A stretch of 64,000 bases of DNA from Candidatus Doudnabacteria bacterium. Its GTDB lineage: Bacteria; Patescibacteriota; Doudnabacteria; UBA920. The DNA is taken from contig JAEUSF010000006.1 in the NCBI GenBank assembly GCA_016788665.1, positions 4,401 to 68,400 of the forward strand. The letters run 5' to 3'. Within the stretch, counting starts at the first letter, position 1. The number at the start of each line of letters is the position of its first letter. Under the pieces are notes generated by a model, which ran no database searches, was not told the origin of the DNA, and worked only from the letters and a program-made list of their open reading frames with translations. Of the stretch, positions 1 to 64,000 are shown in pieces. A program made the position numbers and the translations under genes.

Positions 1-2
1 CC

Positions 3-704
3 AGCAAACCGTTAAGCCTAAAAGAAATTGCCAAAATTCTACAAATCCCTGAAAGCGAAGCGAAAACGGCACTTCAAGAACTTTTTACTGACCGCAAAGA
101 TTCCGGCATTGTCCTACTAGACAGCAACGACCAATACCAGCTTGCCAGCCATGCGGAAAATACTGCTATAGTTAAAAACTTTCTTAACTCAGAACTCAGG
201 GAAAAACTAACCGAAGCGACAATTGAAGTCCTAGCCATAATTGCCTACAGACAACCCGTCTCAAAAGCCGAAGTCGAAGCCATTAGAGGAGTAAATTCGC
301 AGTATTCAATAAGACATCTGCTCATGAGAGGCCTAATTGAAAAGGTTTCCAACCCTACCGACGCCAGATCTTCCTTATACAAAACCACGACCGAATTCCT
401 CCAGCATCTTGGCCTGAACTCGGTAAACGACCTACCGGAGTTTGAAAAATTAGTCGGACAAATTCAGCTACCAGAAACACCTGCGGTTGCAGAAAACCCA
501 GTTGTCCACCCCCTAGACTCTGCGAAGACAGAATTACCACCAGAAACAACAAAGCCCTATCAAAGCCAAGATTCTTTAAACACCAAACCTATAGCACAAA
601 CAAACGAAACCCCTCTGCCCTCCCCCACTCCAGAAGAACCAAAAGAAGACGAATTCGATGAGGATGACGAGGATGAAGATGAAGACGAAGATGAACAAAA
701 ATAG
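3..704 (+). CDS. scpB: segregation and condensation protein B (ScpB), 5'-truncated by window edge
   Basis: Open frame from nt 3; translation ..LSLKEIAKILQIPESEAKTALQELF..TEATIEVLAIIAYRQPVSKAEVEAIRGVNSQYSIRHLLMRGLIEKV.. matches ScpB winged-helix repeats; acidic DE-repeat C-terminal tail; track ORF 324..704 is its C-terminal part. Confidence 0.8.
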   Translation, partial: SKPLSLKEIAKILQIPESEAKTALQELFTDRKDSGIVLLDSNDQYQLASHAENTAIVKNFLNSELREKLTEATIEVLAIIAYRQPVSKAEVEAIRGVNSQYSIRHLLMRGLIEKVSNPTDARSSLYKTTTEFLQHLGLNSVNDLPEFEKLVGQIQLPETPAVAENPVVHPLDSAKTELPPETTKPYQSQDSLNTKPIAQTNETPLPSPTPEEPKEDEFDEDDEDEDEDEDEQK

Positions 705-941
705 CAAATTAAAACTCCGAAAGCAAAAGCTTTCGGAGTTTTCGATCCTAACAATTTTATACCCGCACCTTCCTACTTCCTACTTAGGCAATTCCCCATA
801 CGACTCCCTTGGGCTCGACGGAGTTTCTCGGGGTAAATCCATAAGCTCACAACCGGCGGCCACAAAAAGAAGCAGCGCAAAACTTAAAATTATTTTTTTC
901 ATAAATTGCAATATATTACCTAAAAATAACTAAACCACTTT

Positions 942-1700
942 TCAACTCTTTAAAAGCAATGCGGCCCCTACCGCACCAGCGTTTTCCAAATTGGAAACAA
1001 AAACTTTAATTTGTATATTTTTGTTTATTAGAAGCTTTTGAGCATATAAAACAGCTGCCTCTAAAAACTTTTCGTGGTTTTTTACTGAAACACTGCCCCC
1101 CATAACCACCAATTCAACATCTATTAAATTATATATATTAGCCAAAAGGACTCCAACAATTTTAGCCAGACGCTTATAGTCCGAAGAATCCCTTGCTTTC
1201 TGGTAATAATATTCAATAGTATGGTCAGCGTCCATCATAACATGTCCCACTTCGCCCGCACTCCCATGCGAGCCCAAGTATAACTCGTCCATAAAAAATA
1301 ACGCACCTCCCACACCTGTACCTAAAGTTACAGCAAAAAAATTCTTTAAACTTTTACACTGTCCCAAAACTGCCTCGGCTCTGGCAAAACACTTAGCGTC
1401 ATTATCCAACCTTACTTTATATTTTGGGAAAAGTTCTTTGAAGTTAAAATTTTCTATAAATCTCAAATTCGGTGAATGTAAAACTGTATAATTTTTACGG
1501 TCAACTATACCCGCCATACCTACCCCCAAACCTTCTATTTTCACATTTAAAGAAAGTGTTTCAACCAGTTTTAACAAGCTAGCTTTAAAGCTTGGCAAAG
1601 ACTTAGGCGTTGGGATCGTTAATGACCGCAACTGCTTTTTTCCATCAAAAAGCACGCCTGTAATTTTTGTCCCGCCTATGTCTAGTCCAATTATGTTCAT
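942..1700 (-). CDS. ROK family sugar kinase/regulator (glucokinase-like)
   Basis: N-terminal IIGLDIGGTKI ATP-binding motif, LGTGVGGA and HxxxD..GHVMMD-type ROK signatures. Confidence 0.75.
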   Translation of the reverse strand: MNIIGLDIGGTKITGVLFDGKKQLRSLTIPTPKSLPSFKASLLKLVETLSLNVKIEGLGVGMAGIVDRKNYTVLHSPNLRFIENFNFKELFPKYKVRLDNDAKCFARAEAVLGQCKSLKNFFAVTLGTGVGGALFFMDELYLGSHGSAGEVGHVMMDADHTIEYYYQKARDSSDYKRLAKIVGVLLANIYNLIDVELVVMGGSVSVKNHEKFLEAAVLYAQKLLINKNIQIKVFVSNLENAGAVGAALLLKS

Positions 1701-1763
1701 TTATTTAAATTTAGAATGCAGAATTTAAAATTTATAGTTGCCTACCATTTGTATTCTACGTTT

Positions 1764-2768
1764 CTAATCACGCATTAGCCCTTTTGCTTTTTCCCAAAAT
1801 TCCGGATGGTTTTGCTTTTGCTTCATATAGTACCACCATTCTACTCCCCATAAATACTGAGGAGAAAGCCTTGTAGTTTCTGCAACGTCGAGTATTTTTT
1901 CAAACTTTTGCATACTCATGGTTTTAAACTGTTCTTCAACAGAAGTATTAAGTATGCCTTTAGTTGTCCATGGCTCTGCCTGTAGTTCAATTATAGCAAC
2001 TTGTTTACCCGGGTTCAAAAACCTCAAAAATCCCGCCTTAACTCTATAAACCCAAAACGGAATATAGTTAACCCAGTAACGGTTAAGCTTGTCGCTAAAT
2101 ACATATCTGTACAAAGTCGTACCAAATAAGTCGCCTCTCTTTCCGGAGCTTATCCACAGGGAAAGCTCTCCGCTGTCTGTAATTAACACCGGCCTTACGG
2201 GATCCAATTTTTTTACTAAAGCAATCTCACTGTCTAAAAGACCCGGATCTGGCTTCGGGCATTCGCCAAAGCTGGCTAGAAAAGGTTCGTTCTCAACCTG
2301 CCAAATTTCAACCGCCCGACTATTTTTATACCGCAAAACCACAGTTTCCACAAAAGACAATAAAGCATTTTTTAATTGCTGTTGATTTAAGTTTTTTATC
2401 CAAGCTGGGTCATGGCATTCCGGCCATCTGGGCAAACGCCTGCCTACAGACAAAACAATGCTGGTGTCTGTTTTTTCAGCTTCTGCAATCATATAATCCA
2501 AATCATCGAAATTAAAGTTCCCAGGTTCCGGCTCAACCTTATTCCAATAAGCGGAAAGCCGAACTTTTTTCACTCCCAAATCGCCCAGCATTTGTTTGTA
2601 GACTTCTTTCCAATCCAGTCCTAAATCCATAGCTTGAACCTGGCTAAAAGTTACCCCGTACTCAATTTGTTTGTGGGATCCTGAGTTTAAATACAGTAAA
2701 AATAATAAAACAAATAATACAAACAGCCCACTTAAAATTTTGTGATTTTTTATTAATTCAAAAAACAT
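1764..2768 (-). CDS. membrane-anchored glycoside hydrolase, clan GH-A (GH5/GH113-like TIM barrel)
   Basis: N-terminal TM helix; WNKVEPEPGNFNF and catalytic-type ENEP motif; family not assignable from sequence alone. Confidence 0.55.
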   Translation of the reverse strand: MFFELIKNHKILSGLFVLFVLLFLLYLNSGSHKQIEYGVTFSQVQAMDLGLDWKEVYKQMLGDLGVKKVRLSAYWNKVEPEPGNFNFDDLDYMIAEAEKTDTSIVLSVGRRLPRWPECHDPAWIKNLNQQQLKNALLSFVETVVLRYKNSRAVEIWQVENEPFLASFGECPKPDPGLLDSEIALVKKLDPVRPVLITDSGELSLWISSGKRGDLFGTTLYRYVFSDKLNRYWVNYIPFWVYRVKAGFLRFLNPGKQVAIIELQAEPWTTKGILNTSVEEQFKTMSMQKFEKILDVAETTRLSPQYLWGVEWWYYMKQKQNHPEFWEKAKGLMRD

Positions 2769-2891
2769 AAGTAAATGAAAGTGTTAAAATCAAAATGAAA
2801 AATAACAGTTTAAAATTTTAATTTTTTAATTCTGAATTGTCATTTTGATTTTTAATATTTAATCTTTACACTATAAAATCTAACTTATCTC

Positions 2892-3776
2892 CTAAACAAA
2901 CAAAATAATAGTGCCGCCGAAAATTAAACAAATAGCCGCAAATTTCTGCCAAATTACCTTTTTATTTAATTGCTCCTGCAGCAAATGCTGATGTGTATAT
3001 GACAAAATCAGAGCAAAGAGAAATAAGAATATGTACCTAAATCCCTGTAAACCGTTTACGACAGAAATTTTTGAAAAAACAAGTAAAAAACTTAAAAACA
3101 CAAAGCTTACCCCGCCTAATATTTGCTTTAAGAAAAAAAGCAAAGATGTCTGTTTCTTTTTTTCCACATTCTTTACTCCCAATATATTTCGGCGGGCAAC
3201 TGGTAAAGCTAAAAGCAAAACCACTGGCAGAGCAGCGCCCAACCTGTTCCACATAAGGTGGTTAAGCACATTGCCGCCGGTAGCAGAATATTGCCAGACA
3301 GCATAATAAATACTCCAAAGCAAAGCGCTTAAAACCTTAAGTAGAATGTGCCTGCTTGAAAACACCTCTTTTTTATAAGCTATTAAAAAAGCTCCAGGCA
3401 ACAGCAAGCAGAGCGCGGAAAACTCTTTTATACTTAACAAATTAGCGCCAGTGAAAACAGAAACCAACAAGTCGGTTAAAGGCACTACGGCAAAAATAAA
3501 CGGCACTACGCGGCTGACCTCGCCTTCTGACACAGCTTTAAAAAACAAATACATGGCGACCGAAAAAAGCACGCCGGAAAACACGTCTAACAATATTCGG
3601 CTAAAGCCCAACGGCTCATAGACCCAAGGCCAAGCGAGGAGCAAAATAAGCCCCATAACCACCGTAAAAAAAGTGTAAGTCAACGGCCTAATCTTTCTAG
3701 CCGAAAGCAGCACCTTGTCCATGACATCAACAACGGAGGAAATGAGATAGAAAAAAATTATTAATAAATATGTCAT
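2892..3776 (-). CDS. polytopic membrane protein (possibly DMT/EamA-like), function unknown
   Basis: 294-aa ORF with about 9 hydrophobic helices; no diagnostic motif. Confidence 0.4.
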   Translation of the reverse strand: MTYLLIIFFYLISSVVDVMDKVLLSARKIRPLTYTFFTVVMGLILLLAWPWVYEPLGFSRILLDVFSGVLFSVAMYLFFKAVSEGEVSRVVPFIFAVVPLTDLLVSVFTGANLLSIKEFSALCLLLPGAFLIAYKKEVFSSRHILLKVLSALLWSIYYAVWQYSATGGNVLNHLMWNRLGAALPVVLLLALPVARRNILGVKNVEKKKQTSLLFFLKQILGGVSFVFLSFLLVFSKISVVNGLQGFRYIFLFLFALILSYTHQHLLQEQLNKKVIWQKFAAICLIFGGTIILFV

Positions 3777-3858
3777 CTTGTTATACTGGAAATGTTATTG
3801 TGATTATCCGATCCGGATATACTAACACCATCCAGATCTGCAGATAAATACAGATACT

Positions 3859-4233
3859 TTATTTTCTTGTTTCTCTTAAAACTCTATGCGGTTTTATATA
3901 CCTATCTCTAAAATTATAAATAATACCCAACTCCAAATTTAAGGCTTGTAAGTATACCTGGGTCTGATAATAATCCTGTTTGATTATAAAAGGCTTAGCT
4001 TTCATTTCTAGCACAATTTTATCAAAAACTAAAAAGTCCAGTTTATTACCCGTATCTCCCACTATTAACTCCCTCTTATAAACAATATTTTTATTTTTTA
4101 GAGCCTTTTCATAAGCATCGCAATATTGTTTCTCCCTTCCAAACCGGCTTATTTGATTCTGCACATTAAAAGCAATCCCATTTAAAATGTAACTCTCTTC
4201 TTCAAACAATAACTTATTGTTACTATTTAACAT
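3859..4233 (-). CDS. GxxExxY family protein (PD-(D/E)xK-like fold)
   Basis: EEESYILNGIAFNVQNQISRFG..DFLVFDKIVLEMKAK..LGIIYNF matches GxxExxY family; start moved to internal ATG (MLNSNNKLL) to remove the 70-nt overlap with the bgl stop and match the usual ~125-aa family length. Confidence 0.6.
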   Translation of the reverse strand: MLNSNNKLLFEEESYILNGIAFNVQNQISRFGREKQYCDAYEKALKNKNIVYKRELIVGDTGNKLDFLVFDKIVLEMKAKPFIIKQDYYQTQVYLQALNLELGIIYNFRDRYIKPHRVLRETRK

Positions 4234-4285
4234 ATGTTTATCGGATAAGTAGTCATCCGCAGATCCGGATTGCAGTATCCGTATA

Positions 4286-5530
4286 TCAGGATCGGTGTGC
4301 GGACAAAGAAGCATCGGGTTCGTAAACCATCTCATTACTTCCGCATATTTCTCCAAACTTTAAAGCACTATAACGTACTTTACGCTTTAAAAGACCTTCG
4401 CGGTCTATTTCTACAAGCCCAAAACGTGGACCAAACCCCATGAGCCACTCGAAGTTGTCGGTCAGGCTCCAGTACAAATAGCCTTTTACATTTACTCCCT
4501 GTTTAATGGCTTTGTGAACAAAATACAAATGGTCCTTTATAAACTTTTCTCGCTTTTTGTCATGCCTGTCTGCTATGCCATTCTCGGTTATGTAAACAGG
4601 TTTCTTATATTTTTTTAACGACAAAAGTACTCTTTCTAAACCTTCCGGATGTATACCCCAACCCAAGTCCGTCTGCTCGTGACCCGAATGGCTTTTGCGT
4701 CTTTTTCCAAGCCAACCCACATGGTGATGAAAATAATAATTGACTCCGACAAAATCACAAAAGTCTATGGTACGGTTTAAAATGTATTCGTTAGCCAAAT
4801 AATGCGCCAAGTATGTAATTGGCTCGCTAAAAATATTTACCGCTTGAATATCGGACAGGTGAAAAGCCATACTAACAGGCTTTTGAGAATGCATCCTGAG
4901 TATTTTATAAGACCGGTTGTGTGCAGAAATTAAATTCTGTAAAACTCTAAAAGATTTAAAAAAACTTTTTTCCTGAGGCGGATACAAACCCAAAAAATAC
5001 GAGAAAGAAACATAAACTTCAGGCTCGTTAAATGTCAGCCAAAAATCCACCTCTTCGCCAAATCTTTTGGCTATCACTTCAACATAGCGTAAGAAAAATT
5101 GAATATTTTCTTTTTTCTCAAACGCCCTTTTTTCAGCAAACCAAACCGGATTAGTATAATGGTGCAAAGTTAAAAATACTTTCAGTCCATTAAACCTGGC
5201 GGACTGAAGCATTTTTTCGTAATGGTCTAAAACATGTTGGTCAAACTCCCCTTCTTTGGGCTCTACCCGTGCCCACTCTATGCCAATGCGAATAGAGTTA
5301 TGGTTTAAACTTTTTGCTAACGCAAAATCTTCTTCGTAACGGTTATAAAAGTCACAAGCTTGTCCGGACATAAAATCTTCAGGTTTCTTACCCGCAGACT
5401 CAAGTACCCCTTGGCGCCCCAAACTTTTTTCCCACTTATACCAATCACTGTAAATATTACCCCCTTCGGTTTGGTAAGCGCTATTTGCCGTGCCCCACAA
5501 AAATCCTTGGGGAAATTTTAATTTTTGCAT
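4286..5530 (-). CDS. GH1 family beta-glucosidase
   Basis: FPQGFLWGTANSAYQTEGG N-terminus, catalytic TFNEP and ITENG motifs of glycoside hydrolase family 1. Confidence 0.9.
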   Translation of the reverse strand: MQKLKFPQGFLWGTANSAYQTEGGNIYSDWYKWEKSLGRQGVLESAGKKPEDFMSGQACDFYNRYEEDFALAKSLNHNSIRIGIEWARVEPKEGEFDQHVLDHYEKMLQSARFNGLKVFLTLHHYTNPVWFAEKRAFEKKENIQFFLRYVEVIAKRFGEEVDFWLTFNEPEVYVSFSYFLGLYPPQEKSFFKSFRVLQNLISAHNRSYKILRMHSQKPVSMAFHLSDIQAVNIFSEPITYLAHYLANEYILNRTIDFCDFVGVNYYFHHHVGWLGKRRKSHSGHEQTDLGWGIHPEGLERVLLSLKKYKKPVYITENGIADRHDKKREKFIKDHLYFVHKAIKQGVNVKGYLYWSLTDNFEWLMGFGPRFGLVEIDREGLLKRKVRYSALKFGEICGSNEMVYEPDASLSAHRS

Positions 5531-5618
5531 GAAAGATTTTTTATTTGTGTTTCAACTTCCAGAGCTCACATTTATCTAAATAATTATACAATAAATCTTT
5601 TATATTTACTAATTTTTA

Positions 5619-5647
5619 TTGACAAAAAATAGTATTTAAGGTATAAT
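5619..5647 (+). promoter_or_regulatory. consensus sigma70 promoter TTGACA-17-TATAAT, followed by AAGGAGG SD at 5685-5691
   Basis: Read directly: TTGACA 5619-5624, 17-nt spacer, TATAAT 5642-5647; drives the GC-rich ORF at 5700. Confidence 0.6.
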
Positions 5648-5699
5648 TTGCAGGCGCTTTTTTCACGATGCGCATACTTCAAATAAGGAGGCACACCAG

Positions 5700-6230
5700 A
5701 TGCCTAAGTACAATATTGTTTCGCCCGAGAACCCCGACTGGTTTGTCAGGAGGGTAAACAGTCAACAGGCCGTTGTTAGGGCTAAGCTGCGGCTGGACGT
5801 GGAAACCGGAAATGTGGACTACGAGTTTCGCATGTACTACCTCTACCAAGGCAAGCTGTACGAAACTACGTTTGCCACCTGGGAGCAAAAGTCAGGTGGC
5901 CTGCCAGGTACGGCTACCACTTACTTTAACTTCCGCCAACCCAGCCACATCACACTGCCCGCCGCCGCAGAATTTGTTACCAACTTTTGGCAAGGCGTCC
6001 ATAACACACTATGGATGTACGACGCGGAAACTATTACCATCGACAACAAAGGACCGAACGGCTCCTACCGAGTACTCGAAGGCGAAGAGAAAAACCTTGT
6101 GCTTTCGAGCCTGCTAAGAGGGCTTGTGAACGAACTCCGACTGCTGCTGCACATGTCGGACAACGACATGCACAAGCATTGCTACCAATACGCAAAGCAG
6201 GTGGCCGAAAGCTGCCTTGCCAACCTCTAG
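5700..6230 (+). CDS. hypothetical protein, GC-rich foreign-looking gene (no signal peptide)
   Basis: 176-aa ORF with markedly higher GC than flanks, perfect SD and promoter; no recognisable domain. Confidence 0.6.
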   Translation: MPKYNIVSPENPDWFVRRVNSQQAVVRAKLRLDVETGNVDYEFRMYYLYQGKLYETTFATWEQKSGGLPGTATTYFNFRQPSHITLPAAAEFVTNFWQGVHNTLWMYDAETITIDNKGPNGSYRVLEGEEKNLVLSSLLRGLVNELRLLLHMSDNDMHKHCYQYAKQVAESCLANL

Positions 6231-6459
6231 CCTACACAAACAACGTCCGACTGTAAAAATTTTAAAACTTTAATCTGGTATTAATATAAACTATTTTTAA
6301 AAGAAAAAAGATTCAACGAAGACCCGCGTGCGCCAAATATATCTGCCGCGGGTCTTCTTCACACCTAGAGTTGAAAAAAAACCCTTAAAATGCTAAACTT
6401 TCAAAAGTTAACTACTGTATACAATTTGAAATTTGATATTTAAACTTTGATATTTCTAT

Positions 6460-6534
6460 GGCGCTATCGTCTAATGGTTAGGACAGGTGGTTCTCATCCA
6501 CCAAATCGGGGTTCGATTCCCCGTAGCGCTACCA
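6460..6534 (+). tRNA. tRNA-Glu (anticodon CUC)
   Basis: Cloverleaf folded by hand: acceptor GGCGCTA/TAGCGCT (G1-U72 wobble), D arm GTC..GAC, anticodon stem GGTGG/CCACC with loop TTCTCAT, T arm CGGGG-TTCGATT-CCCCG, encoded CCA. Confidence 0.8.
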
Positions 6535-6540
6535 ATTTTA

Positions 6541-6570
6541 AAAACCCAACCATAAGGTTGGGTTTTTAAA
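6541..6570 (+). terminator. rho-independent terminator after tRNA-Glu
   Basis: AAAACCCAACC-ATAA-GGTTGGGTTTTT hairpin plus T-run. Confidence 0.7.
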
Positions 6571-6666
6571 ATTGTCCCGAGCGAAGTCGAGGGGCACTAA
6601 ATTTGTTCCGAGCGCAGGCCCGCTCTGCGGGCTGTAGTCGAGAGACACAAATGTTATAATATAGAC

Positions 6667-6921
6667 ATGTTTTACTTTTATCTACTCCGCACTCCCAACA
6701 ACACCCTGTACACCGGCGTCACAAGTAATCTTAGAGACCGAGAAAACCGTCACAACACTGGCCGCGGTTCAATTTGGACAACTACGCACCACGGCGGAAA
6801 AATTGTCTACACCGAAACTTTTCCTACTTTATCTAAAGCCCGCCTCCGAGAAACCCAAGTCAAAAAATGGTCTCGGGTTAAAAAAGAAAATTTGATCAAA
6901 ATGTCAAAAGTCAAGACTTGA
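6667..6921 (+). CDS. GIY-YIG nuclease family protein (small, UPF0213-like)
   Basis: FYFYLLR..NTLYTGVTSNLRDRENRHN..KIVYTETF..SKARLRETQVKKWSRVKK matches GIY-YIG catalytic module; TATAAT 7 nt upstream of the ATG and no SD, suggesting a leaderless or very short leader. Confidence 0.8.
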   Translation: MFYFYLLRTPNNTLYTGVTSNLRDRENRHNTGRGSIWTTTHHGGKIVYTETFPTLSKARLRETQVKKWSRVKKENLIKMSKVKT

Positions 6922-7107
6922 TCCCCTGTACTCTACTTTACCAAAGCAAGAAAAGTTTTCCATCCCAACTTCGCTAAAGCTTCTTCGGGCAAGCTGTCTC
7001 GACTTGGTCTAAAATGCTTCACCCTCGTGGCGGAGCTTTTCTTTCGTTAACAAAGATCATCTTTGTTTAAAAATAAAAAAAGCCGCAAAGTTCGCGACTT
7101 AACAAAG

Positions 7108-7572
7108 TTAGTCCGTTAAGGACTCCACAATCCCGCCTATAACCGCTCCGCAAGCTTCCAAGGCCGCATCCACCGCTACCTCAAAAACTGTTTCAGCAAC
7201 AGCCCCAGCAAGGCTCCATCCGGCTTCGCCCAAATCGGTACCGGTTACGGTAGATGGGTTTACAACCGGCGCAACTGCCGGCAAGGCACTTAAGGCTTTA
7301 CCGACTGCCTTTTTCGGCAGTTTTTTTGCTACCCGAATTTTGAGACTTCCCTTCTTTTTTTGCAGGGTCCCCTCCTTTTCAGCAGTATTATATTTTAAAA
7401 CAGGGCTTTGTTCAAGCCTAATATAATTTAACAAATTCCAGTAAATAAAAAACCAAGACTTGTTTAAGTTCTTGGTAAAGAAATTTCCGACTCGAGTATC
7501 ACAAGCACCTTTTTCAGGTACTGGTGGTCTGGGTAGTCTGCCGACAACAGTTTCAGCAAAGGAGCCACCCAC
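7108..7572 (-). CDS. hypothetical Ala/Val/Gly-rich protein, GC-rich; true start unresolved
   Basis: Track ORF starts at GTG; an internal TATAAT plus AAGGAGGGG precedes an in-frame CTG at about 7360, with no ATG; overlaps the upstream ORF in another frame. Confidence 0.3.
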   Translation of the reverse strand: MGGSFAETVVGRLPRPPVPEKGACDTRVGNFFTKNLNKSWFFIYWNLLNYIRLEQSPVLKYNTAEKEGTLQKKKGSLKIRVAKKLPKKAVGKALSALPAVAPVVNPSTVTGTDLGEAGWSLAGAVAETVFEVAVDAALEACGAVIGGIVESLTD

Positions 7573-8039
7573 GGGTTCAGGCTTTCGGCCAGAATCTGAC
7601 GAAGGTCAGCTTCGTCCAGCATACAGCCCAGGACCGCCAAAGCAATAGCGGCCGCCTCGTCCAGGTCCGGACAGTAGCTTGCAACTGCCAGCGCAATGGG
7701 CGCACCGAGGTGCACAAAAAATATGCCGCCCGCCGGAGTGTATGCACAAAGGCTTGTACACTGATTTTGGTTCTCTGCAACTGCAGCTACCCTCCACTTT
7801 GCAGACCCGCTCCAGAGCTGGAGGTCGACGAAGGACCATTTACACTCTGGCGCCATTAAAAGCTCATTTAGCAATGGCGGAGCGTACTTCAACCGGTCCC
7901 TGCTTTCACCTCCGGCCGAAACAAGAGTTACGACGCATCCTCTAAAAGGCCTTTTGCGGCCTTCGTTGAATGCGTCGCCGGCTAGCGCCTTTATGACTGA
8001 GCGCGCGTAGTTCCGAGTTCTTCCAGAAAGGGACGCCAT
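7464..8039 (-). CDS. hypothetical protein, GC-rich foreign-looking gene
   Basis: 191-aa ORF with GGAGG 7 nt upstream of the ATG at 8039; no recognisable domain. Confidence 0.45.
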   Translation of the reverse strand: MASLSGRTRNYARSVIKALAGDAFNEGRKRPFRGCVVTLVSAGGESRDRLKYAPPLLNELLMAPECKWSFVDLQLWSGSAKWRVAAVAENQNQCTSLCAYTPAGGIFFVHLGAPIALAVASYCPDLDEAAAIALAVLGCMLDEADLRQILAESLNPWVAPLLKLLSADYPDHQYLKKVLVILESEISLPRT

Positions 8040-8115
8040 TTTCGCCCCTCCTTCCTTATTTTGAAATACATTATAATATAGTAATCAAGCTATGTCTATA
8101 AACTAAAAAACCCTT

Positions 8116-8469
8116 ATGAATTTAAAGCCAACCAGTTACCCCAAAGAAAACGAACTGCCGAAACTTGTTAGAGACAACATACCAACCCTGTACCAAAAAC
8201 GAGCTGGCAAAATTGCACAAACTAGAATTGCCAAAAGTGACACTGAGTACTTAAAATACCTGCTAAAAAAAGTTACTGAAGAGGCCACAGAAGTTAAACA
8301 CTCGCTTAAGCACAATAACCTGCTGGAAGAAATAGCTGACGTTTACGAAGTTATAGAGGCTATACTTAAACTAAAGGGCTGGTCTTTAAAAGATGTAAAA
8401 AAGATACAGAATTCAAAACGAGAAAAAAATGGCGGGTTTAACAAACGCATAATTCTGCTCACCAAATAA
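8116..8469 (+). CDS. MazG/HisE-like nucleotide pyrophosphohydrolase family protein
   Basis: LVRDNIP...EYLKYLLKKVTEEATEV...LLEEIADVYEVIEAIL..GWSLKDV...REKNGGFNKRIIL matches the small all-alpha NTP-PPase family. Confidence 0.6.
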   Translation: MNLKPTSYPKENELPKLVRDNIPTLYQKRAGKIAQTRIAKSDTEYLKYLLKKVTEEATEVKHSLKHNNLLEEIADVYEVIEAILKLKGWSLKDVKKIQNSKREKNGGFNKRIILLTK

Positions 8470-8517
8470 AATATGGTATAATATATTTATATTAAAAAGT
8501 AAAAAGAAACTAAAAAT

Positions 8518-8994
8518 ATGAACAAGAAAGTCGCAGCTTTGCTTTCAGGCGTTTTCGCATTAAGCATGGCTATGCCTGCCTTTGCAGCCGAAGGCATGTT
8601 AAGAACAAACAGTATGAGAGTAGCCTCCTCCTCTCCAACTACAGTAGACCAAACTCAAGCAATAGCCTGCGTAGGAGCCGCCGTTAGCACCCGAGAAGCA
8701 GCTTTAGCTTCAGCCTTCTCTACGCACAGCCAAAGTCTTCAAACAGCCTATACTAACAGAGCTTCCGCTTTAGCCGCCGCTTACAAAAAAACTACCACCA
8801 AAGAAGTTAAAGCAGACGTAAAAGCTGCTTGGTCTGCGTTTACCAAAGCAAAGAGAGAAGCTTCCTCTGCTTGGGTTAAGTCTAAGAACACAGCTTGGAC
8901 AAGCTTTAAAACCTCTGTTAGAGCCTGCAAGTCATCTGTAGCAAACTCTGTCTCTGACTCAGGCAATTCTTCTTCTGAAGCCCAAGGTCAATAA
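8518..8994 (+). CDS. secreted Ala/Ser/Thr-rich protein, unknown function
   Basis: Signal peptide MNKKVAALLSGVFALSMAMPAFAA; low-complexity mature region; followed by hairpin terminator 9008-9036. Confidence 0.6.
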   Translation: MNKKVAALLSGVFALSMAMPAFAAEGMLRTNSMRVASSSPTTVDQTQAIACVGAAVSTREAALASAFSTHSQSLQTAYTNRASALAAAYKKTTTKEVKADVKAAWSAFTKAKREASSAWVKSKNTAWTSFKTSVRACKSSVANSVSDSGNSSSEAQGQ

Positions 8995-9062
8995 AACTTT
9001 AAAAAACCCGTCACTTCAAAGTGACGGGTTTTTTGTAAGTAAAAAAAAGCTTCCTAATAGCT

Positions 9063-9428
9063 TTAGGAAGCAGAAGCGACTTTAACGCTTGGGTGAATGT
9101 TTTGCTGCTCAATTATCCACAAAAGAGAAGTAATAAGGGCATCCAAGCCTGTTACCGCACAGACCCCCCTCACATGTTCACCTACAGTTTCGTAAGCAAA
9201 ATACAGCGCTCTGGCTTGGTTTATGTCCAAAGCCAAAGCATCGGCGACATTCAGCCCCGGGTCCACACCTTCGCAGACTACCACTTGCACAGTATTCCAA
9301 AAAAAACTACTCCAGTCCCCTGTGTGATTGTGTGCAAATACACACTCTACTCCTCTAAAAGCGGAAAAAATCTCGCTCCACAATTTCTTCTCTGCGTCCA
9401 AACTCAGGCCCACAATCGCGATTTTCAT
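9063..9428 (-). CDS. hypothetical protein
   Basis: Start moved to MKIAIVG with GGAGGA SD 6 nt upstream; no confident family assignment. Confidence 0.45.
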   Translation of the reverse strand: MKIAIVGLSLDAEKKLWSEIFSAFRGVECVFAHNHTGDWSSFFWNTVQVVVCEGVDPGLNVADALALDINQARALYFAYETVGEHVRGVCAVTGLDALITSLLWIIEQQNIHPSVKVASAS

Positions 9429-9519
9429 ATTCCTCCGCTCAGGAGGAGATAATACCCTAACTTTACGAATTATGTCAACTAAATATTCCAAATAAAAAAG
9501 CGCTGGCAAAAGCCAAACG

Positions 9520-9867
9520 CTAAAAGTGTACCAAGGTAAAACGAACAAACTTCCTTATCCGGGGCGTAAGTAGGCTTACGTCGTAAAGCCTGATTTTTCC
9601 AGTAATCTTGTTTGCACGCCAACAAACTTTGGCGTAGCCCCAAGTTTGGTTGCGAATAACAACGCTCGCGACAAACCCTAAACCCTGCGAAGACCCTCCG
9701 CCCTTACAAGCGCTCTTTACAACGACTCTAACATCCCCGGCCTCACGGGCGCATGTCTTCTTACTACGCGCAAGTAGCGCTATCACTCCTTCAGCCACAA
9801 GCCTACTAGCCAAACTAAAATCCACCATTGAGGCCTTGTTCTTAAAATACCCCAGCTCTGGCTTCAT
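9520..9867 (-). CDS. hypothetical protein, GC-rich
   Basis: ATG (MKPELGYF) preceded by GAGGAGGG and TTATAAT on the minus strand; GC-rich segment 9560-9900; could instead be noncoding. Confidence 0.3.
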   Translation of the reverse strand: MKPELGYFKNKASMVDFSLASRLVAEGVIALLARSKKTCAREAGDVRVVVKSACKGGGSSQGLGFVASVVIRNQTWGYAKVCWRANKITGKIRLYDVSLLTPRIRKFVRFTLVHF

Positions 9868-9988
9868 AACCCTCCTCAAAATTATAACAACCAAGCATTA
9901 TACAAAACTTTAACCCTTTTTTCAAGCCCAAAATAAAATCCCCGCACCTCTAGGTGTGGGGCATGCAGAATGCAATTATGATTGGCTT

Positions 9989-11053
9989 TTATTGCTGAAA
10001 GAGCCTTCGAGCCGTTTCAACTTTCTCCCTTAGGCCTTCAGTCTCCTTCTCTTTAGCTTGGAGCAAGCTGCGAAGATTTTCGTTCTCCTGAAGCAGATGA
10101 GTGACCTGTGCGAGCAGATTCTCCATTGCCTGCTGGGAATCTGCAGTTGCCTTTTTGGCTGCCGTTACAGCTTCGGCAAAAGCCGCCGAGGCACTTTGCG
10201 CGAGAACCTGTTCAATTGTCGGGGTGGATGGTTTCGCACCTTTTACCGACCGTGGCATACGAAGCTGAATTCCGCGGCTTTTTTCCAACGTTTTAATCCT
10301 GCCGTACAAACTTGCGTCCGAAATACTACTCCTATTAAACCCCATCGAACGGATTTCGCGGATAACATCCCGCTTGCTGCCCATGTGCCGGTCGTAAATG
10401 GAGCTCAACCCTGCTAAAACATCTTCGAGCCGGGGCCTGCTCATGACGGCAGGCTTCGGTCCCTCTGTTGTTGGTTGCCCGACGGATGTTTCCGGACTTA
10501 GCAAGGCCGGATGCGGTTGTTTTTCATGGGCTTGGTTCAGTCTTTTAGCCCCAGACTGATCAGCCATTGCTACGGTAACGGGCGCGGGTGTATGTTGAAG
10601 TTTCTCAGCATCAGGCTTAGGCAAGCCTACTGTCTTTGTGACCCCACCCAAACTTAAGCAGATGACACCTTTTTTGTCGCCTTGGAAAGATTCGACCATC
10701 CTATGCAAGAACGACGCAGCGTCAACCACCAACATTACGCAACCGGTCTTCTTACTACTAACCAATTTTTCAATGCTGGAAAGGATCTCGTCGCCAAGCC
10801 TCCCATTAACAGCAACAAACTTTGCGTTTGGCGAAAGCTGCGTTACATGCTTAGCCTGGTATACATTCCAGAAGACAACACGCCCATCAAGCTGGGCCTT
10901 GGACTTCTCTACCGCTGAATCATTTGCTCCGACTACTACCATATTTTCGCCGGGCTCGAGTCTGAATTCGAAGGACGTACCCTCGACTGCGGACGTTGCG
11001 ACAGCACTCATATACGTTCCTTGCAAAAAAGACACAAAGCCCGTAAAAGCCAT
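9989..11053 (-). CDS. hypothetical protein, possibly NYN/LabA-like nuclease domain with C-terminal coiled coil; GC-rich
   Basis: N-terminal MVVVGANDS...VMLVVDAASFLHRMV..GVICLSLGG loosely resembles the NYN fold; C-terminal heptad coiled coil; alternative start MSAVATS at 11011 has an AAGGA SD; terminator hairpin 9938-9965 on the minus strand. Confidence 0.4.
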   Translation of the reverse strand: MAFTGFVSFLQGTYMSAVATSAVEGTSFEFRLEPGENMVVVGANDSAVEKSKAQLDGRVVFWNVYQAKHVTQLSPNAKFVAVNGRLGDEILSSIEKLVSSKKTGCVMLVVDAASFLHRMVESFQGDKKGVICLSLGGVTKTVGLPKPDAEKLQHTPAPVTVAMADQSGAKRLNQAHEKQPHPALLSPETSVGQPTTEGPKPAVMSRPRLEDVLAGLSSIYDRHMGSKRDVIREIRSMGFNRSSISDASLYGRIKTLEKSRGIQLRMPRSVKGAKPSTPTIEQVLAQSASAAFAEAVTAAKKATADSQQAMENLLAQVTHLLQENENLRSLLQAKEKETEGLREKVETARRLFQQ

Positions 11054-11447
11054 GCATCCTCTTTAAGATTTAGCAGGTTTACCCTGCCAGTTAATACGTA
11101 TTATAGCAACCAAACGCTTTTAGGCAAACCAAAATTTTAAAAATTAAAAAACCACCTTTCGGCAAGCCTTAGGTGGTTTTTTATAAAGTTTTTATGCCCA
11201 TAACATTCCTTTGAATTCGCTATTTACGACTAGCGGAACGCCTCGCAAAGACTGGATTCTTAAAGAAATTTCTTTTACAGGACACCTATGATTGCGATTA
11301 TTTCCACACGCACAGTGTGCGCACAAACCCTGCAGCTGAGAAATAATGCTTAGTTTTGTTTGTTGTATTTCAGACATAAAATTTGAATTATCTTTTTAAA
11401 TCAAAATGTAAAAATCAAAAATCAAAGTTGCAATAAAAAATTTAAAA

Positions 11448-11819
11448 TTATTTTCTTCCCTTAAGTGTTAAAATACTCGAAGCTAAAATATTAGACACCT
11501 CAATCAATTCCTTTAATAGCCAATCTTGCTCTTTTGGCTCACCTTTTTCCAAATCCCTAAACAAAGTAATCCAGACTTTTGACTCATTAGAGGACTTAAG
11601 CGAATAAGTAAAAAAATTTATAAAATCTTTTTTGGAAGAAGCAGAGTTGGCTTCAACGTAGTTTGCCAAAACGCTTGTCCCGCTTCTTAAAAGCTGTTTA
11701 CCCATTACATCGTTTACAGAACTTTTAGGTAACGAGTCGATAAACTTAATTAGCCTTAGTACCCAAGAATACAACCGCTTTTTGAATTCAAATTTAAATT
11801 TTGAATTATCATTTTCCAT
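11448..11819 (-). CDS. four-helix-bundle protein (23S rRNA intervening-sequence protein family)
   Basis: KFEFKKRLYSWVLRLIKFIDSLPK..MGKQLLRSGTSVLANYVEANSASSKKDFINFF matches the TIGR02436-type four-helix-bundle family. Confidence 0.75.
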   Translation of the reverse strand: MENDNSKFKFEFKKRLYSWVLRLIKFIDSLPKSSVNDVMGKQLLRSGTSVLANYVEANSASSKKDFINFFTYSLKSSNESKVWITLFRDLEKGEPKEQDWLLKELIEVSNILASSILTLKGRK

Positions 11820-11861
11820 TTTGATTTTTCAATTTTAATTTTTGCGGCTTCGTACTACCAG

Positions 11862-12479
11862 CTATTCTAGGTTCCTAATAACCCCAACCACCTTCCCCTG
11901 CACCATCCACTCTTCTTTCGGATAAATGTCTTTATATTCCGGGTTTTCGGCTTTTAAGTACGCGCGGTTTTTAATTTGGATAAAACGTTTAACCGTTGCC
12001 TCGTCGTGTAACAGCGCTACTACTATGTCGTTATGCTTAGCTTCACGAGTAGGCCTAACAATAACCAAGTCACCCTCATAAATTCCCGCGTTTATCATAC
12101 TGTCACCTCTAACTTTAAGAAGAAAAACATCTCGCCGGCCTTTTACTAACGAAGAGGGTAAATTTATCCACTCTTCTATTTGTTGTTCTGCCATATGAGG
12201 ACTTCCGGCCTGAACCCTACCCATAAGCGGTACCGCTATAAGACCCTTTTCCAAACTTTCGCCTAGAGCGTTTAAAACTTCTATACCCCTAGCCTTACCA
12301 GAAATTTTTATATATTTGGCATCTTCCAAAGACTTAAGCAGCTTGGCAACAGCATTTTTGGAACTGACTTTTAAAAATTCGGCCATTTCTGAAATACTAG
12401 GAGGAAGATTGTGTTCGCGAACTTGTTTTACAATGAATTTTAAGAGCTCCTTTTGCCTAGAAGTAATTTCGTTTTCCAT
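11862..12479 (-). CDS. lexA: LexA repressor
   Basis: N-terminal wHTH, Ala-Gly cleavage region, S24 peptidase motifs VRGDSM (Ser) and KRF (Lys). Confidence 0.9.
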   Translation of the reverse strand: MENEITSRQKELLKFIVKQVREHNLPPSISEMAEFLKVSSKNAVAKLLKSLEDAKYIKISGKARGIEVLNALGESLEKGLIAVPLMGRVQAGSPHMAEQQIEEWINLPSSLVKGRRDVFLLKVRGDSMINAGIYEGDLVIVRPTREAKHNDIVVALLHDEATVKRFIQIKNRAYLKAENPEYKDIYPKEEWMVQGKVVGVIRNLE

Positions 12480-12600
12480 ATAATTTAGTTTAATGCTCTG
12501 TATTGGAATAATATACGAACGTACACCTCAAGTCAAAGGCAAAGAAAAACAGGGTAAACACCCGTTTACCCTGAAGTTATCCACAAGCCTATTTAAAAAA

Positions 12601-12837
12601 CTATTTTGTGTTGAGTAAAAATTTAACAATACTTACCAGCGCCGACCAAACATTTTTTAATATGGGCACAGAAGCCGGCAATAAAACAACCAACCCGACT
12701 AAAAATATCCAATCTTTTTTTAAAACTTTTATTGCTGAGTATACTAAAAAGACAGCCAAAGCAATAGACACGACCGGCCTGGTACTTTCTGGAAAATTGC
12801 CCAAAAACTGTAAATATATGTTTTGAATTTGCTCCAT
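12601..12837 (-). CDS. small two-TM membrane protein
   Basis: 78-aa ORF with two hydrophobic helices; terminator hairpin downstream on the minus strand at about 12545-12580. Confidence 0.4.
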   Translation of the reverse strand: MEQIQNIYLQFLGNFPESTRPVVSIALAVFLVYSAIKVLKKDWIFLVGLVVLLPASVPILKNVWSALVSIVKFLLNTK

Positions 12838-12888
12838 ATTTTTTAGTTAATCATAAATCAATATTGAATCCAACCTAAACCGGCATTT

Positions 12889-13449
12889 CTACTTAGTAAT
12901 ACTGTCACACACAACTAAATGTCTATAGTCAAAAATATCTTTTATAAACTTGTCGAAAGTATTGCGACGAGTTTTGAATTCAGCTTCAGACATAAGACTA
13001 TAATTTATTTCTTGGCCCATTAAGGTTTCCAAACGCTTTAAAAAATCTTCAAGCTTTTCGGCCTTAACCTTTCCAACTAACAGCAAATCCACCGGTAAGC
13101 CAGGCTCCCCTACAAACAACCCGCTCAAAAAGGCAGCCCTTACCTCTCCCAAATTCTTAATTGCAGAAAAAAGTTCATCCTGATATCTAGAACCATTTTT
13201 CAACAAATAGTCCCGTATTAACGGGAGTAGTTTATAACGAGGATTTACTAAATAATATTTTTTACCCTTTTTGCTAAAACTTTTAAGCTGTCCATGCAAA
13301 ACAAGCTTATTTAAAGTATGGGTAGTTTTCAAATAAGAGAGTTTAAGTCGCTTAGATATTTCGAAAGGCGAAAAGCTTCTTTCCGGCGCTGTCAAAAAGA
13401 AACTCAAGACCGATGCGTCGGCTTTGGAATTCAATATTTCTTCAAGCAT
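12889..13449 (-). CDS. winged-helix DNA-binding domain protein, unknown function
   Basis: N-terminal HTH-like segment (SPFEISKRLKLSYLKTTHTLNKLVLHGQL); C-terminal domain unassigned. Confidence 0.45.
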   Translation of the reverse strand: MLEEILNSKADASVLSFFLTAPERSFSPFEISKRLKLSYLKTTHTLNKLVLHGQLKSFSKKGKKYYLVNPRYKLLPLIRDYLLKNGSRYQDELFSAIKNLGEVRAAFLSGLFVGEPGLPVDLLLVGKVKAEKLEDFLKRLETLMGQEINYSLMSEAEFKTRRNTFDKFIKDIFDYRHLVVCDSITK

Positions 13450-13558
13450 TCAAAATGGCCTAATATTAAGCTAATTATAGCATACTACCTAAATGACTTA
13501 AAATGTTGTATAATTATATATATTGAATTTAAGAAAAACTCTGGAAAAAAGTCAAAAT

Positions 13559-15583
13559 ATGGACAAGCTAGAATCCCAAATAGCCAGAATTCAGCTATTT
13601 AGCCCCAAGCAAGCAGGAAATTTTGTTTTTGTTTCGGCCGAAAAAGCTACAGGCTCGGAAGCCGAGCTCTACATGGTTGCCGAACTTCCTCTATTTAACC
13701 CTGCGGCGGCAGACCAATGTGCCAAAATATGCCAAGCGGTGTGGGGAGTTTTAAAAAGAAGTTATAAAAAACCTCTAGAAGAGAGTTCTTTTGAAAACAT
13801 GGTGGCGCAAGTTAACGAAGAACTTGGTCACATGGCTGAAACCGGCCAGAATTATTGGATAAACAAATTCAACTGTATACTTGCTGTTAAACATCAGGAA
13901 ACATTTTCTATAACCACCTGTGGCAAAACCACGGCTTTTTTGCTAAGAGAAGGCAGTTTTGCTGACATCTCCACCGCAAACGGACAAAACCACCCGCTAA
14001 AAACTTTCGACAGTTTTGCCAACGGAAAAATTAAATTAAATGACATATTAATACTTTCCAATACTCAGCTTTTAAATTTTATTTCTGTTGACCGTTTAAA
14101 AGAGGTATTAAAAAAAGACAATTTTCTAGCTGCTGCACAAACTGTTATAGAACTTTTAAAAGAAACAGCTGGTCCTGCCGTTGCTTTCGGCACCATTTTT
14201 AACCTCCAACTGCCTTACGGGCAAGGAGTTTCAGAGGAAGTTGACTTAGAAAACTATATAGTCGAAAACCCTTACCATAAAACCGTGCTAAGCAAAGTCA
14301 CTGAGTTTATAAAAAGCATGACAGCAACAGACAAAAGCTTAAGGCAAAACAAAGCGGACTTACCCAAAATTTCTGCGAGCGAAAGATTCGCCATGCTAAA
14401 AAAAGCTAGCAAGCAAATGCTTTCAGGAACAAGGGAAGGCCTTACAGGAATTACCGGCAAAATTATAAATGCCGGACAAGCAGTCTCGCCCAGACAAATA
14501 AAAAAATTCTCTCCAGGCAAAAAATATTTACTGGGGTCAATTGCCATATTTTTAATTGCGGCAGTCCTAAGCGTAAGCGCTGCGGTCTACAACAAAAATA
14601 TAAAGCAAAAACAACAGAACGCCGCGGCACAGTTTGAACTTGTCACTCAAAACTTAAGCCTCGCTGAATCAGCTTTATTGTACAAAGACGAAAAATTAGC
14701 CAAGGAATATCTGGCCTTAGTTGAACAAAATTTGCCGACTGCTGAAAATATATCCAAGGACCAAAAAGAGCAACTTACGCAGGCTTCCCAACGATTAGAA
14801 AACTTAAAAAATCAATTCGAAAAGAAAAACAAAGTAGAAGCTGTTTCTTTAGGCAACCTTGCTTCGACAAATGAACTGTTAGACCTAAATGAATTTTTGG
14901 CCGTTACTTCCGGCCAAAGCATAATAACCTACGAAAAATCTTCGGGAAAAATTGAGGACGGCAGGCTAAAAACCGAGCAACCCATTTTAAATGCATACGC
15001 TTTTAAATCTGGACAAGCCGCCGTGTACAACGGCGAGGCACTTAGTATATGGAACTATCAAACCGGACAAACGGGTTCACCGCTAATATCTTCCGTACCG
15101 CCCAAAGACACTATTGCTGGCCTAGCTTTTTACCCCACGAACAACCGCATATATTTAATAGACAGGCAAAAAAGCCAAATAATTAGCTTTCAAATAAACC
15201 AGAACACTCTTCAAAAACCTGTGGTTTCTATAAGCGAACCCGGTTTGTCAGCGGCCGAGGACCTTGCAATAGACAGTAGTATTTACGTTTTAAAGCCAAC
15301 AGGTATAGTAAAATTCAGCGCAGGAAAACTGGCAGCCTTTGAAATGCCTTTCTTGTTTGACAGTTACACCGGTGGCGGTAAAATCTACACCCAAGTCGGC
15401 TGGAAAAACCTTTACCTCCTAGATATAGCAAAAAAGCGTTTGCTCATTATGGACAAGCAAGGCAACATGATTAATATGCTTGTAAGTGACAAATTCACAG
15501 ACCTTAAAGATTTTGTAATAGACGAAGAAAATAAAACAATATATTTACTTAACGGCACCGAACTTTTGAAAGTAAATTTTTAA
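13559..15583 (+). CDS. large membrane-anchored hypothetical protein (N-terminal cytoplasmic domain, one TM, C-terminal domain)
   Basis: Track start 13523 is TTG; first ATG at 13559 (MDKLESQ); TM helix YLLGSIAIFLIAAVLSVSAAVY near residue 335; the N-terminal domain is faintly PP2C/SpoIIE-like. Confidence 0.5.
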   Translation: MDKLESQIARIQLFSPKQAGNFVFVSAEKATGSEAELYMVAELPLFNPAAADQCAKICQAVWGVLKRSYKKPLEESSFENMVAQVNEELGHMAETGQNYWINKFNCILAVKHQETFSITTCGKTTAFLLREGSFADISTANGQNHPLKTFDSFANGKIKLNDILILSNTQLLNFISVDRLKEVLKKDNFLAAAQTVIELLKETAGPAVAFGTIFNLQLPYGQGVSEEVDLENYIVENPYHKTVLSKVTEFIKSMTATDKSLRQNKADLPKISASERFAMLKKASKQMLSGTREGLTGITGKIINAGQAVSPRQIKKFSPGKKYLLGSIAIFLIAAVLSVSAAVYNKNIKQKQQNAAAQFELVTQNLSLAESALLYKDEKLAKEYLALVEQNLPTAENISKDQKEQLTQASQRLENLKNQFEKKNKVEAVSLGNLASTNELLDLNEFLAVTSGQSIITYEKSSGKIEDGRLKTEQPILNAYAFKSGQAAVYNGEALSIWNYQTGQTGSPLISSVPPKDTIAGLAFYPTNNRIYLIDRQKSQIISFQINQNTLQKPVVSISEPGLSAAEDLAIDSSIYVLKPTGIVKFSAGKLAAFEMPFLFDSYTGGGKIYTQVGWKNLYLLDIAKKRLLIMDKQGNMINMLVSDKFTDLKDFVIDEENKTIYLLNGTELLKVNF

Positions 15584-15619
15584 TCTTTTACTTCTGAAGG
15601 ACAAAGCCCCCCTTTGTTA

Positions 15620-16684
15620 CTATTTTCCAAACTGTCTAACCACCTCTTCTGCTTCGGAGAGGTTTTTAGTTTCCAATAATTTAGCTCTCAGCTCAGAGCT
15701 TCCCTCAAACCCAGTTGCATACGCTTTAAAATGCTTGCGCATAATATAAAAACTTTTTTTTCCACCCAACTTTTCTTCAAACAACTTTGCATGCTCCAGC
15801 ATTATTTTAAGCCTTTCCTCCGCTTGAGGCATATAGCCATCCGGCCGAAAAAGCCAAGGGGTGCCAAAAGCACCTCTGGCTATCATAACGCCGTCGCACC
15901 CAGTCTCCCGAACCCGCCTTAAACCTTCCTCTCGTGTTTTAACATCCCCATTACCTATTATTAAAGTTTTATCTGCTCTTTCTGCCTGCAGTGCATTTCT
16001 TACTTCCACAGCTTTTTTAATTTCTTCCCAGTGGGCAGGGACCTTACTTTTCTCTTGCTTAGTTCTAGCGTGCAAAGTTATAGCAGGTAAATTGTGCTTT
16101 AATAAATACCCAATCCAACTCTCCGTTTCCGGCTTAGTATAACCAATTCTGGTTTTTACGCTGACCGGCAAACTGCCCGCACCCTTTTGTGTAGCTTTTA
16201 TTATTTCACTAGCAAGTTTTGGGTTTCTTATAAGCGCAGCACATGCACCAATACCTATTTCCTTATCCTGCGGACAACCCATATTTATATCTATACCGTC
16301 AAAACCCATACCCGCGACCAACTGGGCCGCCTTATAAAATTTTTCAGGATTCGTCCCCCATAGTTGCACAACTATTGGCCTCTGGTTTTCTGTAAATTCC
16401 AAATCTATTTTAAGCTTTTCAAAACCCACCGGATGCAATAGCCCGTCAACATTTATAAACTCTGTAAACATAACGAAAGGATTGTTACGAGTTACGTGTG
16501 ACGAGTTACGTGTTACATGAGTACTATGCAATGCAAACATTTCACGGAACACAACGTCGGTAACTTCTTCCATAGGAGCAAGAGCAAATAAAGGCTTTTC
16601 CATTCCGGCCCAAAAACCAGGGTTTACGGGTCCTGTTTTGATGCGGAATATAGGAATTATAAAACGGCGCAAAAATTCGAACAT
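15620..16684 (-). CDS. tRNA-dihydrouridine synthase (Dus family)
   Basis: FALAPMEEVTD, VQLWGTNP, FDGIDINMGCP and catalytic-region motifs of the Dus TIM barrel; contains an in-frame heptad-repeat duplication (SHVTRN x2) at 16485-16518. Confidence 0.85.
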   Translation of the reverse strand: MFEFLRRFIIPIFRIKTGPVNPGFWAGMEKPLFALAPMEEVTDVVFREMFALHSTHVTRNSSHVTRNNPFVMFTEFINVDGLLHPVGFEKLKIDLEFTENQRPIVVQLWGTNPEKFYKAAQLVAGMGFDGIDINMGCPQDKEIGIGACAALIRNPKLASEIIKATQKGAGSLPVSVKTRIGYTKPETESWIGYLLKHNLPAITLHARTKQEKSKVPAHWEEIKKAVEVRNALQAERADKTLIIGNGDVKTREEGLRRVRETGCDGVMIARGAFGTPWLFRPDGYMPQAEERLKIMLEHAKLFEEKLGGKKSFYIMRKHFKAYATGFEGSSELRAKLLETKNLSEAEEVVRQFGK

Positions 16685-16722
16685 AGTCTGTATTATAAAA
16701 AAAAGAGCCGAACTTGTCGACT

Positions 16723-17019
16723 CTAGTCGCGGGGAGTAACGTAAGTTATATGTTCTAACGCGCTATCCGCACAATAGACCATTATAGGAACACCTGGGGC
16801 AATCCCGGTGGGTCCGAAATTAACGTACTTTTCCGGCCCCCGTTTGGGAGCGAAACCTTGGACATGAGACCCTAGGAAAAAGTGTGCCGGCGTCCCAGCA
16901 CCGCTCCCTTTTGGCCTGAAATCTGCCGGGTAACTATATCTCACTTCAGTTGCGCCGAACAAACCAGCGCATTGAACAACTTCTGTCACCACAGCTGGTA
17001 ACTTGTGTCTTTTTGGCAT
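16723..17019 (-). CDS. hypothetical protein, GC-rich foreign-looking gene
   Basis: ATG (MPKRHKLPAVV) at 17019 with AGGAGG 4 nt upstream; about 98 aa; no recognisable domain. Confidence 0.45.
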   Translation of the reverse strand: MPKRHKLPAVVTEVVQCAGLFGATEVRYSYPADFRPKGSGAGTPAHFFLGSHVQGFAPKRGPEKYVNFGPTGIAPGVPIMVYCADSALEHITYVTPRD

Positions 17020-17216
17020 CGTGCCTCCTGGAGAAATTCTAACAAAAAACCAAAAACACAACAAACAAGTTTTTCCTCTCATTTCTAGAAAGAGTCTATG
17101 TGAGACTAGAATCTGCCCAAGACTCAGACGCGTGGTAAGGTTATTTTTCAACACACAAAAACACCGCCCCAAAAAGGCGGATAATATATTACATATCAGC
17201 TAAGTTAAACAAATTC

Positions 17217-17459
17217 TTACTTCAAAATACTTTCTATTTCCTTCATGTTAAAATGTTCAGCTAAGAACTTAAATACTCGTTCATGTTTTTCAACTTTGTC
17301 TTTTACATCAAAACGTTCGCGCATATCTTTAAAGCCATCGGCCACCATTCTAGCCAACTCGTCCTGACTTTCATCTATTCTATGGATAATATCCTTTTTG
17401 GTATTACTTAGTTGTTTCTCAAGAATTTTTTCAAATTCTTCTTTTGTAAGTTCTGACAT
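17217..17459 (-). CDS. small hypothetical protein (about 80 aa, charged, helical)
   Basis: ATG MSELTKEEF at 17459 lies downstream of TTGACA (17510-17505, minus strand); the longer track ORF would run through the rplL terminator. Confidence 0.4.
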   Translation of the reverse strand: MSELTKEEFEKILEKQLSNTKKDIIHRIDESQDELARMVADGFKDMRERFDVKDKVEKHERVFKFLAEHFNMKEIESILK

Positions 17460-17511
17460 AAATTTTTGCTTACTTATATTCAGAATATACCCTAAAAAAC
17501 CGAGTGTCAAA

Positions 17512-17541
17512 CGAACAAAAACACCACCCTGACGGGTGGTG
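17512..17541 (-). terminator. rho-independent terminator downstream of rplL
   Basis: Minus strand CACCACCC-GTCA-GGGTGGTG followed by TTTTTG. Confidence 0.7.
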
Positions 17542-17685
17542 TTTAGAAAGCTTGATGTTTTTATAGTAGTTGCCTCATTTATGAGGCCTTTGACTCGATT
17601 AATGCAACTTCGCATAAAGCTACGTCGCACAAGTCAAGCAGCTATATTTACCCCACTTTCATGAGGATGCTTTGAAATAAAGCTA

Positions 17686-18090
17686 TTATTTCAAAGCTAC
17701 CTTAGCTCCAGCTTCTTCCATTTTCTTCTTCATTTCTTCAGCCTGGGCTTTAGCAACGTTTTCCTTAACAACTTTTGGAGCACCGTCTACAATGTCCTTG
17801 GCTTCTTTAAGACCAAGACCGGTGATTTCGCGAACAACTTTAATTACATTAATTTTGTTTGCACCTGCTTCTGTTAATTCAACATTGAATTCGGACTTTT
17901 CTTCAGCGGCCGGAGCAGCAGCACCAGCGGCCGGCATTGCACCCATCATCATAGGAGCAGCGGCAGAAACACCGAACTTACCTTCTAATACTTTAACCAA
18001 TTCGGAAAGTTCCAAAACGGACAATTTTTCAATTTGTTCTACCAAAGCTTTAAATTTCTCTGGTACTTCAACTTTTACTTCGTCTGACAT
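17686..18090 (-). CDS. rplL: 50S ribosomal protein L7/L12
   Basis: Typical N-terminal dimerisation helix, Ala/Gly-rich hinge, C-terminal domain ..[31 protein letters not shown]. Confidence 0.95.
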
Positions 18091-18149
18091 ATGTTTATAG
18101 TTATTAGTTATTATTTATAAAATATTTACAATCCATGAGCAAGCCAAAT

Positions 18150-18665
18150 TTATTTGGTTGCTATGGCATTCAGCACATTAACCAAACCACGTAGGTTTGC
18201 TGCAAGTACGTTAACGAATCCGGAAACCGGAGCATTAATAGTACCCACAAGCTGTGCTCTAAGCTGGTCTTTAGAAGGCAAGTCTGCCAAAGCTTCCACC
18301 TGGGACTTGGCAATAACCGCTTTGTCTACAACACCTTCCAAAATTTTTATAGTCTTTATTTCTTTAGCCAAAGACTTAATAGCGCGCGCAGGAGAAGTTT
18401 CGTCTTCCTCGGAAAGAGAAAGAATAACAGGCGTCTTGTAGTCAGACACCTGGCCACTAACTCCGGCTTCTGCCAAAGCTTTTTTTACCAAAGTCAGTTT
18501 ATAAACTTTAGAGAAAACATTTTCTTTTCTTAAAGCTGCCCTAAACTTGGTTATGTCTTTTACAGTCGTGCCACGATATTCTGTAAAAACTATAGACTTG
18601 GCAGCTTTTACCTTGTCGGTAAGCTCACCTAAATCTGTAGTTTTTTGGGATTTTGATTTTGCCAT
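18150..18665 (-). CDS. rplJ: 50S ribosomal protein L10
   Basis: L10 family sequence immediately upstream of rplL, the conserved rplJL arrangement. Confidence 0.9.
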   Translation of the reverse strand: MAKSKSQKTTDLGELTDKVKAAKSIVFTEYRGTTVKDITKFRAALRKENVFSKVYKLTLVKKALAEAGVSGQVSDYKTPVILSLSEEDETSPARAIKSLAKEIKTIKILEGVVDKAVIAKSQVEALADLPSKDQLRAQLVGTINAPVSGFVNVLAANLRGLVNVLNAIATK

Positions 18666-18950
18666 AATGTAATTTATTTACTAATTTCTCGCTATCGGTT
18701 TCGACCTTTTTTGGTTAATACCCTGACTACCATCCTTTTTCTTGCCCAATTTAATTGGGCTCAAAAGAGGATTGTTTTCTTTAAAAGATTATAAAGCAAA
18801 CAAAAACTCGGGCAGACCCGAGTAAAAATACACTAGCTTGCATGCTTATTAACTTAATAAGCCTACGAGCTTTATATACTTCCTCGGTGGGCTTCCCAAT
18901 AAAGGAAATTTAACCCGCCGATTAGGCGGGACCAACTGTCATTGGATAAT
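18666..18950 (-). ncRNA. candidate ribosomal protein L10 leader (structured 5' UTR)
   Basis: About 285-nt untranslated region upstream of rplJ with hairpins (GGTCCCGCC-TAATC-GGCGGGTT; ACTCGGGTCTGCCCGAGTTTTT attenuator-like); assignment is by position only. Confidence 0.35.
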
Positions 18951-19064
18951 TAACTTAAAGCTATTATACCATGTTTAAAGTTACTGTCAACTGTAAATAT
19001 TGTGTTCAATTTGTTACAAAAACCGCTTGTATGCAATAATACAGGCTTCCAAGGGAGGAGAAAA

Positions 19065-19415
19065 ATGGGCCCCTTGCTCATACACCCCAAACCACCACGA
19101 CTCCAGCTCGTAAAAATGCTGGGCGTCTCTGCGGTCATCTGGATACTATCATTTTCACCCGCGGTCGCTTTCGCCCTCGCAGGGTCTGCTTTAGCAGACA
19201 AATATGAAGACGATACCCTGCCTCTACTGTTTTCAGTTTGCCTGCTCGTAATATTCCTTTGCTGGTTCGCCTTATCGCATGTGGTGTTCCACGTAAGCTA
19301 CCTGTACCAACACGTAGCTTACTACGAAAAGGCCGGCCACATACCACAAGCGTCTAGGGCAGAAAAAATGAAGGCGGCGTGGCAGCTGTATAAACAGCCC
19401 ATGAGATACGACTAG
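19065..19415 (+). CDS. small two-TM membrane protein, GC-rich foreign-looking gene
   Basis: ATG at 19065 with GGGAGG SD; hydrophobic helices; terminator hairpin at 19430-19465. Confidence 0.5.
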   Translation: MGPLLIHPKPPRLQLVKMLGVSAVIWILSFSPAVAFALAGSALADKYEDDTLPLLFSVCLLVIFLCWFALSHVVFHVSYLYQHVAYYEKAGHIPQASRAEKMKAAWQLYKQPMRYD

Positions 19416-19596
19416 CCTGAAAAGGCTACGACTTTCCGAAGACTAAACCCTTCGGCTTTTTATTTTTCATTCTTGTGTGTTTTGTGTTTTTGAAATTTGT
19501 CCTTTACGAAGAATCCAAAAAAAAGATAAAGGACGAACTACAAACTCCCCCTCGAGCTACTAGCTTCCGCCTACCAGCTACTAGCTAATTTGTAAA

Positions 19597-20178
19597 TCAT
19601 CCAAATAGAAATTTAGGCAAATAACTTACCATAGCTGCCATTTCCCGAAAATAATGAAAGACTAGCTCCCCTGGCTTATAGTAACTTGAAGTTTTAGGTG
19701 AGCTCCAATACACGTTTTTAAAACCTTGAGACTTAGCCATAAAAAAACCTCTAGCCAGATGGTAAGAATCGCTCACTACAATTATACTACTGGCCTTAGG
19801 CAACTTTTCTCTTGTGTTCTTTAAATTCTCATATGTACTACCCGAATGTTCTTCTAAAATAACATTAATGGGATTTTTAGAATTCTTGTCCATAACTCTT
19901 AACATATAAGTTGCTTCGGAAATATCTTTGTCGGAAATCCTCCCACCCGAAAGCACAACCACCGGGGCAAAACCTTCCTCGTACAGTCTTAGGGCTTCCA
20001 AGGTGCGGTTATAAAGCGCGGGAGTATTTATAGCGGCTCCAAGTATAACTATCGCGTCCGCTTTTTTTACATGAGGCGAGGTTAAGGCAAACCCAAAAAC
20101 CAGGCACGCATCTAGCAGAAAAGCGCCAACAAAAACAAATGCTCCTATTTTTACAGCTTTAAAAACTCGTCTTCTCAT
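19597..20178 (-). CDS. DUF218 (YdcF/SanA/ElyC-like) domain protein
   Basis: N-terminal TM anchor; DAIVILGAA...VVLSGG...SGSTYENL...IVVSDSYHLAR motifs of the DUF218 Rossmann-like family. Confidence 0.7.
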   Translation of the reverse strand: MRRRVFKAVKIGAFVFVGAFLLDACLVFGFALTSPHVKKADAIVILGAAINTPALYNRTLEALRLYEEGFAPVVVLSGGRISDKDISEATYMLRVMDKNSKNPINVILEEHSGSTYENLKNTREKLPKASSIIVVSDSYHLARGFFMAKSQGFKNVYWSSPKTSSYYKPGELVFHYFREMAAMVSYLPKFLFG

Positions 20179-20241
20179 AATTTTATTGTATCACAAAACA
20201 AGGGGGTCCTTATATAAAAAAGAATCTCCCCTTATAAAAAC

Positions 20242-21750
20242 TTATGCTAGGCCAGGAAAAAAGTCGGTCTTTATTTTACTGCGTTTAACACCCATTTCAA
20301 ACAAAGCCTCTTTCGCTCCTTCAACCATACGCTGAGAACCAGAAATATAGAAGACCCGGTCTTTATAGTCAGGCACTGCCTTTAAAATATTTTCTCTGCT
20401 TATGTACCCACTAAGCCCCGACCAACTTTTTGAAGGATTGGCAAGCGAATACCAAATTGTAATCCCTAACTTTCTACCTGCCTCGTCCCAAATTTCTCTG
20501 TAAGCAATTTCTTCTTCGCTACCTGTGCCGTATAACATAACAATATTGCGTCTCTCATTTTTATCTACCAAATACTTAAGCATGCTCCTAAAGGGCGTAA
20601 CCCCTATGCCGCCAGCCAAAAAAGCCAGCTTAATATTTTTATTCTCTGGCAACACAAACTCGCCCGCAAGTTGACCAGCCAAAACCGAAGCGCCGGGCAG
20701 CAAGCTGAGTAAAGAACTTTTAAAGGCACTCGGGTTTTCGTAAAATCTAACTCCTATTAAAGTTTTTTGCTCTGTCGGGGAAGATGCAATGGTTAAAAAC
20801 CTTCTATTACCCCTGCTGTCAAACCTCTTTACCCGCAAAGTCCACTCCATATATTGTCCCGGTAAAAACTTAAAAGCCCTACCCGAAAAGGAAAATTGCT
20901 TTATACCTTTTGCCAAATCTTCAATACTATTAAGCCGCAGCGAATATCGGAATTTAGGACTAACCAAGAAAGAAAAAATATTACCCAAAAGCAAAGCTAT
21001 TTCAGGCGTAAAATATAAGTTTCCCACATGAACCACCGGAGAAAAAAACACTCCAGTTACCATGCCATACAAAATTTGTTTAATTTTGGTTGGCGGAGTA
21101 GTTACAGGCTCGGTTAACATAACGCCCAAAAAAAACAAAAACGAAGAAGAAAGAAACAATTGCCTAGTTACCAAAAATACCGAAGCCCCAGATACAAACC
21201 AGGTTATACCAAAAGTTGCCCCCAAAAAACCTGCTGCCAACAAAAATTTCTTCAGCTTTCTTAATATAAGAAAACAGCCCACCAACAATGGCAAAAATAA
21301 AGGGGTGCTACCTACCCACCAAACTGCTGGCTGTGCTACAAACAATGCCACCGCAAAAATACCAAACGCAGCTGGGTTAAATATATGCTTACCCTTATAA
21401 TTTATGGCGTACTTGGAAATTTGGGCAAAGCCCGCTGCTCCTAAAAGTACCCACAATACACTCAAATATTGCCCGCTTACCGGCGGAACCAAAACTAAAC
21501 TTAAAATTAGTGCTGTAATATATACCGACTCAAAATTTTCAGATACGCGAAAAAATTTGGCCGAAATTCTATTGGTAATAAAAGAAGCGACAAGCAAAAC
21601 CGCTAGCGAATAAAGTAACCCAAAAGCGTCTATATGCAAGAGGCCAAAAAGCGCTAAAACTACGGACAAGCAATAAATAAAAACCAAAAAATACAGCACT
21701 AGCCTGTACATGGTTACGCGGTCCAGAACATGGTCAATATATTTAAACAT
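20242..21750 (-). CDS. membrane oxidoreductase with C-terminal ferredoxin-NADP+ reductase-like FAD/NAD(P)-binding domain
   Basis: About 330-aa polytopic N-terminal domain plus a C-terminal RFLTIASSP..GGIGVTPF..YISGS FNR module; track start 21828 is TTG and would overlap apbE; ATG at 21750 is preferred. Confidence 0.65.
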   Translation of the reverse strand: MFKYIDHVLDRVTMYRLVLYFLVFIYCLSVVLALFGLLHIDAFGLLYSLAVLLVASFITNRISAKFFRVSENFESVYITALILSLVLVPPVSGQYLSVLWVLLGAAGFAQISKYAINYKGKHIFNPAAFGIFAVALFVAQPAVWWVGSTPLFLPLLVGCFLILRKLKKFLLAAGFLGATFGITWFVSGASVFLVTRQLFLSSSFLFFLGVMLTEPVTTPPTKIKQILYGMVTGVFFSPVVHVGNLYFTPEIALLLGNIFSFLVSPKFRYSLRLNSIEDLAKGIKQFSFSGRAFKFLPGQYMEWTLRVKRFDSRGNRRFLTIASSPTEQKTLIGVRFYENPSAFKSSLLSLLPGASVLAGQLAGEFVLPENKNIKLAFLAGGIGVTPFRSMLKYLVDKNERRNIVMLYGTGSEEEIAYREIWDEAGRKLGITIWYSLANPSKSWSGLSGYISRENILKAVPDYKDRVFYISGSQRMVEGAKEALFEMGVKRSKIKTDFFPGLA

Positions 21751-22480
21751 AGTTTGTAAATTTTTCCGTAAATATTGTCTTTTTTTCAGATGTAATAAAA
21801 AATGCTGCCAGTGCTTTTTTTCGGGCAAATTCTATGCCGTACTCCCCCATTGCAAACAATGCTGTTGCAAACCGATCAGCCTCATAAACATTTTCCGCCA
21901 CCACGGTTACACTCGCCAGACCACCTAGGTCGTCTTTAACATTATGCGGATTATATATATGAGCTCCTCTTATATAGTTACCTGAGGTGGCCACGCCATG
22001 ATTTTGTAGGTTTAAAACTTTTACAAATTCCTTGCCGCCAAACGGGTTTTTCACACCAACTCTCCAAAACCTGTTTCCTTCGTAAGCGGTTTGTATATCA
22101 CCCCCGGCTTCGATATAAAAATTTCTAAAACCTTTTTTTTCCAACATCAGGCTTGCATTATAAACCGCCCATCCTTTTACAATCCCAGAGGGGTCAAACT
22201 TCTTGTCGGGCGTCTGAATGTTAAAATATCCTTCTGTTTCCGTTTTGGTACGCTCGGAAAGCGAAAAAATTTGCTGTACTTCCAAGCTATAATCCGCGGG
22301 TAAAATCTCACCTCTGTTTATTTTACTAATTTCGCTGTTTAACTTATAAGTACTAAACCTGCTATCTACTGCTAAAAAATATTCAAAAACGTCTTCCAAA
22401 TCTCTTTGAGTTGCGACTGCGTCTAAAACCTGCAATTCAACTGGCATACCCATTATTAACCTAACAGATTTTAAAGACAT
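21743..22480 (-). CDS. apbE: FAD:protein FMN transferase (ApbE family)
   Basis: IMGMPVELQV...FDPSGIVKGWAV...EAGGDIQ... ApbE motifs; adjacent to its likely FMN-accepting partners. Confidence 0.75.
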   Translation of the reverse strand: MSLKSVRLIMGMPVELQVLDAVATQRDLEDVFEYFLAVDSRFSTYKLNSEISKINRGEILPADYSLEVQQIFSLSERTKTETEGYFNIQTPDKKFDPSGIVKGWAVYNASLMLEKKGFRNFYIEAGGDIQTAYEGNRFWRVGVKNPFGGKEFVKVLNLQNHGVATSGNYIRGAHIYNPHNVKDDLGGLASVTVVAENVYEADRFATALFAMGEYGIEFARKKALAAFFITSEKKTIFTEKFTNYV

Positions 22481-22482
22481 AT

Positions 22483-22905
22483 TTATTCAGCCGCCTTCTG
22501 CAGAGCAGAACGCAAAGATTCCTTAAATGCCAAACTTGTATCGGTTGCACCTGTTATTATATCTACCTCGGCACTCTGAACATTCAATGCTTCTTCTATT
22601 AAGCCTGAAAGCGCTTGTCCGTTTACTACTTCCGAGGTTAAGCGAGATTTCGGAGAATCTTTTATAATAACCTCGGCCAGCTTCCCATCCAAAACAGAAA
22701 TAAAGACCTGCACATAGCCGTAAAATGCAAAACTAGTTTTACCCGTGTAATCCCCATCCTTTAAAACTGACGTTGTTAAAGACGTTTGTCCGGGCGCTCT
22801 AAAATTTAAAACCGGAGAATAAACCTGACTTATATTTCTGCCAAAAAAAACATACAGAGCAGCAAATGCAGAGGCAACAACAGAATAAATAATCTTCTTA
22901 AGCAT
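22483..22905 (-). CDS. FMN-binding domain protein (flavin acceptor with TGATxTS motif)
   Basis: N-terminal TM; C-terminal ..DIITGATDTSLAF.. FMN_bind signature with a candidate flavinylated Thr. Confidence 0.7.
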   Translation of the reverse strand: MLKKIIYSVVASAFAALYVFFGRNISQVYSPVLNFRAPGQTSLTTSVLKDGDYTGKTSFAFYGYVQVFISVLDGKLAEVIIKDSPKSRLTSEVVNGQALSGLIEEALNVQSAEVDIITGATDTSLAFKESLRSALQKAAE

Positions 22906-23061
22906 AATTAGATTTGGTTTAAAGTTACTACATATTTATTGGCTAAATATTTCCTCTAAATAAAGAGTTTTTGTCTAGAGATTGTAATATTTATGCCCTT
23001 TTACTGTATTATATAGTATGTTGGGCGAATATTAAAAAACAGTTGCTAGAGCTCAAAAGAA

Positions 23062-23622
23062 ATGCCGGAAAATACTGACGAAAAAATTGCAGAAGATGTA
23101 CAAGCGGGAAAAACCCAGGCCTTTGGCGAACTGGTTACACGCTATGAAAAAAAACTTTCCCGTTACGCAAAAAAGTTTTTATTTGACCACTTAGAAAGTG
23201 AAGATTTAGTGCAAGAAATTTTCTTAAAAGCTTTTTTAAACATACAAAGTTTTGACACCAAACGGTCCTTTAATTCGTGGGTTTATCGGATTGCACATAA
23301 CCTATTTATTAACGAAATTAAAAAGAAAGGCAAAGAACCTCTGCCTTTCTTTGACCCAGACACTCTTTTTCCACATCCCACTGAACCCAAAAAAGCCGAC
23401 GACGCAATAAAGGAAGAAGAGCTGCAAAAAATGATGAATGCGTGCCTAAGTAAGCTTAGCCCTAAATACAGAGAGGTAATGATCCTATTTTACGCAGAAG
23501 AACTTAGTTACGAACAAATATCGGACATTTTACGCATACCGGCTTCTACAGTCGGAGTCCGGCTAAGCCGGGCAAAAAAAGCATTAAAAGAAAATTATGA
23601 CAAACTCTACCAAGGAAAATAA
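23062..23622 (+). CDS. ECF-subfamily RNA polymerase sigma-70 factor
   Basis: Region 2 (LVQEIFLKAF..SWVYRIAHNLFINEIKK) and region 4 HTH (YREVMILFYAEELSYEQISDILRIPASTVGVRLSRAKKAL). Confidence 0.9.
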   Translation: MPENTDEKIAEDVQAGKTQAFGELVTRYEKKLSRYAKKFLFDHLESEDLVQEIFLKAFLNIQSFDTKRSFNSWVYRIAHNLFINEIKKKGKEPLPFFDPDTLFPHPTEPKKADDAIKEEELQKMMNACLSKLSPKYREVMILFYAEELSYEQISDILRIPASTVGVRLSRAKKALKENYDKLYQGK

Positions 23623-23635
23623 CTCCGAAGCTTCC

Positions 23636-24325
23636 ATGGAAAAAAAAGTTTTGGAAACCATTGAAAAAAACCGCCTTAAACCGCTTTCGCGCTGGTACTT
23701 TATAGCACAAAGTTCAGCCTTGGGCATAGGGCTTGTTGTAGTCGCCCTGCTTATTTTATTTTTTGCCAGCCTAATACTTTTTAACCTTAGAGAAAACAGG
23801 ACGTACATGGCGCCAGGCTTCGGCTTTTATGGCTTTGGCGTATTTTTTCTTTCACTTCCATGGCTACTTATTGCACTTGTGGCCGGACTACTTATTTTGT
23901 TGGAATATATTTTAAGACGCTACAAATTTACCTACCAAAGACCGATCCTATACTCCTTTGTAGCCATGGCTTTACTGGTTTCCGTAGGGTCAATTTTTAT
24001 TTCTCAAAGCAAAATGCACGAATCTCTTATGGCCAAATCCCGCCTTAAGCCTAAATTTTTTGGCAGCCCAATTTATAGACGACTAGGTCTCCCAAAAACC
24101 GACCAGCTGACAATAGGCAAAGTTTTCGAAACCAACGCACAAGGTTGCAGGCTAAATACTAAAGGGGGCGAAAGCTGGCAGGTATATATAAACGACGAAA
24201 CCCATCTGCCTCACGACTATAGTATTTCAAACGGAGACATAATAATGGTTATAGGGCCAAAATCTGAAAACAGCATAAAGGCCGTGGGAGTTAAGCCACT
24301 TCCGGGCTTGCCCATGAGAAAATAA
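23636..24325 (+). CDS. membrane protein, putative anti-sigma factor (by position)
   Basis: Immediately downstream of and overlapping the ECF sigma gene; several TM helices; no conserved anti-sigma motif recognised. Confidence 0.45.
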   Translation: MEKKVLETIEKNRLKPLSRWYFIAQSSALGIGLVVVALLILFFASLILFNLRENRTYMAPGFGFYGFGVFFLSLPWLLIALVAGLLILLEYILRRYKFTYQRPILYSFVAMALLVSVGSIFISQSKMHESLMAKSRLKPKFFGSPIYRRLGLPKTDQLTIGKVFETNAQGCRLNTKGGESWQVYINDETHLPHDYSISNGDIIMVIGPKSENSIKAVGVKPLPGLPMRK

Positions 24326-24399
24326 ACTAAATTGAAATACATTTGAAGTTTAATTGTAGTAATAGTCGAGGACCTCAAAAAATATTAATAAAAAAACTT

Positions 24400-24849
24400 A
24401 TGAGAAAAAAACTCGTTTCTTATGCAATCATCCCCGCCTTCGCTCTTACCTTAGTAGGAGCAGGCCTTGCTTCTGCTCACGGCTTTGGGTCAGGTTTTAA
24501 CAAAAACTTAAGCCCTGAAGAAATTGCCCAAAGCCAACAGGACCGTTTTACCGAGCAAGCAAACCTTCTTGGTATAAGTGTAGACGAAATAAAAAACGCT
24601 TGGGCGCAAGGCAAAACCTTGCAACAGCTAGCTACCGAAAAAGGCATTAGCACTGACCAGCTTAAAGAAAAAATGAAAGCACGGGCTCAAGAAAAAATGA
24701 AGTCCATGCTCCAGACATTAGTTCAAAAAGGAGTTATAACCCAAGCTCAAGCCGACCAGCGCTTACAACACATGCAAACCCAAATGCAAAATGCTGAAAC
24801 CAAGGGTTTTGGCGGACACAAAGGCAGCATGAAAATGATGGGACTTTAA
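24400..24849 (+). CDS. secreted Gln/Lys-rich helical protein
   Basis: Track start is TTG; ATG at 24400 gives signal peptide MRKKLVSYAIIPAFALTLVGAGLASA; bidirectional terminator hairpin 24875-24915. Confidence 0.5.
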   Translation: MRKKLVSYAIIPAFALTLVGAGLASAHGFGSGFNKNLSPEEIAQSQQDRFTEQANLLGISVDEIKNAWAQGKTLQQLATEKGISTDQLKEKMKARAQEKMKSMLQTLVQKGVITQAQADQRLQHMQTQMQNAETKGFGGHKGSMKMMGL

Positions 24850-24899
24850 TAGTTTAAAATTTAAAGATCAAAGTTAAAAATTTAAAACTCTCAAAGGCA

Positions 24900-25337
24900 T
24901 TATGCGTCTTTGAGAGTTTTTAGTTTAGTAATATATTCAGGCGGCAACATACACCTTTCCGCACCCTCTATAAGTTCTTCTAAATACGAACTGCTTGGCC
25001 GCGTTTCCAAAAACCCGTCTCTTAAATATATAACGACACTTTGAGCTCCGTGCGTGGTGTGGTTTACTAAAATTTCTTTTCTTTGGTAGTACTGAGGCAC
25101 ACCCTCGTACTCATCTAAAAATTTTAAATCAGGTTCAGAAATTTCAAACACAGCACCCCAAACTCTTCCACCCTCTTGCTTAATTACATTTGCCGTACCT
25201 CCACCTCGAATTTTTGACTGCCCGTCAAAAACTAACTTGTAATTCTCCAAGAGTGCAGGGTATAAAAACTTGGGACTCATACCTAACCTTGCCCAAGTTT
25301 TTTCGTTTAACAAAACCCCATAACAGAATAACTTCAT
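24900..25337 (-). CDS. gamma-glutamylcyclotransferase-like (AIG2/GGCT fold) protein
   Basis: MKLFCYGVLLN..YPALLENYKLVF..GGGTANVI..GRVWGAVFEISEPDLKFLDEYEGV matches the GGCT/AIG2 family. Confidence 0.6.
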   Translation of the reverse strand: MKLFCYGVLLNEKTWARLGMSPKFLYPALLENYKLVFDGQSKIRGGGTANVIKQEGGRVWGAVFEISEPDLKFLDEYEGVPQYYQRKEILVNHTTHGAQSVVIYLRDGFLETRPSSSYLEELIEGAERCMLPPEYITKLKTLKDA

Positions 25338-25344
25338 AAGTTAC

Positions 25345-25767
25345 CTATTTTGCCATTAAACTAAAAACCGCAGCAATAATAAGCATGTTACCCAAAGCCG
25401 CACCGCTCATAATGCCAATTTTAGACATTACCCATTCCGGTTTAGTCCCACCAAAAATTACAGCACTAACCTGGGTTGGCAATATAAAACCAAGCCAGAA
25501 AAAACCAGCCAAACCATATATATTCCAATCACTTGGAAACCCATTTATCAACAAGGCAAAAACAAAAGTTGTAACAAAAGTAAAAATAAGCTGCGTGCTT
25601 AAAGGCTTCCACATATTACGCATCATCTCTTTTTGCTTTTCCGGCGAAACCTTGTCGAACTCATGTATTCGACCCCACGTTTTACCAAAAATTGGCGTAT
25701 ACCAAATTGCGCTAAACACAAACTGCGCAATACTAGCCACTAACACTGCCCAATAATTTATAGACAT
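25345..25767 (-). CDS. DUF1761-like small membrane protein
   Basis: 140-aa, four-TM ORF; assigned from recalled family similarity only. Confidence 0.4.
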   Translation of the reverse strand: MSINYWAVLVASIAQFVFSAIWYTPIFGKTWGRIHEFDKVSPEKQKEMMRNMWKPLSTQLIFTFVTTFVFALLINGFPSDWNIYGLAGFFWLGFILPTQVSAVIFGGTKPEWVMSKIGIMSGAALGNMLIIAAVFSLMAK

Positions 25768-25856
25768 ATTTGTTAACTAATTAATTAGTTTAGTTATTAT
25801 AGCATTATTTTTTATATAAAAAAGTTCCGACCATCTGGTCAGAACAAAAGCGAAAC

Positions 25857-26270
25857 CTACAGCAAGCAGTACCTGCCTTCTTCGTAGTGCTGTGGCGACA
25901 TGGTCAGAATTAGCTCCTTTACCACGCCGTCCTTACCCAGCATTCTAAATCGTGGGCCTTGGGCCTTTTTGTCGAGGACGACCGTAACCACCCTGGGTCT
26001 TACAGCAAAAGTCCTGAAGACTGGCTTTCTGTCCTTGTCAACAAACGCGAGCTGAAAATACAGCTCTGCTCCTTCGCGGATTATGTAGTCCCCGCAGCGC
26101 ACCTGCGACGGAGATAGCTTTGTTAAAACCGGCAGCTTAGCCGGAAAAAGGTCGAAGCCCTTTTCAAAGGCCTCAGAAATCACGGCATTGATCTTGCCCG
26201 TGACCTCGTCTATTTCCTGCTCCTGGCCAGCAAACGCAGCCAACACCAAGCACGCAATAAGCAACTGCAT
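25857..26270 (-). CDS. small secreted protein, GC-rich foreign-looking gene
   Basis: ATG at 26270 with AGGAGG 4 nt upstream; signal peptide MQLLIACLVLAAFAGQ; the 40-nt palindrome lies just upstream. Confidence 0.5.
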   Translation of the reverse strand: MQLLIACLVLAAFAGQEQEIDEVTGKINAVISEAFEKGFDLFPAKLPVLTKLSPSQVRCGDYIIREGAELYFQLAFVDKDRKPVFRTFAVRPRVVTVVLDKKAQGPRFRMLGKDGVVKELILTMSPQHYEEGRYCLL

Positions 26271-26338
26271 ACAGCCTCCTGGACAAAAGCCTACCACAAA
26301 CCTTACACCTAGGTCAAAAAAATTCAAATTCAAAAAAG

Positions 26339-26378
26339 GCAAAATACCTCAATACTAGCTAGTATTGAGGTATTTTGC
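26339..26378. repeat. 40-nt perfect palindrome GCAAAATACCTCAATACTAG|CTAGTATTGAGGTATTTTGC (copy 1)
   Basis: Read directly; the second copy at 35078-35117 matches at 39 of 40 positions. Confidence 0.9.
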
Positions 26379-26701
26379 TAATTTAAGAAACCTTTGTTAA
26401 AACGCTAAATTTATAACTACAAACCAAACTCAAAATAAATAATTATATAAATTCTTAGTTATTTAAAATATCCCGTCACATCTATTACTTTTACAGCAAT
26501 TTGTAAACAATCGAAGCCTATTTTTACTTTACCAATTTTATACAATACACTCATAACTTACAAATTCTACATAAATTTACTTTTATTATATAACTTTGGA
26601 TCGGAAGACTTTTAATAAAACAAGGTGCCACTTATTAATCAATATGTCATATTGAAAATTTCTGCTGAATGCTCTATACTGTATTGGATTTGCTTTATAC
26701 G

Positions 26702-26728
26702 TTGGGGTGTCGTCCCGACTAGCCGGGA
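26702..26728 (+). repeat. direct repeat copy L: tRNA-Gln 5' fragment (TTGGGGTGTCG) fused to the GTCCCGACTAGCCGGGA hairpin
   Basis: 11 nt identical to tRNA-Gln positions 27003-27013, followed by a near-palindrome; copy R at 27111-27145. Confidence 0.85.
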
Positions 26729-26744
26729 TAAGGAGCCGCACAAC

Positions 26745-26983
26745 ATGTACACGACTTATATATTACAAAACCCTTTGGGAAAGCTTTATATAGGTTACTC
26801 CAGTAATCTTGATGTTCGGATTAGTTGGCATAATTCGGTAAATCAAAATTTACCAGAAATAAAGGTCCATGGAAGTTGTTTTATAGTAAAGAATTTCTGA
26901 CAAAATCTGAAGCTATCAAATACGAATATTATCTTAAATCTTTAAAAAGTCCGGAGTATATTAAAAAACTTATTGTGAAATAA
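26745..26983 (+). pseudogene. GIY-YIG nuclease gene with a 1-nt frameshift
   Basis: MYTTYILQNPLGKLYIGYSSNLDVRISWHNS then, after a single-base frame change at about 26833-26837, GKSKFTRNKGPWKLFYSKEFLTKSEAIKYEYYLKSLKSPEYIKKLIVK*; the joined product is a canonical about 80-aa GIY-YIG protein; AAGGAG SD at 26730. Confidence 0.75.
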
Positions 26984-27098
26984 TTTTTTCCTTTCACCTT
27001 CATTGGGGTGTCGCCAAGTGGTAAGGCAGGGGCCTTTGAAGCCCCCATTCGTAGGTTCGAATCCTACCACCCCAGCCAGGTGAAAGGAAAAAATTATT
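26979..27098. repeat. 20-bp perfect inverted repeat enclosing tRNA-Gln
   Basis: AATAATTTTTTCCTTTCACC (26979-26998) is the exact reverse complement of GGTGAAAGGAAAAAATTATT (27079-27098); the tRNA sits in the 80-nt loop. Confidence 0.9.
27004..27078 (+). tRNA. tRNA-Gln (anticodon UUG)
   Basis: Acceptor TGGGGTG/CACCCCA with U1-A72 as in bacterial tRNA-Gln, D arm GCC..GGC, anticodon stem GGGGC/GCCCC with loop CTTTGAA, T arm GTAGG-TTCGAAT-CCTAC, discriminator G, encoded CCA. Confidence 0.8.
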
Positions 27099-27110
27099 TT
27101 ATAATAGTAA

Positions 27111-27145
27111 GGTGTCGTCCCGACTAGTCGGGACCACCCCAGCCA
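27111..27145 (+). repeat. direct repeat copy R: GGTGTCG + perfect palindrome GTCCCGACTAGTCGGGAC + duplicated tRNA-Gln 3' end ACCACCCCAGCCA
   Basis: 13 nt identical to the tRNA 3' end (27066-27078); followed by terminator hairpin CACCAATAAACATTGGTG plus T8 (27154-27179). Confidence 0.85.
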
Positions 27146-27318
27146 AAAGAATTCACCAATAAACATTGGTGTTTTTTTTATGGTATAAATTATTTTGAAC
27201 CAAACTTTCAACACTTTCTAGGGGTGGACGTTTTTCTACATTTTTGCTAAAATACAAGGTCTCTTGTCAATGCTGCGGCAGTAGGAAGACTAGAGTGAAT
27301 GTAAAGGAGGTGAGAAGA

Positions 27319-27753
27319 ATGCAAAGTATTCGCGCGTTTGTACCGTGGACGTTTTTTAGAAAGCTGCATCCGTTCAATGCGGAGCTGCTGAAAAGCAACG
27401 CTATGCTTGTCAGAGCATGCGGCGCTAAACCCGCAGACGGCAGCATTTTACGGTCTAGGGGTTATTTGCTTTTTGGAAACGGAGTGGCCACACTCCTTCC
27501 TCAAGCAGAGACACTCGCACAAGGACTGAACGGCGTAAAAGGTTACGTTATGGAATTCGTCCAAAAGCGTGACCCTCGTAATGTCGCCTACTGGGAAGTC
27601 CAAATCTCAGTAGACCAGACGCGGGTCGAGCGGGATTGGAGAATTGAAGCGTCCTGCTTGCCGCCAGATTCGGACGAGGGCATCCACTTCACGCCCCTCG
27701 TCGAACAGCAAGGCAAACCCGGACAGTATTTCTACCTTACTTGCGTAGCTTAG
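27319..27753 (+). CDS. hypothetical protein, GC-rich (gene A of islet)
   Basis: ATG at 27319 with AAGGAGG at 27304-27310; 144 aa; no recognisable domain. Confidence 0.5.
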   Translation: MQSIRAFVPWTFFRKLHPFNAELLKSNAMLVRACGAKPADGSILRSRGYLLFGNGVATLLPQAETLAQGLNGVKGYVMEFVQKRDPRNVAYWEVQISVDQTRVERDWRIEASCLPPDSDEGIHFTPLVEQQGKPGQYFYLTCVA

Positions 27754-27868
27754 GGCGGACAGCAATGTTCGCTAAACCGTAACTTGGGGTTTGTTGTCCA
27801 AATGCGGCCACCTTGTGTGGCTTTCCATAATGTGACAAACCCTCCTTAACCCCAAAAGGAGATTTGTC

Positions 27869-28354
27869 GTGAGAAACTTAGTCTACGTATCCGGGGCATT
27901 GAGCGATGTCCCCTCGGCCATTCGGCCTCTGTACCTCGACTTTTACGAGTTGATCGGACGGAAAGTCGAGACTCTCGGACTTGCTTCATATGTCCCGCAC
28001 CTCAACACAGACCCGGTGCGGCACAAAAACGTAACTCCGAAACAGGTCGACCTCATCGACCGGACAGCAGTCACCTCAGCTATGCTGGTCGTAGCCGTGG
28101 CAGACAATCCGTCGCTCGGTGTCGGTATTGAGGTCGAGATGGCCTTCCATGCTAACAAGCCGGTTGTACTTCTCTGCCAACGAGAACGAATCGAGCAGCG
28201 GCTCATTAGCCGCCTAATCCGCGGCAACCCTGCAGTCATCCACGAGATTGTTTATGTGGATTTCGCCGATGCGCTCTCTTTACTTGAAACGTTCATTCTT
28301 TCATTCCTGAAAGAACAGGCGGAGAGTATTCTTCCAAAGACGCTCAAAGTCTAG
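27869..28354 (+). CDS. DNPH1/Rcl-like 2'-deoxynucleoside-5'-phosphate N-glycosidase family protein (nucleoside 2-deoxyribosyltransferase fold)
   Basis: GTG start with AAGGAG SD; VYVSGALSDV N-terminal phosphate-loop-like segment and VAVADNPSLGVGIEVEMAFHANKPVVLL..ISRLIRGN closely parallel the DNPH1 motif PSLGVGYELG..A..NK (recalled from memory, not searched). Confidence 0.6.
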   Translation: MRNLVYVSGALSDVPSAIRPLYLDFYELIGRKVETLGLASYVPHLNTDPVRHKNVTPKQVDLIDRTAVTSAMLVVAVADNPSLGVGIEVEMAFHANKPVVLLCQRERIEQRLISRLIRGNPAVIHEIVYVDFADALSLLETFILSFLKEQAESILPKTLKV

Positions 28355-28487
28355 CAATCAGGCGGTGTCGCATACAGCGATGCCGTTTTTTTTGGTAATA
28401 AATCCACGTCTCAGTTTAGCGTATTATAACTTTCTAAACTCGCCTAACACCCTAAGCTTCAAATAATTGTATATACAGCTAACACTG

Positions 28488-28540
28488 AGTAAAAATTAAA
28501 AAAACCGCGGGGCAGACTGGTTGGTCTGCTCCGCGGCTGG
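28488..28540 (-). terminator. rho-independent terminator for the secreted beta-helix-like gene
   Basis: CCGCGGAGCAGACC..GGTCTGCCCCGCGG hairpin followed by a U-run on the minus strand. Confidence 0.6.
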
Positions 28541-28551
28541 ATTACTTCTTG

Positions 28552-29808
28552 TTATTGGTTGCCGTACAGCTTCGCTTCACACTCCACCTTACCGGTAGAA
28601 GCCGCGTTGGTTTGCGCGGTAAACTTAACGGTAAAGCCGGTGTAAGTCTTGTTGCTAAACGACACCGAAGGCGCTGCGTAGCCTGCAAACTCCTGCACGC
28701 CACACCCCGACAGCGAGTAGTTGGCTACCCCCGGGAGAAAAGGCGTGAGGAAATTGACCACGTAGGTGCAGGTGGATCCTGCGACTGCCGCGGTCGTACA
28801 GTTACTCTGCGGGTCGGCGGCGGTAACCATACGCACGCTACTAAGTTTGGTTAGAACCCCGGTAGCCGTGCGTGTGTTGATGATGCTGCAATCCTTACAG
28901 GGCGTAACGCCGTCAGGACTTGAACCATTCGAGATGGTTGTGTTGTAAGCGGGAGTTTCCCCATTAGGACCCGCCGTATCTTCCGCAACAACGCCGCCAG
29001 CTCCGTTTCCGGAAGTCTGGACTCCATCCACAACGTGGTCAAGCCCTCGCAAACTCAGCCCCCTACTTCCATTCGTAACCCTGAGGCTGCGAAATGTGAA
29101 ATAGGTTGAACCCATAACGTAAGCACCGTAACCACTTCCGGAGAGGTTTATGTAACCTCCCCACACGTTTACGCGCACAAAGTTAGAGTTCGAAGACGGA
29201 TTTGATGGCACCGTTACCAACCCGTAGGTGAACACTCCGGTCCACACAACCTCGTGTAGGTCAATATCGCCGGTATAGCAAGGAGCGCTACCACCCTCCA
29301 CCGTGCAGAGCCCAGCAGGGCTCCAATAGGTATTCTTAAGCACCAAGCCATCGGTGCGGTAGCGGGTAGTATTTCTGTTCGCGAATATCACGTTCCGGAG
29401 TTTCGCCCGGATCATGTTGTCGAGCACCACAGCATTCGCAGTGTTACTGTTTGAGGTAGTCAAGTCGAAGATGATATCCTCGAACTGCACCCCGTAGGAA
29501 AACATGCCCGGAAAGCCCATTGTGAAGATGGTGCTGCAACCATTGCAGCTGAGCCTTACCATCCCGCCGTTCTTGGGCCGAAACCGCACAACCACCTCTG
29601 AGGGAATGGTATTCCAAAGCCCGACCGAGATTTTACAATCGGACTCGAACAGAACCTCGCCTCCCCCAGACAAGACAATCAGGGGGTAATTCTGTTGCAG
29701 CGACAACGACGCAGTACCATCTGCGCATGACGCTGCGGTTACCACGTAGCTTGTGGCAGCCTGTGTACTGGCTACGAGAGCCAGAAACAGGACAAGAAGT
29801 CTAAACAT
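28552..29808 (-). CDS. secreted Cys-containing Gly/Ser/Thr/Asn-rich protein, possible right-handed beta-helix; GC-rich
   Basis: ATG at 29808 with AAGGAGGAG SD; signal peptide MFRLLVLFLALVASTQA; repetitive N/G/S/T-rich segments typical of beta-helix adhesin/lyase folds; fold not proven. Confidence 0.55.
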   Translation of the reverse strand: MFRLLVLFLALVASTQAATSYVVTAASCADGTASLSLQQNYPLIVLSGGGEVLFESDCKISVGLWNTIPSEVVVRFRPKNGGMVRLSCNGCSTIFTMGFPGMFSYGVQFEDIIFDLTTSNSNTANAVVLDNMIRAKLRNVIFANRNTTRYRTDGLVLKNTYWSPAGLCTVEGGSAPCYTGDIDLHEVVWTGVFTYGLVTVPSNPSSNSNFVRVNVWGGYINLSGSGYGAYVMGSTYFTFRSLRVTNGSRGLSLRGLDHVVDGVQTSGNGAGGVVAEDTAGPNGETPAYNTTISNGSSPDGVTPCKDCSIINTRTATGVLTKLSSVRMVTAADPQSNCTTAAVAGSTCTYVVNFLTPFLPGVANYSLSGCGVQEFAGYAAPSVSFSNKTYTGFTVKFTAQTNAASTGKVECEAKLYGNQ

Positions 29809-30246
29809 TAACTCCTCCTTATGGGAGCTAGTGCCCGCACCTATAGCAAGGCGCAGATTTCCGAAATTATGACAGATTCCAGAGTGCACATTGAGGTCTC
29901 AGCGCAAATGACAAGCGCTTTATTTTGACCAGTGCCCGTTGGCACCTCTGTTGGCACAGAGGGTAATTATATTAAATATTCATTAAATTGTAAATAGTGC
30001 CCATATCCTAGCGGACAATTTACGCGAATTACCCACTAGGAAAATACTATAAATTAACTATACATGTAATAGCTTTTTAAAAGGTTGTTTGGTATTATTA
30101 CTAAAGTTAATAACAACTTTAGAATACCTTTTTAAACAAAAAATGTGTAATAAAATTACTAATGTAAAATAATTTTTAATATATTTATATTCTAAACATA
30201 AGCAAAACAATTTTATTTCATAATATACTTAGTTCAATACTCCCAT

Positions 30247-30636
30247 ATGACCAAAGACATAAAACAATACAATTCAAAACTAAAGGGCGAGGACAAAAAG
30301 ATTTGTAATATATTAGTAAAAGAAATATATGCAAATTTAAAAGAAGCGGAAAGCAAAGTCTGGCACGGGCATCCGGTGTGGTTTTTGGACGGAAACCCTA
30401 TAGTTGGCTACGGAAAGCTTAAGGCTTCAGTGCAATTGCTTTTCTGGAGCGGACAGACGTTTAAAGAAAAAGGGCTTAAGCCTGAAGGCAGTTTTAAAGC
30501 TGCCGAGGTACGCTATACTAAAGCAGAAGAAATAAGCACTACACACTTAACCAAGTGGTTAAAAAAAGCGAAAAAAATTCAATGGGATTATCAAAATATA
30601 GTCAAAAGAAAAGGTAAGCTAATTCGACTAAAATAA
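30247..30636 (+). CDS. DUF1801 (YdhG-like) domain protein
   Basis: ..VWHGHPVWFLDGNPIVGYGKLKASVQLLFWSGQTF.. matches the DUF1801 family; native AT-rich composition; bidirectional terminator 30643-30677. Confidence 0.6.
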   Translation: MTKDIKQYNSKLKGEDKKICNILVKEIYANLKEAESKVWHGHPVWFLDGNPIVGYGKLKASVQLLFWSGQTFKEKGLKPEGSFKAAEVRYTKAEEISTTHLTKWLKKAKKIQWDYQNIVKRKGKLIRLK

Positions 30637-30770
30637 CCTTGTTTACAAAACGCCTCTATGCCCATAGAGGCGTTTTGTATTTGTATGTATTAGCCTTCTA
30701 AATTTTTTTAGTTTATAATCTTAACATAGCGGGAAGTTGCCGCTCATCTTACCATGGTTCCAGGAGGACT

Positions 30771-31112
30771 ATGCTTCGCGCCAAAATCGCATTGGCCGCA
30801 ATGGCGGCCATGTCACTTGGTCTCTCAGCTCCCGCTGTTGAGACAACCCCCGAGCTCATTCCCGAGCTCGGAAAACAACAGCCCAAGTTCGCACCCGCTA
30901 CGGTCGAAGACGATACGGTCTGCGCCGTCGCCTACCAAGACGGCCCCAACCAAATTTTGGCACGTGAAAAAGACGTGCCGAAAGGGGCGAAGATTGTGGC
31001 AGTGTACACGGCCACAAAAAAAGAGTGCGCGCGCCTGGGACGACTCCCAAGCGTCAAAGCGCAAAAACGGGGTACGGTCATTCACTTTACAGCCCCCGCC
31101 CAGCCAAAGTAG
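30771..31112 (+). CDS. small secreted protein, GC-rich
   Basis: AGGAGG 5 nt upstream; signal peptide MLRAKIALAAMAAMSLGLSAPA; own terminator 31112-31137. Confidence 0.55.
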   Translation: MLRAKIALAAMAAMSLGLSAPAVETTPELIPELGKQQPKFAPATVEDDTVCAVAYQDGPNQILAREKDVPKGAKIVAVYTATKKECARLGRLPSVKAQKRGTVIHFTAPAQPK

Positions 31113-31195
31113 AGCACCTTGCTCTACTATTTTTTTGACCCTTTTTGTTTTTCTATTTATAATTCTCACACCAAGTTTAAGCCAGAGGAGGCCGA

Positions 31196-31612
31196 ATGCT
31201 GAGAATTCTGATTGTTCTATATTTCCTTTCTTGGGGCACATTCGAAGCCGCTGTGTGGCACCAAGAAGAAGTGGCGTCCGTAAAAACCCAAGGCCAAACC
31301 AAAAGCAAAGTGATCTTCCCCAGAGTCACGCTCGGAGAAAACTACCAAAGCGAAGTCGCTGTTATAAACACTTCACAAGCTGTTGGCTCATGTAGCCTGT
31401 CGGAGTACAGCCCAGAGCTATCACGGGTAGTGCGGGTAAGCCACACGCCAGTCATTGGCCCAGGAAAGCAGTTTAGTCTTCGGCTTGTGCCTGTCAAAAG
31501 CTTACAAAAGGCGTACATTGTAATAATTGCCAATTGTAACTTTGCAAGCACGGGCGTGCTCACAACGACTAACCTTCAAAAAAAACTCGCCACTGTAGAA
31601 CTGGCCTACTAA
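31196..31612 (+). CDS. small secreted protein, GC-rich (paralog pair with 31696)
   Basis: TTGACC-17-TATAAT promoter at about 31127-31155, GAGGAGG SD, signal peptide; shares the FP..x..S..N....C motif with the next gene. Confidence 0.55.
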   Translation: MLRILIVLYFLSWGTFEAAVWHQEEVASVKTQGQTKSKVIFPRVTLGENYQSEVAVINTSQAVGSCSLSEYSPELSRVVRVSHTPVIGPGKQFSLRLVPVKSLQKAYIVIIANCNFASTGVLTTTNLQKKLATVELAY

Positions 31613-31695
31613 AAGCACCTAAAGTTTCGGGTGCTTATTTTATTGACGAAAATGCTTTTATAAAGTAAGCTTTCAAGTTAACAAGGAGAGACGAA

Positions 31696-32124
31696 ATGAA
31701 GAAAGTAACAGGACTGTTTTGGGTCCTATTTTGGCTCTTTCTAATGACCAATGTTGTGGGTTTCTTGCGGAGCAACCTGTCTGAGTACACCGTGGTCAGA
31801 AAAAACTCAAAGAAAAAACGGGTTAAACTGGTATTTCCGAGCCTTAGCCAGGCGGAAAGCTACATGTCTACAATATGGCTCACCAACTACGGCAGAGCCA
31901 CCGCAAAGTGCCAAACGGACTACTACCTGGCCCACGGAAACGGGGAAAGATACTGGAGAGTGACCTCTACAATCTCCCCCCACTTCACCCACGTAGAGCC
32001 TCCTCCAGGCTATTCCGCCAAACAAACCGAGTACTCGGCCGTTTCTACGTGCGATGCCGGAGTTAGAGGCTACGCCATAGTCTACGGACCCAGTGGCGCC
32101 GTAGCTCTGTACGACGCCAAATAG
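31696..32124 (+). CDS. small secreted protein, GC-rich (paralog of 31196)
   Basis: AAGGAGAG SD, signal peptide MKKVTGLFWVLFWLFLMTNVVG; LVFPSLSQAESYMSTIWLTNYGRATAKC aligns with VIFPRVTLGENYQSEVAVINTSQAVGSC of the previous gene. Confidence 0.55.
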   Translation: MKKVTGLFWVLFWLFLMTNVVGFLRSNLSEYTVVRKNSKKKRVKLVFPSLSQAESYMSTIWLTNYGRATAKCQTDYYLAHGNGERYWRVTSTISPHFTHVEPPPGYSAKQTEYSAVSTCDAGVRGYAIVYGPSGAVALYDAK

Positions 32125-32215
32125 ACCGCCCCACCAAAGCAGATTTCTCTGCTTTTTTTATTTTTCCCAAATTATATAAAGTGCTATAATTAAGCATTAT
32201 TAAACATAAAATTTC

Positions 32216-33307
32216 ATGATAATTGTAGGCTTCCTTAGCTTTGTCCAGCTAACCCTGTTTTTCGGACATTTCATAGTGTATAAAACTTTTGTTAAATTTT
32301 TTCAAATTACCCATCCACAAAATCTTTTATACACACGCTTGGTTTTCCTTTTGCTTTCTATAAGTTTTTTGGTAGCCTCTGCACTTGCTTACAAGTTTTA
32401 TGGCAGTTTTGGCCGCACAGCATACGCCAGCGCAGCGGTATGGCTTGGAACTTTGTATTGGTTAGTCTGGGCAAGCCTTTTTGCCTGGATACTCTATTTC
32501 CTTCTCCCCCACTCCATCTCGCTCAAACTTGGTCAAAGTTTGTTTATTTTAGCCTTGTTAGTCAGCGCCTACGGTGTTTGGAATTCTTACCAAACCAAAG
32601 TTAAACATATAACCATCACAATTCCTAACTTACCATCTGAATGGCAGGGTAAAAAAGCAGTCCTTGTTTCCGACACTCACTTAGGCAACGTAAGAAGCTT
32701 AAATTTTTCAAAGCGGATAGCTGAACTAGTTAGCGCTCAAAATCCGGACATAGTATTGGTGCCTGGTGATTTTTACGACGGACCTCCCGCTAATTACGAG
32801 GAACTTGCCGAGCCTTTCGGAAAAATAAAATCGACCTATGGTGTTTATTTTGCTGCCGGCAACCACGAGGAGTTTGGCGATGCGGGACCTTTGTTGTCAG
32901 CCATAGCTAAATCCGGTGTTAAAGTTTTAAACAACCAAATAGAAAACGTAAATGGCCTGCAAATTATTGGAGTAGGTTACGGAGCCACTGTAAATAAGAC
33001 TTCGGAAAAAAGTATATTAGACGGATTAAACATAAACCGCGACCTTCCCAGCATCCTTCTTAAACATGCGCCTACGAACATAGAAACCGCAGAAGCTGCC
33101 GGAATCTCCCTGCAAGTTTCCGGACATACCCATTTAGGCCAAGTTTACCCGTTTAGATATTTAACTAAAAAAATCTACGGAAAGTTCCACTATGGAGCTT
33201 CGGCTTTAAACAACACGCAGGTCGTAACCACCAGTGGAGTCGGCACTTGGGGCCCGCCGCAAAGAGTCGGCACCAATTCAGAAATAGTTGTTATAACTTT
33301 TAGGTAA
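32216..33307 (+). CDS. membrane-anchored metallophosphoesterase (calcineurin-like)
   Basis: N-terminal TM helices; VSDTHLG, GDFYDG, GNHE, GHTHLGQ metallophosphatase motifs. Confidence 0.85.
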   Translation: MIIVGFLSFVQLTLFFGHFIVYKTFVKFFQITHPQNLLYTRLVFLLLSISFLVASALAYKFYGSFGRTAYASAAVWLGTLYWLVWASLFAWILYFLLPHSISLKLGQSLFILALLVSAYGVWNSYQTKVKHITITIPNLPSEWQGKKAVLVSDTHLGNVRSLNFSKRIAELVSAQNPDIVLVPGDFYDGPPANYEELAEPFGKIKSTYGVYFAAGNHEEFGDAGPLLSAIAKSGVKVLNNQIENVNGLQIIGVGYGATVNKTSEKSILDGLNINRDLPSILLKHAPTNIETAEAAGISLQVSGHTHLGQVYPFRYLTKKIYGKFHYGASALNNTQVVTTSGVGTWGPPQRVGTNSEIVVITFR

Positions 33308-34182
33308 TGACCGAAACAAAAAAAGGCGAATCTTATATTTTGGCAGAAACCCTGCTCTGGAGCTTGTTCCCGGTAATTACAGTTATATCTTTAAACCAAC
33401 TAAGGCCAATGTTTTCATTGGCCTTAAGCTCTTTTTTTGCTGCTATTTTTTTTGCTTGTGTAATTACTTATAAAAAACTTTGGCATGAACTCAAAGAGAG
33501 AAAAGCACTTTGGGACGTACTGTGGGGAACCTTGCTTTTAGGAATAATATATTACTTACTTCAATTCGCCGGATTGTCGCTCTCCACCCCAGGAAACGCT
33601 GCCCTCGTTTCGCAAATGGAAATACTTTTTAGTTTTTTATTGTTCAATGTGTGGAAAAAAGAACGCATAGATTTTTTGCACCTCACTGGCTCTGGCTTAA
33701 TGCTAATGGGTGCCGCTGTCGTGCTCTTACCCAAAGGTTCCGGCGTTGCCTTAGGCGACCTACTCATATTAATTTCAGCTGCCGTAGCTCCGTTTGGCAA
33801 CCTGTTCCAAGGCCGCGCAAGGAAACAAATTAGCAGCTATACCATAATGTTTCTGCGCAACGCAATAAGTTTTCCGGTCATACTTTTTATTGCTTTTTTG
33901 CTTGGACAAACGCACAGCGAAGTCAACACTTTCAAATCTTTATGGCCAGTTATTATTAACGGCATTTTTCTTCTAGGCATCTCAAAAATATTATGGCTGG
34001 AAGCAATTCACCGCATTCCGGTAGTAAAAGCAAACGCTTTCAACTGCATAGGACCTGCCTTCACTCTAATTTATGCTTATTTGCTTTTGGGTCAGCGCCC
34101 GAATGCCTTTCAAATTTTTTCCTTAGTACCAATATCGATAGGTATATATTTGCTTACCCGACCAGCCAAACAAACTCCATAA
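33307..34182 (+). CDS. DMT superfamily (EamA-like) transporter
   Basis: About 10 TM helices in two repeats typical of EamA; overlaps the upstream stop (ATGA). Confidence 0.7.
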   Translation: MTETKKGESYILAETLLWSLFPVITVISLNQLRPMFSLALSSFFAAIFFACVITYKKLWHELKERKALWDVLWGTLLLGIIYYLLQFAGLSLSTPGNAALVSQMEILFSFLLFNVWKKERIDFLHLTGSGLMLMGAAVVLLPKGSGVALGDLLILISAAVAPFGNLFQGRARKQISSYTIMFLRNAISFPVILFIAFLLGQTHSEVNTFKSLWPVIINGIFLLGISKILWLEAIHRIPVVKANAFNCIGPAFTLIYAYLLLGQRPNAFQIFSLVPISIGIYLLTRPAKQTP

Positions 34183-34315
34183 ATTAAACGAGTAATACAA
34201 ACCAAATAGCCGCTTACCAATCTTCCCTGGGAAGATTTTTTATTTAATTACTTCTTAAGTTTTTTTAGCTATGGTGTACTTAGTCAATAAAATTTTAAAC
34301 TAATTGCACAAACTT

Positions 34316-35035
34316 ATGCCACAAAATTACAAGAAAGACTTAAGTCCGCCCAAAAAAACACTAACCCAACAACAGCTCGAACTTATTCGTAATACCGTAG
34401 CCAAAGGTGCCACGCCTGACGAGCTAAAACTGTTTTTAATAGTAGCCAACAGAGCCGGTCTCGACCCTTTTACAAGACAAATACACTTTGTAAAGAGGGG
34501 TGGCAGAGCCACAGTACAGACTGGTATAGACGGCTATAGAGCCATAGCAGAAAGAAGCGGGAGCCTGGCGGGCATAGAAGACGCATTATACGACGCCGAA
34601 GACCAAGTCCACCCGAACAAAGCCACGGTGACAGTTTATAGAATGGTGAGTGGGCAAAGAGTTCCGTTTAGTGCTTCTGCCAGATGGGATGAATACGTGC
34701 CCCAAAGCGGACAAGACTTTATGTGGCGGAAAATGCCCTACTTTATGCTCGGTAAAGTTGCGGAAGCATTAGCTTTAAGAAAAGCATTCCCAAACGACTT
34801 AAGCGGACTTTACATTCACGAGGAAATGCAACGTGACGACAACAGTACGGAAAATGATTCAGAAGCGCTAATAAATCACAACAGCACCTCTCAAGAAAAA
34901 GAAAGTTCTTTAGACCCCACATTAACTGCCGCAAAAGATTACTCAAAAAAATTCTGGTCCCGCGCCGAACAACAAACACCTGCCTCAGAAAAACAAGCGC
35001 CTGTTTACCAAAAAGAAGCACTAGACGAGCCCTAA
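34316..35035 (+). CDS. recT: RecT/Bet-family phage single-strand annealing recombinase
   Basis: LTQQQLELIRNTVAKGATPDELKLFLIVANRAGLDPFTRQIHFVKRGGRATVQTGIDGYRAIAERSG is a textbook RecT (PF03837) core; track start is TTG, ATG at 34316. Confidence 0.8.
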   Translation: MPQNYKKDLSPPKKTLTQQQLELIRNTVAKGATPDELKLFLIVANRAGLDPFTRQIHFVKRGGRATVQTGIDGYRAIAERSGSLAGIEDALYDAEDQVHPNKATVTVYRMVSGQRVPFSASARWDEYVPQSGQDFMWRKMPYFMLGKVAEALALRKAFPNDLSGLYIHEEMQRDDNSTENDSEALINHNSTSQEKESSLDPTLTAAKDYSKKFWSRAEQQTPASEKQAPVYQKEALDEP

Positions 35036-35077
35036 AAAAAGCTTGTAAAGAGTAAGGGTTAACAAAACAACAAAGCA

Positions 35078-35117
35078 GCAAAATACCTCAATACTAGCTA
35101 GTATTAAGGTATTTTGC
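35078..35117. repeat. 40-nt palindrome, copy 2 (39 of 40 palindromic)
   Basis: GCAAAATACCTCAATACTAGCTAGTATTAAGGTATTTTGC; the single mismatch is at 35106. Confidence 0.9.
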
Positions 35118-35177
35118 TAAATAACACGCAGTGACAGACTAATGGATACATGCTAAAATTCTCTGCAAGGAGGCCGC

Positions 35178-35555
35178 ATGCTTGTACTTCTAGCACTGGT
35201 CACGACGATTTTCGCCGCTGAACCCACGCAAAAAAATCTAGACGCGAGTCCAGGCTTCGTCTGGGGCTACATAGCCCGCGAAGTTAGTTGGATAACGCGG
35301 TCAGAAAGCGGGTACCTGGAACTCGTTCGTGCAGACTTGGTCTGCACCGACAAAACCGAGCGGCGCTGTGCTGCTCTTAGGCAGTACCTTATTCCACTGC
35401 CGAAGACCAACTACATGATATTTACGAAAAAGGACTTCCCACTGGGAAGTCCGAAACAACCCCGCGACGAAAACCCTGCGAGGTTAGTAAGTCCGGGGGT
35501 TGTAATCCCCCTGCTTCAAAAGCTCCAACAAGAGCCCGGGCATTCTAATCAATAG
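35178..35555 (+). CDS. small secreted protein, GC-rich
   Basis: AAGGAGG SD, signal peptide MLVLLALVTTIFAAEP; terminator hairpin about 35528-35578. Confidence 0.55.
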   Translation: MLVLLALVTTIFAAEPTQKNLDASPGFVWGYIAREVSWITRSESGYLELVRADLVCTDKTERRCAALRQYLIPLPKTNYMIFTKKDFPLGSPKQPRDENPARLVSPGVVIPLLQKLQQEPGHSNQ

Positions 35556-35567
35556 AAATGCCAGGGC

Positions 35568-36560
35568 TTATTTTTTTATAAAGCTAGCCTCAAAAGCCCA
35601 AGCCGTACACTTGCTTAATTGCTCTTCAGACATAATACCGTGCTTTTTCAAAAATTCTTCTTCATGCACGATATTGCTTTTATACATTTCTGGCCCGTCT
35701 GTATTTATTGTGAACTTAACTTTATTTTGCAATAAAGTTTTTACTACCAAAGCTAATTCGCCAATATTTTTTAAAACGCTATTTCTTAAATTTGAAGTCG
35801 GACAAATCTCCAAAGTTATATTATTCTTTACGATATCAGCCATAACCTTTTTGTCTTTCACGCACAAAATTCCATGGCCAATTCTGTCAGGTTTTATCTG
35901 CCTCACAACATACCTTAACTCTTCTAAACTCCCTGCCTCACCCGTATGTATGGTTACTCCCAAACCAGCCGCTCTGGCTTTTTTAAAAAGGGGAGCATGT
36001 TTTTTCATAGAAAAAGTTTTTCTCTCCGGGTCAGCTATGTCAATGCCAATAACTCCTTGAGATTTATACTTTATGGCTTTATCGAGAATTATAGAATTCT
36101 GCTCAAAAGACAAAGATCTTCCCATCATAAGAATAATCCCAGCTCTAACTTGAGGATATTCAAGCATGGCCCTTTCCGTTCCCCACAAAGCTGAATAAAT
36201 AATGTGGTCCAAATCCCGCTCTCCTCCTCTGTTTCTTTTCATGGGATTAAACCTCAGCTCATGGAGCACGATATTGCTTTTCCTATAACCTCCAGCGATC
36301 GTACCTTTTACTGACTCTTCTATCGCTTCCGGGGAAGACTGAATAAGTTCGGTCCAATGGTAAAATTGCTTATCCATTTGGTCAAGGTTTTTATTTTTTT
36401 CCTCACCAGTCATGGTTATAAGGTCCTCAAATTCCCAATAATTTTTGGTCGGTAACTTAATCCCCTGCCGGTGAGCAATCGCCCAAAGTATAGAAGGATG
36501 CACAGCCGCTCCTAAATGAGAATGAAGTTCAACATGTTGTTTGAATATTTTTTGTGGCAA
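35568..36560 (-). CDS. adenosine/AMP deaminase family protein
   Basis: HVELHSHL metal-binding HxH, THTGE and NTDGP motifs of the adenosine deaminase TIM barrel; TTG start. Confidence 0.7.
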   Translation of the reverse strand: MPQKIFKQHVELHSHLGAAVHPSILWAIAHRQGIKLPTKNYWEFEDLITMTGEEKNKNLDQMDKQFYHWTELIQSSPEAIEESVKGTIAGGYRKSNIVLHELRFNPMKRNRGGERDLDHIIYSALWGTERAMLEYPQVRAGIILMMGRSLSFEQNSIILDKAIKYKSQGVIGIDIADPERKTFSMKKHAPLFKKARAAGLGVTIHTGEAGSLEELRYVVRQIKPDRIGHGILCVKDKKVMADIVKNNITLEICPTSNLRNSVLKNIGELALVVKTLLQNKVKFTINTDGPEMYKSNIVHEEEFLKKHGIMSEEQLSKCTAWAFEASFIKK

Positions 36561-36664
36561 GTGTTTAATTAGCTGTTAATACTTAAAAGTTAGTAGGTGA
36601 TAGTTTGTAGCCGAACAAAATTTGCTAATTGCTTACTACCAGCCCCTAAGGGGCCCCTTCGGGG

Positions 36665-38389
36665 CTATCTGGTTGGGGCAACCTGATAATAGTTTAATAT
36701 AAATTTAGCAATTTCGCCAAATGCTGGGGCAGCGGTACTCTCGGCATATTGCACAGTTTTTGGCTCGTCTATTCTCACAAGCATTAAAAATTTTGGATCC
36801 TCTACAGGACCAAATCCTATAAAACTTCCAATTGTAGCATGCTCCTCATAGCCTAAACCATTTTGTTTTGAAATCTGCGCAGTGCCGGTCTTACCCGCAA
36901 TATAATACCCCGGAACTCCAGCCCTTTTACCATGACCATTCTCAACTACATTTACCATCATGGCTGTAACCGTATTGGAAGTTTGAGCAGAAATAATATC
37001 TTTTAATATGGATACTTTTGTATCCTGCCTGTTACCAAACGGATCTATTTTAGAAGCCACAATATATGGTTTAAGCATCTTACCCCCATTTGCAATAGCT
37101 GTAAAAGCCTGAATCATTTGAATGGGCGTTACAGAAATACCCTGGCCAAAACTTGCGGTAGCATAGTTAATTTTGATTTTAAACTTTAAATTATCCAAGC
37201 TACCTTTTTTTTCTGGAAGCTCTATGCCAGTCTTTTCTCCAAAACCAAAATCTTTCAAATACCGCAAAAAAATATCGTCCCCAATTTGGTCTTTTGCAAA
37301 AATAACACCTGTATTCAATGATTGCTCAAGCACCTGCGTCATAGTCTGCACACCTCGGGGTTTAGGATCCGAATTCTTTATTACCTTGTCATCTATTTTT
37401 ATCTGACCTTCGTCAACATAAGTAGTATCTGCCTTAATTTTTCCCTCATTTAAGGCAGCGGCTAAAGTAAGAGGTTTAAAAATCGAGCCCGGTTCATAAA
37501 CCCCCGTAACTGTTTCATTATTAAAAGCAGCCGGATCAACAACCTTATTAAACTGGTTAGGGTCAAAAGTAGGATACGAAGCCATAGCTAAAATTTTGCC
37601 AGTCTTAGGGTCGGCAACTATAACTGAACCGCCAGTTGCCCCATGCTTTACTACAGCATCCGCCAAAATCTCCTCGGCTTTATACTGAATATTTTTATCT
37701 ATTGTGAGAATTAAAGAATCACCATCCTTTACCGGCTCTGTCTGTCTTTTGCCTCCAAATATCCATGCCCCACTTATATCGCCCTCCTGTTTGACCACAC
37801 CCTCTTTACCAGCCAAAGCTTCTTCTTCATATCCTTCTAAACCATAAATACCTTGTCTTAAATCACCCTTATAACCAACAAATCCTAGCACGTGGGCAAG
37901 TAACTGACCTTGAGGGTAATATCTGGCACCCTCATTGTCAAAATATATTCCACTTAAATTCAAAGTTCGAATTTTTTCCTGGTCTTCTTCCGTCAACTGC
38001 TTTTTTAAAATTATATATTTTTTATCCTTATTAACAAGCTTGGGTAATAAATCCTCTTCTGGTAGTCTCAAAACTCCCGACAGGCTTGCCGCAACAAGAT
38101 TAGGATTTTGTATTTCTCCTGGAACCGTATACACCAAAGGCTTTTGAATATTGGTAGCCACCGGTAATAATTGTTGAGTTGAACGGTCAATTATACTAAT
38201 TTGCCCTCGGCTTGGCAATAACCTTAGTACCATACTTCGCTGATTTTCTGCTTTTTGCCTATTTTCGTTCCCATTAACTATTTGTAACTGAGCTAATCTA
38301 GCTATTATTGCCAGAAAGCCAAATACGAAAAAAGCAGCTAACAAACTGCTTCTTTCCAAATTTAAACTTTTATTTTTTTTACTAACCAT
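36665..38389 (-). CDS. ftsI: penicillin-binding protein 2/FtsI-type transpeptidase
   Basis: N-terminal TM, dimerisation domain, SxxK (GSIFKP), SLN and KTGT motifs; position in the dcw cluster. Confidence 0.85.
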   Translation of the reverse strand: MVSKKNKSLNLERSSLLAAFFVFGFLAIIARLAQLQIVNGNENRQKAENQRSMVLRLLPSRGQISIIDRSTQQLLPVATNIQKPLVYTVPGEIQNPNLVAASLSGVLRLPEEDLLPKLVNKDKKYIILKKQLTEEDQEKIRTLNLSGIYFDNEGARYYPQGQLLAHVLGFVGYKGDLRQGIYGLEGYEEEALAGKEGVVKQEGDISGAWIFGGKRQTEPVKDGDSLILTIDKNIQYKAEEILADAVVKHGATGGSVIVADPKTGKILAMASYPTFDPNQFNKVVDPAAFNNETVTGVYEPGSIFKPLTLAAALNEGKIKADTTYVDEGQIKIDDKVIKNSDPKPRGVQTMTQVLEQSLNTGVIFAKDQIGDDIFLRYLKDFGFGEKTGIELPEKKGSLDNLKFKIKINYATASFGQGISVTPIQMIQAFTAIANGGKMLKPYIVASKIDPFGNRQDTKVSILKDIISAQTSNTVTAMMVNVVENGHGKRAGVPGYYIAGKTGTAQISKQNGLGYEEHATIGSFIGFGPVEDPKFLMLVRIDEPKTVQYAESTAAPAFGEIAKFILNYYQVAPTR

Positions 38390-38479
38390 GAATGCGGTAC
38401 CTTACTTGGTAAATCTTAGTAAAAATTATACTAAAAAAGCCCTAAATTTAAACTTCATAATATACAAGCTCAACTGTAC

Positions 38480-38851
38480 TTATTTTAGCATAGCCGTATT
38501 TTCAGAGCCCACTTTTATATATTTAGGCGCATCAGCAGACACAAAGCCGGCATTTTCAAAGTCCTGACTAAGAACCGAAATAGCTGTAACTTCCGAAAGC
38601 TTTAAGTTCAAAAGCCTTTGCTCTTCACCTAGCTTTACTGTCTGTTTTTCCAACTGCTTTATTTCATACCCCGTAGAAGCCTGCGTATTAACACCCAGCA
38701 AGTAACTTAAAAGCAAGGCAGTGTTTACAGCAAATAATGCATAGACCAAGAAAAAATTTTTCGTTTCCCCTTCCACCGAGAATGTCTTACGAGTTAAGAA
38801 AGCATTTGAACGAACAGAAAAAATATTTGTAATAGCGTCAACTTTTAACAT
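38480..38851 (-). CDS. ftsL: cell division protein FtsL-like (single TM plus coiled coil)
   Basis: Small bitopic protein between rsmH and ftsI; assigned by position and architecture. Confidence 0.55.
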   Translation of the reverse strand: MLKVDAITNIFSVRSNAFLTRKTFSVEGETKNFFLVYALFAVNTALLLSYLLGVNTQASTGYEIKQLEKQTVKLGEEQRLLNLKLSEVTAISVLSQDFENAGFVSADAPKYIKVGSENTAMLK

Positions 38852-38863
38852 TGTTTTTTTGTT

Positions 38864-39811
38864 TTAATTTTTGACAATTGCCCTAAGTTTAGCGGGCTTA
38901 GATCGAGAGTTTTTTTCAAGTTCTGCCTCGGAAGGAATAACAGGCTTTTTGGTAAGAATTTTTGCCTGGGGATTTTGACCACATATGCACATTGGAAACT
39001 CCGGCGGACAAACACAGCCTTTACTTAGCCCATTAAAATATTGTTTAACTATCCTGTCCTCTAATGAGTGAAAACTTACTACTACAAGCCTGCCTCCAGG
39101 TCTTAAAATATTAAATGCTTTGGGCAAAAACTCTTGCAAATTTTCCAACTCATGGTTTACTGCTATTCTTAAGGCTTGAAAAATTCTTCGGGCACTGTCG
39201 TCGGCTTTATGCTTAAAAGGTTTTGGCAAAGCGTCTTTTATTACCTCATAGAGTTCCCTGGTCTGCTTCAAACTTAATTTATTTAACTTATACTGTGTAA
39301 TCTTTTTAGCTATTAGGCCAGCAAACTTTTCCTCACCAAAATCTTCAAATATTTTTCTAAGCTCCGCTTCAGTTTTCGAATGTAAATAAAAAGCGGCATC
39401 TTCGGGCTGACTCTGGTTAAAACGCATATCTAACGGCTCAGACTTCTGAAAACTAAACCCTCTACCCGATTGATCGAGCTCAAAACTCGAAAGTCCTATA
39501 TCGGCAACTATTCCTGAAATGTTTTCAAAATTATGACTTTTTACAATTTTGTCTATATGTTGGAAATTTCCATGATGCAATACAACCCTATCTGCATTAA
39601 TTTTGTAATTTTGAATTTGTAATTTGAAATTCTCAAGAGCAACCGTATCCAAATCTATACCCAAAACTTTTCCATTCGCTTCCGTATGTTTTAAAATCTC
39701 TAAACTATAACCACCTCCGCCCAAAGTAGCATCTACAAAATTTTCGTCTGAACCAGGCTTAAGGTACGAAATAACCTCTTGTAAAAGGACAGGAATATGA
39801 TCATATAACAT
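38864..39811 (-). CDS. rsmH: 16S rRNA (cytosine1402-N4)-methyltransferase RsmH (MraW)
   Basis: MLYDHIPVLL.. N-terminus, SAM-binding DATLGGGG, and other RsmH family motifs. Confidence 0.9.
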   Translation of the reverse strand: MLYDHIPVLLQEVISYLKPGSDENFVDATLGGGGYSLEILKHTEANGKVLGIDLDTVALENFKLQIQNYKINADRVVLHHGNFQHIDKIVKSHNFENISGIVADIGLSSFELDQSGRGFSFQKSEPLDMRFNQSQPEDAAFYLHSKTEAELRKIFEDFGEEKFAGLIAKKITQYKLNKLSLKQTRELYEVIKDALPKPFKHKADDSARRIFQALRIAVNHELENLQEFLPKAFNILRPGGRLVVVSFHSLEDRIVKQYFNGLSKGCVCPPEFPMCICGQNPQAKILTKKPVIPSEAELEKNSRSKPAKLRAIVKN

Positions 39812-39896
39812 TTTTTAATTAAATCTTTCTTCCCTCTAAAGGCGGATATATCTCTAGCACACGGTTCGCAAATTTTACTTAATTTTAATTTATTCC

Positions 39897-40328
39897 TTAA
39901 ACTCCCAAACTTCCAAGCTGTTCAGCGATACTATTACTTGCGGCTTCTGTTTGTTGCTTATAAGCCACCCATAGCTCTTCACTCCATATTTCTATACGAT
40001 TATACAAACCGGCCAAAACAGCCTTTTTATTTATTTTGGCAAATTCCTTTAAGTAACTTGGTAAAATAATTCTTCCTTGCTTATCTATCTCACAATCCAT
40101 TGCTCCAGCTAACATAAGACGACTAAAAGCTCTAGTATTAGCAGTAGCTATTGGTAAAGTTGAAAGCTTCTCAGCCAACTTTTTCCACTCTTCCATGGAA
40201 TACAAAAACAGAGAATTATCCAAGCCCCTGGTAACCACAACCTTGTTTTTTAATGCCGTTCTAAACTTCACGGGAATTAAGACCCTACCCTTTTCGTCTA
40301 TACTTGCCTGATATTCACCAATAAACAT
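39897..40328 (-). CDS. mraZ: transcriptional regulator MraZ
   Basis: Tandem MraZ/SpoVT-AbrB domains (MFIGEYQASIDEKGRVLIPVKFR.. and ..IDKQGRIILPSYLKEFA). Confidence 0.9.
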   Translation of the reverse strand: MFIGEYQASIDEKGRVLIPVKFRTALKNKVVVTRGLDNSLFLYSMEEWKKLAEKLSTLPIATANTRAFSRLMLAGAMDCEIDKQGRIILPSYLKEFAKINKKAVLAGLYNRIEIWSEELWVAYKQQTEAASNSIAEQLGSLGV

Positions 40329-40404
40329 ATTGTAATTAGCTTTTAAACGAAGTGCTGTGATTTTTTTATAAACAATTAGGCAAAGCCTAGTAAAAAACAG
40401 ATAT

Positions 40405-40480
40405 CCACGAGTCTACCCACTTTTTCCCACTTTCAACCACTTTTTGACATCTAAGTGAATTATATACCACCCTAAACCAC
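40405..40480 (-). promoter_or_regulatory. array of GTGG(G) direct repeats at about 10-bp spacing upstream of mraZ (candidate MraZ operator)
   Basis: Plus-strand CCAC/CCCAC at 40405, 40416, 40426, 40437, 40467 and 40477, i.e. GTGG(G) on the coding strand. Confidence 0.55.
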
Positions 40481-40636
40481 TTGGTCAAAGATATACAAAC
40501 AACAAAAAAACCCCTTTTTAAAGCGGTTTTATAGCTAACTATGTTGCAAATTACTAGCTACCTACAAACTATCCACAGCTTTTAATTCAAATGCGTAAAA
40601 TTTAGCAAAAACAATTCCAAGTTTAGCAAACAGAAA

Positions 40637-41161
40637 TTATTTCAACACATTTTTTAAATTTTGCGAAATAACGTAAGCAGCCACACCAAAAGCCACACTA
40701 ACATTTAAGCTTTCTTTTTTCCCATACATAGGAATTTCCACAATTTTGTCGCATGATTTCAAAATTTTTTTATCCACACCCCCCACCTCTTCGCCCAAAA
40801 CCAGCGCAATTGGATCTGCACACTTAAACCTATTCAATTTAGTAGACATTTTAAAACCTGGGCCCAGGTTATTTTCCAAAGCAACAACCTTTAATTTTTT
40901 ATACTTTAATCTTAAATTTTTAATGGCTTTTATTGCCGAGTTATTATATTCCCACAAAACAAACTCCTCAGCTCCCAAAGCGGTTTTATTGATTTTTATT
41001 TTGTGCTTTACGTTATCTAACGTAGGAGTATAACCTGTTAAAAATATTTTTGACACCGCAAAAGCATCGGCTGTCCTAAAAATCGCTCCCACATTAAAGA
41101 GGGAGCGAATATTATGAGCTATGACAAAGAATTCGTTTTGTTGACGCTTATAAACTTTCAC
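40637..41161 (-). CDS. SpoU/TrmH-class RNA 2'-O-methyltransferase
   Basis: SPOUT knot motifs ..ALENNLGPG.., ..LVLGEEVGGV.., ..IPMYGKKESLNVSVAFGVAAY. Confidence 0.8.
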   Translation of the reverse strand: MKVYKRQQNEFFVIAHNIRSLFNVGAIFRTADAFAVSKIFLTGYTPTLDNVKHKIKINKTALGAEEFVLWEYNNSAIKAIKNLRLKYKKLKVVALENNLGPGFKMSTKLNRFKCADPIALVLGEEVGGVDKKILKSCDKIVEIPMYGKKESLNVSVAFGVAAYVISQNLKNVLK

Positions 41162-41170
41162 AGATTCAAA

Positions 41171-41539
41171 TTAATATACCACTTCCTTTTCCAGTTCACA
41201 ATTATTTTTCACCCAATCTCGGTCAAACTCAGACAATTCTTTCCTTTGACCCTTGTATACATAGTACTCGTTTGGCTCCGAGCTGTCGCTCATACCAGGC
41301 ATTTTATTTTCGTACCAATTTTCAGGGCAAGACTTCATGGCGCCTTTATGTCTTAGTTTAAAATTTACTCCCGGCATCAAACTGTTTATTTCCTCTTCTA
41401 CACTTTGATTGTACAACGCCCAAACCAAAGACCCACCAACTAAAGCAGAAACTAATGCCACAACCACCATTGGCCAAAACGACTTAAGGCGCTTAATTTT
41501 AGATTCATTTTCTGACAAACTTGTACTTTTGTTTTCCAT
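41171..41539 (-). CDS. membrane-anchored hypothetical protein
   Basis: Single TM near the N-terminus (FWPMVVVALVSALVGGSLVWALY); no domain recognised. Confidence 0.4.
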   Translation of the reverse strand: MENKSTSLSENESKIKRLKSFWPMVVVALVSALVGGSLVWALYNQSVEEEINSLMPGVNFKLRHKGAMKSCPENWYENKMPGMSDSSEPNEYYVYKGQRKELSEFDRDWVKNNCELEKEVVY

Positions 41540-41586
41540 TTTGTTATTACCTTAAATTATATAAAAATTTAAAAATTTTCCCAATA

Positions 41587-42006
41587 TCACTCCAGCAATT
41601 TAAGATTAGTCTCCTGGTCAAGCTTTCGCTCCATTTTACCTTCAAGTTTTGTTAAAAATATTTCGCAGGTCACAGAAATCACGAGCTTAAACACATGCCC
41701 ACCTAAACACGAAAAATCTGTTCGGGAAAACATACCATGCGCATGTATAAAGGGTTTATTATCCACCAAGCAGCCATTACCCAGAAACGATACAAGTTCC
41801 AATTCCTCATAAAAAGGCTTTTTTCTATAGTCTTTTAGATGAGTGTTATAATAACCTATTTCCACCTCACTAGTTGCGCCTATGCCAGTAAACACACAAG
41901 CCGAAATACCTTCTGATTGCATAAACTTTTCTACCTCAGAAAAAACTTCTTCACCTCTACTGAAACGAAGTATATATTGGCCTCGATCTGTTACCACCAC
42001 TTTCAT
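41587..42006 (-). CDS. DUF296/PPC-domain (predicted DNA-binding) protein
   Basis: About 139-aa beta-rich ORF with GxEV..E...FM...G.....F.GIG..S.V.IG pattern recalled for PPC/DUF296. Confidence 0.5.
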   Translation of the reverse strand: MKVVVTDRGQYILRFSRGEEVFSEVEKFMQSEGISACVFTGIGATSEVEIGYYNTHLKDYRKKPFYEELELVSFLGNGCLVDNKPFIHAHGMFSRTDFSCLGGHVFKLVISVTCEIFLTKLEGKMERKLDQETNLKLLE

Positions 42007-42098
42007 ACACCAAATGAGTTAAAATAATAAGCAAATTTCCCGAATCTTCTAGCTATAATTCCTGTTGTTTTAAACTTTGATATTTAACTTAGAAGCAA

Positions 42099-42482
42099 CT
42101 AAGACAGTTTTATATCTCTGCTCAGGACGTCCCTAACCTTCTTCATAACCTCATCTATAGACTGGTCACTCTTAAGCAAATAATCTGTCGCCCCCGCTTC
42201 CAGAATTTTACTTATGGTTTCCATATCACCCATGTTTGTAAGAACTATGACCGCCACACCTTTAGTTTCTGGATTGCTTTTCAATTCCCACAAAACAGAA
42301 ATGCCGTCTAATTTGGGCATCATTATATCAAGCAATAAAAGATCCGGCTTTATTTCCTTAGCTTTTGCCACTGCATCTTCACCATCATAAGCAGGCGTTG
42401 CTTCATGACCCTGACTCTTTAAAGCGTCACACAAAGAAGCTGAAATTAACTTATCGTCTTCTGCTACCAATATTTTTGCCAT
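42099..42482 (-). CDS. single-domain response regulator (CheY-like receiver)
   Basis: ILVAEDD..., phospho-acceptor LLLLDIMMP, ..VIVLT.., K in DYLLKS. Confidence 0.9.
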   Translation of the reverse strand: MAKILVAEDDKLISASLCDALKSQGHEATPAYDGEDAVAKAKEIKPDLLLLDIMMPKLDGISVLWELKSNPETKGVAVIVLTNMGDMETISKILEAGATDYLLKSDQSIDEVMKKVRDVLSRDIKLS

Positions 42483-42573
42483 ATATTTATAAACTATTTA
42501 TTAAAATTGCTTGTAACTATTATAGTAAATATACCAAAAAAGTAAACTTTAACTCACAATACGGACAAATCCG

Positions 42574-44247
42574 TCAATTGGGCAAAGAAAAATAAAAAGT
42601 AGACCCTAGGTTCTCCCCTGGGCTTTCTACCCAGATCTGTCCACCATGGGATTCGATAATTCCTTTAGAAACCACCAGTCCAAGTCCTGTACCCTTTTTA
42701 GACCTGTCCCCACTTTTTAGTTGTTTAAACTTAGAAAATAAAACAGGCAAATCTTCCCTCGAAATCCCAATACCAGTGTCTTTTACCCCCACCACAACCC
42801 GTTTATTTGCCTCATCAACCAACAAACTTACAACTATTTCACCGCTGTCAGAATATTTTATTGCATTGCTAATAAGGTTACCCAAAACCTGCGAAACACG
42901 TATTCTGTCAAACTTGGCCTTAAGTTTTTCAGGCGAACTTAAACTTAAAGCCAAATGTTTAACTTCGGCCTGAGGCTTAAATACTTCGACCTGTTGCTTT
43001 GCCACTTCGGCCAAATCGTATTCCTGAGAATTCAATTCAAACTTACCTGCTTCAATTTTTGCGACGTCTAGCAGGTCGTTAACCAACTCCAGCATATTAT
43101 TGGAAGCAGTTTCTATTGTTACCAAAGTATCCTTAACCTTGCCCGGTTCTGAACCTGTTGCCTGGGCTAAGTTTTTAAGCATAGACTCGCTTGACCACCT
43201 AACAGCAGTTAAAGGCGCCCTCAGTTCATGTACCATCATTGCCGTAAACTCTTGCCGCAATTTTTCCAAAGACTTCTCCGTAGTAATATCATGAAAAACC
43301 ACATTAGCACCAACTTTTTCACCGATTTCGTTCTTTACTGGTGTAATATTTATTTCCAAAGCTCTATTTTTCAAAACCACATCTGGAACAAAAATGCGCT
43401 TGTCTTCAGCCAAAGCTTGATCGATTTTCGTCCTTAAATCAGTTTTACCTGCCAAAGCATCTACAATATCGAACATTGTTATGTCGCTTACTTCAGAACT
43501 CTTTGCAGGTGCAATTTCCAGAATCTCCCTCACAGAAGGATTGGCAACCAAAAGCTGGTGGCTTAAGTCTACAGATATTATACCGTCAGTTATAGAATCT
43601 ATAACTGCCTTCAGTTTACCTCTTTCACTTCTCAAAACCCCTTGTAAGCGAGTAACAGCCAAAGCAGCCTGGTTAGTAATAGTGTACAAAATGGAAGCCT
43701 CGTTTTCCCCAAAACGACCAAATTGACCAGAAGCGACATTTATAACCCCCACTAACTTCTCTCCAATAAATACAGGTAAATTAAAATACGACTTCACCCC
43801 CACCCGTACATTGTCATCCAATAAATTTCCAGTCACACTTTCATCAAAACGACTCGGCTTAACGTCTAGGTTTAAAATGCCGGAAAAAGCCATTAGAATT
43901 TTATCCTTTACTTCTTCTATAAATTCATGACTAACGCTATTTTCCACATGGCATTTAAAAACTGCTGAGTTGTCAGTTATCAACATGTAGGAAACAGTAT
44001 CGTAGGGCAGTAAATTCCCCAGACTATTGGTAATAATTTCTACCACTTTTGTCGTATCCAAAGAATACCCAATACGCTCGCTTATTTCCTTTAACACCTG
44101 AGCCTGATAAACTTTTTGCTGTAACTGCATGCTTTGACTTAGACGTGTGCGCAAATAAGCCCTTTCCCTAAGGGTACGAAAAATATACCAAGCCATAACA
44201 ATGGCAAGGACAATAAAATCTGCAACCAAAAGTATGTTTATTATCAT
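42574..44247 (-). CDS. sensor histidine kinase (TM, GAF/PAS-like sensor, HisKA, HATPase_c)
   Basis: H-box MMVHELRAPLTAV, N box LISNAIKYS, G boxes DTGIGI and GTGLGL. Confidence 0.9.
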   Translation of the reverse strand: MIINILLVADFIVLAIVMAWYIFRTLRERAYLRTRLSQSMQLQQKVYQAQVLKEISERIGYSLDTTKVVEIITNSLGNLLPYDTVSYMLITDNSAVFKCHVENSVSHEFIEEVKDKILMAFSGILNLDVKPSRFDESVTGNLLDDNVRVGVKSYFNLPVFIGEKLVGVINVASGQFGRFGENEASILYTITNQAALAVTRLQGVLRSERGKLKAVIDSITDGIISVDLSHQLLVANPSVREILEIAPAKSSEVSDITMFDIVDALAGKTDLRTKIDQALAEDKRIFVPDVVLKNRALEINITPVKNEIGEKVGANVVFHDITTEKSLEKLRQEFTAMMVHELRAPLTAVRWSSESMLKNLAQATGSEPGKVKDTLVTIETASNNMLELVNDLLDVAKIEAGKFELNSQEYDLAEVAKQQVEVFKPQAEVKHLALSLSSPEKLKAKFDRIRVSQVLGNLISNAIKYSDSGEIVVSLLVDEANKRVVVGVKDTGIGISREDLPVLFSKFKQLKSGDRSKKGTGLGLVVSKGIIESHGGQIWVESPGENLGSTFYFSLPN

Positions 44248-44259
44248 AAGCTTAAAGGC

Positions 44260-44523
44260 TTAATAAGCCATACTTGGGTACTTTTGTTTTAAAACATTTA
44301 ATGCCATTTGAGTAACATAACTAGAAAGAACGGTATATTCTTGAGCAACGCTTCTCAAAACCATAACCGGATCACCTATTATTTCCAAAACCACGCCGTC
44401 ACCAGCAATTCTAATTCCCGGAACCTTTCTCGCTGTATCCAAGGCAATATTCGGACCCAGAATCACCATTTGTTTTTGTATAAGTTCAGTTAAAAGTTTT
44501 TTATAATCTGCCTGCTCGGACAT
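44260..44523 (-). CDS. small hypothetical protein adjacent to the two-component pair
   Basis: Track start is TTG; ATG MSEQADYKK at 44523; no family recognised. Confidence 0.35.
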   Translation of the reverse strand: MSEQADYKKLLTELIQKQMVILGPNIALDTARKVPGIRIAGDGVVLEIIGDPVMVLRSVAQEYTVLSSYVTQMALNVLKQKYPSMAY

Positions 44524-44690
44524 CGAACTTTTTCTCCTTATTATCTGCTCAGGGTTTGAAAAAAAAGTTTTCAAAAATGAGCTTAAAACTATTTTTTAAT
44601 TTTTATTTCATGTCAATTTTTTTGATACTTTATTATACCACATTTTTTACGCACCTCAAAAATTAAACACCCAATCTCATTTCTTACCAT

Positions 44691-46103
44691 TTACACCTCC
44701 TTAACCCTTCCAAACCCCACACTGTCCCTAAATACCTTCCCCGCCTTAAGCACAGGGGTATAAGAAACCGTAAATTTGCCATATTTAGCATTTATAACAT
44801 CTATAGCTATCATAAGAGCGCCTTTAGATGTATGCTTTTTAAACAAAGCCTGTTGAAACACATAAGGCTTTAAATTATCCACAGTAACCCCCACTAGCTT
44901 ACAATTAGCAATAACTTTTTCTGCTTCGAGAAAATTTCTCAAAATTTTCCGGCTTTCACAAAACAAGTCCCTTGCATCAAAAATAGGTTCACCCAAAGTT
45001 ACAGAGTTGCCATAAGAGTTATACTCTCCATCTCTTACATAAGCAACCAAAACATTACCCCACAGCTTCTTCCGCCTAAGCCTTTCAGCCACCATTTCGC
45101 AAAGCTTATACAAAACCGGTTCAAAAAAATCCCGGCCCCTATACTCTTTAGGTAAGGTATACATATGACCAATGGACTTAATAGTTTGGTCATGATGAAC
45201 TTTGGACTTCCAGCTACCATCTAATTTACCCATATGGTGAAGATGATACCCGCTTATACCAAACACTCTCACAAGTCGGCTTAAAGGAAAATCTCGCAAA
45301 TCTTTTAAAGTCCTAATCCCCAACTCATTAAGCCTCTTCTCCTGCCTCCTAGCTATTCCAGGAATATCAGTAAGTTTAAGTTTTTCATATAAATCTTCTT
45401 TAGTAAAATTTAAGAATTTAGAATGACAAATGCAGAATACAGAATTTTTACAAAAACATTCTAAATTCTTAATTCTCAATTCTGCATTACTTATAATTAC
45501 CAACCCATCAGGTTTCTGCATATCACTGGCTATTTTAGCCAAAAGTTTATTGTCCGCAACCCCAATACCGCAGGTTAAATAGTCTCCCACCTCTCTTTTT
45601 ATTCTCTGCTTTATTTCCCAAGCCACCCTCACGGCCTCTTCAAATGGATTAACTGATAGATAATAATCCAACTTTGCCTTATGGAAGTATTTTAGTTGAT
45701 CATTTTTAGATTTTGTAATTTGTATTATTTTTTGAAACTTGTAATTTGGAATTTGTAATTTAATATTACAGCTTGCTGTAATGTCTACGTACGCTTCATC
45801 TATACTTGCAGGCTCAACAAAACTACTATAGTCCCTTAAAACTTTTAAAAACAATCGGTGATAATGCCTATAAGCTTCTGCCCTGGTGTGGGTTAAAATA
45901 ATTTTAGGATAAAGCTTTTTAGCCTCCCACACAGGTGTACCGGTTTTTATACCCCAACGTTTTGCCTCTATACTTGCAGCTATTATTATGCCACCTAAAT
46001 GCTCGCACACACCTAAAGGCTTGCCTCGCCACAACAAATTATCCTGTTGTTCAACCGAAGCAAAATAACTATTCATATCCAAATGAAGAATAACGGGGGT
46101 CAT
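44691..46103 (-). CDS. dinB: DNA polymerase IV (Y-family, DinB)
   Basis: ILHLDMNSYFASVEQ, catalytic SIDEAYVDIT, little-finger domain; contains an in-frame heptad-repeat-derived insertion (LQIPNYKFQKIIQITKS) at 45711-45775. Confidence 0.85.
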   Translation of the reverse strand: MTPVILHLDMNSYFASVEQQDNLLWRGKPLGVCEHLGGIIIAASIEAKRWGIKTGTPVWEAKKLYPKIILTHTRAEAYRHYHRLFLKVLRDYSSFVEPASIDEAYVDITASCNIKLQIPNYKFQKIIQITKSKNDQLKYFHKAKLDYYLSVNPFEEAVRVAWEIKQRIKREVGDYLTCGIGVADNKLLAKIASDMQKPDGLVIISNAELRIKNLECFCKNSVFCICHSKFLNFTKEDLYEKLKLTDIPGIARRQEKRLNELGIRTLKDLRDFPLSRLVRVFGISGYHLHHMGKLDGSWKSKVHHDQTIKSIGHMYTLPKEYRGRDFFEPVLYKLCEMVAERLRRKKLWGNVLVAYVRDGEYNSYGNSVTLGEPIFDARDLFCESRKILRNFLEAEKVIANCKLVGVTVDNLKPYVFQQALFKKHTSKGALMIAIDVINAKYGKFTVSYTPVLKAGKVFRDSVGFGRVKEV

Positions 46104-46106
46104 AGG

Positions 46107-46155
46107 AGTAGTGAGTAGTGAGTAGTGAGTAGTGAGTAGTGAGTAGTGAGTAGTG
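46107..46155. repeat. (AGTAGTG)x7 perfect heptanucleotide tandem array abutting the dinB start codon
   Basis: Counted directly: seven exact copies 46107-46155, immediately 5' of the ATG at 46103 (minus strand). Confidence 0.95.
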
Positions 46156-46212
46156 CTACGGATCCCGTTACTACCGTCAACTACCCGCTACTTATTACCT
46201 GCTTTTTTAGCT

Positions 46213-46261
46213 AAACGTTCGTTCACCTTGTTATTTTATGACTATAATAAAAATTGTGCAA
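46213..46261 (-). promoter_or_regulatory. dinB promoter (TTGCAC-17-TAAAAT) with a GAACGAACGTTT LexA-box candidate just downstream of the -10
   Basis: Minus strand -35 at 46261-46256, -10 at 46238-46233, box at 46224-46213; same ACGAACGT core as upstream of lexA. Confidence 0.45.
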
Positions 46262-46390
46262 ATCAAAAAAACCACATTCACCATATAACAAAAAAGCCTA
46301 TTTTAAAAACAAGCGATTGTCTTCAAAAAAGGTCTTTAAATATGCTATTAATACTGGGCTTACTGCTTTATATGCTCTCTCAAGCATTAT

Positions 46391-46780
46391 TTAATGATGC
46401 CCATGATGATGAGCGTGCTGTTCCTTGCGTATATGAATATGTCTTTTTTTATGCAGCAAAAATACCACTGCCAACATTACAAAATAGCCAATCCATAATT
46501 CCCATCTTAGAAAAATCCCCGTGCCTAAAATCGCCGAGGTAACAATTAAGTCTAAAAACAGGTCAAACCCCAACCAAAATATACAAACAAAAATTGCTTC
46601 AAAATAACTAATAACCCCAAAACGCCTGACCAAAACCAAAGTAACAAAAGCAATAAGGAGGAAGTACAAATAAAAAGCAAAATTCCCCTGCCCCAAGTAC
46701 CCGTCGAAATAAAAAAATCTAAGTAACAATAAAAAAAGCCATTGGAAAAAAGTTATAAGAAAGAAACGGCTTAAATTCAT
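46391..46780 (-). CDS. polytopic membrane protein with His-rich C-terminus
   Basis: 129 aa, 3-4 TM, C-terminal HAHHHGHH; overlaps the upstream gene by ATGA. Confidence 0.45.
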   Translation of the reverse strand: MNLSRFFLITFFQWLFLLLLRFFYFDGYLGQGNFAFYLYFLLIAFVTLVLVRRFGVISYFEAIFVCIFWLGFDLFLDLIVTSAILGTGIFLRWELWIGYFVMLAVVFLLHKKRHIHIRKEQHAHHHGHH

Positions 46781-47361
46781 ATTTTCTTACGAGCTTTTGG
46801 GGACCTAACGACTTTCTCTTTTAACTCCAAATTTGACCTCAGAGCCGTCCGTCTCGTCTTTAATGGCTTAACAGAAGTTTTTTGTCTTAAAAATGCCGGG
46901 GCCTGTTTTGCTAAAGCTTCCAGATCATTTAAATTATTTTCTAACCTTAGCGCCACATGCTCCAACTTATTTTCAAAAATTTCTGGCTTGCTTTTTGACT
47001 TTCCAGTAAAAAAACTTCCTATGTGGTCTATTAAACCATTGTGAGTATTTTCATGATACACAACTTTATACCAATACTCACCTATCCACATGCCATAGAC
47101 CAAACCAACCACCATCGAGAAAGAAAGAGTTATATAATCCCAAAGTAAAAAAGTATTATATTCAAAAAATACATCAGCGGAAGTAACTATTAATAAATAT
47201 AAAAATATTGCAATTCTGTGCAATATAAAAAATATCAACAAACCCATAAGGCCTGAAAGAATAAGGTAAATGGACCTCCTGAATACGTTTATCATTTTAG
47301 TTTCTAAAGTTTGTTTATTTCTACTATTATAAAATAAATTCAAACCTAAAGCAAACAGCAT
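46777..47361 (-). CDS. membrane protein, unknown function
   Basis: 194 aa with N-terminal TM helices and a charged C-terminal tail. Confidence 0.45.
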   Translation of the reverse strand: MLFALGLNLFYNSRNKQTLETKMINVFRRSIYLILSGLMGLLIFFILHRIAIFLYLLIVTSADVFFEYNTFLLWDYITLSFSMVVGLVYGMWIGEYWYKVVYHENTHNGLIDHIGSFFTGKSKSKPEIFENKLEHVALRLENNLNDLEALAKQAPAFLRQKTSVKPLKTRRTALRSNLELKEKVVRSPKARKKI

Positions 47362-47462
47362 TTGTCCACAGATTTATATATTAACGTTTAAGCATCTCAA
47401 CACGCTAAAAAAGCTTTTAGCTTAAACGCATGGAATTTTACCCAAATAAAATTATCGAGAAG

Positions 47463-48470
47463 CTATCTAACACTCAAAATGCTCCTCTTATAACTATCTA
47501 AGTTATCGAGCGCCACTCCCGTACCCTTCGCCACACAAAGAAGAGCGTCCTCTGCCACATAACAAGGAACACCGACACTTTGAGCAATATATTTATCTAA
47601 ATTTCTTAGCAAGGCCGTACCTCCAGTCATAACCATTCCCTTATCTATAATGTCCGATGCGAGCTCAGGTGGAGTTTCTTGCAAGACAACCTTAACCGCC
47701 TTTGCTATTTCATATAAATCTTCATTAATAGCATCTACTATTTCGTTAGTTGTAACACTTACGGTTTTAGGCAGACCAGATACCATGTCGCGCCCTTTAA
47801 CCTCCATAACCTCTTCCTCTTTTAAATGCAAAGCGCTACCAATAGTAATTTTTATTTCCTCTGCCGTCCTATCGCCAATAGCAATTCCATGTTTTTTTCT
47901 GACGTAGTCAATTATGGACTGATCAAGCCTGTTACCTGCAACGCGAACCGAAGTAGAGTTAACAATACCCCCTAAAGACAAAACGGCGACATCGGTAGTA
48001 CCCCCGCCTATATCTATAATTAAATTACCGCGTGCCTCTGCGATTGGTATACCAGCGCCTATGGCCGCAGCCACAGTCTCTTTTATTACATAAGCCGCCC
48101 TTGCTCCAGCCGCCTGTGCTGCTTCTATTACCGCGCGCCTTTCGGTAGAAGTTATGCCACCAGGGACAGATATCATTACCTCCGGCCTAAAAAATCTTAC
48201 TTTGCCCAAAGCTTTGTTAATAAAATATCTCAACATGGCTTCCGTTACCCTATAATCAGCAATTACCCCATCTTTCATCGGCCTGCTGGCAACAATAGTT
48301 TCAGGTGTCCTTCCCAACATCTCTTTAGCCTCCTGTCCTACTGCCAAAACGTGGTTATCGCTTATAGAAATAGCAACCACGGTAGGTTCATTTATAATTA
48401 TCCCTCTTTTAGGTAAAAAGACCAAGGTGTTAGCAGTGCCCAGATCTATGCCCACTTTTGAATCAAACAT
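47463..48470 (-). CDS. mreB: rod-shape-determining protein MreB
   Basis: Actin-fold motifs GIDLGTANT, DIGGGTTDVAV, GGTALL. Confidence 0.95.
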   Translation of the reverse strand: MFDSKVGIDLGTANTLVFLPKRGIIINEPTVVAISISDNHVLAVGQEAKEMLGRTPETIVASRPMKDGVIADYRVTEAMLRYFINKALGKVRFFRPEVMISVPGGITSTERRAVIEAAQAAGARAAYVIKETVAAAIGAGIPIAEARGNLIIDIGGGTTDVAVLSLGGIVNSTSVRVAGNRLDQSIIDYVRKKHGIAIGDRTAEEIKITIGSALHLKEEEVMEVKGRDMVSGLPKTVSVTTNEIVDAINEDLYEIAKAVKVVLQETPPELASDIIDKGMVMTGGTALLRNLDKYIAQSVGVPCYVAEDALLCVAKGTGVALDNLDSYKRSILSVR

Positions 48471-48622
48471 ATGGGTTAATTTCGGCTTTTTTTAGTAAAA
48501 TAGTCAGACCATTATATCAAATAGTAACAATTGAAACAACTCCATTAATACTGTAAAATATGGATATTCCCTTAAATAATTTAAGCTACCCTAAAAAATA
48601 GCACGCCCCCTGGAAAAAAATA

Positions 48623-49906
48623 ATGACCAAACGATCACGCTACTTATTAATAGCCTTAGGCGCCTGTATTTTTGCCGTACTAGCTCCAGCCATTGTAATA
48701 TACTCAGCCGGCTTATCAATAGATTGGAAAAATAAAAAAATTACCCGAACGGGAATAATTGCTTTTAAAGTTGAACCTAAAAATCCCAATATTTTTTTGA
48801 ACGAACAAGATAAAACCGGTAGCGGCGAAAATATAAAATTTTTAAAATCCCAAGATTACGAACTTCGTTTTGAAGCAGAAAGTTATTGCTACTGGCAAAA
48901 AAAACTACTTGTCACTCCCGGGGAAGTTACGTGGGCCAGCCCATACGGGGGCAAAATTCATTTACTAAAAAACAGTCCCCCGGCAAAAATTATTTCAGAA
49001 TCAGTAGATGATTTTTTCTATTACGGCAACACTCTTTACTCTGTAAAAGAAAATTTATTTTCGACTCTTGACCTAGGTAATAATTCTACACATACTTTAA
49101 CGTTACCAAAAGACGTAAAAAATATAAGCCATATTTCCGGCTCCGACAAATTTTTAGTTTACAACAGCTCCGAAATGACATCTGGTATTTTTTTGGTGGA
49201 CGGAAAAAACACAACTCTTTACGACTTAAGCAAAAACTTCTCCGAACTTCCGAAAATCTTATATTCAGGCACTTCGATCTTTGCCCTGGAAAACAAAACG
49301 CTGTACAAAGTTAGTTCCGACTTTTCTACAAAAACAGAATTTAAATCAAATGTACTTGACTACAATATTCTAAATGACTCCTTATACTATATATCGTCCA
49401 ATGCTTCTACGACTGAATTAATTGCTTTTTCCCTAAACGAAAATCAAGAAACCTTGATTTCCACCCTACCTCAGTTATTAACCGCCAAAGTGTTAGTCAC
49501 AGGGCAAAAACAAATTTTTGTTGAGGGCGACAACCAGCTTTATCAAATTGGCTTTAATCAAAAAAACCTAGGCCCCATAACCACAAAAGACTTCGAAGCC
49601 TCTTCACCCAAACTAATATATATTGGTGGCGGGGAAGCTAATTTCTACGACTTTAACAAGAACGAGACACGCCTAATCTCGAGAAGCAGCCAAAACCTTC
49701 AAAATCCCATCCTTGCCACCAACATTGGCTATGCTATTTGGCAAAAAGGCAACATAATAGAAGCTGTAGAACTAGATACCCGCGACCATCAAAATTCTTG
49801 CGAACTTTTCAAAAGCCCGACAATACAAAAGTTTCAAACCGACGAAGAAAATCGCCGGTTACTTATTTTGGACAACAATCAAATAAAAATAATTGATATC
49901 CAGTAA
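48623..49906 (+). CDS. membrane-anchored hypothetical protein (N-terminal TM, large extracytoplasmic domain)
   Basis: 427 aa; TM YLLIALGACIFAVLAPAIVIY; Asn/Ser/Thr-rich; no domain recognised. Confidence 0.5.
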   Translation: MTKRSRYLLIALGACIFAVLAPAIVIYSAGLSIDWKNKKITRTGIIAFKVEPKNPNIFLNEQDKTGSGENIKFLKSQDYELRFEAESYCYWQKKLLVTPGEVTWASPYGGKIHLLKNSPPAKIISESVDDFFYYGNTLYSVKENLFSTLDLGNNSTHTLTLPKDVKNISHISGSDKFLVYNSSEMTSGIFLVDGKNTTLYDLSKNFSELPKILYSGTSIFALENKTLYKVSSDFSTKTEFKSNVLDYNILNDSLYYISSNASTTELIAFSLNENQETLISTLPQLLTAKVLVTGQKQIFVEGDNQLYQIGFNQKNLGPITTKDFEASSPKLIYIGGGEANFYDFNKNETRLISRSSQNLQNPILATNIGYAIWQKGNIIEAVELDTRDHQNSCELFKSPTIQKFQTDEENRRLLILDNNQIKIIDIQ

Positions 49907-49941
49907 AATCCATCTTTATCAGACAAGAGACAAAACTACGG

Positions 49942-50364
49942 TTATACTTTTAAAGCCGCGTCCAAAGCCATGTTTACCAACTTGTCAGCTTCTTTGTTTT
50001 GCTCCCTTGGGACGTGAGAAAAATTTACACTTCGAAAATTTTTGCACAGTTTTAGCACCTCTTCCGCTACAGGCTTGAGCCCCAGATCTTTTATTTTATA
50101 ACGCCCTTGCATTTGCCTAACAATTAGCTCTGAATCCATTCTTATTTCCAAATCCAAACTACTGGTCTCTAAGTCTGCAATTTCAGACACACCTTTTAAA
50201 GCTCGCAGCAGTGCTCTATACTCGGCTTGATTATTGGTTGTCTCACCTATAAATTCCCCAATTTCAAGCAGTATACTCCCCTTCTCATCTTTGACAATCG
50301 CACCTATCCCTGCCGGTCCAGGATTCCCCCTTGACCCACCGTCTGTATTTATAAATAGTTTCAT
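49942..50364 (-). CDS. rnhA: ribonuclease HI
   Basis: DGGSRGNPGPAGIGAIV..., catalytic D/E/D residues in an RNase H-like fold. Confidence 0.85.
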   Translation of the reverse strand: MKLFINTDGGSRGNPGPAGIGAIVKDEKGSILLEIGEFIGETTNNQAEYRALLRALKGVSEIADLETSSLDLEIRMDSELIVRQMQGRYKIKDLGLKPVAEEVLKLCKNFRSVNFSHVPREQNKEADKLVNMALDAALKV

Positions 50365-50371
50365 TTAATTA

Positions 50372-52084
50372 TTATTGGATTTTGATATCCAAAATTTTTA
50401 ATTTTAATTTTTTTTGACCATTCCAACTATCTTCCAATAGCTCGCACACGGCTTGAACTTTTGACCCATTTAAAATATTAGCAATTTTTGACCCCATGTT
50501 AAACCCAATGGCTGAAAAAGTTTTATTTTCTTTTTGCAACTGAAGCTGAACATGCTTACTCCCTTGTCCTACAATTTTATGCGAAACCACATCCAAATCC
50601 CTTATTAAAAATTTAGGAGCCGGATTTCCTACACCATAAGGCTCCAAAATCATAAGAGCAGATGCCGTATATAAATCAAGCTCAGAGACCAAAAGCTCTG
50701 CTTCTATTTCAACCGAAGCAATCAAGTCATCGGGTCGTAAATTACTTTTGGTAAACTCCAGCACTTTAAGATAAAAATTTTCAAAATTACCCGCGTGAAG
50801 CGTTAAACCTGCTGCCTGCTTATGACCCCCAAACCTTACCAAATTTTCTGACGCATACTTTAAAGCATCAATAATACTAAACTCGCCTACAGTTCGAGCA
50901 GAACCCGTGGCATAATCCCCTTCTTTAGACAAAACTATTGTTGGTTTGTTAAATTCTTCTGCAATTTTACCCGCTGCCAGACCCACCACGCCCTTGCTCC
51001 ACCCTTCTCCCATAAGTACCAAAAAATTTCTGTCAGCAATTTTCTGCGCCTCCTCTCGCGCTTCACTCATAATCCGCTCAGTCAATTCCTGTCTTCTCTT
51101 GTTTACAGTTTCCAAATACTCCGCCTTTTCACCTGCAGCAATTGGATCCTCTTCCAACAAGACACCCAAAGCCACGTCTGCATGTTCTAGCCTTCCTGCG
51201 GCATTCAAACGAGGTGCCAGAACGAAACCCAAAGTATACGCATCGGGTTTTTTTGTTTTAAAATCCAAACCCGCCTTGTTACATAGAGCCTTCAGACCTT
51301 GCCATTTGGTTTTTTCCAAAACCTTCAAGCCATACTTCACCAAAATCCTGTTTTCCCCTAACAGCTCGTGACAATCCGCAACTGTGCCTATGGCCACCAA
51401 ATCCAAAAGCCACTTTTCCCAACCCGGTTTTAATTTAGGATTTAAAATTTCAGATTTAAGATTTTGCAAAACCGCAGAAGCGAGTTTAAAGGCCACACCC
51501 ACGCCGGTTATGTCCCTATACGGATAGGTGTCCGAAGGATTTTTCGGGTTTATGAGGGCAAAAGCCTGGGGGGTAGGACCAATAATTTCGTGATGATCGG
51601 TAATAATAAAATCAACACCATTCTCCAAACACCAATCCGCCACATCACAAGAATTAGTTCCGCAATCTACAGTTATTATTATTTTTGTCCCGCTCTCTTT
51701 TATTTTTAAAACAGCATCCAAATTTACTCCATAACCCTCCGTAAACCTGTCAGGTATATAGCTATAAACATTTGCCCCCAATTCTTTAAATGCCAGCCGT
51801 AAAACCGCATTAGCTGTTACCGCATCAGCATCGTAGTCACCATAAATACAAATTTTTTCGCCCAGTTCGATGGCTTTCCAAATTCGATTTACCGCTTTTT
51901 CCATATCCAAAAATAAAAACGGAGCATTAAGCCCCTCGTACTTCGGATCCAAAAATTCTTTTACTGCCTCCTCGTCGCGTATTTTACGATTATACAAAAT
52001 TTTCGCAAGTACAGAAGGAAGATTTTCATAAACTTTTAAATCTTCTGCAGAAACATTTTCTTTTAATTTCCAGATTTTTTGCAT
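50372..52084 (-). CDS. recJ: single-stranded-DNA-specific exonuclease RecJ
   Basis: DHH motifs (IYGDYDADAV..., TDHHEI) and DHHA1 GGHKQAAG. Confidence 0.9.
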   Translation of the reverse strand: MQKIWKLKENVSAEDLKVYENLPSVLAKILYNRKIRDEEAVKEFLDPKYEGLNAPFLFLDMEKAVNRIWKAIELGEKICIYGDYDADAVTANAVLRLAFKELGANVYSYIPDRFTEGYGVNLDAVLKIKESGTKIIITVDCGTNSCDVADWCLENGVDFIITDHHEIIGPTPQAFALINPKNPSDTYPYRDITGVGVAFKLASAVLQNLKSEILNPKLKPGWEKWLLDLVAIGTVADCHELLGENRILVKYGLKVLEKTKWQGLKALCNKAGLDFKTKKPDAYTLGFVLAPRLNAAGRLEHADVALGVLLEEDPIAAGEKAEYLETVNKRRQELTERIMSEAREEAQKIADRNFLVLMGEGWSKGVVGLAAGKIAEEFNKPTIVLSKEGDYATGSARTVGEFSIIDALKYASENLVRFGGHKQAAGLTLHAGNFENFYLKVLEFTKSNLRPDDLIASVEIEAELLVSELDLYTASALMILEPYGVGNPAPKFLIRDLDVVSHKIVGQGSKHVQLQLQKENKTFSAIGFNMGSKIANILNGSKVQAVCELLEDSWNGQKKLKLKILDIKIQ

Positions 52085-52124
52085 TTCTCAAAAATCAACG
52101 AATTAAAACCAGTCCATTTTACTA

Positions 52125-53723
52125 CTACATATTCTCCAGTAAATTTATACCTGTCATTTCCTCAGGTCTTGGGAGATTTAGCAACGAGAGTATGGTAGGA
52201 GCAATATCTGAAATTACACCACCCGGCATTTCCGAAGCCAAATCTTCATACCTTTTATTTGCCGGGATTTTAAACTTCCACTCATTACTTATAAACAAAC
52301 AAGGTACGGGATTAGTCGTATGATCCTTATCTATTTCTCCAGTTTTCACCGAAATCATCTCCTCTACATTACCGTGGTCAGCAGTAATTAGCAAGGCTGC
52401 GCCAGCCGCCAAAGCAGCGTCCGCAACACGTCTTAAATAGGTGTCTATAAACTCGACCGCCTTTATACTGGCTTGCAAATTGCCGGTATGACCTACCATA
52501 TCACAGTTTGCATAATTAGCCACAAAAAAATTAGTATTAGTACTGATTATTTTCTGCGTCAAAACATCAGTCATTTCATCTCCAGCCATCTGAGGACTAT
52601 CTACATAATTCTTTGAATTGTTAGGACTTGTAACTATTTGCCTCTCTTCACCCGGATAAGGGTCGGTTTTCCCGCAGTTAAAAAACGAAGTTACATGGGC
52701 ATATTTTTCGCTTTCGGCTATATGATACTGCGTAAACTTATTTTGTGACAAAACTTCTGCCAAATTATTTTTTAAGTCCGATGGTGGAAATGCCACATGA
52801 ACCCGAGTCAGGTTCTGTGAATACTCTGTCATGGTGCAAAAGTATACATTTTGCAAAACCGGCCTTCTAAAGCTTTCCGGCACCTGCTCAGGGGCTGTAA
52901 ATATCTGAGCAAGTTGCAAAGCTCTATCCTGCCTGAAGTTAAAAAACACCACGCCGTCGCCGTCTTCTATTTTTGCCATGGGCTTTTGCTCAAAATTAGT
53001 CAAAACAGTTGGGGGTATCATTTCATCAAAAATCTGTTTTTCGTAATTTTGCCTCACCACCTCTTCTGCAGAGGTTCCAACCGGACCTTCGCCCTTAACC
53101 AAAACTTTATAAGTATCAAAAGTCTGGTTCCAATGTCCACCACGATCCATAGTATAAAACCTTCCGCCAATTGAAGCGACAACCCCAACCCCTATACGCA
53201 TTATCCTTTCTTTGATCTTATCTATTGCCTGAAGAGCAACTCGTTCAGCTGTATCACGACCGTCAGTAAACATATGAATAAATACCTCCTTCAAACCCAT
53301 CTCGGCAGATAACCCGAGTAAAGCAAACATATGCTCGTCTAAACTGTGCACGCCGCCGTCTGAAACCATGCCCACCAAATGCAACTTTGATTTATTTTTT
53401 ATACAATGCTCAACCGCGTCCCTCAAAACAGAATTTTTAAAAAACTCTCCATTCTGTATAGCCATGGTTATACGAGGCAAATCTTCTCCTACAATCCTAC
53501 CCGCACCTATGTTCAAATGCCCGCTTTCACTGTTACCCATTTGCCCCCAAGGCAAGCCGACCAGAGGACCACTGGCCTGCAAGGTCGTTGAAGGATAATT
53601 GTTAACCAAACTGTTTAAAGTTGGTATACGTGCCCGCAAAACTGCATTGCCAGTAGAAGGGCCAGCGACGCCGAAACCATCCAGAATCACCAGGACAACT
53701 TTTTTGTAAATTTTATTTTGCAT
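52125..53723 (-). CDS. gpmI: 2,3-bisphosphoglycerate-independent phosphoglycerate mutase
   Basis: LVILDGFG N-terminus, catalytic Ser region, ITADHGN near the C-terminus. Confidence 0.9.
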   Translation of the reverse strand: MQNKIYKKVVLVILDGFGVAGPSTGNAVLRARIPTLNSLVNNYPSTTLQASGPLVGLPWGQMGNSESGHLNIGAGRIVGEDLPRITMAIQNGEFFKNSVLRDAVEHCIKNKSKLHLVGMVSDGGVHSLDEHMFALLGLSAEMGLKEVFIHMFTDGRDTAERVALQAIDKIKERIMRIGVGVVASIGGRFYTMDRGGHWNQTFDTYKVLVKGEGPVGTSAEEVVRQNYEKQIFDEMIPPTVLTNFEQKPMAKIEDGDGVVFFNFRQDRALQLAQIFTAPEQVPESFRRPVLQNVYFCTMTEYSQNLTRVHVAFPPSDLKNNLAEVLSQNKFTQYHIAESEKYAHVTSFFNCGKTDPYPGEERQIVTSPNNSKNYVDSPQMAGDEMTDVLTQKIISTNTNFFVANYANCDMVGHTGNLQASIKAVEFIDTYLRRVADAALAAGAALLITADHGNVEEMISVKTGEIDKDHTTNPVPCLFISNEWKFKIPANKRYEDLASEMPGGVISDIAPTILSLLNLPRPEEMTGINLLENM

Positions 53724-53849
53724 GTTTTAAGCCAAACATTTTTACTATATCCAGCTTCCTAAATTATAACACAAAAAACACCTCTTAACGCCAGAGGTGC
53801 TTTAAACTAATCCAGATAGTTATTTATATAAGCATGTGATAAAAACCAA

Positions 53850-54155
53850 CTATCTTGGTTCATCAATTTCCCGATGAACCAAAGCGTATACTATTAAAGA
53901 AAAATATGGAGCAGTTAAAAAGAATAAATAAAGCTCCAGTGGCAACCCATAAAAATATACACCTACCATGCCTTTACCCGGATAAAGCCAAGCTTTAAAA
54001 AACCAAAAATTTATAAACTCCCACCCCATTAATACAATAAAAATAAATCCTAAGACTAATAGCCTGGTCTTTAAACTCGAAAAGAGTTTTATTTTATACT
54101 TAATTTCTAAGGACACGGCTGCTAATAAAAAAATTATATCTATTAATAGATTCAT
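53850..54155 (-). CDS. lycopene-cyclase-domain protein (CrtYd-like half)
   Basis: About 101-aa three-TM protein with W...G.W.F and GLPLELYLFF (PxE-type motif). Confidence 0.5.
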   Translation of the reverse strand: MNLLIDIIFLLAAVSLEIKYKIKLFSSLKTRLLVLGFIFIVLMGWEFINFWFFKAWLYPGKGMVGVYFYGLPLELYLFFLTAPYFSLIVYALVHREIDEPR

Positions 54156-54457
54156 CTTGTTTTTCTGTCGACTTCGACGGCCCTATAAATAGTTAAACAA
54201 AAATAAGGGACTATTAGAAACCACATAAATTCTTCAATTGGAATAACTCCCACGTATATTCCCAGAATGCCCTTACCGGTAAATACCCAGTGGCCGTTAG
54301 GGATTGCATACTGATCCCATAAAGTTCCAATAAATAAAAATACCAACGCCCAAACCAGCCTTGCCTTTAAATGCTTAAACAAATGTTCCCGATAAATAAA
54401 TTCAACTATCAACCCAAAGACCAACAATATCAAAGCAGAAACGAAATAAAAATACAT
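54152..54457 (-). CDS. lycopene-cyclase-domain protein (CrtYc-like half)
   Basis: Paralog of the previous ORF; WDQYAIPNGHWVF..GVIPIEEFMWF matches the lycopene cyclase domain PxEE signature; overlaps by ATGA. Confidence 0.55.
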   Translation of the reverse strand: MYFYFVSALILLVFGLIVEFIYREHLFKHLKARLVWALVFLFIGTLWDQYAIPNGHWVFTGKGILGIYVGVIPIEEFMWFLIVPYFCLTIYRAVEVDRKTR

Positions 54458-54461
54458 AAGC

Positions 54462-55679
54462 TTATTTTAATGCTTCTATTCCTGGCAATTTTTTGCCTGC
54501 TAAATACTCAAGCATGGCTCCCCCACCAGTAGATACATGATCTATATGACTAAACTGGTGAGCAAGTCTTACGGCATCTACAGTCTCACCGCCACCCACA
54601 ACAATAAAGGCCTTTCCTTTTCCCCGACCGCCTATCAGTCTTGCTAAGGCCATTGTTGAATGATGAAAAGGTTTTGTCTCAAACTTACCCAAAGGTCCGT
54701 TCCAGACCAAAGTATTGGCAAGTTTAATATACTTTGACCATTCCAAAATAGTTTTTGGCCCAGCGTCCAAAATAACTTCTCTTTTACCCACTTCATAAGG
54801 AGCGACACATCTTATTGAACTCGGGTCCATGTCTTTATTTGCCACTACCAAATCTAAAGGCAGTAAAATTTTGTTTTTAAAATTTTTCTCCAATTGCCAC
54901 GCTATCTTAACCCCGGCTTCTTCAACTTTTGACAGACCAGTCTCATAACCCTTGGCTTTAAAAAATAAACTCGCAATTCCCCCTCCTAGCAGCAAATGGT
55001 CAGCTTTCTCGCCAATATTCATAAGAGTCGCAACTTTATCTACAAGTTTTATACCACCCATCATTATTACAAAAGGTTTTTTTGGTTTTTTTAGCAACAC
55101 ATCCAAATTTTTTATTTCCGATTCCAGCAACAGCCCTGCATAAGAGTTCAAATATTTATTAACGCCGACCAAAGAAGCTGCTTCCCTGTGATCAACCCCA
55201 AAAGCATCGTTCACATAAACATCTGCCAGCAAAGAAAGCTGTTTGGCAAAATAGGCGTCGTTTTCATCCTCGCCCTTATAAAATCTTAAGTTTTCCAAAA
55301 ATACCAAATCCTTACTTGGCACATTTTTTATTTGTCTCTCATGCTTCTCCTGCCTTATATCACCAGTATAAAAAATTAAGTGCGGTACATGGTAATCGGG
55401 CACCCTGTGCTCGGTTTCGACAAACTTCATTTTCAATATATCCGCCAATAAGGATGCAACCGGTTTCAATGATAACTTCTCTTCACGCCTGCCTTCTGGT
55501 CTACCTAAATGTCCGCAAATAATAACTTTATTTTTATTCCCCAACAAACACTTTACAGTCGGAACAATTTGCTCAATTCGAAAAGCATCCATAACTTTCC
55601 CATTCTCAACCGGCACATTCACATCTACCCTTAAAAGTACGGTTTTATTTTTAATTGAACTGTTTTTTAAATACTTCAT
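54462..55679 (-). CDS. pgk: phosphoglycerate kinase
   Basis: RVDVNVP, GHLGRPEG, hinge and C-terminal ATP-binding motifs; track start 55706 is TTG, ATG at 55679 (MKYLKN) is preferred. Confidence 0.9.
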   Translation of the reverse strand: MKYLKNSSIKNKTVLLRVDVNVPVENGKVMDAFRIEQIVPTVKCLLGNKNKVIICGHLGRPEGRREEKLSLKPVASLLADILKMKFVETEHRVPDYHVPHLIFYTGDIRQEKHERQIKNVPSKDLVFLENLRFYKGEDENDAYFAKQLSLLADVYVNDAFGVDHREAASLVGVNKYLNSYAGLLLESEIKNLDVLLKKPKKPFVIMMGGIKLVDKVATLMNIGEKADHLLLGGGIASLFFKAKGYETGLSKVEEAGVKIAWQLEKNFKNKILLPLDLVVANKDMDPSSIRCVAPYEVGKREVILDAGPKTILEWSKYIKLANTLVWNGPLGKFETKPFHHSTMALARLIGGRGKGKAFIVVGGGETVDAVRLAHQFSHIDHVSTGGGAMLEYLAGKKLPGIEALK

Positions 55680-55931
55680 AAATGATACTAATATAACTTT
55701 TTCCAATTATCTATTCTAACTTAGGGAATAAATTTTATTTTCCTTTCATCGAAAATCCTTTTGGCTACATCACAATACTGTTTTTCCCTTGCACAACACC
55801 CAAGTTCGTTATGAGTCGAAAAGAGCACACCTCTAATTTCATAGTTAAATCTTTGTAAATTAACTCATTGTTTTTTATATCTGTATTATTAGTATCATCA
55901 GCATGCATTCGCATATTAGTATCTCATACAG

Positions 55932-56948
55932 TTAGCCGATCAAACTAACCATTTCTACCAACCTGTTACTATAGCCAAACTCGTTGTCATACCAAGCCAC
56001 TACCTTCACAAAATTCCCGTCCACAACCTGGGTTAAGGACAAATCTACAATTGAAGATGCCGGGTTACCTACTATGTCTTGCAAAACTAAAGGCTCTTTT
56101 GAAACTTCTAAAATTCCTTTATACCTTACCTCTTTTGAAGCTTCTATAAATGCCTCATTAACTTCGTCTTTAGTTACATTCTTTTTTAAAAGTAAAGTAA
56201 AATCTGACAAACTGCCCACCGGAGTCGGTACTCGAAAAGAAACTCCGTCAAACTTACCTTTTAGACTCGGTATAGCCTGTGTTGCGGAAATTGCTGCACC
56301 TGTTGTTGTCGGTATTATATTCACTGCCGCTGCTCTTGCACGACGCAGGTCGTTTGACTTACCGCCCGGCGGAGGCCCGTCCACTAAATTCTGTTCCGCA
56401 GTATAACTGTGAATAGTAGACATTAGCGCCTTTTCCACTCCAAATATTCTATGCATTATTTCTAGAACCGGCGCAATACAATTGGTAGTACAAGAGGCGT
56501 TGCTTATTATTGCCTGTTTATGATATTCCTGGTTATTTACCCCCAAAACTATTGTCGGGGTTATGCCCTCATCTTTAGCAGGAGCACTTATAATAACTTT
56601 TTTGGCGCCTGCCTTAATATGTGCGCTAGCCTTTTCACTGTCCGTAAACCTGCCAGTCGACTCTATAACCACATCTACAGAAAGCTGCCCCCAAGGCAGT
56701 GCGGTCGGATCTTTCTCTGCAAAAACTTGGTACTTTTTTCCGTCAACAATTATATTATGAGCGTCAAAAGAAATATCATATGAAGACCTGCCGTAGTTAC
56801 TGTCATACTTAAGCAAATGAGCCAAAACGTCCGTTCCTGTCAGGTCATTTATCCCAACGACTTCAATATCTGGTTTTTCCAAGGCAATCTTAAACGCCTG
56901 TCTTCCAATACGACCAAAACCGTTAATAGCTAATCTAATCTGACTCAT
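55932..56948 (-). CDS. gap: glyceraldehyde-3-phosphate dehydrogenase
   Basis: INGFGRIGR NAD-binding, catalytic SNASCTTNCIAP. Confidence 0.95.
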   Translation of the reverse strand: MSQIRLAINGFGRIGRQAFKIALEKPDIEVVGINDLTGTDVLAHLLKYDSNYGRSSYDISFDAHNIIVDGKKYQVFAEKDPTALPWGQLSVDVVIESTGRFTDSEKASAHIKAGAKKVIISAPAKDEGITPTIVLGVNNQEYHKQAIISNASCTTNCIAPVLEIMHRIFGVEKALMSTIHSYTAEQNLVDGPPPGGKSNDLRRARAAAVNIIPTTTGAAISATQAIPSLKGKFDGVSFRVPTPVGSLSDFTLLLKKNVTKDEVNEAFIEASKEVRYKGILEVSKEPLVLQDIVGNPASSIVDLSLTQVVDGNFVKVVAWYDNEFGYSNRLVEMVSLIG

Positions 56949-57001
56949 ATTTTTAAAAGTTAATTATTCGTATTCTTACCGCAAACTTTAAATAAAGTTT
57001 G

Positions 57002-57036
57002 TAATTTCTAATTTGAAATTTTGAATTTGACATTCC
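57002..57036. repeat. heptad array TAATTTC-TAATTTG-AAATTTT-GAATTTG-ACATTCC between gap and the pfkB-family gene, preceded by palindrome CAAACTTTAAATAAAGTTTG (56982-57001)
   Basis: Read directly; the array abuts the pfkB-family stop codon. Confidence 0.8.
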
Positions 57037-58073
57037 TAGTCATTCTTCTTACTAACTAAATTTAAAACCTCTTGCTTTATTTTTTCACTGCTTATTACCA
57101 CAATCTTAAAGCTTTTCATTTTCTTTAGCCTTGTCTCTATTTCATGCATAGTAAGCAAACCTGCCTGCGGTCCAACTTGCTGTACCACACTGCCAGCATT
57201 TACCGGACCCCAAGTCAGCGCCTCCTTATGAGACTTGCCGTGCACCAACCCTGCAATATAGGCAGTAGTAAAACTATCCCCAGCTCCGGTAGCTTCAAGC
57301 CTAGGCCCTGGATATTCCGGACAATAATAAAACCCTTCTTGGCTAAAACTATACGCCCCTTTTCTCCCATCAGTTAAAGCAATAGCTTTAGGACCCAATT
57401 CCATTAAAGCCTGGCATAACTTTTCCGGATCTCTACCCAAATCGCCTACCCAGCTTTGAGCTTCCTCTACATTTAATGATAGCACGGTGGTCCTCTTAAG
57501 CATTTCGGAGTTAAACTTTGGGCCCTTCCTTAGTTGAAAAGTGCCTGGATTGAAACCGAGGCTTACCTTATATTTGTCCAAATATTTTGCCAAATCTTTA
57601 TAAATTTTTTCAAAACCTTCGCCCATGCTAGTTAAATACACCCAGTGAGCCGGAACTAAATTCGGCAGCTTGTAATTTCTGTGCTCATGGTGAACCAAGA
57701 TTGTTCGTTCCCCGTCATAACTTATAACAAAAGATGCATTAGTCCCCTGCTTTTCGTCTATTACAATATACCTGTCAGATACACCTTCTTTTTTCAATTT
57801 ATAAATTATTTCCCTACCGCCTGCGTCATGCGCCAAAACAGTATAATAAGCCGCCTTAAGCCCTAAACGGGCACTCCCCACCGCATTGTTCGCCGCATTT
57901 CCCGCCACTGTTCTATACATTTTATCTACAGGCAGTTTATCACCCCAATTCAAAATAGCTTTTTGCTTACCCTCGATATTTTTAATTTCAATATCGTGAA
58001 TAAATAAAAAGGTATCTATAGTTGCGTCACCAATTGAGATAATGTCAAGCATTTTTTCGCTTATATAAGTCAC
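57036..58073 (-). CDS. PfkB-family carbohydrate kinase (ribokinase-like)
   Basis: N-terminal sugar-binding segment, GG dipeptide region, C-terminal GAGDSF anion hole; GTG start, or ATG at 58052. Confidence 0.75.
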   Translation of the reverse strand: MTYISEKMLDIISIGDATIDTFLFIHDIEIKNIEGKQKAILNWGDKLPVDKMYRTVAGNAANNAVGSARLGLKAAYYTVLAHDAGGREIIYKLKKEGVSDRYIVIDEKQGTNASFVISYDGERTILVHHEHRNYKLPNLVPAHWVYLTSMGEGFEKIYKDLAKYLDKYKVSLGFNPGTFQLRKGPKFNSEMLKRTTVLSLNVEEAQSWVGDLGRDPEKLCQALMELGPKAIALTDGRKGAYSFSQEGFYYCPEYPGPRLEATGAGDSFTTAYIAGLVHGKSHKEALTWGPVNAGSVVQQVGPQAGLLTMHEIETRLKKMKSFKIVVISSEKIKQEVLNLVSKKND

Positions 58074-58093
58074 AGAGGACGGCCCTCTATAAT

Positions 58094-58128
58094 TATTTGA
58101 AATTTGTTATTTGTTATTTGGAATTTTT
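58094..58128. repeat. heptad array TATTTGA-AATTTGT-TATTTGT-TATTTGG-AATTTTT overlapping the tkt C-subunit stop, upstream of the pfkB-family gene
   Basis: Read directly. Confidence 0.8.
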
Positions 58129-59094
58129 TCTAGATATTACTTTTCTGATAGCAGCTTTTATTGACTTAATTCCCATACAATACTTTTCTATTAACTCCTC
58201 AGGCTGACCAGACTCTCCAAATGAATTAGGCATGCCTACCATTTCAACCGGCACAGGAAAATTTTGGGCCAATACTTCACACACAGCGCTACCACACCCA
58301 GCCATCGTTTGATGCTCTTCCACAGTTACCACGGCCTTACATTTTTTCGCAGCTTCAATAATTGTTTCCGAATCTATAGGCTTTATTGTGTGGTTATTTA
58401 TAACCATGCAACTTACGTTTTCCTTTTCCATTTCCGCCGCAGCAACCAGCGCATTGTAAAGCACTGGCCCGCTCCCAATAATTACCACATCCGAACCGTC
58501 CTTGAAAACCTCAGCTTTTCCTACAGTAAATGAAGAACTGTTTGTCGTAATAATTGGCGTCTTAGAACGACCGAGACGAAAGTAAGCTGGACCGGCCATC
58601 TTTCCCAAAGCAACCGTTGCTTTTCTGGCTTCCAGGGCATCACAAGGCACAACAACAGTCAAATTGGGCAACACTCGGGTAATAGCAACATCTTCTAAAG
58701 CTTGATGAGTGGCTCCATCGGGCCCAACCGTAACACCTGTATGAGCTCCAGCTATTTTTACATTTGCCATACTATAACAAACACTTACCCTTAATTGGTC
58801 CCAATTCCGTCCCGGGGAAAAAGTAGCGTAAGAAGAAACAAATGGCACTTTACCATATAAAGCCAGACCTGCTGCAACACCCATCATGTTCTGCTCAGCT
58901 ACACCGCATTCCACAAACCTTTCGGGATACTTTTTAGCAAAATCTAATACCATAGTGCTTTCAGCCAAGTCAGCCGTTAAAACTACAACATTTTCATCTA
59001 TTGCTGCCAAATCTAAAAGCCCTAAGCCGTAACCTTTGCGCGTTGGCTCTTGCTCAATATCACTATTTCCAATTTTGGGATTCAAATAAGTCAT
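58114..59094 (-). CDS. transketolase, C-terminal (pyrimidine-binding plus C-terminal) subunit
   Basis: Split-transketolase C half with conserved Pyr-domain motifs. Confidence 0.85.
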   Translation of the reverse strand: MTYLNPKIGNSDIEQEPTRKGYGLGLLDLAAIDENVVVLTADLAESTMVLDFAKKYPERFVECGVAEQNMMGVAAGLALYGKVPFVSSYATFSPGRNWDQLRVSVCYSMANVKIAGAHTGVTVGPDGATHQALEDVAITRVLPNLTVVVPCDALEARKATVALGKMAGPAYFRLGRSKTPIITTNSSSFTVGKAEVFKDGSDVVIIGSGPVLYNALVAAAEMEKENVSCMVINNHTIKPIDSETIIEAAKKCKAVVTVEEHQTMAGCGSAVCEVLAQNFPVPVEMVGMPNSFGESGQPEELIEKYCMGIKSIKAAIRKVISRKNSK

Positions 59095-59336
59095 TTCCTT
59101 TTATATTGATTTTCTCCTGTCACCATTTTACGTCTCACCACCATCTGCCTATTAAACTCAGGCTCCTTTAAACCATACCCTTCTGCTAATATCAAATAAT
59201 CCACCCGTGAATTGCATTGTCTTAACTCTTCTTCTAATTTGGTCAAAGCCTCTTCGGGTTCTTTTGCTCTTGCAGAAACCCACTCGACTATAATACTTTC
59301 TGCGTACGAGCTATTAAAATTTTCTTCTTCAGTCAT
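59091..59336 (-). CDS. small acidic hypothetical protein between the two tkt halves
   Basis: 81 aa; overlaps tktC by ATGA; no family recognised. Confidence 0.35.
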   Translation of the reverse strand: MTEEENFNSSYAESIIVEWVSARAKEPEEALTKLEEELRQCNSRVDYLILAEGYGLKEPEFNRQMVVRRKMVTGENQYKRK

Positions 59337-59380
59337 AATTCCTAATTCCTAATTCTAAATCTTACATCTTACATCTTACA
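59337..59380. repeat. two adjacent heptad arrays, (AATTCCT)x2.5 then (ATCTTAC)x3, filling the intergenic gap between the tkt N-subunit stop and the small ORF start
   Basis: Read directly. Confidence 0.9.
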
Positions 59381-60232
59381 TTACTTATGCTCGCTATCTA
59401 TCTGACCTCTTAAAGTCCTTAATTCCTCTAGAGCTACTTTTGCCTGCTCCTTATTTGGCGGACTACCGTGCCATTTAAAATCACCTTCCATAAAATCCAC
59501 GCCCTTCCCAGGTATAGTATGCGCAATTATCACCGTTGGTTTTTCATAAATGGCTTTTGCTTCCATACATGCGTTTATAATAGCTTGATGATTATGTCCA
59601 TCCACCTCCAAAACATGCCAATTAAAAGCTTCGTATTTGGCTTTTAAATTATCTAAAGGCATAACATCCTCTGTGTAACCGTCTATTTGTATATTATTGC
59701 GATCAATTATTGCCGTAAGATTATGAAGTTTGTACTTTCCTGCAAACATAATCGCTTCCCAAACCTGACCTTCCTGCTGCTCGCCGTCAGACATAATTAA
59801 ATAAACCCTCTGAGACTTTTTTCTGTCCATATAAAGTCCGTAGGCCATACCAACCGCCTGACTTGCTCCTTGTGCTAAGGGTCCTGAAGAAGTTTCTATC
59901 CCAGGCAAGCTTAAATTATGCGGGTGGCCGTGCAAACGGGTTCCAAATTTTCTTAAAGTTTTAAGTTCATCTTTCATAAAATAACCTGCCTCCGCCAAAC
60001 TTGCATATAAAACGGGACATATATGCCCACACGACAAAACTAACCTATCACGTTCTTCTAGCTTGGGTCTTTTTGGGTCATGATTCAGGACACTAAAATA
60101 CAAACAAGCAAAAATATCGGCCATACCTAAAGGCCCGGCACTATGTCCGCTACCTGCTTCTAAAAGCATTTGCACTATATCTTGCCGTATATCGTTGGCT
60201 TTGTATTTTATTTCGTTTATAGATAACTTCAT
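59381..60232 (-). CDS. transketolase, N-terminal (TPP-binding) subunit
   Basis: GSGHSAGPLGMADI..., GDG-type TPP/metal-binding region. Confidence 0.85.
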   Translation of the reverse strand: MKLSINEIKYKANDIRQDIVQMLLEAGSGHSAGPLGMADIFACLYFSVLNHDPKRPKLEERDRLVLSCGHICPVLYASLAEAGYFMKDELKTLRKFGTRLHGHPHNLSLPGIETSSGPLAQGASQAVGMAYGLYMDRKKSQRVYLIMSDGEQQEGQVWEAIMFAGKYKLHNLTAIIDRNNIQIDGYTEDVMPLDNLKAKYEAFNWHVLEVDGHNHQAIINACMEAKAIYEKPTVIIAHTIPGKGVDFMEGDFKWHGSPPNKEQAKVALEELRTLRGQIDSEHK

Positions 60233-60354
60233 AATATTGAAGCAACCTCTCCCTGCCCTCTCCTAAAAAGGAGAGGGAAAGGCTACAACTGCATTCCTCT
60301 CCCCTCCTAGAATAGGAGGGGTGTCCCGATTTATCGGGACGGGGTGGTAGAGAC

Positions 60355-60689
60355 CTACGATAAATACCTTTTTATTTCTTGAACAACTCCATTTAAATCA
60401 CTTAATACTTCTTTATTTTGGAATCTAATTATTTTAATACCCTGACTCTCTATAAACCCTGCGCGTTTTATATCATTCTGATAGCTTACAGCATTATCAT
60501 GAGTAGAGCCATCTAGCTCAATTCCCAAACGTAACTCTGGGCAATAAAAATCTAAAGAATAAATTCCTACACCATATTGCCTTCTAAACTTTTTACCTAG
60601 TTTATTACCTTTTAATTGTCTCCAAAGTATAATTTCCGGAAGGCCAAGGTTGTTTCTGAGTTTTTGCCTTAGGCCTTTTTAATTAGCAT
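60355..60689 (-). pseudogene. DUF559 (Vsr-like restriction-endonuclease-fold) gene with an N-terminal frameshift
   Basis: Minus-strand translation LRNNLGLPEIILWRQLKGNKLGKKFRRQYGVGIYSLDFYCPELRLGIELDGSTHDNAVSYQNDIKRAGFIESQGIKIIRFQNKEVL matches DUF559; the only ATG (MLIKKA, 60689) is in another frame and hits a stop after 6 codons; one frame change would restore a ~113-aa protein. Confidence 0.65.
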
Positions 60690-60846
60690 TGTTGTATAAG
60701 TAGTCCATACTCTACCACCTCCCGTCGCTAGCGCGACGTACTCCTCCTGTTCCAAGAGGAGAATACTGCAACAGCTTTCTTTCTAATACAGAATTCCAAT
60801 TTTACTTTACTTAATAAAATACTTCTTTTTTATCTTTTAGGTTACA

Positions 60847-61482
60847 TTAATTGGCATTCAACTTTTCAAAAGCCTCTTTTGGGTTTTCAGTTTTTACAAT
60901 AGCACTACCCACAACAATTAAATCTGCACCTGCCTCTTTTATACTTTTTATATTAGTTTCATTGACGCCACCGTCTATTTCTATTATAGCATGCGGCAGT
61001 AAAGCTTTAAGCTCTTTGATTCGTTCGAGAGTTTCCGGAAAAAAAGGAGAGCCTTGAAACCCAGGCTTAATTCCCATTAACTGAAAATTTTTCAAAAATA
61101 CGTAATCCGTCAAATATGACACAGGAGTGTCTAAATTCAAACAAACAGCAGGCTCTAACCCTAAATCTTGAATTTGCTTTAGGGCTTGGGTTAATAAATT
61201 CTTATTGGAATAAGCCTCATAATGCAAAACTACCTTTTTGAATCCACAAATCTTGTAATCTAAAAAATCTTTAGGCTCTTCGCACATAATATGAGCTTCC
61301 CAAATAAAGGCAGGATTTAACGCATCAATTTCAGCTACGGGAAGTAAGGTGTTGGGAACAAATTTTCCATCAGCAAAGTCCACCTGGATTCTTTCGACAC
61401 CAGGAATTTTTGTAACCAAAGAAGAGGTGGCAGAAAATTTTTCTTTAGTTTGCTCTAAAATTGCCGGAATAATAATAGCCAT
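60847..61482 (-). CDS. rpe: ribulose-phosphate 3-epimerase
   Basis: VDFADGKFVPN, ..HIMCE.., IEIDGGVN TIM-barrel motifs. Confidence 0.85.
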   Translation of the reverse strand: MAIIIPAILEQTKEKFSATSSLVTKIPGVERIQVDFADGKFVPNTLLPVAEIDALNPAFIWEAHIMCEEPKDFLDYKICGFKKVVLHYEAYSNKNLLTQALKQIQDLGLEPAVCLNLDTPVSYLTDYVFLKNFQLMGIKPGFQGSPFFPETLERIKELKALLPHAIIEIDGGVNETNIKSIKEAGADLIVVGSAIVKTENPKEAFEKLNAN

Positions 61483-61487
61483 ATTTC

Positions 61488-61943
61488 CTAATTCCTATTT
61501 TCTAATTCTATAGAATTAATCTTTTCTATTCTCTTCACATGTCTGGCACCTTCAAAACCCGTCTCAATCCATAAATCCACAGCTCTCATAGCTTCTTCGG
61601 CTGTTATAAAATGCGCGCCCAAAGAAATCACATTAGCATTGTTATGCTGGCGAGAAAGCTTAACAACTTCCTCCGGACCTCCATAAAAGACCGCAGCTCT
61701 TACACCCTTTGCTTTATTAGCAACTACGGCTTCTCCCTGCCCGCTATAACCTATGACAATACCCATACTACCAGCTTTGTGCCCAACTTTTACCGCACAC
61801 GGATAAACAAAGTCAGGGTAATCGTCTTCGTGTTTGTATTCAAAAGGCCCGCAGTCTTCTACAGACTGCCCCGACGTCTTTAAATGGTCAATTAACTTGT
61901 TTTTCAATTCAAATCCTGCGTGGTCTGAGGCGATATAGATCAT
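61488..61943 (-). CDS. rpiB: ribose-5-phosphate isomerase B
   Basis: MIYIASDHAGFELK.., GIVIGYSGQG.., RpiB/LacAB family. Confidence 0.85.
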   Translation of the reverse strand: MIYIASDHAGFELKNKLIDHLKTSGQSVEDCGPFEYKHEDDYPDFVYPCAVKVGHKAGSMGIVIGYSGQGEAVVANKAKGVRAAVFYGGPEEVVKLSRQHNNANVISLGAHFITAEEAMRAVDLWIETGFEGARHVKRIEKINSIELENRN

Positions 61944-61997
61944 TTTAGCTATTAGCTAGTAGCAAGTAGCGTGTAGCACTGCTAGCTACTAGCTACT
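61944..61997. repeat. heptad array TTTAGCT-ATTAGCT-AGTAGCA-AGTAGCG-TGTAGCA followed by inverted copy GCTAGCTACTAGCTACT, abutting the rpiB start
   Basis: Read directly; AGTAGC units are related to the AGTAGTR family. Confidence 0.85.
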
Positions 61998-62006
61998 CCC
62001 TACAAA

Positions 62007-62690
62007 CTATAGATTAATAATTTTATTAAAATAACTTGGAACCAAGCTGGCACCACCCACCAATAAACCATCCACATTCCTTTGTGCCAAGAACCCTTGG
62101 GCATTACTTGGGTTAACACTACCTCCATAAAGAACTTTTTCTACACCATAGCGGTTTTTTATAAACAAAGCAATTTTTTCAGTATGATCTGGCGTAGCCG
62201 TTTTACCACTCCCAATTGCCCATACCGGTTCATACGCAACCACAACTTTTTCGGCCTCCAGCCCTGCCAAACCTAAGTCTAACTGATTTTTTATAATATC
62301 GGTCACCTCCATGTCGTCCTGCAAAACAGTTGTTTTGTACCCAACACATAAAACAGGAACAATATTGTTCGCCAAAGCAAGCCTAATCTTGGCGTTTACC
62401 ATATGATCATCATCACCCGCAAAACGTCTTTCACTATGCCCAACCAAAACATACTTAATTTTAAAATTTTTAAGTTGTAAGGGGCTGACCTGCCCGGTGA
62501 AAGCACCTTTCTCTTCCCAAAAACAATCTTGCGCACCTAAATTTGGATACTTCACCGAAGACAAAAAGACATGAGGCGGACACAATACCACAGTATTTTT
62601 TTTTGTCTTTTCTATTAAAGAAGTAAGCTTAACAGCTTCTTTTAAACTTACCGGATTTAATTTCCAATTTCCAATTATTAATTTTTTCAT
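62007..62690 (-). CDS. tpiA: triosephosphate isomerase
   Basis: IIGNWKLN, catalytic VGHSERR and AYEPVWAIGSG motifs. Confidence 0.9.
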   Translation of the reverse strand: MKKLIIGNWKLNPVSLKEAVKLTSLIEKTKKNTVVLCPPHVFLSSVKYPNLGAQDCFWEEKGAFTGQVSPLQLKNFKIKYVLVGHSERRFAGDDDHMVNAKIRLALANNIVPVLCVGYKTTVLQDDMEVTDIIKNQLDLGLAGLEAEKVVVAYEPVWAIGSGKTATPDHTEKIALFIKNRYGVEKVLYGGSVNPSNAQGFLAQRNVDGLLVGGASLVPSYFNKIINL

Positions 62691-62785
62691 TTTTTATTCT
62701 TTAACTGTTTTAAAAACATTTTTATTTTGCAAGCAGATACTACAATATTTTACTAACTTTGACCACGTAAACTTAATCTTGTTAA

Positions 62786-62820
62786 CTTACTTCTTACTTC
62801 CTAATTCTTCATTTACCTAA
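62786..62820. repeat. heptad array CTTACTT-CTTACTT-CCTAATT-CTTCATT-TACCTAA overlapping the galT stop codon
   Basis: Read directly. Confidence 0.85.
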
Positions 62821-63827
62821 TCCCCTCTCAAAAACTTTGCAGTTACTTCAGGCGGTATGGGGTTAACAGGAATCCCTGTCGCATACTCAAAACCTGCCCA
62901 TGTGGTAATACGAGGAAATATAGTCAAATGCCACCTGAAAGCCTGTTCATTATAAGTCTTACTCTCTTTTCTTAGAGGCATATTGTGAACATAAAAATTC
63001 AAAGGTGGATCTGAAAGTTTTGTATACAGCTGTCCCAAAGTCACCTTTAAAACAAAGGATAAATGTTTTATTTCATCTTCCGTCATATCTTCAAACCTGG
63101 CTGACTGCCTTTTTGGAATTATCCAAGTTTCAAACGGCTGACGCGAAGCATAAGCAGACAAAATAACAAAATGATCGCTCTCGTGCAAAATTCTATCTTT
63201 AACTTTTAATTCTTCCTTTAAAATATCTCCGTAAATATCCGTACCGTGAATACCGTAATAATGCTGACAGCCCATTATTTCGTTATGAATGTGGGGTGGC
63301 ACTATAGGGGTTGCTAAAAGTTGGTAGTGCGGATGCACAATCGAAGCGCCTGCGTCGCGCCCATGGTTATGAAATAACTGCACATAAGCCAATTCCCCAT
63401 GCCTCGAAAGCTCATTAATTCTTCTTATAAAAACTTTTAAAGTACTTTCGACTATTGAAATAGACTGCAGAGCAACAGGCTCGTTGTGTTTTCTTGTTAT
63501 TATAACTTCATGGTCTCCGTCACCCGAATGAGAAAAATAAAATTCTTTATGACTATAAGCAGTTGCGTGCTCTAAAGCCGCAAACTTATTAGGAATTATG
63601 CGAATCTCCCACTGATCAGATCTTAAATCGAGCAAATTTCCCTCCTGGTCAAACCTTTCTATTTCCGGATTTAGACTTTCATTACCAGGACAAAACACGC
63701 AAGTCTTATCATGCTCAGGTACACCATGCATTACGCTATATGTTTTGTACTCATCAGGCCTCTTATTCCTACCAGGAGCTATAAGCACCCAAGATTTGGT
63801 TATTGGATTTTGCCGAAATTCTGACAT
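62817..63827 (-). CDS. galT: galactose-1-phosphate uridylyltransferase (HIT superfamily)
   Basis: Zn-binding Cys/His N-terminal region and HPHYQ (HxHxQ-type) active-site motif. Confidence 0.7.
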   Translation of the reverse strand: MSEFRQNPITKSWVLIAPGRNKRPDEYKTYSVMHGVPEHDKTCVFCPGNESLNPEIERFDQEGNLLDLRSDQWEIRIIPNKFAALEHATAYSHKEFYFSHSGDGDHEVIITRKHNEPVALQSISIVESTLKVFIRRINELSRHGELAYVQLFHNHGRDAGASIVHPHYQLLATPIVPPHIHNEIMGCQHYYGIHGTDIYGDILKEELKVKDRILHESDHFVILSAYASRQPFETWIIPKRQSARFEDMTEDEIKHLSFVLKVTLGQLYTKLSDPPLNFYVHNMPLRKESKTYNEQAFRWHLTIFPRITTWAGFEYATGIPVNPIPPEVTAKFLRGD

Positions 63828-63830
63828 ATA

Positions 63831-63880
63831 AGTAGTAAGTAGTAAGTAGTAAGTAGTAAGTTTGATACCTACTACTTACT
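63831..63880. repeat. (AGTAGTA)x4 heptad array abutting the galT start, with inverted copy TACTACTTACTA (63868-63880) forming a potential hairpin over the ruvX stop
   Basis: Read directly. Confidence 0.9.
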
Positions 63881-64000
63881 ATTTATTTCTGTCTAAATAA
63901 TTTTGTAAAAATATTTGCGCCGCTAAACTATCAACTTGTTTTTTTCCACCAGGTAATTTTTTTGCCATGGAGGAGCTAAGTCTCTCGTCTTGCGTTTTAA
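63879..64000 (-). CDS. ruvX: Holliday-junction resolvase-like YqgF/RuvX, C-terminal fragment (gene start beyond window)
   Basis: Minus-strand ..MAKKLPGGKKQVDSLAAQIFLQNYLDRNK* resembles the RuvX C-terminus (..KKEVDSEAAVIILESY.. in E. coli, recalled from memory). Confidence 0.45.
   Translation of the reverse strand, partial: KTQDERLSSSMAKKLPGGKKQVDSLAAQIFLQNYLDRNK

Follow-up and report, generated by a model that had tools for sequence, protein, structure and literature searches.

Two palindromes in a Candidatus Doudnabacteria genome belong to a conserved CPR family that is probably cognate to a long YerC protein

Two copies of a 40-nt palindrome, in a Candidatus Doudnabacteria MAG, are members of a palindrome family found across CPR groups. 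The probable partner of this family is a long form of YerC, a CPR-specific TrpR-fold protein. The copies lie in a 64 kb stretch of DNA (hereafter, the window), with a GC content of 40%. That they belong to the family is, in our judgement, close to certain. The family is constrained in sequence, positionally stable, distributed across CPR groups, and keeps its hairpin symmetry. In 7/7 lineages, the same kind of palindrome brackets the gene encoding YerC. Hence, the palindromes are most likely DNA sites for this protein. At roughly 70%, we also think it probable that long YerC is the family's cognate protein. For the full explanation, which includes a role for the copies at the two gene junctions of the window, we would put the odds only slightly above even. 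CPR bacteria, or Patescibacteria, have tiny genomes that encode few recognisable regulators and, to our knowledge, almost no cis-elements have been experimentally defined in these organisms.

Copy 1 (window positions 26339-26378) is a perfect 20+20 palindrome with arms GCAAAATACCTCAATACTAG and CTAGTATTGAGGTATTTTGC. Each arm is made of two 8-nt repeats (AATACCTC, AATACTAG). Copy 2 (35078-35117) has A in place of G at 35106, and is identical to copy 1 at 39/40 positions. Because of this one substitution, copy 2 is an imperfect palindrome, with 19/20 pairs. Hence, while the palindromic repeat is real, it is not exact, as had been claimed. With 3 more shared bases on the right-hand side (TAA), the block common to both copies reaches 43 nt, at 98% identity. 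The 28-nt core conserved in the wider family corresponds to 26345-26372 in copy 1 and 35084-35111 in copy 2. The original prediction was right that such a repeat is unlikely to occur by chance; when the window was shuffled, preserving dinucleotides, 0/100 shuffles yielded any match at 3 or fewer mismatches. The window itself contains no third copy, or half-site, of the palindrome. Both copies form a hairpin, of 18-20 bp, on both strands. For copy 1, the folding energy is -27.6 kcal/mol on either strand (z of about -7). Equivalent values for copy 2 are -21.5 kcal/mol on the plus strand and -26.1 kcal/mol on the minus strand. The weaker fold arises because the mismatch at 35106 reads as A-C in the plus strand hairpin but as G-U in the minus strand hairpin. 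Across both copies, z-scores are between -5 and -7. Only two tRNAs pass the Rfam gathering score, and the palindrome itself returns only chance miRNA-like matches.

The original prediction also placed each copy next to a GC-rich gene for a secreted protein, and we find the same arrangement. Both genes have a GC content of 52.4%, compared to 40% for the window, and both products have a signal-peptide-like N-terminus. A minus strand gene (25857-26270), encoding a 137-aa protein with no Pfam match, has its ATG (26270) 68 nt downstream of copy 1. A T6 run (26332-26337) lies directly 3' of copy 1, on the minus strand only, and resembles the tail of a terminator; no gene is located upstream on that strand within the window. 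A possible promoter for the 137-aa gene (TTGACC, 18 nt, TAGGCT; 26288-26317, minus strand), read from the sequence and below our scan threshold, has its first hexamer 21 nt from copy 1. Copy 2 starts 42 nt after the stop codon (35035) of recT (34304-35035, plus strand; Pfam RecT, E=1.8e-30). A promoter-like element (GTGACA, 17 nt, TAAAAT, with an extended TG; 35131-35159, plus strand; 10/12 matches) begins 13 nt past the palindrome. The ATG of the second GC-rich gene (35178-35555, plus strand), encoding a 125-aa protein, is 60 nt from copy 2. The two secreted proteins are not homologous, so we rejected the idea that their genes are paralogues that inherited a common upstream element. A domain search of the region between 21.7 and 36.6 kb identified no integrase, recombinase or classical repressor, and the only regulator close to the palindromes is an ECF sigma factor.

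In a scan for intrinsic terminators, both copies passed on the minus strand only. On the strand encoding recT, copy 2 has no T-tract and TAAATAACAC comes directly after the stem. Terminators elsewhere in the window are likewise long, perfectly palindromic and framed by A/T runs, but each has a sequence of its own. The two GC-rich genes are part of a group of small genes (48-58% GC) that encode proteins with signal-peptide-like N-termini and no Pfam domains. They cluster between 25857 and 35555 (25857-26270, 28552-29808, 30771-31112, 31196-31612, 31696-32124, and 35178-35555), and at least three (25857-26270, 28552-29808, and 35178-35555) have counterparts at the same place in the relative described below. 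Inside the 125-aa ORF, on the minus strand, is a terminator-like hairpin with a T5 tail (35432-35452). This is 116 nt past the stop codon of a convergent adenosine deaminase gene. Hence, the deaminase transcript would overlap the small gene in the antisense direction.

Searching one genome per species, the exact 40-mer had a single match, in a MAG labelled Saccharibacteria. This is a syntenic relative, and we obtained a 20 kb locus from it (L004) by means of metallophosphoesterase homologues; searches with RecT homologues gave loci where synteny was not kept. L004 is collinear with positions 20054-42807 of the window, at 68-78% DNA identity. The L004 equivalent of copy 1 (6207-6246) is 40/40 identical, while its flanks are about 72% identical. 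Within the 22.7 kb of synteny, only two exact matches are longer than the 41-nt run at this site: 55 nt upstream of mraZ and 49 nt within the 40637-41161 ORF. The 55-nt block (40416-40470) contains CCCAC/CCAC repeats with 5-nt spacers and is probably the MraZ operator and dcw cluster promoter (mraZ is at 39897-40328, minus strand). At the second site, L004 has a different perfect palindrome, with arms ACATTACTCCAATACTAC and GTAGTATTGGAGTAATGT, that is clearly homologous to copy 2. Its core (12417-12444), with 4 flanking bases on each side, shows compensatory double changes. An ordinary terminator in the window (24884-24920) has also diverged from L004 with compensatory changes. The T6 tail beside copy 1, both GC-rich genes, and both promoter-like elements, including the two hexamers and spacing at 26288-26317, are kept in L004. 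In the 125-aa gene, there is a signal-peptide indel of 9 nt (three codons). Among 5.8 billion proteins, the only homologue of the 137-aa protein is encoded by the syntenic L004 gene (70% identity).

These comparisons bear on the proposal that the palindromes sit at the boundary of foreign-looking genes and mark cassette ends or att sites. The two GC-rich genes occupy the same places in L004 and, therefore, are not recent insertions. Both are also outside the interval between the palindromes. The interval is itself collinear in L004, apart from a local tRNA rearrangement, and no integrase or recombinase is encoded nearby. Elsewhere, the palindrome adjoins housekeeping genes (murC/murD, corA/cysK, comEC, uvrC, proS, and parA/parB). 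We find no support for the proposal.

The tRNA rearrangement has a structure of its own. Beside site 1, L004 has a minus strand tRNA-Gln, transcribed towards the palindrome, with a terminator hairpin of its own. Relative to L004, the corresponding module of the window is inverted and enlarged. Here, a promoter-like site (26652-26680) is followed by a leader and then by the initial 11 nt of tRNA-Gln (26702-26712). This fragment continues into a hairpin, TCCCGACTAGCCGGGA, after which are a ribosome binding site and a frameshifted GIY-YIG ORF (26746-26983). An intact tRNA-Gln (27004-27078) follows, bracketed by a 29-nt inverted repeat (26971-26999 and 27078-27106). Finally, positions 27112-27146 comprise GGTGTCGTCCCGACTAGTCGGGA and the tRNA 3' acceptor strand CCACCCCAGCCA. 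The segment between 26652 and 27171, all of which is inverted compared to the plain tRNA-Gln of L004, resembles a 39-nt tRNA mini-helix that is interrupted by a cassette of GIY-YIG and tRNA. We considered, and rejected, the GIY-YIG remnant as a cognate nuclease for the palindrome; neither L004 nor any other locus contains it.

To describe the wider family, we used a degenerate pattern, TACNNCAATACTANNTAGTATTGNNGTA, that has 22 fixed bases and fits the three versions found in the window and L004. This matched 31 loci in JGI metagenomes and 0 viral contigs. Note that the exact 22-mer core had no match in JGI metagenomes or IMG/VR, and that no palindrome match was found in plasmid, phage, and viral collections. 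The commonest form of the palindrome is acaaTACTTCAATACTACGTAGTATTGAAGTAttgt. The family core is CAATACTA-NN-TAGTATTG, with covarying flanks, and occurs at many unrelated loci from different CPR groups; one carrier contig is from Candidatus Woesebacteria GW2011_GWB1_39_10. Two others have a GC content of 48% and 57%, and the palindrome is an AT-rich island in each. Since the flanks differ among loci, the matches represent many independent sites. A relaxed scan revealed second and third copies in several loci, and some have 2-3 copies per 10-20 kb. An alignment of 29 distinct copies has 15 core columns that never vary, and at the two free core pairs 58/58 cells are complementary, with 10 double changes. 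This gives a covariation score of 0.262, compared to 0.110 in shuffles, and 0/500 shuffles reach the observed score. As in copy 1, each arm is composed of two 8-nt repeats (AATACTTC, AATACTAC), so the palindrome has four ATACT motifs. The centre (CG, TA, GC, AG, CA or GG) tends to be uniform within a genome. In one case, named organism D, a TATA centre and TTTGA flank are homogenised among the copies. In the literature library searched, we found no paper with the sequence, or linking TrpR or YerC proteins to CPR palindromes.

Most family members are found just after the 3' end of a gene (within 8-160 nt). Approximately 16 separate co-directional genes and 3-4 separate convergent genes; divergent junctions are almost never occupied. 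At some junctions, including murC-murD and the two halves of comEC, just 8-17 nt are left on each side. A promoter would not fit in so little space, making strong termination at these places doubtful. By eye, a T-tract in the direction of the upstream gene is missing from at least 12 of about 20 sites. Four good copies are inside ORFs (L031 1133-1160, L013 8449-8476, L027 1490-1517, and L033 3313-3340), encoding PurB, two glycosyltransferases, and a membrane protein. The reading frame is always the same, and the translation is TSIL(R/Y/P)SIEV. A fifth such copy, inside comEC, is degenerate (4 core mismatches). The palindrome-encoded stretch of PurB aligns, without gaps, to a helix in solved PurB structures. 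Hence, the palindrome replaces sequence rather than being inserted. Sites at corA-cysK, comEC, and parA-parB are positionally conserved in two organisms, for which YerC identity is about 82%.

The link to YerC comes from genes that are bracketed by the palindrome. In two organisms, a pair of palindromes, about 610 nt apart, flanks a gene for a 181-183 aa protein between parA and parB. The protein matches Pfam Trp_repressor (E=2.7e-14) and NCBIfam YerC/YecD. We built an AlphaFold model from 18 homologues, for which pLDDT is about 90 or above over residues 10-100. The predicted N-terminal region, of about 100 aa, matches crystal structures of TrpR/HisR (TM 0.75-0.83). The C-terminal 80 residues are modelled with low confidence as helical; they are basic and have no catalytic motif. 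A full HMMER scan detected 174 representative clusters (50% identity) at E<1e-10. Long YerC proteins are 175-190 aa in size and the named members are from Parcubacteria and Moranbacteria MAGs.

Each of the seven lineages examined has its own lineage's palindrome on both sides of yerC. The window-type palindrome is present in L008, L024/L039, and L033, with a close variant in L047, while other palindrome sequences flank the gene in L045, L046, and L048/L049. For L033 (YerC identity 43%), the same palindrome overlaps the 3' end of the gene, and the second copy is upstream beyond a decayed IS1595-like transposase. The close variant is on both sides in L047 (YerC 43%). An imperfect version with the same ATACT periodicity is on both sides in L049/L050 (YerC 45%), and only two copies occur in 20 kb. 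The palindromes TACTACTATTATACCAATAATAGTAGTA, GTTCCACGGTTCAAACCGTGGAAC, and AACACTTCTGCGCTCTTGAGCGCAGAAGTGTT are on both sides of the gene in L045 (YerC 49%), L046 (YerC 39%), and L048 (YerC 34%), respectively. In 20 kb yerC loci, the only two copies are those that flank yerC. The downstream copy is 3-16 nt past the yerC stop codon and, in four lineages, the upstream copy is 11-28 nt before the ATG. As a control, we looked for a 14-mer common to both 130-nt flanks of each gene in the examined loci. This was found for 3/3 testable yerC genes and 4/268 others (Fisher p = 1e-5). One of these four is a weak match to RAYT (REP-associated tyrosine transposase) with a different palindrome of its own. 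Hence, the bracketed-gene layout exists in these genomes for a known kind of protein-repeat pair. By eye, there are no convincing promoter hexamers for yerC inside the palindrome.

Three of these loci have additional features. In L033, frameshifted remnants of an IS1595-like transposase (8596-9181, identified by eye) are between the YerC-like gene and the upstream palindrome. The L048 locus is a 706-nt NCBI contig (1-706), carrying only the long YerC gene, with identical 55-nt ends that each consist of the palindrome plus 30 nt. This circular assembly path could be a 651-bp circle, a tandem unit, or an identical palindrome and flank on both sides of the gene. The weak RAYT match, in L039 (2449-3180), is a 219-aa protein (2492-3151) that matches NF047646 with E=1e-6, below the cutoff. 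Its gene is bracketed on both sides by CCCTAGAGCcgaGCTCTAGGG, which is distinct from the YerC palindrome. This looks, from its sequence, like a REP-RAYT-like pair in a CPR genome.

A rival explanation for the window copies is that they are plain intrinsic bidirectional terminators, ending recT at copy 2 and a leftward transcript at copy 1, with their shared sequence left by an old duplication or gene conversion. The strong hairpin of copy 1, the minus strand scan results, and the resemblance to other terminators in the window all fit this explanation. So too does the position of most family members, 8-160 nt past a gene, the preservation of symmetry by compensatory changes, and the location of the L004 copy 1, downstream of tRNA-Gln with T6 on both sides. 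However, a hairpin needs no fixed sequence, whereas this core does not vary between unrelated loci or CPR groups. Furthermore, the recT strand lacks a T-tract at copy 2, in both the window and L004, as do most family sites counted above in the direction of the upstream gene. Strong terminators at the tight co-directional junctions (murC-murD and split comEC) would silence the downstream gene, and other copies are inside the PurB and glycosyltransferase ORFs. In L004, a terminator hairpin belonging to the tRNA is already present. The original proposal, that the palindrome is a strong bidirectional terminator, holds only in part: the stem is stable, but both copies resemble terminators on the minus strand alone. 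We consider plain termination unlikely to be the explanation for the two copies.

Two further explanations involve mobility. If the palindrome were a selfish repeat, similar to REP or MITE elements, then palindrome-flanked yerC would be the analogue of REP-RAYT-REP, and copies would have spread by copying. The layout in L039, albeit with a different palindrome, is the same. Several near-identical copies per genome, the homogenised centres and flanks, the presence of some copies inside ORFs, and the 706-nt yerC contig with its circular assembly path, are also consistent with spreading. Conversely, the YerC-like protein, a TrpR fold with a helical basic tail, lacks a catalytic motif. Sites are positionally stable between genomes that have diverged by approximately 30%, the PurB copy replaces sequence without insertion or deletion, and we saw no duplicated target sites. 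The copies are few (2 per 20-64 kb) and the plasmid, phage, and viral collections have no match. A selfish repeat is thus an improbable account of the family. Still less credible is a tyrosine recombinase core site (dif-, pdif- or att-like), at the ends of a mobile or invertible 8.7 kb segment. One reading of the 28-nt core is a pair of 11-nt inverted arms flanking a 6-nt centre (TANNTA), in which the middle two bases vary between genomes. The breakpoint of the inverted tRNA-Gln module, with its extra genes, starts 12 nt from copy 1, and a gene bracketed by two sites recalls pdif modules. Nevertheless, the region from 21.7 to 36.6 kb encodes no recombinase domains, L004 is otherwise collinear with the interval, and the supposedly foreign genes are outside the interval. 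Since there are several copies per genome, some of them in ORFs, the palindrome is not dif. The two sites of L004 differ in their centres and arms (GC versus CG) and so could not recombine together. There are no attC R'/R'' GTTRRRY motifs. We regard a recombinase site as very improbable.

In the reading that we prefer, where the family members are YerC sites, a YerC-like dimer, or tandem dimers, would bind the double-stranded palindrome. The two ATACT motifs in each arm are 8 bp apart, and are reminiscent of the GNACT half-sites of TrpR. At its own gene, YerC may autoregulate; elsewhere, it would occupy sites between genes. In the window, each site has an upstream transcription unit on one side and a promoter-like element on the other, and is centred about 70 nt upstream of the inferred start. 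Occupancy by YerC, and/or the 18-20 bp RNA hairpin, might insulate or modulate the promoters of the secreted-protein genes. Cognate sites can, in principle, form hairpins as well as bind protein. Because of its T6 tail, copy 1 may additionally be an intrinsic terminator on the minus strand. The family as a whole may be purely regulatory or architectural, or in part selfish, as REP elements are.

Several observations weigh against this. There is no yerC homologue in the 64 kb window, or the 20 kb of L004, by tblastn at E values up to 10. Note that the dispersed copies and yerC loci were placed in the same genomes by inference from shared metagenomes. The spacing between inverted ATACT motifs is 4, 12 or 20 bp, rather than the 8 bp of E. 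coli TrpR. Symmetric covariation is unexpected for independent dimer half-sites; either a hairpin constraint or palindrome-correcting mutation must also act. Copies between convergent genes, or inside ORFs, cannot serve as classical operators. Finally, genes neighbouring family sites form no coherent regulon. For this last reason, the suggestion that the palindrome is a shared operator can be accepted only in part. Of the ideas originally put forward it is the closest, since the sequence is conserved far beyond what a hairpin needs, and a palindrome of this kind flanks a TrpR-family gene in each lineage examined.

Given that an HUH transposase is absent, and that the half-site geometry of TrpR is not observed, the family belongs with neither REP/RAYT elements nor TrpR sites. 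Tentatively, and with the balance of our expectation against it, we suggest an undescribed two-part system in CPR bacteria. This would pair long YerC, with its TrpR fold and C-terminal extension, with a lineage-specific, hairpin-forming palindrome that flanks yerC, is dispersed among gene junctions and has even replaced coding sequence at constant length. The system would serve either for genome-wide, protein-dependent punctuation or insulation, or as an analogue of REP-RAYT without the HUH enzyme. If so, the copies in the window would be ordinary working members. A palindrome found across CPR groups, matched to one widespread DNA-binding protein, would be a protein-site pair open to direct test, and the palindrome would mark gene-junction signals in CPR genomes. 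For annotation, the lesson is that a perfect palindrome of this kind should not be assumed to be a terminator or att site.

The family shares features with several known systems. TrpR-family factors bind 20-bp palindromes and often autoregulate; the operator rule for TrpR is GNACT-8-AGTNC, with an 8-bp spacer between half-sites (PMC9413887). Similar to operators for TrpR and HisR (YerC), the CPR palindrome is beside, and upstream of, a gene for a TrpR-fold protein, which suggests autoregulation. It also has NTACT units at 8 bp, and a lineage-specific consensus. Unlike these systems, long YerC is twice the length, with a C-terminal extension, and the site is 28-48 bp, found on both sides of the gene, and dispersed at gene 3' ends and inside ORFs. 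Half-site spacing also differs and there is no amino acid biosynthesis regulon. With REP and RAYT, the family has in common short extragenic hairpin palindromes, mostly after gene 3' ends, a cognate gene between two copies, and a sequence common to the copies in a genome. The differences are that the protein encoded between the copies is of the helix-turn-helix type rather than an HUH/Y1 enzyme, that copy density is much lower, that the core is kept across phylum-level groups, and that positions are kept between diverged genomes. Rho-independent bidirectional terminators also have a long, perfect, A/T-framed stem, in intergenic DNA after a gene, and copy 1 has T6 on the minus strand. In contrast, the CPR family conserves sequence, mostly lacks a U-tract, and is also present in ORFs or in operon junctions too tight for a promoter. 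As for Tus-Ter, RTP-Ter, and ParB-parS, the gene for a DNA-binding protein adjoins its own site, further copies of which are scattered and sometimes intragenic. Indeed, long yerC is between parA and parB in two organisms. However, Ter sites are asymmetric, and parS (a TGTTNCACGTGAAACA-like 16-mer) differs from the palindrome in sequence. No examined locus has a canonical parS at 2 or fewer mismatches. The palindrome is best filed as a variant akin to a TrpR-family site, or to a REP-like repeat with a cognate gene.

Follow-up and report, generated by a model that had tools for sequence, protein, structure and literature searches.

The tRNA-Gln locus of this Candidatus Doudnabacteria contig raises the question of how a gene coding for a small GIY-YIG nuclease came to be lodged, together with an intact tRNA gene, between two partial copies of the same tRNA. 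A first-pass annotation of the window, that is, the entire 64,000-nucleotide stretch of DNA analyzed here, had drawn attention to a pair of repeats (L and R), a palindrome and a terminator at 27154-27179, all of which are present; indeed, every feature that it listed was located at its assigned position or at most 1-2 nt away. Our best reading of positions 26652-27179 is that they constitute a single transcription unit with the following features:

26652..26680, + strand: promoter-like site TTGAAA-17-TATACT (10/12 matches), also conserved upstream of the plain tRNA-Gln in the syntenic relative L080
26702..26735, + strand: L, the 5' remnant of the resident tRNA-Gln; the layout in the relative L001 is identical
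26745..26983, + strand: UPF0213-type GIY-YIG nuclease gene (ATG at 26745, stop at 26983; 79 aa once corrected)
26971..26999, + strand: left arm of an inverted repeat, covering the GIY-YIG TAA stop codon (26981-26983)
27004..27078, + strand: intact tRNA-Gln(UUG) with encoded CCA, nested in the module (ARAGORN; Rfam tRNA)
27078..27106, + strand: right arm of the inverted repeat (repeat search and fold)
27111..27145, + strand: R, an extreme hairpin-bearing tRNA fragment (sequence comparison)
27154..27179, + strand: hairpin of the intrinsic terminator closing the transcription unit

Structure of the tRNA-Gln module

Judging from its sequence, the promoter-like site is the native tRNA-Gln promoter region, which is now predicted to drive the entire module. 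Downstream of it, L comprises tRNA positions -1 to 10 (26702-26712), a hairpin, TCCCGACTAGCCGGGA (26713-26728), of the type designated class A below and standing in place of the D-loop, and the stretch TAAGG-AG (26729-26735), a D-arm remnant matching the 3' part of the D-arm of the tRNA, TAAGGCAG. The same succession of hairpin and D-arm sequence is seen in the closest relative, L001. Consequently, the AAGGAG previously read as a Shine-Dalgarno sequence is indeed there, but it is derived from the tRNA as part of the D-arm remnant of L, which doubles as a Shine-Dalgarno-like site. R is more strongly reduced: tRNA positions 4-10 (27111-27117) are followed by a perfect class-A palindrome, TCCCGACTAGTCGGGA (27118-27133), and by positions 64-76 inclusive of the CCA (27133-27145), with just four of the seven acceptor pairs retained. 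It is probably the 3' end of the resident tRNA-Gln gene together with the terminator. A direct repeat of 23 nt (D1), differing at one base, is common to L (26702-26728) and R (27111-27145); TTGGGGTGTCG (D8) and ACCACCCCAGCCA (D6) are each present twice, and the palindrome GTCCCGACTAGTCGGGAC finds three matches at up to three mismatches where none is expected by chance.

The tRNA-Gln, which begins 21 nt past the stop codon of the GIY-YIG gene, scores 66.2 bits against RF00005 (gathering threshold 29) and adopts a cloverleaf with a UUG anticodon, as befits a functional tRNA; it is 92% identical to the tRNA-Gln of L080. Its U1 had been singled out as unusual, yet T is the first base of every tRNA-Gln examined here, and the U1-A72 pair is a normal feature of bacterial tRNA-Gln. 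The 20-bp perfect inverted repeat reported to enclose the tRNA extends to 29 nt (26971-26999 and 27078-27106) with 93% complementarity and a perfect core of 21 nt, and the folding suggested for this hairpin region indeed predicts a strong structure (26965-27185, -100.6 kcal/mol, z = -10.5). The 29-bp stem is a peculiarity of the window, being absent from L001 and 50 other loci, with weak versions of 11 nt in L005 and 8 nt in L002.

The GIY-YIG protein is a catalytic-domain-only member of UPF0213

The need for a single frame change near 26835 in the GIY-YIG gene was correctly recognized: one base is absent after 26836 in the assembly (TC-GGT in the window versus TCC GGA in L001). As assembled, the gene would thus be inactivated by an apparent 1-nt deletion, and the window copy, being frameshifted, does not allow its current activity to be read. 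With the frameshift corrected, and only then, the product is recovered as a member of the GIY-YIG superfamily (Pfam PF01541, 1.1e-17, 64.5 bits against a cut-off of 22.6), with profile positions 1-74 of 78 spanning the 79 residues. Residues 1-78 align with homologues of approximately 80-110 aa, the best at 59% identity, and the invariant positions in an alignment of these (A1) are Y5, Y15, G17, R25 and H29, with N30 and E61 nearly so. A word-index protein search with the corrected sequence returned nothing, as did exact look-ups of the neighboring DUF1761 protein and of P0151; the homologues were gathered by an exhaustive representative search combined with pattern-based locus searches.

Sequence matches to 1ZG2 (5.6e-11) and 1YWL (3e-5), along with the single-domain organization and a sequence and fold nearest to BH0048/EF2693, place the 79-aa protein in UPF0213. 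The structure model (pLDDT 90.5) is a single compact domain, without a separate DNA-binding domain of the kind by which Seg-like homing endonucleases are defined. Its top Foldseek match is 1ZG2, and the best solved matches are UPF0213 proteins followed by Slx1 on branched DNA (6SEH, 6SEI and 7CQ3; probability 1.00, TM 0.62-0.69), with UvrC far behind. UPF0213 itself comprises a very large number of GIY-YIG proteins of tiny size; two structural-genomics structures were deposited for it in 2005, as entries without assigned function.

Members of the family are linked to tRNA genes and tRNA fragments

We then considered the genomic context of 81 loci encoding relatives of the window nuclease, 79 of which were fetched. 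This sample was drawn with one peptide pattern, [YFS]T[RK]N[KR]GPW.., and represents a part of UPF0213; its hosts include Patescibacteria, Bacteroidota, Acidobacteriota and Chloroflexota among others, and Pedobacter xixiisoli CGMCC 1.12803, P. ureilyticus THG-T11 and Roseivirga sp. E12 are carriers that can be cultivated. A tRNA gene lies on the same strand within 400 nt of the nuclease gene in 62 of the 79 genome loci and on the opposite strand in a single one, and tRNAs are 36 times as dense in the 200 nt around the ORF as in the remaining locus sequence. An independent set of metagenome loci displays the same bias, with same-strand tRNAs in 39 of 69 loci and none on the opposite strand. The ORF is flanked by fragments identical to the neighboring tRNA, and in the typical order it has a genuine tRNA on one side and, on the other, a fragment of a tRNA with a hairpin in place of one arm. 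The modules often form tandem arrays; periods of 317-378 nt occur, as do runs of 77-nt fragments; two-copy tandem ORFs are found in P0003, P0004 and P0006, and tandem arrays of 77-132-nt fragments adjoin the gene in L035 and L009. The window has no fragment array. It conforms to the module as defined here, in which a tRNA gene stands on the same strand no more than 400 nt away and a tRNA fragment with a hairpin of either class described below adjoins the ORF; the window protein falls within the class-A clade beside L001 and L002. Several homologues had been called with ORFs extended into tRNA sequence (N-termini GSNPT, RFESLHPS and VVPTSRD), and ARAGORN miscalls in these loci include "tRNA-Stop(tta)", "tRNA-SeC" and "tRNA-Tyr(ata)".

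The first-pass annotation had regarded the coupling of a GIY-YIG gene to a hairpin-embedded tRNA as apparently undescribed, and we likewise found no description of the module in the full-text literature; subscription journals fall mostly outside that scope, so a prior description is possible. The literature on UPF0213/YhbQ yielded nothing relevant and no association with tRNAs or hairpins, and the papers that did match concern mitochondrial or phage homing endonucleases.

Two hairpin classes track the nuclease clades

The hairpins belong to two classes, A (TCCCGA..TCGGGA) and B (TCCGCC..GGCGGA). The former occurs 51 times near the ORF as against 4 times in the fourfold larger remainder of the loci, and the latter 40 times near the ORF as against once far from it. 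The two sequences are approximately 50-fold enriched beside the ORF. The tRNA fragments that contain them represent ten or more isotypes and come from six or more phyla, with the hairpin in place of tRNA positions ~26-45, the D-loop or the T-loop; one hairpin-bearing copy still attains 42 bits on the tRNA model. The seventh pair of the stem is complementary in all 24 distinct class-A hairpins, through five pair types. By class, 32 loci have A only, 25 B only and none both, and in 55 of 57 cases a locus shares its class with the nearest-neighbor protein (p <= 1e-4 by permutation). The class follows the nuclease clade rather than the host or the type of tRNA, as illustrated by the tRNA-Gln modules of CPR bacteria, in which L001, L002 and the window have class A, and L005 and L013 class B. 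Intact members of the two clades are encoded, for instance, in L001 and L035 (class A) and in L033 and L009 (class B). Such co-inheritance is expected of any linked pair and is no proof of recognition.

The placement of the hairpins is similarly constrained: among loci with the genuine tRNA upstream, 16 have an ORF-proximal hairpin on the downstream side only, one on the upstream side only and two on both sides, and among those with the tRNA downstream, 14 have it on the upstream side only and none on the downstream side only. The distance from the hairpin end to the ORF match has a median of 24 nt, and the L hairpin of the window ends 16 nt before the ATG. Neither exact hairpin is found beside the ORF in approximately 34 of the 81 loci, none occurs from -500 to +700 nt in 24 of the 81, and the more distant metagenome loci mostly lack both, which implies either additional hairpin classes or a hairpin that the module can do without.

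Several other identities of the hairpins were considered. The palindrome is not built from the ends of the tRNA; it is a conserved hairpin that accompanies a nuclease clade across phyla and tRNA types. The hairpins are not true anticodon arms of odd tRNAs, given their total length of 14-26 nt and loops without the U33/purine-37 pattern, nor palindromized scars of a local anticodon loop, as the same hairpin appears in Gln, Val, Phe, Ser, Leu, Gly and Ile contexts. TCGGGA does match the loop of tRNA-Pro(CGG). The Pedo-repair motif of Rfam is described as lying between tRNA genes and GIY-YIG-like genes; it has no match at the gathering threshold in the Pedobacter loci L022 or L031, and none at E <= 5 in positions 3400-4600 of L022.

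A syntenic relative lacks the nuclease

The first-pass annotation had proposed a search for a related site devoid of the module, and such a site exists in L080, where the locus is bordered by the same two genes (70% and 31% identity) and a 1.5-kb block aligns at 72%. There, only a plain full-length tRNA-Gln is present, without a GIY-YIG gene and without the fused L/R minihelix that had been anticipated. The conception of the locus as a mobile-element-like module, in which a GIY-YIG gene is joined with a tRNA and duplicated parts of it, is supported. This presence/absence difference, as looked for in free-standing homing endonucleases, comes from one relative at ~70% identity; synteny at the tRNA-Gln locus is lacking in P0153, P0165 and P0158, leaving L080 as the sole informative relative. 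Window positions 26650-26712 correspond to L080 5256-5318 (82.5%), and the upstream region of L080 runs on into window L, which accordingly represents the resident 5' end with its native promoter region and not, as had been thought, one half of a target-site duplication. The tRNA unit of L080 is inverted relative to its flanks, and the history of the locus is therefore more complex than a single insertion.

Origin of the module and rival explanations

Based on these observations, we consider it probable that a selfish stand-alone GIY-YIG gene of the UPF0213 family, with an Slx1-like fold, colonized the resident tRNA-Gln of this CPR bacterium, and that the locus is a decayed instance of a widespread module parasitizing tRNA genes. 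L would keep the native promoter and R probably the position of the terminator, the tRNA interior of both stubs having been swapped for the TCCCGA-loop-TCGGGA hairpin, while the intact tRNA-Gln copy between them would keep the cell supplied. RNase P and RNase Z would release this tRNA from the extended transcript, with the local 29-bp stem perhaps serving as a processing or insulating helix. The module probably spread by structure-specific cleavage plus recombination. In light of the Slx1-like fold and the co-inheritance of hairpin and protein, we posit that the ~80-aa catalytic-domain-only nuclease might recognize DNA by its structure, as Slx1 does, in its cognate stem-loop and perhaps also in those formed by tRNA genes; that the break would fall within tRNA-homologous sequence; and that its repair by recombination with tRNA genes could copy or integrate the hairpin-tRNA fragment together with the ORF, giving rise to direct repeats and arrays. 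GIY-YIG enzymes hydrolyze DNA without rejoining it, and any such move must therefore be completed by host repair.

A more far-reaching and, in our estimation, unlikely version holds that the unit of hairpin, ~24 nt, 80-aa GIY-YIG ORF and hairpin (~300-340 bp) is an autonomous mobile element of a new kind, whose Slx1-like nuclease reads stem-loops and not sequence. It would cut its own hairpin, specific to the clade, as well as stem-loops of the D, anticodon or T arm extruded from heavily transcribed tRNA genes, whereupon host recombination would exchange a tRNA arm for the hairpin and place the ORF beside it; this would explain the presence of one nuclease clade on at least ten tRNA isotypes. 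In a bolder form, the hairpin-tRNA chimera may be transcribed as a self-retargeting RNA guide, with the hairpin as the protein handle and the tRNA-derived arms as the guide to the tRNA gene. This touches on a further alternative, which we rate as distinctly unlikely, that the hairpin-bearing tRNA-like transcripts are functional RNA partners of the protein, acting either as such a handle and guide, which would bring the domain-only nuclease to tRNA genes through base pairing, or as a tRNA-mimicking decoy or antitoxin comparable to the arrays of type III toxin-antitoxin systems. It would accommodate a 79-aa protein that has no nucleic-acid-binding domain, hairpins set exactly at the positions of tRNA arms such that a tRNA-like fold is kept (the 42-bit copy), an ORF always co-oriented and probably co-transcribed with the tRNA, the tracking of protein clade by hairpin class, the fragment arrays adjoining the gene in L035 and L009, and the median 24 nt separating hairpin and ORF. 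However, most fragments lack the 5' acceptor strand and hence offer neither a complete tRNA-like fold nor an RNase P substrate, the window R has but four of seven acceptor pairs, and all characterized GIY-YIG enzymes are protein-only DNA nucleases; to our knowledge, no RNase activity has been reported for a GIY-YIG protein.

Ordinary decay, whereby debris of a local tRNA duplication came to surround a housekeeping or repair GIY-YIG gene that is in the tRNA operon by chance, with the hairpins being terminators or REP-like repeats, draws on the recombination-prone nature of tRNA regions, the T-runs after some hairpins (L022 and L071) and the usual annotation of UPF0213 proteins as repair-like. 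We regard it as quite improbable, as it does not account for two hairpin sequences recurring beside the ORF in tRNA fragments of so many isotypes and phyla, the strict co-orientation and sidedness, the coupling of hairpin class to protein clade or the missing module in L080, and it is selfish elements that typically show arrays and frameshifted copies. An integrase-type island at the 3' end of tRNA-Gln, the second reading of the first-pass annotation, would have the island consist of the GC-rich genes at 27.2-30 kb and would treat R as its att duplication. In keeping with it, the 3' end of the tRNA recurs 55 nt downstream of that gene as a 13-nt copy, the GC content rises from 0.36 to 0.49-0.52 past 27.2 kb, and two of the GC-rich genes (27244-28354) are missing from L080. 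Yet R separates the tRNA from the GC-rich genes and is thus found at the near end of the islet, not at its far end; the 13-mer does not recur elsewhere in the window; neither an integrase nor a recombinase domain is encoded by the three islet ORFs; and the third GC-rich gene (28552-29889) has an L080 orthologue at the same place. The combination of recombinase gene and border repeats that marks such islands is thus absent, and with L, the hairpins and the family-wide pattern left unexplained, this origin appears highly improbable. The model originally preferred for the locus, in which an ancestral 39-nt minihelix (the Gln acceptor stem plus one hairpin) was the target duplicated upon insertion of a GIY-YIG and tRNA cassette, strikes us as scarcely credible: L and R do share 23 nt and bound the outer ends of the disrupted resident gene, and their fusion folds well (-24.6 kcal/mol, z = -4.6), but the model is contradicted by the full tRNA-Gln at the syntenic site in L080, by the D-arm sequence that follows the hairpin in L and by the nature of the hairpin as a motif conserved with many tRNA types in many phyla and not a local target, and no minihelix of this kind was found in any of 150 loci.

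Comparison with known systems

A selfish nuclease colonizing tRNA genes would find its nearest parallel in SegB, a phage GIY-YIG nuclease that resides in a tRNA cluster, makes breaks and generates tandem [tRNA+segB] arrays, which arise by recombination between the tRNA 5' region and 3' sequence of the nuclease gene (PMC13096335). Both SegB, a free-standing homing endonuclease of phages T4/T6, and the present family place a GIY-YIG gene among tRNA genes with which it is co-inherited, and the double-strand breaks that SegB makes in tRNA-containing DNA are what we propose here. SegB is, however, a protein of ~220 aa with a DNA-binding part, whereas the proteins described here are cellular, ~80 aa in length and confined to the catalytic domain; SegB also has no conserved hairpin and no exchange of hairpin for arm in tRNA copies, and the kinship considered here between the two is that of the superfamily. 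The closest counterparts in both sequence and fold are the UPF0213/YhbQ proteins (1ZG2 and 1YWL), and after these Slx1-Slx4 on branched DNA. That Slx1 is a structure-specific nuclease is, by analogy, consistent with the proposed action on stem-loops, although eukaryotic Slx1 has a RING domain and requires Slx4, unlike the 79-aa protein.

The IS200/IS605 and REP/RAYT systems likewise combine a small nuclease gene with co-varying conserved stem-loops in a strand-specific orientation, and in them hairpin-forming DNA is the recognized substrate, as might also hold for the present family. Their enzymes are HUH/Y1 transposases that rejoin DNA through covalent intermediates, which a GIY-YIG hydrolase is unable to do; furthermore, our modules have flanks that originate from tRNAs, and their repeats copy parts of the tRNA directly. 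Group I introns that carry homing-endonuclease ORFs and reside in bacterial tRNA anticodon loops are similar in that a selfish nuclease is associated with the anticodon region of a tRNA gene whose function is kept. In contrast, no intron was detected here (Rfam recovers the tRNA only), the tRNA adjoining the ORF is uninterrupted, and those copies that are interrupted have been truncated such that they could not be spliced back. Genomic islands at tRNA 3' ends also leave a partial tRNA duplicated beside the tRNA gene, but the present modules have no integrase, their repeats include 5' parts, the unit is 0.3-0.4 kb, and internal arms are replaced by the hairpin.

Implications

For one large subfamily of UPF0213, these results furnish a testable proposal, namely that of a selfish nuclease inhabiting tRNA transcription units and tied to a cognate hairpin. 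If the preferred reading is right, the single-copy tRNA-Gln of the window would rely on read-through of a dead parasite gene, and in small genomes like those of CPR bacteria such modules may be a driver of tRNA-gene duplication, inversion and turnover. In terms of annotation, they yield tRNA pseudogenes that are miscalled by tRNA finders and ORFs with spurious N-terminal extensions through tRNA sequence. Should targeting be structure-specific or RNA-assisted, the protein would be a minimal nuclease with a novel mode of target recognition.

A second module in the window

The window contains a second tRNA and GIY-YIG module of the same kind:

6460..6921, + strand: the complete second module
6460-6534, + strand: tRNA-Glu(CUC), followed by a terminator hairpin
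6574-6650: two tandem CCGAGCG..GTCGAG motifs
6667-6921, + strand: intact 84-aa GIY-YIG gene

Beyond the window, the CCGAGCG..GTCGAG motif was found in L075 only. Both tRNAs of the window, Gln and Glu, are thus accompanied by a GIY-YIG gene of this kind.

A nuclease family linked to tRNA genes

Among 79 genome loci encoding relatives of the GIY-YIG nuclease at the tRNA-Gln gene of the window, which were sampled through one peptide pattern, we found a same-strand tRNA within 400 nt of the nuclease ORF in 62 (33 upstream, 26 downstream and 3 overlapping) and an opposite-strand tRNA in one, with most of the remaining loci ending at a contig edge. Compared with the remainder of these loci, tRNAs are 36 times as dense within 200 nt of the ORF. 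The hosts include Saccharibacteria and other CPR groups, Bacteroidota, Ignavibacteria, Acidobacteriota, Chloroflexota, Lentisphaerota and Marinimicrobia. The same linkage is seen in an independent and more divergent metagenome set, in which 39 of 69 loci have a same-strand tRNA and none has an opposite-strand one. Furthermore, extra partial copies of the neighboring tRNA surround the ORFs, often identical over 25-47 nt, and library homologues are often extended at the N-terminus by translated 3' parts of tRNAs. One such library protein, P0003, consists of 'VVPTSRD..RFESLHPS' plus the GIY-YIG domain in two tandem copies, VVPTSRD being the translated hairpin of L, the left tRNA-Gln-derived stub of the window (26702-26735).

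The nuclease frame at the tRNA-Gln opens at 26745 and is lost after 26836; the window there reads TC-GGT in place of TCC GGA in its closest relative (locus L001), which bears out the single frame change called in the first-pass annotation. The frame-repaired protein of 79 aa matches PF01541 at 1.1e-17 and aligns end to end with proteins of 80-110 aa (4809 at E <= 1e-3, the best with 59% identity). A sequence search of the PDB matched two UPF0213 structural-genomics proteins only. The AlphaFold model is confident (pLDDT 90.5), and its best solved fold matches after UPF0213 are to Slx1 with branched DNA (probability 1.00, TM 0.62-0.69, 24-29% identity), with UvrC far behind. The nuclease is a single catalytic domain without an appended binding domain.

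Hairpins in place of tRNA arms

Perfect 6-bp stems near the ORFs, counted without bias, are dominated by two hairpins: class A (TCCCGA..TCGGGA) in 29 loci, with 51 copies near the ORF versus 4 in the fourfold larger remainder, and class B (TCCGCC..GGCGGA) in 25 loci, with 40 copies near and 1 far. Within -500 to +700 nt of the ORF, 24 of 81 loci have no exact hairpin of either class. Mapped to tRNA coordinates, the hairpin mostly takes the place of the anticodon arm, the last tRNA position ahead of it being 25-29 in 41 of 51 and the first position after it 34-48 in 45 of 56; the D-loop is the part replaced in the Gln, Glu, Gly and Ile cases, and in two Phe cases the hairpin lies within the T-loop. 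On the Rfam tRNA model, a full-length hairpin-bearing copy at locus L052 still reaches 42 bits, its hairpin taking the place of the anticodon arm in the alignment, and no Rfam family besides tRNA covers these fragments. Hairpins range from 14 to 26 nt in total length; despite this range the seventh stem pair is complementary in all 24 distinct class A hairpins long enough to check, with five pair types, and hence stem formation is conserved, beyond sequence alone.

ARAGORN calls hairpin-bearing fragments tRNA-Stop(tta), tRNA-SeC(tca), tRNA-Tyr(ata) or tRNA-??? (L004 3946-3994 and 4244-4322; L033 3510-3591; L052 764-839; L015 4508-4582), and such modules are likely to give rise to spurious suppressor, Sec or odd-anticodon tRNAs in MAG annotations. 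Three CPR loci (L002 4340-4600, L005 4340-4475, L013 4330-4460) carry near-full-length tRNA-Gln-like sequences downstream of the genuine tRNA-Gln, with a D-loop hairpin and T-loop insertions of 39-57 nt; in L002 the anticodon arm is replaced too. The disrupted copy in L013 is of another sequence type than the intact one, which has the look of a tRNA introduced to replace it.

The ORF lies between the genuine tRNA and a hairpin-bearing fragment. When the tRNA precedes the ORF, 16 loci have the ORF-proximal hairpin on the downstream side only, 1 on the upstream side only and 2 on both; when the tRNA follows the ORF, 14 loci have it on the upstream side only and none on the downstream side only. 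Median spacings are 24 nt from hairpin end to ORF match and 4 nt from stop codon to hairpin start. Tandem units are present in many loci, either of fragment plus ORF with a period of 317-378 nt (L056, L060, L023, L008, L011, L020) or as fragment-only arrays of 77-132 nt (L035, L009). Both hairpin classes are spread over several phyla and many tRNA isotypes; 32 loci have class A only, 25 class B only and none both, and the classes fall in separate parts of a neighbor-joining ordering. The nearest protein neighbor has the same hairpin class in 55 of 57 cases (permutation p <= 1e-4, not phylogeny-corrected). Among CPR tRNA-Gln modules with the same D-loop hairpin position, L001, L002 and the window have class A and L005 and L013 class B. 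As hairpin class tracks nuclease clade across phyla and isotypes, the hairpin travels with the nuclease gene and the local tRNA supplies the tRNA-like flanks.

The tRNA-Gln module

The module in the window follows the family pattern, in the order 5' stub and hairpin, ORF, hairpin and 3' stub (R, 27111-27145), with the genuine tRNA and its private inverted repeat nested between the ORF stop codon and the second hairpin:

27004-27078, tRNA-Gln(UUG) (ARAGORN; Rfam 66.2 bits)
26971-26999 / 27078-27106, inverted repeat around the tRNA-Gln (29 nt, 93% complementary, 21-nt perfect core)
26981-26983, TAA stop of the GIY-YIG gene, inside the left arm of the inverted repeat

This nesting accounts for the 405-nt spacing of the direct repeat formed by L and R, which have 23 nt in common with one mismatch. 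Two further repeats, the 11-mer TTGGGGTGTCG and the 13-mer ACCACCCCAGCCA, are both found twice, and the 18-nt palindrome has zero chance expectation in the window. Past G10, L has TCCCGACTAGCCGGGA in place of the D-loop CCAAGTGG; after the hairpin the D-arm resumes as TAAGG-AG, and the nuclease ORF starts 9 nt further on. This is the layout of the upstream piece in L001 (67% identity), which runs tRNA-Gln positions 1-10, class A hairpin, TAAGGCAGCGCCC, ATG. R is the most reduced fragment version seen, with tRNA positions 11-63 all replaced. The features that the first-pass annotation listed at 26702-27179 are present as described, with some amendment: the inverted repeat, whose left arm does cover the stop, exceeds the 20 bp assigned to it; the U1 considered unusual is normal, as T begins every fetched tRNA-Gln; and the supposed AAGGAG SD belongs to the D-arm of the tRNA itself, as TAAGGCAG short of one C.

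The predicted fold of 26965-27185 (-100.6 kcal/mol, z = -10.5) is a long stem topped by the tRNA cloverleaf, then the R hairpin, then the terminator. The 29-bp stem is private to the window lineage among the family loci compared and is reasonably viewed as a putative processing or insulating helix. The sole promoter-like site of the module lies upstream of L and the sole terminator after R; therefore, the tRNA-Gln is probably matured from a ~490-nt transcript that includes the dead nuclease gene.

Origin of L and R

A neighboring 502-aa oxidoreductase is 100% identical to a protein of a Candidatus Doudnabacteria MAG, which places the window in a CPR/Patescibacteria genome. The next relative (67% identity) of this oxidoreductase is located on contig L080, which is syntenic with the window in an AIG2-like gene, a DUF1761 gene and an adjacent 139/161-aa ORF (70% identity), and on the other flank in the gene orthologous to that of the 445-aa protein (31%); a 1.5-kb stretch of DNA is shared at 72%. 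Between these flanks this one relative has a plain tRNA-Gln(UUG) and terminator only, with no GIY-YIG gene, palindromes or long stem. The 63 nt ahead of its tRNA, in which a TTGAAA-17-TATAAT-like promoter lies, can be aligned to window 26650-26712, which comprises the promoter-like site and the first 11 nt of L; judging from this alignment, L represents the 5' end of the tRNA-Gln gene resident at the site. R is probably its 3' end, based on position rather than strong sequence identity: as in L080, tRNA positions 64-76 lead into AAAGAA and then into a hairpin and T-run. Relative to its flanks, the tRNA unit has opposite orientations in the window and in L080, so that a single event does not account for the difference. 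The tRNA-Gln promoter and the 161-aa ORF are separated by a bidirectional terminator, an 18-bp perfect palindrome at 26339-26378, which is kept in L080 (5443-5499, 93%). Two GC-rich genes between the module and the 445-aa gene, 27244-27753 (no domain) and 27869-28354 (weak nucleoside 2-deoxyribosyltransferase-like match), are absent from L080 (window 27215-28354 compared with L080 5140-5310).

The first-pass annotation had proposed that an ancestral minihelix was duplicated on cassette insertion, and had looked to an empty site with L and R fused. A related genome without the module does exist, but its site is a full tRNA-Gln, and L carries on into the D-arm, which makes the minihelix hardly credible. 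Its second reading, insertion of an integrase island at the tRNA-Gln 3' end, is very improbable too, as the ORFs of the GC-rich islet encode no integrase, the window has no distal repeat and R borders the islet at the wrong edge, the one facing the tRNA. Plain pseudogene debris would leave the conserved, clade-coupled hairpins unexplained and is improbable. An action of the hairpin-tRNA chimeras at the RNA level, as guide, handle or decoy, is somewhat easier to entertain, yet unlikely, given that the 5' acceptor strand is absent from most fragments.

A possible mechanism

The nuclease gene is patchily distributed, occurs in decayed copies and has no counterpart in the syntenic relative; it is constantly adjacent to and co-oriented with tRNAs, amid direct repeats of tRNA parts and tandem arrays, and its clade-specific stem-loop sits at tRNA-arm positions. 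In light of the Slx1-like fold and the missing binding domain, and since one clade serves at least 10 isotypes, which argues against sequence-specific recognition of tRNA genes, we posit that the nuclease acts on DNA structure and that the hairpin may be its cognate substrate. Breaks within tRNA-homologous sequence would be mended by recombination with tRNA genes, a crossover 5' or 3' of the hairpin yielding the two mirror-image architectures and repeated events or unequal exchange the arrays, and the module might be expressed by read-through from the tRNA promoter. Among documented behaviors, phage SegB comes closest: this GIY-YIG enzyme is encoded in a tRNA cluster, and the breaks it makes result in tandem amplification of tRNA and segB by recombination (PMC13096335). 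We file the module with free-standing GIY-YIG selfish nucleases associated with tRNA genes, a mobile element of a new kind being a realistic alternative; as far as our incomplete coverage of the literature extends, neither tRNA-linked UPF0213 genes nor hairpin-for-arm tRNA fragments have been described, and a prior description is possible.

A second module and other hairpins in the window

The sole other tRNA of the window is likewise accompanied by a GIY-YIG gene, of a different subclade and 36% identical to the tRNA-Gln-linked one:

6460-6534, tRNA-Glu(CUC)
6667-6921, intact 84-aa GIY-YIG gene 3' of the tRNA-Glu (PF01541 at 9.1e-14)

Between them lie a terminator hairpin and two tandem motifs, TTGTCCCGAGCGAAGTCGAGGGGCAC and TTGTTCCGAGCG[19-nt GC hairpin]GTAGTCGAGAGACAC. 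The motif resembles the class A hairpin with a bulged A and, among 150 fetched loci, recurs only in L075. Elsewhere, a class A-like hairpin, GTCCCGATTTATCGGGAC, at 60323-60340 lies inside GGAGGGGTG..CGGGGTGG, beside two other GC-rich hairpins (60230-60600) and directly 3' of an N-terminally truncated, minus-strand DUF559 (Vsr-like endonuclease) ORF (PF04480, 1.5e-21, profile positions 32-108); this may be a second small-nuclease family using the same kind of hairpin. GC-rich patches at 7001-8000 and 10001-11000 reach 0.50-0.52 versus a background of ~0.38; one of the two closely follows the tRNA-Glu/GIY-YIG module on its downstream side.

What the first reader, a model, noticed from the sequence alone, without database searches (positions are those of the whole stretch)
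27117..27134. Recurring GTCCCGA-N3/4-TCGGGAC hairpin beside three different selfish-nuclease ORFs
The same short hairpin appears in four places:
- 26712-26728 (GTCCCGACTAGCCGGGA), upstream of GIY-YIG #2;
- 27117-27134 (GTCCCGACTAGTCGGGAC, an 18-nt perfect palindrome), downstream of the GIY-YIG #2 / tRNA-Gln unit;
- 60323-60340 (GTCCCGATTTATCGGGAC), immediately 3' of the DUF559 pseudogene;
- 6574-6594 (GTCCCGAGCGAAGTCGAGGGG), a degenerate form upstream of GIY-YIG #1.

It sits next to two nuclease families (GIY-YIG and Vsr-like DUF559) that are commonly homing or selfish. That placement suggests a shared recognition, cleavage or excision site, or a common RNA structural element of one family of tiny mobile cassettes.
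Basis: seen in the sequence. Interest (0 to 1): 0.75.

Follow-up and report, generated by a model that had tools for sequence, protein, structure and literature searches.

The report
Boundary hairpins of tRNA-linked nuclease mini-cassettes
The repeated little hairpin is real and marks the edges of tiny selfish nuclease-gene cassettes in a Candidatus Doudnabacteria (CPR) genome, one of them wedged inside the shell of an old tRNA-Gln gene; following it up exposed a widespread link between minimal GIY-YIG nuclease genes and the ends of tRNA/tmRNA genes, for which my literature searches found no description.

Summary
GTCCCGA-N4-TCGGGAC occurs exactly twice (27117, 60323; none expected). 26712 is a copy with 2 mismatches. 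6574 is a different motif.

- **26712 and 27117.** They lie in a 23-nt direct repeat that brackets a frameshifted GIY-YIG gene plus an intact tRNA-Gln. The repeat abuts an 11-nt 5' stub and a 13-nt 3' stub of tRNA-Gln. A promoter-like site precedes the unit and a terminator follows it. This looks like a cassette nested in an older tRNA-Gln gene.
- **60323.** It fills a structure-conserved, sequence-variable hairpin slot in inverted end modules flanking a DUF559 pseudogene. Six of 7 pairs covary across related genomes.
- **6572-6648.** This holds two copies of a separate hairpin with a tandem G·A core. That hairpin precedes Slx1-like GIY-YIG genes in many phyla. In 43 of 80 such loci the gene lies just downstream of a tRNA or tmRNA gene.

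The hairpins are not terminators, not a known Rfam family, and not one sequence-specific site. The best reading is REP/MITE-like boundary palindromes of nuclease mini-cassettes. A DNA-level role in insertion is inferred, and a role in the RNA cannot be excluded. Interest is moderate to high, mainly for the wider tRNA-linked system.

The parts
26652..26680 (+). Sigma-70-like promoter (TTGAAA-17-TATACT), 22 nt upstream of the tRNA-Gln 5' stub. Presumed promoter of the ancestral tRNA-Gln gene, now driving the whole unit.
   Evidence: 10 of 12 matches, the best in the region. Its function is inferred.
26702..26712 (+). tRNA-Gln 5' stub: TTGGGGTGTCG, identical to 27003-27013 (the base before the tRNA plus positions 1-10). 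The break falls in the D-stem.
   Evidence: D8, 11 nt, 100%
26712..26729 (+). Hairpin copy a (GTCCCGACTAGCCGGGAT, 2 mismatches). It lies in the left copy of the 23-nt direct repeat 26706-26728, flush with the 5' stub, and is followed by the SD AAGGAG (26730-26735).
26745..26983 (+). GIY-YIG #2: minimal GIY-YIG domain, frameshifted near 26861-26897 (pseudogene).
26971..26999 (+). Left arm of the 29-nt inverted repeat (93%) that encloses tRNA-Gln.
   Evidence: I1. L143 has the analogous inverted repeat around tRNA-Asp.
27004..27078 (+). Intact tRNA-Gln(UUG) with encoded CCA, carried inside the unit.
   Evidence: 66.2 bits
27078..27106 (+). Right arm of the 29-nt inverted repeat around tRNA-Gln.
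   Evidence: I1
27111..27134 (+). Right copy of the 23-nt direct repeat (27111-27133), which contains the reported 18-nt perfect palindrome GTCCCGACTAGTCGGGAC (27117-27134).
   Evidence: D1, I9
27133..27145 (+). tRNA-Gln 3' stub: ACCACCCCAGCCA, identical to 27066-27078 (end of the T-stem, acceptor 3' strand, discriminator, CCA), flush with hairpin b.
   Evidence: D7, 13 nt, 100%
27154..27179 (+). Intrinsic terminator (CACCAAT-AAAC-ATTGGTG plus T8) directly after the 3' stub. Presumed terminator of the ancestral tRNA-Gln gene.
60292..60352 (-). 3' end module of the DUF559 cassette: TCTACCACCCC, then the variable hairpin (60323-60340, the reported copy), then AC, then CCCCTCC..GGAGGGG (60301-60321).
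60355..60708 (-). DUF559 (Vsr-like) gene with an in-frame TAA at codon 10. It lies between rpe and tktN, as in related genomes.
60710..60761 (-). 5' end module of the DUF559 cassette, the inverted counterpart of the 3' module: CTCCTC..GGAGGAG (60761-60741), TA, hairpin CGTCGCGCTAGCGACG (60738-60723), GGAGGTGGTAGAG (includes the SD).
6572..6648 (+). Two tandem copies (6572-6597, 6603-6648) of the conserved GIY-YIG leader hairpin 'H3' (GYCYC-GAGCG...GAGTCGAG-GRGRC). This is a different family from the reported hairpin.
6667..6921 (+). GIY-YIG #1: intact, 84 aa, bacterial Slx1-like / UPF0213. It lies downstream of tRNA-Glu (6460-6534) and its terminator (6533-6574).

Best explanation
The GTCCCGA-N4-TCGGGAC hairpin is a short G+C-rich boundary palindrome of miniature selfish nuclease-gene cassettes. 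It is comparable to a REP sequence or to the core of a MITE terminal repeat. It is not a sequence-specific site shared by three nucleases.

**Site 2 (shown).**
- The two copies are the ends of a unit of about 420 bp: hairpin a, SD, GIY-YIG (now frameshifted), an intact tRNA-Gln embedded in a 29-bp inverted repeat, hairpin b.
- This unit sits inside the shell of an older tRNA-Gln gene. The shell consists of a promoter-like site, the first 11 nt, the last 13 nt and a terminator.
- Because the hairpin is palindromic and the two acceptor-stem stubs are complementary, the unit's ends form a terminal inverted repeat of about 27 nt.

**Site 3 (shown).**
- The hairpin fills a fixed slot in inverted end modules flanking a DUF559 gene.
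- The slot's structure is kept by compensatory substitutions in related genomes. Its sequence is not kept.
- The module-plus-ORF unit occurs at different loci in different genomes.

**Mechanism (inferred).**
- The cassettes spread into or next to tRNA and tmRNA genes by DNA breakage and copying repair. The end hairpins extrude as stem-loops or cruciforms and define the junctions.
- The encoded nucleases are catalytic-domain-only enzymes of the structure-specific Slx1-like class, so a structured substrate is more plausible than a long sequence-specific site.
- The cassette carries or regenerates a whole tRNA, so the host keeps the function.
- In the transcript the same repeats give long-range helices. 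These helices probably also help to process the tRNA and to stabilise the nuclease mRNA.
For: **Observation and chance.**
- Two exact copies against none in 100 shuffles, plus a third copy with 2 mismatches.
- The window holds 19 perfect G+C-rich hairpins against about 1.4 in shuffles. Most of them have the A-tract/T-tract shape of terminators; the ones studied here do not.

**Site 2 anatomy.**
- 23-nt direct repeat, 11-nt 5' stub, 13-nt 3' stub, and a 29-nt inverted repeat around tRNA-Gln.
- Promoter-like site at 26652-26680 and terminator at 27154-27179.
- In the RNA fold of 26702-27146 the two ends pair in a long-range helix; z-score -9.

**Same architecture in an independent genome (L143).**
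- tRNA-Asp 5' stubs with hairpins, a GIY-YIG ORF 38% identical to #2, and tRNA-Asp inside an inverted repeat.

**Hairpins flush with tRNA breakpoints elsewhere.**
- 5' stubs ending at about position 12 followed by a hairpin: L187 (two), L157, L162 (tmRNA).
- A hairpin directly before the acceptor 3' strand: L124 and L134.

**DUF559.**
- Orthologues lie in rpe-DUF559-tkt synteny. L206 has the gene at another locus with the same modules.
- ORF-less module pairs occur in L205 and L206.
- Six of 7 pairs of the variable hairpin show compensatory changes; 0 of 500 shuffles reach the observed score.

**The nuclease.** GIY-YIG #1 matches PDB 1zg2 and 1ywl, which PMC1564403 classes as minimal bacterial Slx1-family domains.

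**Signs of mobility or duplication.**
- Nearly identical leaders follow 10 or more different tRNA species and tmRNA.
- Two near-identical cassettes lie 4 kb apart in one genome, L131/L132.
- Copies of the tRNA or tmRNA 3' end follow the ORF in L166 and L171.
Against: - No empty (uninterrupted) tRNA-Gln allele was recovered, so the direction and mechanism of insertion remain inferred.
- No recombinase or transposase lies in the unit. No GIY-YIG or Vsr-like protein is known to act as a transposase.
- Both cassettes with the exact hairpin are pseudogenised.
- The DUF559 cassette is syntenic in four related contigs. Its hairpins keep their structure by compensatory change, which fits a function selected in the host operon (for example in RNA) better than a dead transposon end.
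- A clear tRNA 3'-end duplication follows the GIY-YIG ORF in only 2-5 of 44 loci. In the window's cassette #1 it is not significant.
- The 23-nt repeat could also come from local duplication rather than from insertion.
Confidence: 0.55

Rival explanations
1. The hairpins are RNA-level cis elements with no role in mobility. They fold in the transcript as intercistronic stabilisers or processing signals: REP-like 3'-5' exonuclease blocks, RNase III stems, or sequestration of the SD. They persist because they regulate or insulate the nuclease mRNA and the co-transcribed tRNA or the pentose-phosphate operon.
For: - All copies are co-oriented with, and inside, plausible transcription units. Site 2 has a promoter and terminator. 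The DUF559 gene lies inside rpiB-rpe-DUF559-tktN-tktC.
- Compensatory substitutions keep the DUF559 hairpin over the divergence of several genomes.
- GGAGGTGGTAGA, which contains the SD, is complementary to TCTACCACCCC just after the stop codon.
- The 445-nt unit folds with a closing helix of about 27 bp and an inner 29-bp helix around the tRNA; z-score -9.
- The leader hairpin H3 has a conserved tandem G·A core, typical of structured single strands.
Against: - This does not explain why the hairpins sit exactly at breakpoints of tRNA-gene fragments in many genomes.
- It does not explain the 23-nt direct repeat.
- It does not explain why H3 also occurs inverted, overlapping the tRNA CCA end. 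On the transcribed strand the G·A pairs would then become C·U.
- It does not explain ORF-less module pairs, or the same modules at non-homologous loci.
Confidence: 0.25
2. One reading: the hairpin sequence GTCCCGA..TCGGGAC is a common recognition, cleavage or excision site used by the GIY-YIG and/or DUF559 nucleases of this genome.
For: - The same 7-bp stem occurs in two unrelated cassettes of one genome, while orthologous DUF559 loci in other genomes carry other stems. With GTC fixed, four free base pairs coinciding has a chance of roughly 1/256 (my estimate). This hints at within-genome homogenisation or a shared trans-acting factor.
- GTGTCCCGA is also the 5' arm of the conserved GIY-YIG leader hairpin.
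- An intact GIY-YIG (#1) is present in the window.
Against: - The sequence is not conserved at the orthologous slot; only the structure is.
- The hairpin lacks the conserved CGAG...CGAG core of the GIY-YIG leader hairpin and scores at noise level with its model.
- The adjacent nucleases are a frameshifted and a nonsense-mutated pseudogene.
- Exact copies also occur in unrelated contexts: inside an ORF in L169 and in an unannotated intergenic region in L153.
- The extended motif in metagenomes is mostly in unrelated, G+C-rich contexts.
Confidence: 0.12
3. Nothing special: the matches are chance palindromes, ordinary intrinsic terminators, or an assembly artefact of a metagenome-assembled contig.
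For: - The hairpins are short (7 bp).
- G+C-rich hairpins are common in this A+T-rich genome (19 in 64 kb).
- Palindromes can seed mis-assemblies.
Against: - None of 100 shuffles gives even one match.
- There is no T-tract, and the terminator scan does not call them.
- The hairpins' flanks are exact copies of tRNA-Gln ends.
- The same architectures recur in independently assembled genomes.
Confidence: 0.04

Closest known systems
REP sequences and REPIN/RAYT systems, especially the CGTC/TGTC-tagged REPs of Di Nocera et al. 2013 (PMC3733652)
   Same: - Short G+C-rich extragenic palindromes with 4-5-nt loops.
- Often paired head-to-head so that they can form larger hairpins.
- Located after coding regions inside operons.
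- A C/TGTC motif at the 5' edge (here TGTCGTCCCGA and CCCCGTCCCGA) and a CCA-like tail.
- The CGTC class has no known transposase.
   Different: - Here GTC is base-paired.
- The stem is 7 bp and G+C-rich at its base, not 8-9 bp with A/T first.
- Only 3 copies are seen in 64 kb.
- The associated genes are GIY-YIG and DUF559 nucleases, not Y1 (RAYT) transposases.
- The copies abut tRNA-gene fragments.
MITEs and Rickettsia palindromic elements (RPEs)
   Same: - Small units bounded by inverted repeats, with ORF-less derivatives (L205, L206).
- Palindromic insertions inside RNA genes or pseudogenes (L143, L134).
   Different: - No clear target-site duplication.
- No recognised transposase.
- The terminal repeats are built from hairpin modules whose sequence drifts while the structure is kept.
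Free-standing GIY-YIG homing endonucleases of phage T4 (Seg proteins; SegB lies in the tRNA gene cluster; PMC13096335, and my own knowledge of Brok-Volchanskaya et al. 2008)
   Same: A GIY-YIG nuclease gene inserted between or next to tRNA genes, presumably spreading by a break in a conserved neighbour followed by copying repair.
   Different: - Seg and I-TevI enzymes carry a C-terminal DNA-binding domain and recognise long sequences.
- The proteins here are 80-90-aa Slx1-like catalytic domains only.
- The host is a CPR bacterium, not a phage.
- Conserved hairpin leaders and tRNA stubs are not features of seg loci.
Integrative elements that target tRNA/tmRNA genes (att-site duplication)
   Same: The insert is flanked by copies of the tRNA end, and an intact tRNA is regenerated (window site 2; L166, L171).
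   Different: - No tyrosine or serine recombinase.
- The unit is only 0.3-0.45 kb.
- Both 5' and 3' stubs are present.
- Hairpins lie at the junctions.
Slx1 / bacterial UPF0213 (YhbQ-like) GIY-YIG proteins (PMC1564403; PDB 1zg2, 1ywl)
   Same: GIY-YIG #1 is a member by sequence. Eukaryotic Slx1 is a structure-specific nuclease, which fits hairpin or cruciform substrates.
   Different: The bacterial family was interpreted as vertically inherited repair proteins. A systematic link to tRNA/tmRNA gene ends and to a hairpin leader is not described in the papers I could search.

Membership tests
GIY-YIG leader hairpin 'H3' (model R1, built here from 42 loci) | Outer 5-bp stem GYCYC/GRGRC that covaries | tested here: met
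   27117 and 60323 have GTCCC/GGGAC. The family's covariation is shown.
GIY-YIG leader hairpin 'H3' (model R1, built here from 42 loci) | Conserved internal core GAGCG...GAGTCGAG (tandem G·A), and a model score above noise | tested here: not met
   60321-60342 scores 12.3 bits (E 0.49), 27115-27136 scores 8.6 bits (E 5), and 26712 is not reported. For comparison, 6572-6597 (36.1 bits) and 6603-6648 (25.6 bits) do match, but both were in the training alignment.
GIY-YIG leader hairpin 'H3' (model R1, built here from 42 loci) | Position 7-80 nt 5' of a GIY-YIG start codon | tested here: inconclusive
   26712-26729 ends 15 nt before the ATG at 26745. 27117 and 60323 are not upstream of a GIY-YIG gene.
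Intrinsic (rho-independent) terminator | G+C-rich stem followed by a T-tract | tested here: not met
   the scans call 27154-27179 and 26339-26378 but none of the three hairpins. The bases that follow are CACCCCAG, TAAGGAG and GGGGTGG.
CGTC/TGTC-tagged REP superfamily (PMC3733652) | Unpaired CGTC/TGTC head; 8-9-bp stem with A/T at the first two positions; 4-5-nt loop; CCA-like tail | tested here: inconclusive
   The head motif (TGTCGTC, CCGTC), the 4-nt loop and a C-rich tail beginning CAC/CCAC at 27135 are present. But GTC is paired and the stem is 7 bp and G+C-rich.
CGTC/TGTC-tagged REP superfamily (PMC3733652) | Tens to thousands of dispersed copies per genome | not testable with these tools
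   Only a 64-kb window of the genome is available. It holds 3 copies.
MITE / TIR-bounded element | Terminal inverted repeats | tested here: met
   Site 2: arms 26706-26728 and 27118-27140, 87% complementary (I3). DUF559: modules of about 54 nt.
MITE / TIR-bounded element | Target-site duplication and multiple ORF-less copies | tested here: inconclusive
   The 23-nt direct repeat could be a duplication of a pre-existing hairpin target. ORF-less module pairs are seen in L205 and L206 only.
tRNA-targeting integrative element | Direct repeats of the tRNA end flank the insert | tested here: met
   (D7 13 nt, D8 11 nt).
tRNA-targeting integrative element | Element-encoded tyrosine or serine recombinase | tested here: not met
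   The unit 26702-27145 encodes only a GIY-YIG pseudogene and a tRNA. No integrase was found in the neighbouring ORFs that were scanned.
Free-standing homing endonuclease (Seg / I-TevI type) | Nuclease domain plus a sequence-specific DNA-binding domain | tested here: not met
   The proteins are 79-93 aa, with one Pfam GIY-YIG domain covering the whole length.
Free-standing homing endonuclease (Seg / I-TevI type) | Presence/absence polymorphism at the same site between close relatives | not tested
The window proteins that were tried are not on record.
tRNA gene / tRNA-like RNA | Cloverleaf recognised by ARAGORN or Rfam RF00005 | tested here: not met
   27108-27145 and 26702-26729 are not called. 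The stubs plus hairpin b fold only as an acceptor-like stem stacked on a hairpin.

The most novel reading that the evidence does not exclude
Minimal Slx1-like GIY-YIG genes, together with their tandem-G·A hairpins, form a structure-guided class of selfish element. It would be a REP/RAYT-like partnership run by a GIY-YIG nuclease that homes to the ends and helix junctions of tRNA and tmRNA genes.

- The nuclease would cut DNA that extrudes as hairpin, cruciform or cloverleaf. The breakpoints seen here lie in or at the edge of the D-stem (positions 10-12), in the variable region (44/45) and at the T-stem/acceptor junction (65/66); others fall at positions 17-19 and in the anticodon loop (35/36).
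- Repair would copy the cassette. That would leave tRNA stubs capped by boundary hairpins such as GTCCCGA..TCGGGAC, and sometimes a replacement tRNA that makes the cassette hard to lose.
Probability: 0.2. Interest if true: 0.85.

Novelty: new variant of a known kind. Interest (0 to 1): 0.62.

Why it matters
- **tRNA and tmRNA genes as insertion sites.** If the reading is right, these genes in CPR and other bacteria are used by nuclease cassettes of only 0.3-0.45 kb. The cassettes ride on tRNA promoters, and some carry their own replacement tRNA. That would explain the many tRNA stubs, pseudo-tRNAs and small 'GIY-YIG family protein' or 'DUF559' genes that clutter these streamlined genomes.
- **A testable substrate.** The bacterial Slx1-like/UPF0213 family has no established function. 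Hairpin and cruciform DNA next to tRNA genes would be a concrete substrate to test.
- **A link for orphan REPs.** It would connect REP-like palindromes that lack a transposase to nucleases of other folds.
- **Annotation.** The conserved leader (an inverted H3 overlapping the CCA end, a further hairpin, then H3) is a candidate new structured element. No Rfam family matches it.

Tried and rejected
- **Rfam.** At gathering and at permissive thresholds on the window and on 14 loci, only tRNA and tmRNA matched.
- **Generic hairpin in viral contigs.** One unrelated tandem array turned up in L023.
- **Extended motif in viral contigs.** The hits were chance matches inside coding regions.
- **Extended motif in metagenomes.** There were 10 hits and no tRNA-Gln relatives. 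Only L216 resembles the DUF559-type module, and no DUF559 ORF is detectable next to it.
- **Homologues of GIY-YIG #2.** The word index returned none. The only relative came from tblastn against fetched loci (L143).
- **Source contig look-ups.** The two window proteins I tried are not on record.
- **A tRNA-Glu 3' stub after GIY-YIG #1 in the window.** The resemblance I saw by eye is not significant: score 14 against a control maximum of 18.
- **An H3-like hairpin in the DUF559 slot of L206.** It scores only 12.4 bits, E 0.14, so this link between the GIY-YIG and DUF559 hairpins is weak.
- **The 43-nt palindrome pair (26339 / 35078) as att sites of an island at tRNA-Gln.** There is no tRNA-end repeat near 35 kb and no integrase. 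It was left as an aside.
- **Foldback or P-nucleotide origin of the palindrome.** The half-sites do not match the tRNA sequence next to the breaks (by inspection).
- **Literature.** Seven searches found no description of GIY-YIG cassettes linked to tRNA/tmRNA genes, or of these hairpins.
Full report
**Source and genes.**
- The window is a contig of a Candidatus Doudnabacteria (CPR/Patescibacteria) metagenome-assembled genome. Its GIY-YIG #1 and DUF559 products are 99-100% identical to NCBI proteins from a 68,452-bp contig of that taxon.
- GIY-YIG #1 (6667-6921, 84 aa) is intact.
- GIY-YIG #2 (26745-26983) is frameshifted.
- The DUF559 gene (60355-60708, minus strand) has an in-frame TAA at codon 10 where orthologues have Lys.
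- Two tRNA genes are present: tRNA-Glu at 6460-6534 and tRNA-Gln at 27004-27078.

**Checking the observation.**
- GTCCCGA-N3-6-TCGGGAC has exactly two matches, at 27117-27134 and 60323-60340. None of 100 dinucleotide-preserving shuffles gave a match.
- 26712-26729 differs from the 27117 copy at two positions.
- The fourth site shares only the heptamer GTCCCGA. I show below that it is another motif.
- The window has 19 perfect G+C-rich hairpins against about 1.4 in shuffles. Most are classical terminators with A- and T-tracts. Those at 27117, 60256, 60301 and 60323 are not, and the terminator scan does not call them.

**Site 2 is a nested structure**.
- The two hairpin copies lie in a 23-nt direct repeat, GGTGTCGTCCCGACTAG[C/T]CGGGA (26706-26728 and 27111-27133).
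- The left copy is preceded by TTGG, so 26702-26712 (TTGGGGTGTCG) is identical to the first 11 nt at the tRNA-Gln gene (27003-27013).
- The right copy runs into ACCACCCCAGCCA (27133-27145), identical to the last 13 nt of the tRNA including the discriminator and CCA.
- The best promoter-like site of the region (TTGAAA-17-TATACT, 26652-26680) lies 22 nt upstream of the 5' stub.
- A strong intrinsic terminator (27154-27179) follows the 3' stub.
- Between the stubs lie, in order: hairpin a, an SD (AAGGAG), the GIY-YIG pseudogene, a 29-nt inverted repeat (93%) that encloses the intact tRNA-Gln, 11 nt, and the second repeat copy with hairpin b.
- My reading is that the promoter, first 10-11 nt, last 11-13 nt and terminator are the shell of an older tRNA-Gln gene. 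Its core (positions about 11-65) has been replaced by a unit of about 420 bp that brings its own tRNA-Gln.
- Because the hairpin is palindromic and the acceptor strands are complementary, the ends of the unit are also inverted repeats (87% over 23 nt).
- As RNA, the 445-nt unit folds with its two ends paired in a long helix and an inner helix around the tRNA; z-score -9.
- The right end alone folds as a short acceptor-like stem stacked on the hairpin. ARAGORN and Rfam do not call it a tRNA.

**The same architecture in another genome.**
- tblastn of GIY-YIG #2 against the fetched loci found its best relative (38% identity) in L143, a Patescibacteria MAG.
- There the ORF is preceded by two 5' stubs of tRNA-Asp (positions 1-12 and 1-19), each followed at once by G+C-rich hairpins.
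- The ORF is followed by an intact tRNA-Asp embedded in an inverted repeat.
- A third pseudo-fragment, with a hairpin inserted in the variable-loop region, lies downstream.
- 5' stubs ending at about position 12 and followed directly by a hairpin whose stem closes TCC...GGA or CCC...GGG also precede intact tRNAs or tmRNA in L187 (two), L157 and L162. L156 and L161 carry 5' halves that end in the anticodon loop.
- Hairpins placed directly before the acceptor 3' strand, as at 27117, occur in pseudo tRNA-Glu ends in L124 and L134.
- So a hairpin flush with a tRNA-gene breakpoint is a recurrent feature, not a peculiarity of this window.

**Site 3 is a slot in a conserved end module.**
- Close DUF559 orthologues (75-82% identity) lie in the same place, between ribulose-phosphate 3-epimerase and transketolase, in four related contigs, L202-L205.
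- A 74%-identical copy lies at an unrelated locus in L206.
- All are flanked by inverted modules. Upstream: CTCCTCC-loop-GGAGGAG, TA, a variable hairpin, GGAGGTGGTAGA (which includes the SD), ATG. Downstream: stop, TCTACCACCCC, a variable hairpin starting GTC, AC, CCCCTCC-loop-GGAGGGG.
- The window's 60323 hairpin occupies the downstream variable slot. Orthologues have GTCCGCC/GCGGAC, GTCTCGC/GCGAGC or GTCACCC/GGTGAC there.
- On an alignment of 11 modules, 6 of the 7 pairs of this hairpin show changes on both sides. 92% of cells are paired, against 45-56% when the partners are slid. None of 500 shuffles reaches the covariation score.
- ORF-less pairs of modules occur in L205 and L206.
- So structure, not sequence, is maintained, and module plus ORF behaves as a unit that has occupied different loci.

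**Why is the stem the same at sites 2 and 3?**
- The window's stem equals that of site 2, while orthologous slots differ. With GTC fixed, four free base pairs coinciding has a chance of roughly 1/256 (my estimate).
- This may reflect within-genome homogenisation or a shared trans-acting factor. I could not decide between them.
- A metagenome scan for GGGGTGTCGTCCCGA-N3-6-YCGGGA gave 10 hits, mostly unrelated.
- One hit, L216, is a solo module of the DUF559 type carrying GTCGTCCCGACTGTTCGGGA.

**Site 1 is a different and much more widespread element.**
- I fetched 80 loci encoding relatives of GIY-YIG #1 from GTDB genomes.
- In 43 of them a same-strand tRNA or tmRNA gene ends less than 260 nt upstream of the ORF. 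The tRNA species are Glu, Ala, Ile, Ser, Trp, Lys, Asp, Asn and Arg.
- The loci come from Patescibacteria, Planctomycetota, Omnitrophota and other phyla.
- In at least 42 loci a hairpin lies 7-80 nt before the ATG. It has a covarying outer stem (GTCCC/GGGGC, GCCTC/GAGGC, GTTTC/GAAAC) and a conserved core, GAGCG...GAGTCGAG. The core places G·A/A·G opposite each other and accepts a variable inner hairpin.
- 6572-6597 and 6603-6648 are two tandem members.
- A covariance model of this hairpin (R1) finds 80 hits in 441 kb of loci. Plus-strand hits lie almost always just 5' of the GIY-YIG ATG.
- Minus-strand hits begin 3-6 nt inside the tRNA's 3' end in 12 tRNA-linked loci, so that the CCA end forms part of the outer stem.
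- By eye, CCA-CTCGAC pairs with GTCGAG-TGG, and CCC-CTCGAC pairs with GTCGAG-GGG.
- The same model scores the reported hairpins at noise level: 12.3 and 8.6 bits. They are therefore not members, although they share GTGTCCCGA with the family's 5' arm.
- No Rfam family matches these leaders.

**Signs of duplication or insertion at tRNA genes.**
- Unambiguous copies of the tRNA or tmRNA 3' end follow the ORF in L166 and L171. Weaker ones follow in L123, L124 and L130. Most loci have none, including the window's cassette #1.
- L131 and L132 are two cassettes with near-identical leaders, 4 kb apart in one genome.

**What the nucleases are.**
- GIY-YIG #1 matches PDB 1zg2 and 1ywl (UPF0213). [quoted passage not shown] They lack any auxiliary domain and were considered vertically inherited (PMC1564403).
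- Eukaryotic Slx1 is a structure-specific endonuclease. That it would accept hairpin or cruciform substrates here is my inference.
- These proteins lack the DNA-binding domain of classical GIY-YIG homing endonucleases.

**Interpretation.**
- The anatomy is solid. The reported hairpin is a boundary element of two different nuclease mini-cassettes, and site 1 carries the boundary or leader hairpin of a third type.
- The mechanism is inferred. I favour a DNA-level role for three reasons. The hairpins sit exactly at tRNA breakpoints. The repeat brackets the insert. The leader hairpin occurs in both orientations, including one overlapping the tRNA's CCA end.
- An RNA-level role is a serious rival and may coexist. 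This role could be processing, stabilisation, or SD sequestration by the GGAGGTGGTAGA / TCTACCACCCC pairing. The units are transcribed from tRNA or operon promoters, and the DUF559 hairpins show compensatory evolution inside a conserved operon.

**Comparison with known systems.**
- The nearest described repeats are REP sequences, in particular the CGTC/TGTC-tagged class. That class has 4-5-nt loops and CCA-like tails and lacks a known transposase (PMC3733652). The resemblance is partial: the stem length and composition differ, the GTC is paired here, and copy number could not be tested.
- Other partial analogues are MITEs and Rickettsia palindromic elements, T4 SegB in the phage tRNA cluster, and tRNA-targeting integrative elements.
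- Seven literature searches found no description of minimal GIY-YIG genes linked to tRNA/tmRNA 3' ends through a conserved hairpin leader, or of tRNA stubs capped by hairpins in CPR genomes. The library lacks most subscription journals, so prior description cannot be excluded.

**Verdict.** The finding is real and non-random. Its interpretation is half right. It leads to a broader system that appears undescribed and deserves follow-up. I rate the hairpin itself as a new variant of a known kind (REP/MITE-like boundary palindromes) and interest at about 0.6.

Noticed in passing
L122-L201 (e.g. L128 2371-2503, L126 2366-2503); window 6572-6648: Minimal Slx1-like GIY-YIG genes lie 90-230 nt downstream of tRNA or tmRNA genes in 43 of 80 loci from several phyla. 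A conserved multi-hairpin leader joins them. Its first hairpin is an inverted copy of the ATG-proximal hairpin and overlaps the tRNA's CCA end. No Rfam family matches.
   Followed up: partly
L187 2098-2270 and 1782-1900; L157 1966-2083; L162 1890-1959; L161 2356-2400; L156 2170-2276: Intact tRNA or tmRNA genes are preceded by exact copies of their own first 12 nt (or first 35 nt), followed by a G+C-rich hairpin and A+T-rich DNA, with no nuclease ORF in between. These may be remnants of 5'-type cassettes or small ORF-less insertions.
   Followed up: partly
window 26339-26381 and 35078-35120: A 43-nt sequence whose first 40 nt form a perfect palindrome (GCAAAATACCTCAATACTAG/CTAGTATTGAGGTATTTTGC, then TAA) occurs twice at 98% identity. 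The copies bracket 8.7 kb that includes the site-2 unit, a segment of 49-52% G+C (27-30 kb) with orphan ORFs, and a RecT gene (34304-35035). It could be an island boundary or a bidirectional terminator family.
   Followed up: partly
window 27000-30000: G+C content jumps from about 36-40% to 49-52% directly downstream of the tRNA-Gln unit. The ORFs there (27244-27753 and 28552-29889) have no Pfam match. This suggests horizontally acquired DNA next to the tRNA.
   Followed up: no
window 60256-60277 and 60301-60321: Two further perfect hairpins of the CCYCTCC..GGAGRGG type lie next to the 60323 hairpin, between DUF559 and transketolase. The first of them (60256-60277) lies outside the conserved module.
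   Followed up: partly
window 46106-46155 and 63830-63851: Short tandem heptamer arrays, (GAGTAGT)n and (AAGTAGT)n, lie in intergenic DNA upstream of minus-strand genes.
   Followed up: no
L131 and L132 (same contig CAVYGQ010000001.1, about 4 kb apart): Two GIY-YIG cassettes with near-identical leaders lie in one Doudnabacteria genome. One follows tRNA-Glu. The other follows only a degenerate ...GGTCTACCA end.
   Followed up: partly
L153 4890-5100: An exact GTCCCGA-N8-TCGGGAC hairpin sits in an unannotated, G+C-rich, apparently structured intergenic region next to infC. No Rfam match.
   Followed up: partly
L023 10000-10480 (IMG/VR viral contig, 56% G+C): An irregular array of about 14 copies of GGTCCCGAG-N3-CTCGGGACC-type palindromes, unrelated in context to the window.
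   Followed up: no
L205 1310-1460; L206 1250-1500 and 1855-1990: Extra ORF-less copies of the DUF559 end modules are stacked next to the DUF559 gene. In L206 one slot holds a hairpin that weakly resembles the GIY-YIG leader hairpin (12.4 bits, E 0.14).
   Followed up: partly
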